A stretch of 25,573 bases of DNA, taken from positions 1 through 25,573 of IMG/VR virus record IMGVR_UViG_3300010361_000404; one strand, written 5' to 3'. The translations under genes were made by a program, and so were the position numbers. Under the pieces are notes generated by a model. That model was not told the DNA's origin, ran no database searches, and saw only the letters and a program-made list of their open reading frames with translations. Each line of letters starts with the position of its first letter. Positions within the stretch are counted from its first letter, which is position 1. Source of the DNA: a virus (lineage: Duplodnaviria > Caudoviricetes). This document shows, piece by piece, positions 1-25,573 of the stretch.

Positions 1-28
1 ATCTACACACTGCGGGCAATTAAGTTTT

Positions 29-685
29 TCACCCCCCTATGGTGCGGCGACGCAACGTCGCGAGGGCGAGCACGCCCAGCGCCAGAATGCCCATAGTGGC
101 CGGCTCAGGCACCGCTGCGACGGCGGATGAGGCAGTGCCGGCGAAGCTTGCATCAAACGGCGCAATGGTGCTGCCGATGCTGGCGAGCGCTGGCGTGAGG
201 TTAGACAATGCGAGATTGAAGCTCGTGGGTGCGATCAGATCAGATGCGGGCAATATCGATGATGACAATACGAGTGTGTCAGGTGGGCTTGATACGTTCA
301 CCACCAAGCCGGTGCCGCCCGCTGCACCGAAAGCGGCATCGGTGAATGTCCCTGACAGGATATCAACACCACCGCAGTTTGCCGCGCTGCTAATGCAAAA
401 CGTGCCCGAGTAGTGCTGAAGCAGCGCCGAGCCGACACCAGACACGGCATCGATGCTCGATGCAGACAGGTTGAAGAATACGCCAGCCATCGGCGAATTG
501 CCGAAAAGCTGCGTCACATCGGTGCTTGCATTATCGACCGTGAAGGTGGTCACGGTGTCGGTGGCATCGACCGTTGCGGTGAATGTGTTGCTACCGCTGG
601 TCTGGCCGAAAGCTGCGATCTGCGCAGCCCCTGCAGGGGCAGCGAACGCGAGCGAAAGAACGGTGGCAAGCAGCAGTGCTTTCAT
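29..685 (-). CDS. PEP-CTERM sorting domain-containing secreted protein (218 aa)
   Basis: Start re-called at MKALLLATVLSLAFAAPAGA (signal peptide) with RBS GAAGGAAAAGCCATT-ATG. C-terminus VPEPATMGILALGVLALATLRRR has the PEP motif, a transmembrane helix and an Arg cluster. The body is Ser/Thr/Gly-rich. Confidence 0.92.
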   Translation of the reverse strand: MKALLLATVLSLAFAAPAGAAQIAAFGQTSGSNTFTATVDATDTVTTFTVDNASTDVTQLFGNSPMAGVFFNLSASSIDAVSGVGSALLQHYSGTFCISSAANCGGVDILSGTFTDAAFGAAGGTGLVVNVSSPPDTLVLSSSILPASDLIAPTSFNLALSNLTPALASIGSTIAPFDASFAGTASSAVAAVPEPATMGILALGVLALATLRRRTIGG

Positions 686-711
686 AATGGCTTTTCCTTC
701 GGCGAGGCAGC

Positions 712-738
712 GGCGCCAGAGCGTGATGCCCTGGCGCC
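712..738 (-). other. Intergenic GC-rich stem-loop (no U-tract)
   Basis: Minus-strand GGCGCCAGGGC-ATCAC-GCTCTGGCGCC forms an 11-bp stem with one G-U pair, between the Pro-rich gene and the PEP-CTERM gene. Confidence 0.45.
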
Positions 739-746
739 TGGAGTGC

Positions 747-1358
747 TTAGGCTTTCGGCTGCGCTGGTGGCTCGGGGAGCTGCACACCGGGCGGCAGAGG
801 CACGGCGACATAACCAATGCCTGGCACCCAGAGGATGAGATACCCGCCACCACCACCTGCGGGCGGCAGCTCGATGGGATGTGCGGGCTCACCTGGAGGT
901 GCGGCACCGACAGGCGGCAACACGATGGGGTGCTCTGGCGTGCCGCCCCCTGGCGAGCCTGGAGGCACCGGCTGGATCGGATGCGCAGGGAACGGTGGCA
1001 ACGAATTGTCGGGGTAGCCCGGAGGTGGCGGGATCGGCAACGGGTAGCCCACTTGCGGTGGTGCGCCGCCCCAGATGCCTAGGGGTGGTGGTGGTGTCGG
1101 CAGCGGATAGCCCACTTGCGGTGGTGCGCCGCCCCAGATGCCTAGGGGTGGTGGTGGTGTCGGCAGCGGATAGCCCACCTGCGGTGGTGCGCCGCCCCAG
1201 ATGCCGAGAGGTGGAGGCACCGGCAATGGATAGCCGACTTGCGGTGGTGCGCCGCCCCAGATGCCGGGCGGCTGTCCCGGCGGTGGCGGATAGATCGGGC
1301 CACCTCCGACCTCTGGCAGATGGAGCTTGCCGATAAAAACAACATCAAGCACGGGCAT
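747..1358 (-). CDS. Proline/glycine-rich tandem-repeat protein (203 aa), function unknown
   Basis: RBS CAGGAG upstream of ATG. Four GIWGGAPPQVGYPLPxPPP repeats, then PxHPI motifs and a hydrophobic YLILWVPGIGYVAV segment. Confidence 0.8.
   Translation of the reverse strand: MPVLDVVFIGKLHLPEVGGGPIYPPPPGQPPGIWGGAPPQVGYPLPVPPPLGIWGGAPPQVGYPLPTPPPPLGIWGGAPPQVGYPLPTPPPPLGIWGGAPPQVGYPLPIPPPPGYPDNSLPPFPAHPIQPVPPGSPGGGTPEHPIVLPPVGAAPPGEPAHPIELPPAGGGGGYLILWVPGIGYVAVPLPPGVQLPEPPAQPKA
1036..1265. repeat. Coding tandem repeat, 63/63/60-bp period, about 4 copies
   Basis: TAGCC(C/G)AC(T/C)TGCGGTGGTGCGCCGCCCCAGATGCC starts at 1045, 1108, 1171 and 1231. Units 1045-1107 and 1108-1170 are identical. Confidence 0.95.
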
Positions 1359-1382
1359 GAAGCGCGACTCCTGATTGGGGTT

Positions 1383-1709
1383 TCACGTGTGACGGGAACG
1401 ATTACCAAAGCCCCCGCCGGCAGCGGCAGTGATCCTGTCGTGACACTGCTTGCGGAGCGCCTGGAGATTGTCCCAGGCGTAAAGCAGAGCACTGTCACCG
1501 TGGTGGGGGCGCTTGTGATGCACCACCTGCGCGGGGTGGCCGCAGCCGCATTCGCAGAGCGGATGCGTGTTGAGATACGCGGCACGCAGCTTTTGCCATC
1601 GCCGGCCATAGATGCGCGACGGTGACGGGCGAGTGGCGACGTATTGGGCCTTGCGCTCGGCCCAAGGCTGCACGCCTGGGGGCTGGTGCTTCGGTGCGGA
1701 AAACGGCAT
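1383..1709 (-). CDS. HNH endonuclease, terminase-associated type (HK97 gp74-like)
   Basis: YGRRWQKLRAAYLNTHPLCECGC...VVHHKRPHHGD...AWDNLQALRKQCHDRITA. Start re-called at MPFSAPKHQ. Position is at the end of the early/late-control arm. Confidence 0.85.
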   Translation of the reverse strand: MPFSAPKHQPPGVQPWAERKAQYVATRPSPSRIYGRRWQKLRAAYLNTHPLCECGCGHPAQVVHHKRPHHGDSALLYAWDNLQALRKQCHDRITAAAGGGFGNRSRHT

Positions 1710-1832
1710 GGGGCTGGTGCGCTCTGCCGGCGCGGCGCGGAAGCAGCGACGGCGAGCGTAGCGGTTTATTACCCGCCTTTGCGGCATCACGCAATATCCT
1801 TACGCAGCCTCTAGAAGCCGCCACGAAGCCGG

Positions 1833-2378
1833 CTACAGGCGGGCGACGCGCTGGCCGCTGTCAGTCACCGGCCGGGGCGCCAGACGGCGCCTAGGCCCGC
1901 TCCAGGCTCGCGCAAGCGCACGAATGGCAAGCACGGTCCAGTCGCGCACCGTCTCGCGGTTGCGGCCGGTGATGCGCGCCACCTCGACCCACGGCAGATC
2001 GCGCACGATGCAAGCGCGGCACAGATCGGCCGCGAACCGGCCAATCGATGCCTCGACTGCCTGGAGCTTGGCCACGGCGCCCACGGCTGCGAGCATTCGG
2101 GTGTGCGCATCTGCGCCACCTCCCGGCGAGCGCATGAGCTGCGCGGTTGTGGCCACCTCCAGGCGCGCGGCTTCCCAGGCGCTGCGATACTCGACGGCGG
2201 CTTGATACTCGCCGGCCGTGATGCGGCCGGTATCACGCAGCACATCGAGGCGGGTTCGCACGCGCCAGCCTTGGCGGAATTCGCGCGCATCGATGGCCGG
2301 TGCCTCGATGCCGGCGAGGTGCTGGAGCGCTGCGGCCGATGGCTTCACGGGCCGCGCCGGAATTGCTTGTGATGCCAC
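1833..2378 (-). CDS. Putative late-transcription regulator (DUF6456-like, C-terminal HTH)
   Basis: N-terminal LRDTGRITAGEYQAAVEYR and C-terminal HTH-like LPWVEVARITGRNRETVRDWTVLAIRALA. Sits at the lambda Q-equivalent position. Confidence 0.6.
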   Translation of the reverse strand: MASQAIPARPVKPSAAALQHLAGIEAPAIDAREFRQGWRVRTRLDVLRDTGRITAGEYQAAVEYRSAWEAARLEVATTAQLMRSPGGGADAHTRMLAAVGAVAKLQAVEASIGRFAADLCRACIVRDLPWVEVARITGRNRETVRDWTVLAIRALARAWSGPRRRLAPRPVTDSGQRVARL

Positions 2379-2539
2379 GCGGCTTCATCGGCCAGACCCT
2401 CCAGCACGTTCGCGATGGCGATCCGTTGCACGGCATCGAAGCGTTGTTGCAGCTCGCGCTCGATCCGTTGCACGGCTTCCTCGATGGCGACGGTGCGGGG
2501 ATCTATCGCGTGGCCGGTCCAGTACTCGGTCGCGCTCAT
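2345..2539 (-). CDS. Hypothetical protein (64 aa)
   Basis: Start MSATEYW overlaps the upstream stop (ATGA coupling at 2536-2539). Sequence looks helical. Confidence 0.6.
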   Translation of the reverse strand: MSATEYWTGHAIDPRTVAIEEAVQRIERELQQRFDAVQRIAIANVLEGLADEAAWHHKQFRRGP

Positions 2540-2721
2540 GTCACCGGCCCGATGCCAAGCAGGCGCCGCACGCGGTGGCAAAAGCCGCACGGCCGGCGGT
2601 GCGGTGTGGCTGGTGCCGGTGGTGCGGGGCGCTGCCTCCAGGTTCTAGGCGGCAGCGGGATCGACAGCGGCGGCATCGCTCGCCGGGGATACTGCATCGG
2701 CTGGCGTGGTGGTGCTGGCAT
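2536..2721 (-). CDS. Hypothetical Pro/Arg-rich protein with CxxC (61 aa)
   Basis: Strong RBS GGGAGGAAACGCG-ATG, RPCGFCHRVRR motif, and translational coupling to the next gene. Confidence 0.55.
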   Translation of the reverse strand: MPAPPRQPMQYPRRAMPPLSIPLPPRTWRQRPAPPAPATPHRRPCGFCHRVRRLLGIGPVT

Positions 2722-3226
2722 CGCGTTTCCTCCCATTCGGTAACGGGTTGAGCTGATCGAGCACGGCAGGCGGCAGGTGCAGCGCACGCGGCCGGCGCGA
2801 TACGCTCAGCGCGTCGAGCTGCGCTTGCGCCGCTGCGGCTTTCGCCATTTCCGACACGCGCAGGCTCGCCACCACCTGCTGGGTGAGCTGCTGCACGTAC
2901 GCGATTTCCTCGGGCGTCGGTGGTGGGCGCGGTGGTTGCGGCGCGGGCGGCTGAATCGCGATGAGTGGCGGCCGGCGCTCGCGCCACCATGCTGACAGGT
3001 GCTCGGCAAGCTCGGGGTAGGTGGGAAAGCCTTTCATGCACTGGCGCGCCACGTGCTCCAGGCTGTCGGTGGTGAATGCGCCATCGGGGAAGCGATCCGT
3101 GAGCAGCGGCACATATGCCGCCAGCCGCATTTCGGCTTCCTGCCTAGTGATGCTTATGGCGGTGAGCACGCCCAGCGATTGACACCACTCGCGCACCACT
3201 CGGGTGTGCGTCTGCTGCTTCGGCAT
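2645..3226 (-). CDS. Hypothetical replication-module protein (lambda P / helicase-loader position)
   Basis: Start re-called at MPKQQTHTRVV with RBS CAGGAG. Lies directly downstream of the initiator. FTTDSLEHVARQCMKGFPTYPEL resembles the 'FPt..e' motif of such proteins. Confidence 0.6.
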   Translation of the reverse strand: MPKQQTHTRVVREWCQSLGVLTAISITRQEAEMRLAAYVPLLTDRFPDGAFTTDSLEHVARQCMKGFPTYPELAEHLSAWWRERRPPLIAIQPPAPQPPRPPPTPEEIAYVQQLTQQVVASLRVSEMAKAAAAQAQLDALSVSRRPRALHLPPAVLDQLNPLPNGRKRDASTTTPADAVSPASDAAAVDPAAA

Positions 3227-3770
3227 GGTCGATGGTCTCCTGCATGTCGGCTGCGGCACTGTCGGCGAAGCCGTTGCGGCTTTCCTTCCTCCCCCCACCA
3301 TTCACACCACGCGCGCCGCGCTCCCCCCGCTTGCGGGGGGTTGGGGGGGTGTTTGAATCTGCTTCTGACTCTCGCTTCTGTGATTCGGGATGGTTTTGCA
3401 TTGCAAAATCATCGGCCGACTCGCGGTGCCACCTAGCATTCGCTGCGTCGGCGCGGATCGCGGCGAGCTTCCCATCGGCTACCATTCGGCTGCTTACGAG
3501 ACACCCGCAGGCTCCCCGCTTGGCCACGCCACGGCGCTCTAATTCCTCGATGAGCCGGCCCACCGTCGCCACCTTGCAGCGTGTCAATTTGGCCAGTGTG
3601 GAAAGCGATGGTGGCTTGCCGGCAATGATGACGTGCCCATAGGGATCGCCCTGCGCGGCGATGCAGAGCAGGCGCATCCAAAGGCCCTGTGCGGCAAGGC
3701 TGCACGCGGCCAGCGCCGGATCATCGCTCCAATCGCTCCAGTAGAATTTGCCCCATCGCAGCTTATTCAC
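3144..3770 (-). CDS. Phage replication initiator (DUF1376/YdaU-like N-terminus)
   Basis: KFYWSDWSDDPALAACSLAAQGLWMRLLCIA...LVSSRMVAD...ANARW, followed by a low-complexity linker that carries origin-like DNA repeats. Confidence 0.75.
   Translation of the reverse strand: MNKLRWGKFYWSDWSDDPALAACSLAAQGLWMRLLCIAAQGDPYGHVIIAGKPPSLSTLAKLTRCKVATVGRLIEELERRGVAKRGACGCLVSSRMVADGKLAAIRADAANARWHRESADDFAMQNHPESQKRESEADSNTPPTPRKRGERGARGVNGGGRKESRNGFADSAAADMQETIDHAEAADAHPSGARVVSIAGRAHRHKHH
3323..3422. promoter_or_regulatory. Putative replication origin inside the initiator gene
   Basis: 25-bp near-palindrome GATGGTTTTGCATTGCAAAATCATC (3389-3413), tandem GCTTCTG repeats (3361, 3374), a CCCCCCGC/GCGGGGGG inverted repeat, and four GANTC sites (3355, 3367, 3382, 3418). 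Confidence 0.55.
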
Positions 3771-3796
3771 GTCACCCCCGGCGGCGTGCGTTCAGG

Positions 3797-4345
3797 TCAT
3801 GTCACCTCGCGTAAGAATTCCTCGCGTTCTTCGGCCGACGCGCGTTTCCAGGCGCGGCGCAGCGTGGTCAGTGGTTTCTCTCGGTAGTACGGCGCAGGCG
3901 CGTTCAGTCGATCACGCTTGCCCTTGGCTTCGCGGTAGGCAGCAGAGTTGCCCCTCGGTAAACGAGTTACATCGTAACCCGTTTTATGCCCTCGCCCTGG
4001 CCCTGCCTTTCCGCCTTCAATGCCGATCTGTCGCTTGCCAAGCTGCTGCGCTTCCTTGAACGGCACAGGCGCCTCGACACCGGCAATGCTCAATCCATGC
4101 ACCGCCCACTCGACGGCTTGCGGATCGAGGGCCAAGCCGTCGCGCAGGTACTGGTCCTTGTCCTGATAGCCAGCCCATCCGACGTGCTCGCCTTCGATAA
4201 TCATACGCAAGAGGTGGCGGCAGTCGCTGGGCAGGTTGCGCTTGCAGAATGCGCGATACTCACCGATCAATTCCGGCCAGAGGTCGGGCGCGACGTTCCG
4301 CAGATCGTCGCGCCACTCCACACCGCGATTGATCGTCACATCCAC
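3797..4345 (-). CDS. Hypothetical protein (182 aa), basic C-terminal half, possibly DNA-binding
   Basis: GTG start overlaps the helicase stop. Contains GGKAGPGRG, RGNSAAY and LRRAWKRASAEEREEFL segments. Confidence 0.7.
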   Translation of the reverse strand: MDVTINRGVEWRDDLRNVAPDLWPELIGEYRAFCKRNLPSDCRHLLRMIIEGEHVGWAGYQDKDQYLRDGLALDPQAVEWAVHGLSIAGVEAPVPFKEAQQLGKRQIGIEGGKAGPGRGHKTGYDVTRLPRGNSAAYREAKGKRDRLNAPAPYYREKPLTTLRRAWKRASAEEREEFLREVT

Positions 4346-6135
4346 GATGGGAAGTCTCCCCGCAGCAAATCCGCCTCAAGATTGCGCACCCACTCGTTGT
4401 GCCGCTCTAGCTCCTCGGGCGTGCTCGCCTCCACGGCACCGAGTGCCCACCGCTTCGCAGTGTTGATCCGCTTCATATATTCGCCGGGCATTTCGCGGGT
4501 CATCGCGCGCCCACGCTGAAGCCCAAGGCGCAACGCGAGACCGGCCACCTTGCGGGTGCGAGCCTTCAACCTGTCGCGTGCTTCTGCCTGCTGATAGGTC
4601 GCACTAAAGCGCTGATCGTTGCGTTGCTTGTATCGCAATGCCGCTTCGGCAGCGATGCGATCCGCTTCCGCGTCATCCAGGCCGCGCGCAAGCCCCGCGT
4701 CTTTCACCTCCCGCTTAACGAAGATGTATTCAGGGTCGCTCTGAATATCGATAAGGTTCACGTCGGTGATGTTGACCAGCGGCCCCGCCGGTATCGGCTG
4801 ATAGTCATTATCACGAGGCGTGCGCGGGTCGTCGTCATCATCATCCGGCAGCGTGCCAACATCACCGTTGGGCGCATCAATCGCTTTCATCACCTTACGG
4901 CCAACGAATTGCGCCCAAGGGCTCGCAGCATCGACATTGATATGCCCCTCAATATCGTGCCCTGCACGCGACAGGCGCCCGATTTGCTGCTTTGAGGTGT
5001 TATGAATTCCAGGCGAGTTAAGGAACGTGCATTCGGCAGCATCGCAGATATCGAGGCCCTCGCCGGCCATGCCGACGCTTACCAGAATGTGCAACATCCA
5101 AGGTCTGCGATTGGTGATCCTGTCCTTTGGTGGGCAGAAGCGTTCAAGCACAACGCGGTTATCGTCATCGCTGCGGCCATTGATGCCGGTGCCTACCCAG
5201 TCCACCGACATACCTTCAGGCATTAGAGCGCGTATCTGCTCGCACACCACCTGCGCATGTGAGCAGCACAAGGCATACACCACCATCTGTGCCTTGATGC
5301 CCTGGTCGGCATACAATGCAATCAAGCGCTCTATGGGATGCGTAATAAGCGGCGAGACATACTTGGGTGTCCACCGGGCCTTGCGCGCGGCAATCCATTT
5401 CTCAATATTGTCAGGTGAGGCGCCGGCTTCAGCGATAAGCTCCGAGACTGTAAACGAGATAACCTCGCCATCTGCCTTGCTTACGAAGTCGATGCGGTAA
5501 TCGTAACTGTGCAGGTGCAGCCGCTTGACCGCGCCCTCATCCACCGCCTGCTCGTAACTGATCGAGATATCCGGCGGGCCGAAAATTGGCTGCTCGCCCT
5601 TGCGATCCGGCGTAGCCGACATTGCGAGGAATGCGGCGCGCTTAATCTTGGCAACCTCACGTGTCCAAGCAGTATCGGTGCCATAATGGTGATACTCATC
5701 AATCACTAAAAACACGCGCTTGCCGCCAGTGATCTGCTGTACCGCAGCAACGGCCCTTTGGCTTTGCACGAGCGCCTGGACAGTGACGATAAACACCAGG
5801 GTGCCGTTGCGATACTGCTTCAGCGCGTGCACCACCCCGTCACCGATGTTGCATGATTGAGTAGTGACACCCAGCGCGGCAAGCTCACGCGGAATATCTT
5901 CGCCGGCTTGCGTGGCTTGCCCAACCTGCGGCACCACCACCAGCATGATATCCGCAGCATCGAGCGCGCGCAGGACCGCAAAGGCGGTCGCTGCGAGGCG
6001 CGTCTTGCCGTAGCCGGTGGGCAGCTTCACAACGGTGGTCAGCAGTCCATCCTTGAAGCGCTGGCACGCCTCCGCTTGCCCTCTGCGGAGGTCTTGGAAC
6101 GATGGCATTTCAGGCACAAAAGCTGAAGGTTCCAT
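4336..6135 (-). CDS. Superfamily 2 DExH-box helicase (ResIII-like), 599 aa
   Basis: Walker A LPTGYGKT, VIDEYHH, MSAT, VGMAGEGLD and QQIGRLSR motifs. Start re-called at MEPSAF, which follows RBS AAGGGAG; the frame is open up to 6294. Confidence 0.9.
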   Translation of the reverse strand: MEPSAFVPEMPSFQDLRRGQAEACQRFKDGLLTTVVKLPTGYGKTRLAATAFAVLRALDAADIMLVVVPQVGQATQAGEDIPRELAALGVTTQSCNIGDGVVHALKQYRNGTLVFIVTVQALVQSQRAVAAVQQITGGKRVFLVIDEYHHYGTDTAWTREVAKIKRAAFLAMSATPDRKGEQPIFGPPDISISYEQAVDEGAVKRLHLHSYDYRIDFVSKADGEVISFTVSELIAEAGASPDNIEKWIAARKARWTPKYVSPLITHPIERLIALYADQGIKAQMVVYALCCSHAQVVCEQIRALMPEGMSVDWVGTGINGRSDDDNRVVLERFCPPKDRITNRRPWMLHILVSVGMAGEGLDICDAAECTFLNSPGIHNTSKQQIGRLSRAGHDIEGHINVDAASPWAQFVGRKVMKAIDAPNGDVGTLPDDDDDDPRTPRDNDYQPIPAGPLVNITDVNLIDIQSDPEYIFVKREVKDAGLARGLDDAEADRIAAEAALRYKQRNDQRFSATYQQAEARDRLKARTRKVAGLALRLGLQRGRAMTREMPGEYMKRINTAKRWALGAVEASTPEELERHNEWVRNLEADLLRGDFPSWM

Positions 6136-6290
6136 AGCTCGGTAGCTCCCTTTTCGATGAAAGGTCGTACGTGATCGGCTTCGCACTGCGCTTGCAGCTC
6201 GATGCCGCAGCCTGCGCATCGCCCGTCTTGGGCGATCCACACGATTTCGCGTTGTGCTTTTGTCGCGATCCTTCTCCCTGCTGTTTTCAT
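6039..6290 (-). CDS. HNH endonuclease (83 aa) overlapping the helicase start in a different frame
   Basis: QDGRCAGCG...EADHVRPFIEKGATELWNLQLLCLKCHRSKT is a complete CxxC-DH-N-CxxCH HNH motif set. Confidence 0.88.
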   Translation of the reverse strand: MKTAGRRIATKAQREIVWIAQDGRCAGCGIELQAQCEADHVRPFIEKGATELWNLQLLCLKCHRSKTSAEGKRRRASASRMDC

Positions 6291-6722
6291 TCATGCCGCT
6301 ACCCTTACCCTGCCGGCGCGCGGCACGCCCCAGGCATCGAGCAGCGCCAGCGCGTCATCGGCGCTGCACGCCACGCCATACCGGCCGCGCGCGAGCAGGA
6401 TCGCGGTGGCGACGCTCTGCTGCTCCAGGCTCACCATCCCATCGGGGGCTTTCACCTCGATGTGGTGCGCGAAGCCGCGATGCAGCACGAAGATATCGGG
6501 GACACCAGCGATACAGCCGCGTGAGGTGCGCAAGCCCGGTGCGGTGCCTTCATAGCTGGCCATATCGATCGACCACCACACCACGCCAGCTCGCGACACA
6601 TGCCCTGGCCGCGCCAGCTCCAGGCAGAGCACACCGGCAATTTGCTGGTGGATGGCAAGCTCTGGCACGCGGGGAGCGGCGAGACGGAAGGGGCGCGCAG
6701 TGGTGCCGTCGCGAGCCACCAC
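6291..6722 (-). CDS. VRR-NUC domain nuclease (Holliday junction resolvase-like)
   Basis: GCIAGVPDIFVL...HHIEVKAPDGMVSLEQQ matches the PD-(D/E)xK VRR-NUC signature. Confidence 0.85.
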   Translation of the reverse strand: MVARDGTTARPFRLAAPRVPELAIHQQIAGVLCLELARPGHVSRAGVVWWSIDMASYEGTAPGLRTSRGCIAGVPDIFVLHRGFAHHIEVKAPDGMVSLEQQSVATAILLARGRYGVACSADDALALLDAWGVPRAGRVRVAA

Positions 6723-6728
6723 GAGCCC

Positions 6729-6947
6729 CTAAGCTGCACGCAGCGGAGAGTGTGCCTCGATATCCTCCAGTTTCAGCTTGAGGCCATATGCGTTGGCCAG
6801 CCGCAATAGCTCGGGCCAGTGGCGGGCGGGGATGCCGTCGCCCTTCCAGTGGCAGATCGTGGAGTGGCTCAAGCCGAACCACTCGCCAAGCTCGCGCTGC
6901 GATCCCATCGCCTCGGTCAGCAGATCAATAATGCGGTCGTGCTTCAT
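6729..6947 (-). CDS. Cro-like HTH repressor (72 aa)
   Basis: MGSQRELGEWFGLSHSTICHWKGDGIPARHW. Divergent from the cI-like gene; start re-called at MKHDRII. Confidence 0.82.
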   Translation of the reverse strand: MKHDRIIDLLTEAMGSQRELGEWFGLSHSTICHWKGDGIPARHWPELLRLANAYGLKLKLEDIEAHSPLRAA

Positions 6948-6959
6948 ACGGGTGCGCCC

Positions 6960-6988
6960 AAGGTAATTGCCTTGTAGGCAATAGGCAA
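6960..6988 (-). promoter_or_regulatory. PR-like sigma70 promoter with operator 1 as its spacer
   Basis: Minus strand reads TTGCCT-N17-TACCTT. The 17-bp spacer (6966-6982) is the palindrome ATTGCCT-TGT-AGGCAAT. Confidence 0.7.
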
Positions 6989-7058
6989 GCGGCGGGCGCC
7001 CGCGCCACCCGCGCAACATTGCTGCTTGCCGGCATACCAGATAAGGCGCAGCGTAGGC

Positions 7059-7073
7059 TTGCCTAAATGGCAA
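7059..7073. promoter_or_regulatory. Repressor operator 2
   Basis: TTGCCTAAATGGCAA is one mismatch from the TTGCCT-N3-AGGCAA consensus and lies between cro and cI. Confidence 0.65.
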
Positions 7074-7121
7074 CACTGGATTCGCGTGGAGATTGCGCCT
7101 TTGCCCCGCTACAGTAGAAAG

Positions 7122-7448
7122 GTGCCGAAGCGATCCGTCAGCGACGAGACGCTGGTCAAGATTGGTCAGCGTGTCCGATGGCTGCGTGAGGCATTAGGCC
7201 ACACGCAGGCGGACTGGGCGCGCCGTTTGCGCATCTCAGTGATGGCCCTGAATAAATGGGAAGCCGGCACGCGGCTGCCCAATATCAACGCCTTAATAAC
7301 TATTTGCGACGCTTCCGGCGCTTCGATGGATTATCTGGTGCGGGGCATCGTGACGGCGGAGATGGCGCCGCTGTTGGTGGAGGCCCTGCATCGGCAACAC
7401 GCGGCCGACCTCGTTTTCCGGGCGCTCCCTCGCCGCGCGCGACGGTAA
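7122..7448 (+). CDS. CI-like XRE-family HTH repressor (108 aa, no S24 peptidase domain)
   Basis: IGQRVRWLREALGHTQADWARRLRISVMALNKWEAGTRLPNINALITICDASGASMDYLVRG. The GTG start at 7122 is 6 nt after a TACAGT -10-like box; the start position is uncertain. Confidence 0.85.
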   Translation: MPKRSVSDETLVKIGQRVRWLREALGHTQADWARRLRISVMALNKWEAGTRLPNINALITICDASGASMDYLVRGIVTAEMAPLLVEALHRQHAADLVFRALPRRARR

Positions 7449-7671
7449 GCCGCTCGATATCCTCGGCCACCTGCCGGCTGTAATCGGATGGATAGTCCTG
7501 GTTTCTGTCTCCACGAATTGTCACGGCCCAGAAGTCCCTTCACGTGCAAAGAGGATTTCGGCACGTCGGATTGATTGCCCATTGGGGCACTCGCACACTC
7601 AAAATGCAATATCCGGCGACGACCGAGCGTCAATCAAAATTCCTCGCTGCCGGTAACGCACAGTTAGGGGA

Positions 7672-7703
7672 TATTGCCTTAGAGGCAATAGTCTGCCTAC
7701 CCT
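7672..7703 (+). promoter_or_regulatory. Operator 3 and PL-like promoter
   Basis: TATTGCCT-TAG-AGGCAATA palindrome (7672-7690), and TTGCCT-N18-TACCCT upstream of the gp157-bet operon. Confidence 0.7.
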
Positions 7704-7731
7704 GACGCTCCGATCTTCAGGGAGAAGTGAG

Positions 7732-8349
7732 ATGGCAGAAGCCACTCCAGCATTGCGTCGGCGGCAAGAGGGCAACGCACCTGGACCTGAAGCCATTATG
7801 CGCTGCGTCACTGCTCTTATGCGGGCACGCTCCGCGCTCCAGCATGATGACGACCTAGCCGATGACGAACGAGTCCTAGCGGTCGCGCTCGATATCGACC
7901 CCAACATATGCCCGCCGGATGAAATATTGCGGCGCATGATAAAGGCCATCGTATTTGCTGAAGCGCGCCGCGACGAAGCCAAGACCTTCGCCGATCAGAT
8001 GCGGGGACGCCAGCAACGCTACGCTGACCGGGCGATGGTGCTGCGCGTCGAGTTGCTGGACATAATGCTTGCGCTGGAGCGCTCCAGCTTCGCCGGCTCA
8101 CCGTTCCGCACCGCGTCGGTGGTGAAAGGCAAGCAAGGCGCACTCATTACCGATGAGGGTGCAATCCCCGACGAATACAAGGTGGTCATCCCAGCCACCA
8201 CGCGCCCCGACATGAAACACCTGCTTGCCGATCTGAAAGAGGGTGTGGTGATCGATGGCGTGGTGCTGTCCAACGGCGCACCACACTTGATGCTGAAAGG
8301 CGATAAGCCGCTGGAGGATGAGCCGGCAGCGCTGGAGGTCGCAGAGTAA
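7732..8349 (+). CDS. Siphovirus Gp157-family protein
   Basis: Coiled-coil core followed by ITDEGAIPDEY...PDMKHLLADLKEGVVIDGVVLSNG. RBS GGGAG; adjacent to the recombinase. Confidence 0.75.
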   Translation: MAEATPALRRRQEGNAPGPEAIMRCVTALMRARSALQHDDDLADDERVLAVALDIDPNICPPDEILRRMIKAIVFAEARRDEAKTFADQMRGRQQRYADRAMVLRVELLDIMLALERSSFAGSPFRTASVVKGKQGALITDEGAIPDEYKVVIPATTRPDMKHLLADLKEGVVIDGVVLSNGAPHLMLKGDKPLEDEPAALEVAE

Positions 8350-9539
8350 TGGCACGCGCAGCACAAGCCTCAGGCACGGCCGTGGCAGTGCGGCCGCGAC
8401 AGCCAGCGGATTTCAAAGGCACCCCCGCGCAATGGCGCGTGCTCACCGAGACGGTGTGGCCATCTGCGCGCACTGCTGAAGCGATCCAGCTTGCGATTGC
8501 CTATTGCGGCGCGCGCCACCTCGATCCGTTCAAGCGGCCGGTGCACATCGTGCCGGTGTGGAACAAAGCGCTACGCCGCGAGGTCGAGACGGTGTGGCCG
8601 GGGATCAATGAATTGCTCACCACGGCCGCGCGCTCAAAAGCCTTTGCCGGCGTGGACGAAGCCGTGAACGGGCCGGTGGAAACCCGCACGTTTGAAGGCG
8701 CCGTGGACGATGAGAATAACCGGCGCCATGTCAAGGTCACGGTGACCTTCCCGGTATCGTGCTCGGTGCGTGTCTGGCGCCACGTGCAAGGCGAGCGCCG
8801 CCCATTCACGGTGCCGGTGTATTGGATGGAAACATACGCGCACCGGGGATTTTACTCGGAACTACCCAACGCGATGTGGGAGAAACGGCCCTACGGCCAG
8901 CTTGCAAAGTGTGCGCTCGCCGCGTCGCTGCGCGCTGCCTTCCCCGAGGATCTGGGCAGCGAGTATGCGGCAGAGGAAATGGAAGGGCGCGAGGTGGAGT
9001 CCGGTGGCGTCGTCATCGATGGCAACGTGGAGCGCGAGGAAGCCGGCGACACCACCACCACCAGCGAAGAACCAGGCGCGCTGAAATTGATGCTGCTCGA
9101 TGAAACCAACGGCACAATTTGGATGAAGCACCTGCGCGGGCTGGCCGATGCAGCGGCCAGTGATGATGAGGTGGTGCAGATCGGTGGCCACCCATCGGTG
9201 CTCGCCAAGCTCGCGCGCGACAGCAAGTTCCCGAAGGCGCTGCAAGAGGAAATCACCGAGCTGCTGCGCAAGGCACATGAGCGCTTCGCGCCAGCCGCAG
9301 ATCAGGGCACGGACTCTGGCGACGGTGACACCGGCCAGACATGGGATGGTGATCCGATCGGCGAGCTGCTTGCGGAGGTCGATCAGATGGACGCAATCAC
9401 GCTCGATGGCTTGCAGACCAATGCGGCATGGCGCGCCAAGGTGAAAGCGGCAAGCAGCGATTTCCCGCCAGATGAGCAGCGCTTGAGGGAACACATCGAG
9501 GCGCGCGTGGCCGCGCTGAAAGCAGGGGGGACACAATGA
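8349..9539 (+). CDS. bet: Phage single-strand annealing recombinase Bet (RecT/Redbeta family)
   Basis: YCGARHLDPFKRPVHIVPVW...PGINELLTTAARS...NAMWEKRPYGQLAKCALAASLRAAFPE...YAAEEM, plus an acidic C-terminal extension. Confidence 0.9.
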   Translation: MARAAQASGTAVAVRPRQPADFKGTPAQWRVLTETVWPSARTAEAIQLAIAYCGARHLDPFKRPVHIVPVWNKALRREVETVWPGINELLTTAARSKAFAGVDEAVNGPVETRTFEGAVDDENNRRHVKVTVTFPVSCSVRVWRHVQGERRPFTVPVYWMETYAHRGFYSELPNAMWEKRPYGQLAKCALAASLRAAFPEDLGSEYAAEEMEGREVESGGVVIDGNVEREEAGDTTTTSEEPGALKLMLLDETNGTIWMKHLRGLADAAASDDEVVQIGGHPSVLAKLARDSKFPKALQEEITELLRKAHERFAPAADQGTDSGDGDTGQTWDGDPIGELLAEVDQMDAITLDGLQTNAAWRAKVKAASSDFPPDEQRLREHIEARVAALKAGGTQ

Positions 9540-9784
9540 GCACGGCACCGACACACCGCAGGCCCAAGGTGCAGAATCACGAAATCCTAGTAATGGTAAA
9601 GCTGGCCGATCTGTATGCAACGCTACGGCCAGACGCACGCCACCGCGTGCACGAGCACCTCGGGCAATTGCTCGATAATCTGCCGGTGATTGCCTCGGTC
9701 GGCGCAGCAGACGAAAGCGAGGAAGACGGGCCACTGCTATTCCATCGCAACCGGGAGAGGGCCGATGGCGAGCAGATTGCGTGA
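9536..9784 (+). CDS. Hypothetical protein (82 aa)
   Basis: ATGA-coupled to bet and part of the operon. Confidence 0.65.
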   Translation: MSTAPTHRRPKVQNHEILVMVKLADLYATLRPDARHRVHEHLGQLLDNLPVIASVGAADESEEDGPLLFHRNRERADGEQIA

Positions 9785-10040
9785 GGCATTGCTGCAAGCC
9801 ACGGTGCCGGCGCCCACCATGCTCAATACGCACGATCTTGCGCAGCTTATGCGCATCAGCGAGTCGAGTGTTACGCGCTGGGCACGCTTCGGCACTGAGG
9901 GATTTCCTAAGCCGGTCGTGTCCGATGGCACCAAGCTGCGCCTATGGCTGACCAAGGATTACAACTCCTGGGTGGCTGGCAGGGAGCAGCGCAATAGTGT
10001 GCCGATGGCGCCACGCAGTAAGCATCGCCGGGCGCGGTGA
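9765..10040 (+). CDS. AlpA/excisionase-like winged-HTH protein
   Basis: MLNTHDLAQLMRISESSVTRWARFGTEGFPKPV...RLWLTKDYNSWV. RBS GGGAGAGG; lies upstream of att/int. Confidence 0.75.
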   Translation: MASRLREALLQATVPAPTMLNTHDLAQLMRISESSVTRWARFGTEGFPKPVVSDGTKLRLWLTKDYNSWVAGREQRNSVPMAPRSKHRRAR

Positions 10041-10252
10041 TGAGCGGCCGTCTGATCCAGCCATCGCTCGATGACATGATCCGCGAGGTGCGCCGCGAGC
10101 TGGAGCAGCGCGGCCGCCTGTATCCCGAATGGGCACGCACCGGCAAAGCGAACAAGCGCCGGCTGGATTGGCAATTCGATGTAATGCAAGCATTGCTTAA
10201 CAAACTGGAGGCGGAACGCGATGGGCTGGGAGAGCGACACGAAGCGCAGTGA
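10037..10252 (+). CDS. Conserved-looking small phage protein (71 aa)
   Basis: IREVRRELEQRGRLYPEWARTGK...MQALLNKL; start overlaps the upstream stop. Confidence 0.7.
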   Translation: MMSGRLIQPSLDDMIREVRRELEQRGRLYPEWARTGKANKRRLDWQFDVMQALLNKLEAERDGLGERHEAQ

Positions 10253-10427
10253 CGGGCTCTATATTTACCGGCACGCCGATAACAGGTGGGCCATTCACCA
10301 CCGTGGCAAGGTCAGCACGGTGTGCCCCTGCTGCGGCAAGTCAATACCGACCCAGCGCATCGCTCGCATAGTCGCCGATGCATTCTGGCCGCAGCCGAAT
10401 GGTCAGCTTCCCGTGGATCTGGAGTAA
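10221..10427 (+). CDS. Hypothetical protein with CPCC motif (68 aa)
   Basis: RBS GGAGG upstream; its stop overlaps the next start (TAATG). Confidence 0.6.
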   Translation: MGWESDTKRSDGLYIYRHADNRWAIHHRGKVSTVCPCCGKSIPTQRIARIVADAFWPQPNGQLPVDLE

Positions 10428-10831
10428 TGGCAGCGGCCGAGCCGCGCACGCTCGCACTGGCAGCCGGTGCCGCGACGCGCGCCTATACCGAGGTGAAGGC
10501 ACTGGTGAAGCACACCGACACCATGCCGCCCCCGATCGCGGTGCAGGGTCGTGTGATTATCGAGGAACTGGACTTGCTGCGCTTTTATCTGCGCGAGCAG
10601 ACGCTGCTCGGTGTCATCGAGCCGGCGCCGGCAGAGGCCGCTGTGACAGCGCTACAGCGGCAGCGCACGCGCCGCGCTACTGCGGCAGCGCTGAAGCTCC
10701 AGGCGCCGGCAAGCGGCAAGGCAAAGGGCGGCCACGCGCGCGCAGCGTCGCTGGCGCCGGCCAAGCGCAAGGCAATCGCGCAGAAGGCAGCGAAAGCACG
10801 ATGGGGATGGAAACAGTTGGGGAGGAAGTGA
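10427..10831 (+). CDS. Hypothetical protein with basic C-terminal GG-ARA...AA-ARW motif (134 aa)
   Basis: Start re-called at MAAAEPR (TAATG coupling). C-terminus is GKAKGGHARAASLAPAKRKAIAQKAAKARWG. Confidence 0.7.
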   Translation: MAAAEPRTLALAAGAATRAYTEVKALVKHTDTMPPPIAVQGRVIIEELDLLRFYLREQTLLGVIEPAPAEAAVTALQRQRTRRATAAALKLQAPASGKAKGGHARAASLAPAKRKAIAQKAAKARWGWKQLGRK

Positions 10832-11013
10832 TGCCCGAGCAGCACGAGCAATGGTGGCACGTCTATGTGCGCTGGGATGATGGTGAGCGCGAAATGATCC
10901 GCACCAAGCTGCCGCGCATGTTGGAGGGCAGTGACCGCATGGTGGTGATGGCGTGTTTGCCGGAACCGCGGATCAGGCGCCTGCTGCCGGCGAGGTGGAG
11001 GCGCGCACAATGA
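10831..11013 (+). CDS. Hypothetical protein (60 aa)
   Basis: Starts MPEQHEQWWHV with RBS GGAGG; TGATG and ATGA coupling at the two ends. Confidence 0.6.
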   Translation: MPEQHEQWWHVYVRWDDGEREMIRTKLPRMLEGSDRMVVMACLPEPRIRRLLPARWRRAQ

Positions 11014-11615
11014 CGATGGAGGAAATACTAAGCGCGAGTGGCCGCGACCCTGAGCGGTATTATACCGGCCACGTGCTGGCGCCGCTTGAGCAGCACGTGA
11101 CGGTCACGGCACACGGCAAAACCAAGCGGCTGCCGTGGCGCCTGGAGGTGTGGCATCATTCGCCCACCGGCTTGTCGTGGGGCTATGGCGGCAGCGGGCC
11201 GGCGCAGTGCGCGCTTGCCATTCTGTGTGACGTGATCGGCCCCAGGCGCGCCGTGCGCTTGCATCAGCAATTCAAATGGCACTGCATTGCACCTCTTGCC
11301 ATCGATGAGGGCTGGACCATGACGGCGCGCGAGGTGCTGTTTTGGGTCGCCTTCGCAGAGCACGAGGACTGCACCATCCCCAACGAAGCCACTGAAGACC
11401 TTCCCAAAGCATGGCCGGCGAGGGTTGCGGGGGTCGTTTGCCAGCGGTGCGGCGCTCCGTTTGTCGCGCGGCGATGCGACGCTAAATATTGCTCTGCCGC
11501 GTGCCGGATGGCAGCCGTGCTTGGGAGGCGCAAAGCGGCGCGCCGCGCCGGCCAGGTCGCGCAGAGTGGCGACTCAGGTGGTGACTCGGAACCGCCTTCC
11601 CGTGCCACATCCTAG
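11010..11615 (+). CDS. DUF6166-like protein fused to a C-terminal zinc finger
   Basis: HHSPTGLSWGYGGSGPAQCALAIL signature and CQRCG...AKYCSAACR. Confidence 0.7.
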   Translation: MTMEEILSASGRDPERYYTGHVLAPLEQHVTVTAHGKTKRLPWRLEVWHHSPTGLSWGYGGSGPAQCALAILCDVIGPRRAVRLHQQFKWHCIAPLAIDEGWTMTAREVLFWVAFAEHEDCTIPNEATEDLPKAWPARVAGVVCQRCGAPFVARRCDAKYCSAACRMAAVLGRRKAARRAGQVAQSGDSGGDSEPPSRATS

Positions 11616-11806
11616 CGTTTTCAAGCGGTTGGGCCGTGACCCGGCGTTGTTCACCACAATGCCGTGCCGCGCGCAGTGCATAGCACCGATCCGCTAACCC
11701 GTTGATTTGTGGTGGGTCGCCCGCTAGCTTCCAATGCAGTCACCGCAATTCGGTGCGCTGGAGCGCACCCGAGGTGGTGATAGAGGTGGTGAGAGTCTCA
11801 CCACCT
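11564..11806. promoter_or_regulatory. Putative attP region: integrase arm repeats, IHF sites and core
   Basis: AGGTGGTGA at 11576, 11772 and 11784, with an inverted copy at 11798. Exact IHF consensus AATCAACGGGTTA on the minus strand (11695-11707) and a 1-mismatch site at 11619-11631. A tRNA-3'-like CGACCCACCA lies on the minus strand at 11710-11719. Confidence 0.65.
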
Positions 11807-11869
11807 GCGTGAAACAGATGCGGCGCCACACTGCGAATGCGGCGCCGCTCAAAGGAAGGCAAAGTATCA

Positions 11870-12070
11870 ATGTTCACTCCCAAGCTTACCCTCTCCACCG
11901 TGCGTGCGCAATTGCGCGAAATTGGCGTGGTGATCGCGCGCACCGAGTATGCCGAATACCGCGTGAATTTCCGCGCCGGCCGCGAAGCCACGGCATACTA
12001 CACCCCATCGCTGCTCGACGCGCTGGAGACTGGCCGCGCGATGGTGGCCCAGCAGCGGGAGGTGGTGTGA
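11870..12070 (+). CDS. Hypothetical protein (66 aa) translationally coupled to the integrase
   Basis: RBS AAGGAAGG; sequence MFTPKLTLSTVRAQLREIG...EYRVNF...AYYT; TGATG overlap with int. Confidence 0.7.
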   Translation: MFTPKLTLSTVRAQLREIGVVIARTEYAEYRVNFRAGREATAYYTPSLLDALETGRAMVAQQREVV

Positions 12071-13332
12071 TGCTCACCGACCGCGCAATTGCAGCCCTGA
12101 AGCCGAAGCCGAAAGCCCATCGCGTTACCGACGCGGCGGGCCTTTTCCTGATGGTGATGCCGGGGGGCACGAAAGTGTGGCGCTGCATCTATACCGTGGC
12201 CGGCAAGCGCAAGCTGCACAAGCTTGGCGAATACCCGGCCATGTCGCTGCTCGATGCACGGCGCGCTCGCCTCGATGTGCGGCACGCGGTGCAGCAAGGT
12301 GGCGACCCCAGCCTGGAGCGCAGCGCGGCCAAGCTGGAGCGCATCGAGCGCAACGGCCAGACATTCGAGCCGATGACGCGCCTCTGGCACGCGGCGCGCG
12401 AAAGCCGCTGGCAGCCTGCCTATGCCAAGCAGATGATGCAGCGCCTGGAGGCACACGCCTTCCCGGCCATCGGCAAGCTGCCTATCAGCGAGGTGACGCG
12501 GCGCGATATCAAGGCGCTGCTCGATGCCTGCCGGGAAAAGAGCGGCGCTTTCCAGGCCGATCATGTGCGGCAGCATCTGGTGTGCGCCTTCAATGAGTGG
12601 CTGGATGATGAATTGATCGAGCGCAACCCCGCCGATCGGCTGGCAGAGCACACCGCACCACCGCGCAGGAAGCCGCAGCCGGCCGTCCTAGAGGTCGCCG
12701 AGGTGCACAAGGTGCTGGCCGATTTCGAGGCCTCTGGCGTCAGCCCGTCGCTGAAGCTGTTGCACCGTTTCCAGGCGCTCACTGGTGTGCGGCCGAGCGA
12801 GGCGCGACTGGCGCGGTGGGAGGAATTCGCCAAGCCTGGAGTGTGGCGGATTCCGGCAGAGCGCATGAAAGGCCGGCGCGGCCGGAAGCTGCCGCACACG
12901 GTGTTCCTGTCGCCGCAGGCAATCGAGGTGGTAGAAGTGGCGCGCACGCTGGCGCCGATCGGCGCCGAGTGGGTATTCGCCACCGACAATTTCGGCACGC
13001 ACCGGCACCAGTCGTTTAACCGCTCGACGCTGGCCGATGCCATGCAGCGCGTGCTTGGCAAGCGGCTGCACGTGGCGCACGGCTGGCGCGCGTCGTTCCT
13101 CACCTTAATGGCGCAGCGGCATCCCCGCGACGAAAAGCTGCTTGATGCCATGCTGGCACACGAGACCAAGGGGCAGGTGGAGCGGCTTTACAATCGCACC
13201 AGCACGGAAAGCTACGCCGACACGCTGCGGCGCTTTTGGAGCGAATGGGCCGACTTGCTGCTAGACGGTGCGCCGTCTGCCTGGAGGCTGGCCGGCGACA
13301 ACGTGGTGGAGCTGCGGAGGGCCGCAGCGTGA
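12070..13332 (+). CDS. int: Tyrosine integrase, P4/IntA-like (420 aa)
   Basis: Arm-binding N-terminus MLTDRAIAALKPKPKAHRVTDAAGLFLMV. Catalytic motifs LTGVRPSEA, RMK, HGWR, LAH and LYNR. RBS GGAGG. Confidence 0.95.
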   Translation: MLTDRAIAALKPKPKAHRVTDAAGLFLMVMPGGTKVWRCIYTVAGKRKLHKLGEYPAMSLLDARRARLDVRHAVQQGGDPSLERSAAKLERIERNGQTFEPMTRLWHAARESRWQPAYAKQMMQRLEAHAFPAIGKLPISEVTRRDIKALLDACREKSGAFQADHVRQHLVCAFNEWLDDELIERNPADRLAEHTAPPRRKPQPAVLEVAEVHKVLADFEASGVSPSLKLLHRFQALTGVRPSEARLARWEEFAKPGVWRIPAERMKGRRGRKLPHTVFLSPQAIEVVEVARTLAPIGAEWVFATDNFGTHRHQSFNRSTLADAMQRVLGKRLHVAHGWRASFLTLMAQRHPRDEKLLDAMLAHETKGQVERLYNRTSTESYADTLRRFWSEWADLLLDGAPSAWRLAGDNVVELRRAAA

Positions 13333-13661
13333 TGCGGCTGGTGTTGCTGGCAGGCGCGGTGCTGGCCGCGTCTGCCGCGCACGCGCAGGTGCAGATTGGC
13401 CCCAATGGCGCCGTTACCTGCCCCGGTGGGTATTACGCGCAGACTCTGAGCGGCGAGCTGCGCATTGTCTGCCCCACCACCATCACGCCAGAGGAAGCGC
13501 ACCGCTTTAATCGGGAGCAGGCGCAGCGCTGGCAGAGTCAGCAGGATGCTTATCGCCAGTCTATTATCGAAAGCGGCGTGTGCGATCGGCCCGGTGTGCC
13601 GTCGTATCAGGTGCCGCCGATCTGCGGCGACATAAAGCGCGAGCGCGCCAAGCCGGAATAA
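13332..13661 (+). CDS. Small secreted cysteine-containing protein (109 aa)
   Basis: Signal peptide MRLVLLAGAVLAASAAHA, four Cys in the mature part, and TGATG coupling to int. Confidence 0.7.
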   Translation: MRLVLLAGAVLAASAAHAQVQIGPNGAVTCPGGYYAQTLSGELRIVCPTTITPEEAHRFNREQAQRWQSQQDAYRQSIIESGVCDRPGVPSYQVPPICGDIKRERAKPE

Positions 13662-13676
13662 GAGCGCGCCGCGAAC

Positions 13677-13719
13677 ACAAAGGGGGCGCCTCTCGGTGTG
13701 GGAGGCGCCCCAGTCTTTT
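13677..13719. terminator. Probable bidirectional intrinsic terminator
   Basis: GGGGCGCCTC...GAGGCGCCCC stem with an A-run before and TCTTTT after, located between convergent operons. Confidence 0.75.
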
Positions 13720-13743
13720 ACGATAGCCCCCGGCGGGAGTGCG

Positions 13744-14010
13744 CTATCGTTCTTCAGAGGCTAGCGGCGGCAGCGTGCTGGCGCCAGGGGCGAGCGGCCG
13801 GGGGCGTTCGCGGTGCGATGGCACCGCTGCCTCGCGCGGCTCAAAACGTGGCGGGAGTTCAAGGCTGCGCCGCTTGCGCCAGATCGCTGCCTTGCTTCGC
13901 CCCAGCCTTTCGCCGATGACGCGCACGCGCTTCCCGTCCAGCCATAGCTTGCGCAGCAGCTCCTCCTCTTCGACGCTCCAGGCTTCGGGTGCCGGCTGAT
14001 TGTAGGGCAT
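13744..14010 (-). CDS. GcrA-like protein, N-terminal DNA-binding domain only (88 aa)
   Basis: WSVEEEELLRKLWLDGKRVRVIGERLGRSKAAIWRKRRSLEL parallels the GcrA N-terminus (WT.ER...LKKLW.DG.SASQIA..LG..RNAVIGK..RLGL). RBS GGGGAGAGG. Confidence 0.72.
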   Translation of the reverse strand: MPYNQPAPEAWSVEEEELLRKLWLDGKRVRVIGERLGRSKAAIWRKRRSLELPPRFEPREAAVPSHRERPRPLAPGASTLPPLASEER

Positions 14011-14066
14011 GGCGCCTCTCCCCTTTCCATGTGCCGTCATTGCCTCCAGGCGGGCGCTGGCGCCGT

Positions 14067-14276
14067 CTAGCGGCTGGCAGGTGTGGCAGGTGCGGCCGGC
14101 TGGCCGGCGCCGTCTGGCGTGCTCTGCGGCGCCGCTGGTGGCCACGGCTCGCAGTGCACCACCGCGCGCAGTGCGAAGATGTAGCAAACCGGGTAGCCAA
14201 CCGGGTCGCAGCCGGAAAGCGGCAGCAGGATCGCGGCGAGCAGTAGCCGCCTAGATATACTGGCCGCCGCTGCCAA
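14067..14276 (-). CDS. Putative small proline-rich lipoprotein (69 aa)
   Basis: An in-frame TTG start gives MAAAASISRRLLLAAILLPLSG-C (basic residues, hydrophobic core, LSGC lipobox). The start position is uncertain. Confidence 0.5.
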   Translation of the reverse strand: MAAAASISRRLLLAAILLPLSGCDPVGYPVCYIFALRAVVHCEPWPPAAPQSTPDGAGQPAAPATPASR

Positions 14277-15288
14277 CGGTGCCCGGTGCGCTGCCAGGGA
14301 AAAACGTCGCTCCACCACCCCCGGTATTGATGATGCCGTTAAGGCTGGCGCTGTAACGCGGTCCAGATGCCGTGCCAGTAAAGTGGGTGTTCGCGGCGAT
14401 TGCTTGTATGAAACCCGAGCTTGCGGCAACGAAGCCATTTGCGAAAGCCGGTGTCCCGGAAAGCGTCACGGTCAGGCTGGCGCCTGAATAACTCACGATC
14501 GAGCCATACCCGGCCAGGATGTGAGACTGCGCCCCGCCGGCAATCGCATATGAGCTTAGGAAGGTGACGCTGCCGCCATCACCGAATGCGTGCTGGCCGG
14601 GGCAGGCGGCAAACGTCACTGCCCCCTCGACGGTTACGTTTGATGAGCCGGTGGCCACGATGCAGCACGCGGCATTGCCCAGCGTGTCGGTGCCCGTCCC
14701 TGTCATCTGAAAACCGGATATGCCGATAAAGGCGCCGTTGGAGGCCTCAAAGCAGTGCCCGTTGGTGACCGACACCACGCAATTGCCGGGCGCGCCGACA
14801 TTGCCGACAAAATTCACGGTATTGCCGGTGCCGTAGCCGAGTGGCGCGCCTGCTGCGAGCAGCCCTTGCGTATAGGTGCCATCGGCCACATTCACGATGA
14901 CGTTGTGACCGTTGAGGTCGATGTAGCCGACCACATTGTTCCAGGCATGTTGCAGGGTGCGCCACGCTGTCGCACTCGATTGCCCGTCGTTTGCATCGTT
15001 GCCGGTGGTCGAGACATAAAGGTTGAGGTTTGCGCTGAGTCTGTTACGCCCCAGCCGCTGGATTGCCTGAAGCAATTGGGTCCTGTCGCCCTTGTCCAGT
15101 GTCAGCCCAGCGGCAAGCACCACATTGGCCAGTTCCTCTTGCGTCATGTTGAGCCATTCGGCTTCAACTATGGTTGCATCAACACCGGCCGGTGGCGTGC
15201 CGCCGAAAAAATAGCTGTTGGGCTGCGGCCCCGGCGAGGTGGCCGTGGGCAGCGACGCAACGGCAGACGCATTGTCAATCCGATACAT
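14251..15288 (-). CDS. Tail fibre protein, Mu gpS-like N-terminal baseplate anchor (345 aa)
   Basis: MYRIDNASA...ATIVEAEWLNMTQEELANVVLAAGLTLDKGDRTQLLQAI, then LYVSTTGNDANDG...WRTLQHA (start of a beta-helix-type domain). RBS AAGGA. Confidence 0.85.
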   Translation of the reverse strand: MYRIDNASAVASLPTATSPGPQPNSYFFGGTPPAGVDATIVEAEWLNMTQEELANVVLAAGLTLDKGDRTQLLQAIQRLGRNRLSANLNLYVSTTGNDANDGQSSATAWRTLQHAWNNVVGYIDLNGHNVIVNVADGTYTQGLLAAGAPLGYGTGNTVNFVGNVGAPGNCVVSVTNGHCFEASNGAFIGISGFQMTGTGTDTLGNAACCIVATGSSNVTVEGAVTFAACPGQHAFGDGGSVTFLSSYAIAGGAQSHILAGYGSIVSYSGASLTVTLSGTPAFANGFVAASSGFIQAIAANTHFTGTASGPRYSASLNGIINTGGGGATFFPGSAPGTVGSGGQYI

Positions 15289-15481
15289 CGGTGGATTCCT
15301 TGTGAGACACCAGCATCCGCCGCTGGAGCTGCTCCATGAGCCGGTCAAACACCGGGCGCGATGTCTTGAGCGGCAATTCAGCAAGCCCCGCCAGCACCAC
15401 GTCCCATTCGCGCGCTTCGAGGTTGAGGTCGATGACAGCGTTAGGATGCAGCGGCTCATAACGTGGTGACATATCGTTCAT
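15275..15481 (-). CDS. Hypothetical protein (68 aa), possible fibre chaperone
   Basis: ATGA-coupled to the upstream gene; sequence LEAREWDVVLAGLAELPLKTSRPVFDRLMEQL. Confidence 0.65.
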   Translation of the reverse strand: MNDMSPRYEPLHPNAVIDLNLEAREWDVVLAGLAELPLKTSRPVFDRLMEQLQRRMLVSHKESTDVSD

Positions 15482-15750
15482 TCGTTTGGTTCCTGTTTGG
15501 TTGGCCGCAAGCCAGCAAGCTTGCGCACGTTCGCGACGCGCCGGCCTTCAGGGCCGGTTAGCGTGTCCCAGGCCATGTCGCAGATTTCACAATATGCTCG
15601 ATGCACCTGAGTGTTGGGATCGCTGTTAACGAGAGCACCATTGCCATCGTAAATAGGCGTCCATTCCTTGATGGGTTCAGCAATCGCCGAGAAATAAGTG
15701 ATGCGGCAGTCTTCGGGATTGGCGGGACATTGGGGATTAGGATCGGGCAT
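15478..15750 (-). CDS. Hypothetical Cys-containing protein (90 aa)
   Basis: CPANPEDC...CEIC motifs; starts 9 nt downstream of the tailspike stop. Confidence 0.65.
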   Translation of the reverse strand: MPDPNPQCPANPEDCRITYFSAIAEPIKEWTPIYDGNGALVNSDPNTQVHRAYCEICDMAWDTLTGPEGRRVANVRKLAGLRPTKQEPNE

Positions 15751-15759
15751 GTAAAACCC

Positions 15760-18700
15760 TCATGGCACGTTGTTGGCATAGACCATCGTTGGCCGTGTTG
15801 CGGGCAACGTGACGGTGCGCCCGCCGAATGAGTTGCCGGTGACGACATGCGCGCCATCGCTGACGATCTGCACGACCGGCCCGCTGCCGCCCGCCGCTGG
15901 CGCGAAGCGGTTATCAGTCAACGTTATGTAGGCGCCGGTATTGATCTGAAAGAACGGTTTGGTCGTCACGAGGCCGTTCGGGATATTGATCCGCATCCCG
16001 GTTGCCTGCACCTCGGTCGGGCCGTTCACCCCGAAAGCCTGCACGCCCAACATATCGGCGGGCATATCCCAGCGTCCGCCGACAATCTGGCAAACGATGA
16101 AGAATCCGGCGGCGGGCGATAGCAACAGGAAACCGTTAGTAAGCGCGACGGCAGCGAAGAACCAGGCATCACCAATTGTAATACGCCCGCCGCTCATAAC
16201 GATCGGATTGACGCTCGCGGACGCGGCAGTGAAATAGCAGCTTGCAAGCTGAATGTAGCCGTCCGTCATATTGATGCCGTTGGTCGTGTCGAAAGCGACA
16301 TTCGAGAATGTGCCGAATGTCGGGTTGCCGCTGCCATCGCGGGTCAGGATCATCCCCTGGCCGGTGTAGAATAAGCAGTTGGACACTTGCAGATCGTCAC
16401 AGCGCGCGGAGCGGATGCCGACCCCCCCAGTCGATCCTGACAGATAGATGGTCGTTTGGTTGGCGGTAAGCGTGTCAGGTTCAAAGCGGCAATTGTCAAC
16501 GGTAACGGTGTCGGCGGAACCGTTGATGTTTATGTGGTCGTTAAAGGCGGACAGTTCGCAATCGGCGATCGTCGTCCCGCCGGGATTGCCAAACAGCATG
16601 AATGCGGTCATTGCGGCGGTGATCTTCAGGCCACGAAAGAGCTGGCGCGCGGAATTGTTGGTGTAGAATGCCGGCGGATAATTCGTCAGGCTGCCTTTAA
16701 CCGTCGTGTCGGGTTGGATGAAGTTGATTGAGAAATCGCGGAACTGCGGCCCTGGCAGCAATAGCGAGCTGGTTACGAACACGCCGGTCGCCGACAGGTT
16801 GAACGTCGCGCCGATCTGGATCGCACTCGACACCTTGCCGTCGCCATAGATCAATTGCCCAGCCGCCGAGCAAGTTATCTGATCGAGGATAATGTAAGGC
16901 GTAGCCGAGTCAGGGATATGCACCGGCAAGCCGGTGGCGATCGCATTGCGAAATGCCGTTGTGTCGTTGGTCGTTCCGTCGCCTTTCGCGCCGAACCATT
17001 TGACCGACACCGGATCGCCGGCCATTTCGCGATACCAGCGGCGCCCGGAGGCATCGACGATGATCGTCCCGCCGTTGTCGGCGCTGGTGGTGTCGGTCGA
17101 GACATAGACGAACATGCCTTCGCCACCGTCCGCGTCGGCGGCATAGCCGCGCACCCAGATCGGCGTGACGCTCACCGTGGTGTTAGCGCGCAGTGCGGCA
17201 ATCGTCGCGAGCGGCACGACGGTGGTCCGATCGACATATTGTTTAGTGGCGCAACCAAGAGCATTAACTGGATCACCAGATAACAAAATTCCCGTTCCTG
17301 CTGGCATCGTTAAACCAGCAGTAGTCCACGGGAATACCACATTCCCATTAACAACCATGTTCAATGTGCCGCTAGTGATACTAAACCCATATGTCGTGCT
17401 AAACAGCGCAATGTGTTTTGATAAGTCTGTCGCGGTTGCGACTGTGCCGGTCGTGAAGTTCTGCCCGACAGTGGCGATGGTCACGCCACCATTAAAAGTT
17501 GTTAGTCCGGAACTACGAAGGATAGAGAGGGCATTCCCGAGACTAGTTCCGGTGTCACTGAACCGAGTGACGATTAAATCGCTCCCGGCATTAGAGCCGC
17601 CTTCAGCGCTAGCATTCGCGGTAATGCCCCATCGGTTCCCGCCTCCCGTGGTTTGAAGATAGAGGCTACGATTTGTGGCTGCGGGATTAGTGACGGTAAT
17701 CGCTCCGTTTGAAACATATAAATTGTAATTGGAGAAACCAACACGCCCCGATCCGAATCCTATGCCGCTGCTATAGCCTACGGGATTGAACTCGATGAAC
17801 CCTTGATCTGAAACGTCGGTCGTCAGCTGAATGCGCTTTGATGCTGTGGTCCAGCCGGTTCCGGCGGCGTTGCGCCATTCGATGACCCTTAGCTGCGAAC
17901 TATTGGTGTTCGAGTTCGAGGTCATTAACGTTTGCATCCAGCCAACAATCTGAATGCTCGCGCCGCTGGCGACGCCCGTGCTTGTGACGTTCGCGCTTAG
18001 TGTGATCGTCGTCGCATCAAAGGCGGTAATAACAGCGTTGTTCGGGATATTAGTCCCGTAGACATATTGCCCATTAGCGACGCCCGTTGTGGCGGCGAAG
18101 GTCAGCACGTTGCCGGAAGCGGTCGCGGCTGTTGTGACAAGTGTCTGCGGACCAGACTGATTAAGCTGATTCGTGTTGCCGAATCTGACCCCGTTCGTGG
18201 GATCACTAGAGTTTATGAGCCATGATGTATTTGTCCCGGTGACAGCGCCCGCGTTCAGCGTGACATTGCCGGTGCTTGACGTAGTCAGGCTGGCGCCAGC
18301 CGGGAACACCAAGCTGGTGCTAGTGAAAGGCCACGCTACGCCATTAGCAACGACATTCAACGTGTTGCTAGTGATGCTGAAACCAAAGGTCGTGGAAAAC
18401 AGCGCGATATGTCTGGACAGATCGGTCGCCCCGCCAGGGGCGACCGTGCCACCAAAACTTAACCCGCCGGACATAGCCCCGCCGGTCGTCAACAGTCCGC
18501 TGACGCCGGTCACGTCGGCACTGGTCAGCGTGACCGCGCCCGTGCGCGTGTTGAAACTCGACACGCTGCCAGCGAGGCCATTGTCCACATACTGTTTGGT
18601 GGCCGCACCCAATGCCGTCGTGGGGTCGGCTGCGAGTATCATCGACCCGGAAATCGTTACCGTTGTGTTGGTGATTCTTATCCCGCAAGCCCCCGTGTTG

Positions 18701-19107
18701 TTCCAAGTTGATAGGGATAAGACGCCGGTATTGATTGCGGAGCCGCTCGCCACAAGCGCCAGATCACCAGCGCGGTTGATCGCGTTAAATGATCCAGAAC
18801 TAATGTTCGGAATTAAAGCAACGCTGCCGTTCGCTCCCGCGTTCGCCGAGAACGCGGAGGTTGCGCTAGGGGCACTGGTATTTTGATTGACTCGAATGGT
18901 GCCGGTGACAGTGCCGCCTGTTAGCGGCAGAAAATTCCCGAGACCTCCGGCTGCAACGATCGAGGTCGCGTTGCCCCCGGTGTTGCCCTTGCCATACCAG
19001 AGCGTGTCGTCCTGCTCATTATAGGCAAGCTCGCTGGCGAACAACGAGGCCGGCGCACCTGCCGCACCACCGACAGCGCGGCGCCTGATGCGGATCGTAT
19101 CGACCAT
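15760..19107 (-). CDS. Tailspike / putative polysaccharide depolymerase (1115 aa)
   Basis: Mtd_N-like N-terminus (RIRRR...GAPASL...ELAYNE), ATKQYVD fibre repeats, and SVKWFGAKGDGTTNDTTAFRNAI starting a pectate-lyase-3-like beta-helix. Confidence 0.85.
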   Translation of the reverse strand: MVDTIRIRRRAVGGAAGAPASLFASELAYNEQDDTLWYGKGNTGGNATSIVAAGGLGNFLPLTGGTVTGTIRVNQNTSAPSATSAFSANAGANGSVALIPNISSGSFNAINRAGDLALVASGSAINTGVLSLSTWNNTGACGIRITNTTVTISGSMILAADPTTALGAATKQYVDNGLAGSVSSFNTRTGAVTLTSADVTGVSGLLTTGGAMSGGLSFGGTVAPGGATDLSRHIALFSTTFGFSITSNTLNVVANGVAWPFTSTSLVFPAGASLTTSSTGNVTLNAGAVTGTNTSWLINSSDPTNGVRFGNTNQLNQSGPQTLVTTAATASGNVLTFAATTGVANGQYVYGTNIPNNAVITAFDATTITLSANVTSTGVASGASIQIVGWMQTLMTSNSNTNSSQLRVIEWRNAAGTGWTTASKRIQLTTDVSDQGFIEFNPVGYSSGIGFGSGRVGFSNYNLYVSNGAITVTNPAATNRSLYLQTTGGGNRWGITANASAEGGSNAGSDLIVTRFSDTGTSLGNALSILRSSGLTTFNGGVTIATVGQNFTTGTVATATDLSKHIALFSTTYGFSITSGTLNMVVNGNVVFPWTTAGLTMPAGTGILLSGDPVNALGCATKQYVDRTTVVPLATIAALRANTTVSVTPIWVRGYAADADGGEGMFVYVSTDTTSADNGGTIIVDASGRRWYREMAGDPVSVKWFGAKGDGTTNDTTAFRNAIATGLPVHIPDSATPYIILDQITCSAAGQLIYGDGKVSSAIQIGATFNLSATGVFVTSSLLLPGPQFRDFSINFIQPDTTVKGSLTNYPPAFYTNNSARQLFRGLKITAAMTAFMLFGNPGGTTIADCELSAFNDHININGSADTVTVDNCRFEPDTLTANQTTIYLSGSTGGVGIRSARCDDLQVSNCLFYTGQGMILTRDGSGNPTFGTFSNVAFDTTNGINMTDGYIQLASCYFTAASASVNPIVMSGGRITIGDAWFFAAVALTNGFLLLSPAAGFFIVCQIVGGRWDMPADMLGVQAFGVNGPTEVQATGMRINIPNGLVTTKPFFQINTGAYITLTDNRFAPAAGGSGPVVQIVSDGAHVVTGNSFGGRTVTLPATRPTMVYANNVP

Positions 19108-21402
19108 TCAGAAGGTTCCGCAGTCGAGTGTAATGCCGTCGATTGTGCCGCCGGTGATCGCGACGGCGGTCGCATTCTGCGTTGACATGGTGCCTAGGCC
19201 GGTTATCGCGGTGGATGGAATTGTCGCGCTCGCGGTCATCGCGCCCGTGCCGTTGCCCTGGACATAGCCGGTCAGCGTTGCAGCTCCAGTGCCACCATAG
19301 GGCACCGTGACCATGGCGCCGTTCCAAGAGCCGACCGTGATCGTGCCAAGTGTGGTGATGGTGCTCTGGCCGACATAGGTCGCGGCAATATCAACCGAAG
19401 CGCCCACGGTGATGCGGTTCGCGGTGCCGACAACCGAGAGCACGTTGCCGGCTTTTGACAGACCGTTGCCGGCTGTGATCTGGCCGGCAGCGCTAAACTG
19501 CACCCAGGTGATCGGGGTGGTGCCAAGCGTGCCGCCGGGGTCGGACGAGCAAAGCCAGCCGGTGTCGGCGTTGACGGTGCCCTGCTCGATGAAGACATAG
19601 GTGGCCGGGACCTCGGACCAATTGTTCATATCCGCCGAGCGCGTCCAGGCGCCGGCCGCGACGACATAAATACCATTGTTCGCTGCGGTGGTCTGATCCT
19701 TGACCAAAACGCGACTGCCGGCGACGAGGGCCACGCCATCGATGGTTTGCGTGCCCGAGAGTGTGATATTCGCGCCAACGGTCGCGGCGAGACACGCCTG
19801 CGAAGCATTCAGTCCTAAAATGGAATTATCAACATAGTTTTTGGTCGCTGCATCTTGCGGGTTAACGGGATCGAGCAGGTTCTGCAGGGCCTGATTGTTC
19901 CAGCTCACCGCAGCGGTCGGCACGGCTTGCTGATCCTGCCGAACACTCATCGCAAACTGTGTCGTCGCCAATGTCGTGTTGTTGGTGCCCGAGGCTTGCG
20001 TAATGCCGGTGGTGCCGGTCGGCAGCGACGGTGTGCCGGTAAACACTGGCGACGCGAGCGGCGCATAACCGGAGATGGTGGCGCCGGCTGGAATGGTGAC
20101 AACGCCCGTAAATGTGGGGTTATTGATCGGTGCGCGCGAGGTGTCGGTGGGGTGCACATGGTCGCCGCGCGCGTATGTCGCCAATACGCCCGTCGCCGCA
20201 GCGCCGTCCATGATTGGCGTTGTCGAGGACGCAACGGGCACCTGCGCGATGACGAAGGCGGTGGTCGCAATCTGCGTGGTGTTGGTGCCGACCGTCGCAG
20301 TAGGTGCCAGCGGTATGCCGGTGAAGCTGGGGGACGCTATCGGTGCCGCGCCGAGCAGCGTCATCACCTGCGCAACGGTAAGATCGGCCGCGTTCGCGGT
20401 GGCGCCAGTATTGTTACCCTTCAGCGTGTTGGTTGCCATCTGCGCGGCGAGCGCATTGGTGATGCCGTTGGTGGCGACGCTGACGGTCACCGCACCAGTG
20501 CCGCCACCTGTTAGGCCGGTGCCAGCGGTCACCGAGGTGACCCCGGTGGCGAGACCCGACACCACGCTTTGCACAAAAGCGGTGGTGGCAATCTGCGTGG
20601 TGTTGGTCGTCGAGATAGGGGTGGGCGCGGCGGGAATGCCGGTGAATGTCGGCGAGGCAAGCGGCGCATAACCGCTGATCGATGCGCCGGCTGGGATGGT
20701 GACAGTGCCAGTGAAGGTTGGCGAGGCAAGCGGCGCTGCGCCCAGCAACGTCATCGCTTGCGCAGCGGTCAGGTCGGCCGCGTTCGCTGTCGAGACAGAG
20801 TTATTCCCCTTCAGCGTCATGGTCGGCATCTGCGCGGCGAGTGCGTTGGTGATGCCGTTGGTGGCGACACTGACGGTCACCGCACCAGTGCCGCCACCTG
20901 TCAGCCCAGCACCGGCCGTGACCGATGTCACACCAACGTTGACCGCGCTAATGGCGCTGGTCACAAATTGCGTGGTGGCAAGCTGCGTCGTGTTGGTGCC
21001 GGCCGTCGCGGTGGGTGCGGCAGGCACGCCCGTGAACGTTGGCGAAGCAAGCGGCGCATAACCGCTGATCGAGGCGCCGGTCGGGATCGTCACCACGCCC
21101 GTGAATGTCGGACTGTTAATCGGTGCGCGCGAGGTGTCGGTGGGGTGCACATGGTCACCACGCGCCCACAGCGCCGCGCTGCCGGCCGATGCGGCGCCGT
21201 TCATCGCTGGATTGCTGGTGTAGGCGAGGCCCTGGCCGGCTATCGGCGCGATGACGCTCGCGCTGCCACCGCTGCCGCCCGTGCCCTCGCCGTAATAGAG
21301 CGTATGGTCCACCTCGTTATAGGCAAGCTCCGCGTTCGCCAGCGATGCCGGCGCGCCGGGTAGGCCGGTGACGCGGCGACGGATGCGGAGCGTGTCGGCC
21401 AT
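19108..21402 (-). CDS. Repeat-rich tail fibre protein (764 aa)
   Basis: Same Mtd_N-like N-terminus, multiple APLASPTFTG.P.APT...NTTQ.ATT.FV repeats, an ITLSGTQTIDGVALVAGSRVLVKDQT...NGIYVV...WTRSAD domain, and a LDCGTF C-terminus. Confidence 0.88.
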   Translation of the reverse strand: MADTLRIRRRVTGLPGAPASLANAELAYNEVDHTLYYGEGTGGSGGSASVIAPIAGQGLAYTSNPAMNGAASAGSAALWARGDHVHPTDTSRAPINSPTFTGVVTIPTGASISGYAPLASPTFTGVPAAPTATAGTNTTQLATTQFVTSAISAVNVGVTSVTAGAGLTGGGTGAVTVSVATNGITNALAAQMPTMTLKGNNSVSTANAADLTAAQAMTLLGAAPLASPTFTGTVTIPAGASISGYAPLASPTFTGIPAAPTPISTTNTTQIATTAFVQSVVSGLATGVTSVTAGTGLTGGGTGAVTVSVATNGITNALAAQMATNTLKGNNTGATANAADLTVAQVMTLLGAAPIASPSFTGIPLAPTATVGTNTTQIATTAFVIAQVPVASSTTPIMDGAAATGVLATYARGDHVHPTDTSRAPINNPTFTGVVTIPAGATISGYAPLASPVFTGTPSLPTGTTGITQASGTNNTTLATTQFAMSVRQDQQAVPTAAVSWNNQALQNLLDPVNPQDAATKNYVDNSILGLNASQACLAATVGANITLSGTQTIDGVALVAGSRVLVKDQTTAANNGIYVVAAGAWTRSADMNNWSEVPATYVFIEQGTVNADTGWLCSSDPGGTLGTTPITWVQFSAAGQITAGNGLSKAGNVLSVVGTANRITVGASVDIAATYVGQSTITTLGTITVGSWNGAMVTVPYGGTGAATLTGYVQGNGTGAMTASATIPSTAITGLGTMSTQNATAVAITGGTIDGITLDCGTF
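20126..21156. repeat. Internal direct repeats in the fibre gene (390-bp tandem duplication; 38-bp exact repeat 993 bp apart)
   Basis: 20438-20511 is nearly identical to 20828-20901. ATCGGTGCGCGCGAGGTGTCGGTGGGGTGCACATGGTC occurs at 20126 and 21119. Confidence 0.85.
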
Positions 21403-21840
21403 TTAGAAATTCCCCCCATCGAGCACGTCGCCATCGAGGGCGAGCACGGGCGACCAGGTGCTGTTTTTGCGGCCGTATGATGTGCTGTTAGCCGGCGCGT
21501 CAGGCAGGCTGGAGCGTGCTTGCAAATCCTCGATTTCCTGCTTCGCGAACATGAAATTATCCCTCACGGATTGCGTGGTTGGCGTGCCGTAAACCGGATA
21601 AGCGGGATTGATCTGCGAGGTGTATTGCGTAGGCGCGGGCGGTGGTGGTGCCGCCACCTCTGTGACGGCTGGTGCACGAGGTTGCAGCCGGTCGGTCTGT
21701 GGTGGCGCCTCTGGCGTGGCACGCGCGATGTATGGCCGGCGACGCTGCCGCTTTGCAGGCGCAGCCGGCGCGTGCGTGGTGGCCGGCAGCGGCGGGCGCG
21801 AGGATGGTGGAGCTGGCCGGCGCCTTGTGCGTGTTCTCAT
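21403..21840 (-). CDS. Putative fibre adaptor: disordered N-terminus, short coiled coil, fibritin-foldon-like motif, C-terminal LDGGNF (145 aa)
   Basis: SVRDNFMFAKQEIEDLQAR followed by LPDAPANSTSYGRKNSTW, comparable to the T4 foldon IPEAPRDGQAYVRKDGEW. ATGA-coupled to gp48. Confidence 0.65.
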   Translation of the reverse strand: MRTRTRRRPAPPSSRPPLPATTHAPAAPAKRQRRRPYIARATPEAPPQTDRLQPRAPAVTEVAAPPPPAPTQYTSQINPAYPVYGTPTTQSVRDNFMFAKQEIEDLQARSSLPDAPANSTSYGRKNSTWSPVLALDGDVLDGGNF

Positions 21841-22502
21841 ATGCCCTTATCCCACGGCTCTGATTCACCTGCGTCCCAGATCGAGGCGCCGCGATCCCAC
21901 ACGGTGCCGGCACCAAATCGCCAGATCACATTGGTATGCGCTGGCGCGTAGCGCTCGATTAGGCAGATCAGTGTTTGATTGCCCCACGATGCCAGCGGCT
22001 CGCCGGCAGTCGATATGCCGGCGCGGAAATACACCACCGTGGTTGTCGGCGCCGTCACTCGCCAGTAATAGGTCCACTCGCTGCTATAAACACGGTCGCC
22101 GGCTCGATTGACGCCTGCGCGGAACGGCGCGAATTGCTCGATGGTGATCTGATAGCCGGCCGCTGCCGCAAGATCGATGAAATACTGCACGCTCTGGCCA
22201 CCGCGCGCGCTGAATTTAGCACATACCGCCTGCTGCCTTTGCTGGATCGTGTCCAGCTCGCCGATGCAGGAATCTGGCAGCCCTAATGAGGCTTCCCATT
22301 CCGGCAGCAATTCGGTGGTGGAGCAGGGAAATATCTGCGCGATAAGATCGTTTAGCCGGCCGTGCAGCCGCGCCCATTGCGGCATGAGGGTGAGCAGCAA
22401 TTGATCTTGCAGCGTGCCCCAGCCGCGATGCCAGATGCGCCCGCGAGGCAGCAGCCGCTGGAATTGCCAGAGGTAATCGGACGCGCTGTAGACCGGGAGC
22501 AC
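21837..22502 (-). CDS. Baseplate wedge protein, Mu gp48 / YmfQ (DUF2313) family (221 aa)
   Basis: DYLWQFQRLLPRGRIW...TTELLPEWEASLGLPDSC...GGQSVQYFIDLA...LIERYAPAHT. GTG start overlaps the gp47 stop. Confidence 0.92.
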   Translation of the reverse strand: MLPVYSASDYLWQFQRLLPRGRIWHRGWGTLQDQLLLTLMPQWARLHGRLNDLIAQIFPCSTTELLPEWEASLGLPDSCIGELDTIQQRQQAVCAKFSARGGQSVQYFIDLAAAAGYQITIEQFAPFRAGVNRAGDRVYSSEWTYYWRVTAPTTTVVYFRAGISTAGEPLASWGNQTLICLIERYAPAHTNVIWRFGAGTVWDRGASIWDAGESEPWDKGI

Positions 22503-23614
22503 TAGCTGACCGTGAGAGTGCCCATCACCGGCAGCGATCCTGTCGGCAGCACCACCTCTGCGGTGGGCGAGGCGACGGTAAAATGATTGATGCCGGGGGT
22601 GCTCAAAATCGCCTCGTAGATATCTGACGGATAGATGGTGCCGCTCACCTGTCCGACAGCAGCCAGCATGTCGCTGATCGATGCCGTGATTTCGGCTTGC
22701 ATGTCGCTGGTGTTTGGATCGAGCGTCAGCAGCGACACATCGATGGCGTGTGGCACTGGTGCGGCGACATACACCAGCGCGGTCACCGGCTGTCGGGTCC
22801 AGAGATAGTTGGCAACGGTGAGCTGATCGCCCGTCGCGACCGGCCCGCGTGTCTCGGCTGTCGCGCAACCATCGGTGCCCTGGGGAAAGCCACCACTGGC
22901 CGCGTTGGCATCATCAAACATTGGATAGACCACGACGGTGCCTGGACCCCAGCCATTCGGCAGCACCCAGGCGCGTGTGCACCCCGGCACCTCGGTGGCC
23001 CATTCGATATAGTCGGCAGCGGCGCCGCCCTGCGGTGGGTCGCGATAGCGGAGCAGCATCCGCGTGCGCAATTCGTCGTTGGTTTCCTGATCGGCGCCGC
23101 CCGTTGTCGGCTGCGTGGTGATGCCGGCGGAATTCACGCCGGGGACGGGTGACGATATCGAGATAGCGGTGCCCGCCGCACAGTTGGTCGCGGCACCAGA
23201 CACCTGCGCCGTCATAGGCACCACCACGGTGCCGGTGGCGTCCAGCGTGCCATCGGCCGTGGTGGCGTATGGCGTGCCGTCCTGGCGCACCAGAGGCGTG
23301 CCAGCCGGCATGATAACGGTGGGCTGGCCGGTAAACTGCGCGAAGCCGGAAGCCGGCGAGGCATCTTTGCGGGTGATGCCGACAAGCGCGGCCCATGCCT
23401 CCAGATATTCGTCGGTCGCGGTGAACGGCACGCCCATGCGGGCGATCCAGTCAGCGTAGCCATAGACCGAATACGCCAGCCCCGACATGCACCACGCGAG
23501 CACACGCAGCACCGCGTTTCGCAGCAAGCCATCGAGGCCCGGCACACCGCTGGTGGTGATATCCTGCACTGCCTGATTGCGCAGCGCAGTGAGCGTCGGT
23601 CGCGCGAAAGGCAT
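22502..23614 (-). CDS. Baseplate J / Mu gp47 family protein
   Basis: MPFARPTLTALR...GGADQETNDELRTRML...PPQGGAAADYIEWATEVPGCTRAWV...GPGTVVV. Confidence 0.95.
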   Translation of the reverse strand: MPFARPTLTALRNQAVQDITTSGVPGLDGLLRNAVLRVLAWCMSGLAYSVYGYADWIARMGVPFTATDEYLEAWAALVGITRKDASPASGFAQFTGQPTVIMPAGTPLVRQDGTPYATTADGTLDATGTVVVPMTAQVSGAATNCAAGTAISISSPVPGVNSAGITTQPTTGGADQETNDELRTRMLLRYRDPPQGGAAADYIEWATEVPGCTRAWVLPNGWGPGTVVVYPMFDDANAASGGFPQGTDGCATAETRGPVATGDQLTVANYLWTRQPVTALVYVAAPVPHAIDVSLLTLDPNTSDMQAEITASISDMLAAVGQVSGTIYPSDIYEAILSTPGINHFTVASPTAEVVLPTGSLPVMGTLTVS

Positions 23615-24210
23615 TAGCGGCGCACCCTACTGACAGGTGGCAAGAGCAGCATCTGCGGGGCCGGCGTGCCGATGGTGAGCGTGGCGAGATTGTCCCACGC
23701 CCAGGCATAGGTGAATCGCGTCATGGTGCTGTCAGGCTTGGTGATGATGACAAGAATGCCCAGGAACGTGCTGCCCACGGCATTGCCCAGCCATTGCGTG
23801 TCCACCTCGATGCTCTGCGCCACGCCATCGTCAATCAGCCATTGCAAAGCATCGGCCGTATAGCGGCGCGCCAGTCCCAGCGTGTCGCGGGTTTTCTTGG
23901 CGCGCTCCAACTGCCAGAGATTCGAACCTAGCGGCAGATCGTTATACGGATCGGCCCACCAGCCGCGCCGATCGCTGGTGCCGTCTGTCGGCGCAAAATC
24001 CGGTGTCGCCAGCTTGTCGGTGAATAGTGAGACAAGGCAGGCGGTTTCTAAATCCTGCCCGGTCTGCAAATCGCCTAGCGCCAGCACCCAGTCGCCCAGC
24101 GTATTGAGATTGTCCCAGAGCACCAGCACATCGCCGCTGGCGTTTGCCGCCGGCAGCACGGCATCGGGCACCACCAGGGGGAGGCCGAGCGCCTCGATCC
24201 AGCCGCTCAT
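23614..24210 (-). CDS. Mu gp46-family baseplate protein
   Basis: DLETACLVSLFTD...RRGWWAD...LGSNLWQLERAK...ALQWLIDDGVA. Confidence 0.93.
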   Translation of the reverse strand: MSGWIEALGLPLVVPDAVLPAANASGDVLVLWDNLNTLGDWVLALGDLQTGQDLETACLVSLFTDKLATPDFAPTDGTSDRRGWWADPYNDLPLGSNLWQLERAKKTRDTLGLARRYTADALQWLIDDGVAQSIEVDTQWLGNAVGSTFLGILVIITKPDSTMTRFTYAWAWDNLATLTIGTPAPQMLLLPPVSRVRR

Positions 24211-24746
24211 GTGCCTGCCTCTGGCGGATCGGTCGGCTGCTCACCGTCGCCGCGTGAGTCGCTGCCTTGGGTGTGCCGGTGCGTCTGCAAGCCCACCTGA
24301 TCGCTGCCGCCATAGCCGGCGATGACGGCGCCTTGCACGTGCAGATCACCAGTCACCACCACCAGCGGCGCATCGATGGTGACGGTGCCGGTGGTGGTAA
24401 TATCGATGTGGTGATTGCGATGCAGTGCAATGGTGTCGCCTTCATCGGTGTAGATCACCACCTCGCCCTGCTTGGTGTCGCGCGGCCGCGCGCTCGGATC
24501 ATTGGTGGCCACGGCAATGCCCCTGGAGCGGTCGCCGGTCACGAAAAGCACATGCGCATGGGCTGATGGCTTGGCGTGCGAGGCGAAGCCGTAAAGCTGC
24601 ATCACCGGCACCCCGTCGAGCATTTCGCGCGGTGTCAGGTGGATCTGCACGCGGTGGATGCCGTCGCTGTCATCGGTGGCGTGGATGACGCCCACCGCAT
24701 TCATCATGTTCGCCTTGCGCAGAATGCGCTCTTGATTGCTGCTCAT
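24207..24746 (-). CDS. Baseplate spike, Mu gp45 / gpV family
   Basis: QLYGFASH...GDRSRGIAVA...GEVVIY, with a C-terminal HRH metal-binding tip motif. Confidence 0.92.
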   Translation of the reverse strand: MSSNQERILRKANMMNAVGVIHATDDSDGIHRVQIHLTPREMLDGVPVMQLYGFASHAKPSAHAHVLFVTGDRSRGIAVATNDPSARPRDTKQGEVVIYTDEGDTIALHRNHHIDITTTGTVTIDAPLVVVTGDLHVQGAVIAGYGGSDQVGLQTHRHTQGSDSRGDGEQPTDPPEAGT

Positions 24747-25573
24747 GCCAGCGAGGTGCCGCCGCTGGAGTCTGGCACTGGCGTGGTGCTCTGCTTCGTG
24801 GGGTTGTTTTTCTCGATATCCTGCACGAATGGCGGGATCGCATTAAGCGATGCCGGCTCGGGCAAGAAAGCCTCTTTTGGCATCATGGTGAGCTTGGCGT
24901 GCTGGCCGTTTTCATCGCGCACGTATGACACGCCACCGATGATCCAGGGCGGGTCCGGCCGATCGAGCTTCAGCGCGGCCGCGCCGATCGGCGCGGAGTG
25001 ATTCGGCGCCCACAGCTTGCCTGCGGTGTCGCGCCAAGCGTCAATCGAGACGTTCAATTGCTGCGATCTGCCATAGCGCCGATTGCATTCCCACTGCGCG
25101 CGCTGCGCGGCGAGGCTCTGGCCGTCGCTCATCTGCTCACTGACCACGAAGCGCACGCGCTTGCGTGGCACCTTGTCGTCATAGGCGATTGGCCCGATGC
25201 GCGGATCGTTGAGGTTGCCTTGCACACCGACTTGCTGCACCGACAGAAAGAAACCCTCGTATTCGCTGAAGCGCTGATCCATCGAATAGGCGATATCGGC
25301 TTCCTCGATGTTCTGTCCCAGCGCCACACCGGAAGCCATCGCCTCGCTGCCGGCTTGCGCTAGCACCAGCGAGCCGTCGGGCATGTCATAGGCGACGAAG
25401 CCGGATACGCGGATCAGCCGGTCGGCCACGTCCCACACGGTCTCGCCGATGTTGATATTGAACCCTGGCACCTGCGCGCCGTCGCCGGCCAGCGAGGTGA
25501 TGGTGACGGCATATTTTTCGGCCAGCGCCTGCAAGATGGAAAGCGCGCTGCCGCCTTTGATCTGCATCGAGGG
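24743..25573 (-). CDS. Baseplate hub, Mu gp44 (gpP) family; probably 5'-truncated by the window edge
   Basis: INIGETVWDVADRL...DQRFSEY...AQRAQWECNRRYGRS...WRDTAGKLWAPN; lies directly upstream of gp45. Confidence 0.9.
   Translation of the reverse strand, partial: PSMQIKGGSALSILQALAEKYAVTITSLAGDGAQVPGFNINIGETVWDVADRLIRVSGFVAYDMPDGSLVLAQAGSEAMASGVALGQNIEEADIAYSMDQRFSEYEGFFLSVQQVGVQGNLNDPRIGPIAYDDKVPRKRVRFVVSEQMSDGQSLAAQRAQWECNRRYGRSQQLNVSIDAWRDTAGKLWAPNHSAPIGAAALKLDRPDPPWIIGGVSYVRDENGQHAKLTMMPKEAFLPEPASLNAIPPFVQDIEKNNPTKQSTTPVPDSSGGTSLA

Follow-up and report, generated by a model that had tools for sequence, protein, structure and literature searches.

The window, i.e., the whole stretch of DNA analysed (25,573 nucleotides of the Caudoviricetes record IMGVR_UViG_3300010361_000404), carries on its minus strand three ORFs, 21840-21403, 21402-19108, and 19107-15760, which follow one another with zero gap in one frame and code for proteins of 145 aa (stop TAA), 764 aa (stop TGA), and 1115 aa. 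The letters bear out the junctions quoted in the initial annotation, CTC GAT GGG GGG AAT TTC TAA ATG GCC GAC ACG for joint 1 (LDGGNF-stop-MADT) and CTC GAC TGC GGA ACC TTC TGA ATG GTC GAT ACG for joint 2 (LDCGTF-stop-MVDT). The C-terminal pentapeptide D-x-G-x-F (D-x-G-x-F/Y in counts) is called peg here, and the N-terminal domain of about 50 residues is called socket. The features are as follows.

21403..21840, minus strand: adaptor, 145 aa, with a Pro/Arg-rich first ~70 aa, a putative virion-anchor domain and a C-terminal peg
21520..21621, minus strand: putative virion-anchor domain, adaptor aa 74-107
21406..21420, minus strand: peg 1, DGGNF, with a GGGGGG run in its codons, 9 nt before the next ATG
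19108..21402, minus strand: middle fibre shaft, 764 aa, with PHROG tail-fibre matches and internal repeats, socket at the start and peg at the end
21235..21402, minus strand: socket 1, aa ~1-56, a small beta domain of T4 gp37-N or remote Mtd_N type
19330..19800, minus strand: domain in the middle shaft homologous to the solved 'capsid decoration protein' PDB 9NX3 (E 1.8e-9)
19111..19125, minus strand: peg 2, DCGTF, end of the 764-aa shaft
15760..19107, minus strand: terminal protein, 1115 aa, with socket, fibre shaft and predicted beta-helix tailspike, no peg
18940..19107, minus strand: socket 2, aa ~1-56, only beta strands in an AlphaFold2 monomer
16258..17010, minus strand: predicted right-handed beta-helix, pectate-lyase-like, depolymerase candidate by Pfam and PHROG matches
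21837..25567, minus strand: Mu-like baseplate genes gp44, gp45, gp46, baseplate J and gp48 (context)
14251..15288, minus strand: separate tail fibre (345 aa when counted from MYRID) that lacks both peg and socket (context)

Both upstream proteins end in a peg and, as had been claimed, the two downstream proteins share their first domain (52% identity over 66 aa); the 145-aa protein lacks the socket-type domain, and the 1115-aa protein contains no D-x-G-x-F/Y anywhere in its sequence. In ATGA, the start codon of the adaptor and the stop codon of the wedge gene, which is Mu gp48-like, overlap. Relatives of its anchor domain form the extreme N-terminus of full-length fibres elsewhere (P0159, P0161, P0163, and P0168) and also of an 84-aa peg-ended adaptor (locus L010), which suggests the anchoring role. 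The decoration-like domain of the middle shaft also matches PHROG 2647 'head decoration'; the literature search found no publication accompanying PDB 9NX3. The tail fibre at 14251..15288 stands outside the three-protein chain.

The terminal protein had been labeled a depolymerase, and family matches are in favor of this assignment, i.e., Pfam Beta_helix and pectate-lyase-like domains (E 4e-5, below curated cut-offs) and PHROG 4250 EPS depolymerase (E 2.5e-14, aa 632-722), so that the label stands as a prediction. A single-sequence fold of the tip domain gave an unusable model (pLDDT 37.7). The tip of the chain would thus be a sugar-cutting enzyme, as predicted from these families.

As for the sockets, the label 'Mtd_N-like' holds as remote homology. 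PF18454 (Mtd_N) matches neither the window domains nor any of 66 close members; in a wider alignment, it matches 12 of the 124 members at E<=0.1. The socket family (alignment A1) aligns with Mtd-type domains (HHalign 85%, E 6e-6; alignment A5 holds five bridging rows), whereas the N-terminus of T4 gp37 is closer (HHalign 94.8%, E 5e-8, 37 columns). Members of the family match the PHROG 'long tail fiber distal subunit', and tblastn with a more divergent member finds gp37 genes of cultured phages, although the socket of the window itself gave no match there. The AlphaFold2 monomer of socket 2 (pLDDT 88.9) retrieves HylP and Mtd as top rows of a fold search, at weak scores (Foldseek E ~1; by VIA Z 2.8-2.9, rmsd 2.7-4.2 Å, 42-55 residues aligned, for the monomer only). 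Another weak VIA match, crAss001 chain j, is part of the gp29 dimer bound to the capsid and was discarded.

A survey of phage genomes, proposed with the initial annotation, shows that peg and socket co-occur in both directions far above chance. A peg-ended gene precedes 109 of 115 socket starts (62 of 67 distinct ones), and 130 of 147 distinct starts from three socket subfamilies follow a motif-ended gene, whereas the motif is present on only 14 of 945 other long ORF ends. Conversely, DGGTF-stop matches end long ORFs in 120 of 120 cases, and the next gene starts with a socket in 96 of these, or in 101 with a wider profile; for DGGNF-stop matches this is so in 41 of 48. A control pattern of equal composition gave three matches against an estimated ~410, and none of the three had a socket next. 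Exceptions are six of the 115 socket starts without an adjacent peg, 19-24 of the 120 DGGTF genes without a detected socket next, and gp25 and gp26 of crAss001, which start HylP-like and lie behind genes ending without the motif. The exact layout of the window is found in 40 of 80 loci and a longer chain in five more, and the terminal proteins of chains end without the motif.

The subtype of the peg tracks the downstream domain, being G plus F/Y in 74/74 cases for the socket family of the window and aromatic plus aliphatic in 38/41 for Mtd-type domains; among distinct Mtd-type starts, 41 of 48 follow a related end, mostly D/N-aromatic-G-x-aliphatic. The tails that carry DGGN[F/Y]-type pegs fall into eight groups unrelated to one another, and some of the proteins ending in a peg are fusions with a central spike. 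Natural fusions of the kind sought exist as well, since 7 of 150 single proteins contain an internal socket, with an I-D/S-G/A remnant just before it in five of the seven. The socket family comprises 27,584 clusters at 50% identity, and the pairing, judged from sequence, recurs across very many phages, Limnohabitans phage DC31 being a cultured carrier; we found no paper that names the motif.

Because a gp37-like start is combined with a five-residue tail, the three proteins likely snap together in a row in the manner of gp36 and gp37. We therefore consider it probable that the window encodes a T4-type serial appendage, in which separately translated proteins are joined end to end in gene order by docking of the peg in a gp37-N-type socket. 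The three genes would be translated as anchor-adaptor, shaft, and predicted tailspike, with translational coupling as the most likely meaning of the zero gaps, and at each joint the C-terminal D-x-G-x-F peg of one trimer would dock into the next one's N-terminal domain. Direct contact between peg and socket, the trimeric state, and a strict order are all presumed here, and gene adjacency alone does not prove assembly order. The chain would form a second appendage alongside the phage's own peg-less tail fibre and, on balance, seems to hang from the baseplate, with neck or capsid as alternatives (the gene context examined is that of this one contig).

The plug-and-socket part of the initial proposal is thus backed by the two-way co-occurrence and by the homologous gp36-gp37 junction of T4; this backing does not extend to its stop-readthrough alternative. 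An assembly in which pegs bind sockets without order, giving mixed (adaptor-tip, adaptor-shaft-tip, shaft polymers) or branched appendages, seems unlikely to us. Sockets 1 and 2 are 52% identical, and the middle protein carries both ends and could in principle self-chain. However, first joints have DGGNF and second joints DxG[T/S/V/I]F; among 49 distinct pairs of consecutive joints, Asn occupies peg position 4 in 47 first pegs and in no second peg. Socket 1 has an Asn two residues N-terminal of a conserved Glu, and in peg-first scans Asn is found at this socket position in 17 of 24 DGGNF cases versus 3 of 69 DGGTF cases. In favor of unordered binding, this apparent N-to-N matching is lost after correction for kinship, as co-evolution of peg Asn and socket Asn was not shown (three independent pairs, starred branches, p 1) on a quick tree of 55 columns with few supported branches. 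The N/T asymmetry is a possible order code, and kinship could explain it equally well.

It is considerably less probable still that D-x-G-x-F caps its own protein for trimerisation or folding, the neighbour docking on the fibre end broadly and the pairing reflecting shared operons. Fibres often fold from the C-terminus, and seven strict-motif ORF ends have no detected socket behind them, but the motif is absent from chain-terminal proteins, and the peg subtype follows the downstream subfamily (74/74 and 38/41) while the tails that carry it are unrelated.

That the DGG codons are kept because the next gene uses them as its Shine-Dalgarno sequence, with the peptide as a by-product, had been named as an explanation that would overturn the proposal, and we give it very little credence. 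Among tight junctions, 26 of 41 have an SD-like word (GGAG, GAGG, GGGGG) within the peg codons, against 1 of 26 among wide junctions (Fisher p 5e-7), and junction 1 of the window has GGGGGG. Yet the peptide is kept at gaps of 20-126 nt (66 of 196 junctions) and without any SD-like word at 25 of 26 wide junctions, all synonymous codons occur in pegs with the pairs for Asp and Phe used about equally, and D, G, and F are retained at junction 2 (TGC GGA), where the SD is poor. The peg codons thus double as ribosome-binding site at tight junctions only; the wide-gap junctions refute this function as sole cause, and it accounts for the choice of codons at tight junctions, not for the peptide.

Programmed readthrough into a fusion of up to 2026 aa (145+764+1115+2, a length that checks out) is not supported and seems to us highly improbable. 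In its favor, only one stop separates the in-frame genes at each window joint, and natural proteins with internal sockets exist (7/150). However, among 196 distinct junctions the gap, ranging from -4 to 126 nt, is zero in only 13 and the frame is kept without a second stop in only 31, both joints are in frame in none of 28 distinct related two-joint chains, two stops, TAA and TGA, which both end ordinary genes in the contig, would have to be suppressed, and the contig has no tRNA gene. The common reading frame of the window genes is not a conserved feature. Frameshifting was likewise dropped, because the scarcity of +1-frame gaps in a first sample (1/62) shrank in the larger set (30/196) and a stop closes 40 of the 112 junctions in the minus-one frame.

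Beyond the serial appendage itself, peg and socket may, tentatively, form a portable general connector that joins T4 gp36-gp37, the BPP-1 fibre and Mtd, and HylP, with an orthogonal address directing DGGNF to Asn sockets and DxG[T/S/V]F to others. If this were true, the sequence would spell out the order of assembly, and one could wire fibres by exchanging pentapeptides. A five-residue peg makes T4 joining and Mtd attachment testable by one small deletion, fibre wiring would become readable from gene ends in very many unannotated phage genes, and protein design would gain from the pair a minimal connector between trimers.

Fibre proteins are already known to assemble in series in T4, and end-to-end joining is textbook knowledge for this phage. 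To this the window adds, for a small Mu-like phage, a chain with two joints, and also the N/T asymmetry that sets first joints apart from second ones. In T4, trimeric gp36 binds with its C-terminal end to the N-terminus of trimeric gp37 (PMC3004832, PMC9603124), and the portions of these papers available to us do not name the terminal peptide as binding element. T4 gp36 ends in DFGYY, 8 nt before gp37, and relatives end in DFGTF and DFGTY. The likeness therefore comprises adjacent genes, an upstream D-x-G-x-aromatic end, and a homologous downstream N-terminus. When the PDB was searched by sequence with profiles of socket and tail, no structure of such a joint came up; for the distal rod of T4, a map is listed as EMD 57037 (10.64898/2026.03.06.709160). 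Of the complete T4 long tail fibre (gp34-gp35-gp36-gp37), gp34, the gp35 kneecap, and the gp36 body (PF03903, which T4 gp36 itself matches) have no Pfam/PHROG match among the window proteins scanned. In T4, which has one joint of this kind, F stands at peg position 2; the window phage has two joints in series with G or C at that position, together with a short anchor-adaptor and a tip predicted to be a beta-helix.

BPP-1 Mtd/Bbp9 and streptococcal HylP resemble the window by remote homology to the socket and as top, weakly scoring rows of the fold search. The N-terminal beta-prism of Mtd is presumed to attach to the fibre (PMC10743442), and excerpts of reviews on T4 fibre joining and Mtd attachment give a binding element for neither. 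The BPP-1 fibre Bbp9 has the C-terminus ADLGGIA, and mtd follows after 15 nt; pegs of the Mtd type finish with an aliphatic residue and have 0-2 extra residues, whereas those of the window end in F. Receptor-binding proteins of K1E, K1-5, and SP6 also attach by a short conserved terminal element (PMC5380687, as far as its consulted part describes it), in that a conserved N-terminal spike peptide binds a large adapter with two sites in a branched arrangement. In the window, in contrast, the likely arrangement is a serial one, in which the peptide is C-terminal and binds to an N-terminal domain.

The series of three fibre genes, in which a C-terminal D-x-G-x-F/Y motif (peg) precedes an N-terminal domain of about 50 residues (socket) on the next protein, is a real feature of this phage. 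Read from the window sequence, its three ORFs abut without a gap in a single frame and carry the junction and terminal motifs described in the initial annotation.

21840-21403, minus strand: adaptor of 145 aa, ending in peg 1 (DGGNF)
21402-19108, minus strand: shaft protein of 764 aa, from socket 1 to peg 2 (DCGTF)
19330-19800, minus strand: shaft-protein domain homologous to the solved capsid decoration protein 9NX3
19107-15760, minus strand: tip protein of 1115 aa, beginning with socket 2
17428-17718, minus strand: tip residues 464-560, matching PDB 8OJN "cell wall surface anchor family protein" (E 7.8e-8), which we take to be a Bdellovibrio fibre domain

Besides genes for an integrase, RecT, and a helicase, this phage fragment carries a Mu-like baseplate set (gp44, gp45, gp46, baseplate J, and gp48). 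The gp48-like wedge gene flanks the three chain genes on one side; on the other is a further fibre gene (15288-14251), which is not part of the chain and has neither peg nor socket motif. The interval from the tip gene to this peg-less fibre (15275-15750) holds two short ORFs, of 90 and 68 aa, which have no Pfam match and are possibly assembly factors. At the contig end, positions 29-907 encode a protein of secreted type whose C-terminal motif resembles PEP-CTERM (Pfam E 8e-6); its neighbours are a repeat protein rich in proline (747-1358) and an HNH gene.

Among the top 80 of at least 403 relatives confirmed in IMG/VR, including L001, a near-copy of the window, a motif-ended ORF lies at most 150 nt upstream of 109/115 socket starts (62/67 once near-duplicates are removed), 6/115 being without an adjacent peg. 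The sample was widened by 33 loci of the T4 gp37 type and by the top 80 of 380 Mtd-type loci. When the motif is relaxed to [DN]xGx[FYLIVM] plus 0-2 residues, and starts less than 200 nt from a locus edge are excluded, it precedes 130 of 147 distinct socket starts in three subfamilies (74/81 window-type, 15/18 T4 gp37-type, and 41/48 Mtd-type), against a background of 14/945 other ORF ends (at least 120 codons) in the same loci. In the reverse direction, a DNA pattern for DGGTF-stop gave 120 loci of an estimated 410 or so, all of them ends of long open frames, and a socket start (at least 12 bits) follows within about 160 nt in 96. A wider socket profile, built partly from these loci, finds a socket next in 101/120, so that about one sixth to one fifth of DGGTF genes have no socket detected next. 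DGGNF-stop matched 48 loci, 45 at ORF ends and 41 with a socket, whereas the equal-composition control DAATF-stop matched three, none with a socket. The co-occurrence across phage genomes envisaged in the initial annotation is thus borne out in both directions. Natural fusions, whose existence it had raised, do occur: a set of 150 representative proteins includes 7 sockets in internal position, and five of these sockets follow an I-D/S-G/A remnant, the expected outcome of fused joints. The loose motif ends only 13 of these 150 socket proteins, so most of them are tips or fragments. At E<=0.001 the wide profile collects 27,584 clusters (50% identity). Exceptions include crAss001 gp25 and gp26, which have HylP-like beginnings, yet the preceding genes end without the motif, and the cultured Limnohabitans phage DC31, whose first peg is the variant IESGQY, without Asp. 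The three-gene layout is also seen in two cultured phages (L368:4246-6654 and L370:4854-7324). From sequence, we infer that the peg probably contacts the socket that follows it.

Alternatively, the DGG codons might be purely a ribosome-binding site. Shine-Dalgarno-like words do lie inside the peg codons at 26/41 tight junctions compared with 1/26 wide ones, and therefore peg codons double as ribosome-binding sites where the next gene is close; the peptide, however, persists where the next gene is far, and every synonymous codon occurs in pegs, which argues against a purely translational role. Stop readthrough is disfavoured by the gaps at 196 distinct junctions (-4 to 126 nt; zero in 13, at least 20 nt in 66), of which 31 keep the frame and lack a second stop, by 0/28 distinct two-joint chains with both joints in frame, by ordinary genes of the contig ending with TAA as well as TGA, and by the lack of a tRNA gene on the contig, so that the common frame in the window appears as a by-product of tight coupling.

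Within the peg-socket chain, adaptor residues 74-107 form a domain that elsewhere stands at the extreme N-terminus, both of full-length fibres (4 of 17 matches inspected) and of an 84-aa DGGNF-ended protein of locus L010, likewise downstream of baseplate wedge genes; it presumably serves as virion anchor. The first 70 or so residues (21622-21840) are Pro/Arg-rich and of low complexity. Homologues of the anchor domain begin at the position of residue 74; the window lacks a start codon there. In a scan of 110 proteins, the genes next to the adaptors of relatives were those for portal, capsid, head closure, spike, or baseplate, and since these neighbours differ, the site at which the chain attaches varies among phages. 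Central-spike-type proteins (PF18352/PF06890) with an extra tail ending in DGGNF (L003:1914-3674, L004:4661-6001, and L027:4889-5998) point to the central spike as a possible mounting site of the chain in those phages. An LtfC-like/PHROG 1084 gene immediately precedes the adaptor in six scanned loci (L009, L023, L032, L038, L059, and L069; for example L009:5117-5758 and L038:5268-5606), and none does so directly in the window.

The 764-aa protein is a fibre shaft rich in repeats, and its 9NX3-like domain could either fasten the chain to the head or represent a domain reused in the shaft. As the C-terminal part of the tip is a predicted β-helix (Pfam, below cut-off; PHROG "EPS depolymerase"), this protein is a candidate EPS depolymerase.

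Peg position 4 is Asn in 47/49 first pegs and 0/49 second pegs of 49 distinct consecutive-joint pairs, a sample picked for resemblance to socket 1, that of the shaft protein; 34 Asn pegs spread over eight unrelated tail groups. In peg-first samples, Asn stands two residues before the conserved Glu of the socket in 17/24 DGGNF versus 3/69 DGGTF cases, and the window agrees, its socket 1 having N there and its socket 2 having A. As 39/41 Asn pegs belong to one supported socket clade and a test of independent pairs was uninformative, a code for joint order in these residues is a live hypothesis rather than a result.

Literature searches found no phage paper on the motif or mechanism, although supplements or subscription papers on T4 and BPP-1 structures could describe the joint. 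No solved joint turned up when the PDB was searched by sequence, and the available part of a preprint (10.64898/2026.03.06.709160) lists a map, without coordinates, for the T4 distal rod. The initial annotation had called the socket Mtd_N-like. This stands as a remote profile link (E 6e-6 to the Mtd-type alignment A5, which includes five bridging rows); the window sockets have no Pfam match, and T4 gp37 appears to be the closer kin. PF18454 (Mtd_N) is matched by 12/124 wide-family members, the single Mtd sequence gives no match (E 0.48 and 0.065), and another profile comparison is partly circular. HylP and Mtd rank top in fold searches with weak scores. In BPP-1 (L082), Bbp9 (4599-6125, minus strand) ends in ADLGGIA and has internal peg-like words at residues 200 (YDFGSI) and 424 (IDYGDL). 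According to the accessible text of PMC2408619, each BPP-1 fibre carries two Mtd trimers, and one may speculate that the internal pegs account for them.

The socket family aligns with the N-terminus of T4 gp37 (HHalign 94.8%, E 5e-8), and peg subtype tracks socket subfamily. T4 gp36 ends in DFGYY, 8 nt before gp37, with DFGTF or DFGTY in relatives, and the portions available of PMC3004832 and PMC9603124 describe binding of the trimeric gp36 C-terminal end to the N-terminal region of gp37. Serial fibre assembly is thus already known from T4, whereas the literature accessible to us yielded nothing on a portable pentapeptide of this kind, on how widely it occurs, or on the asymmetry between the two joints.
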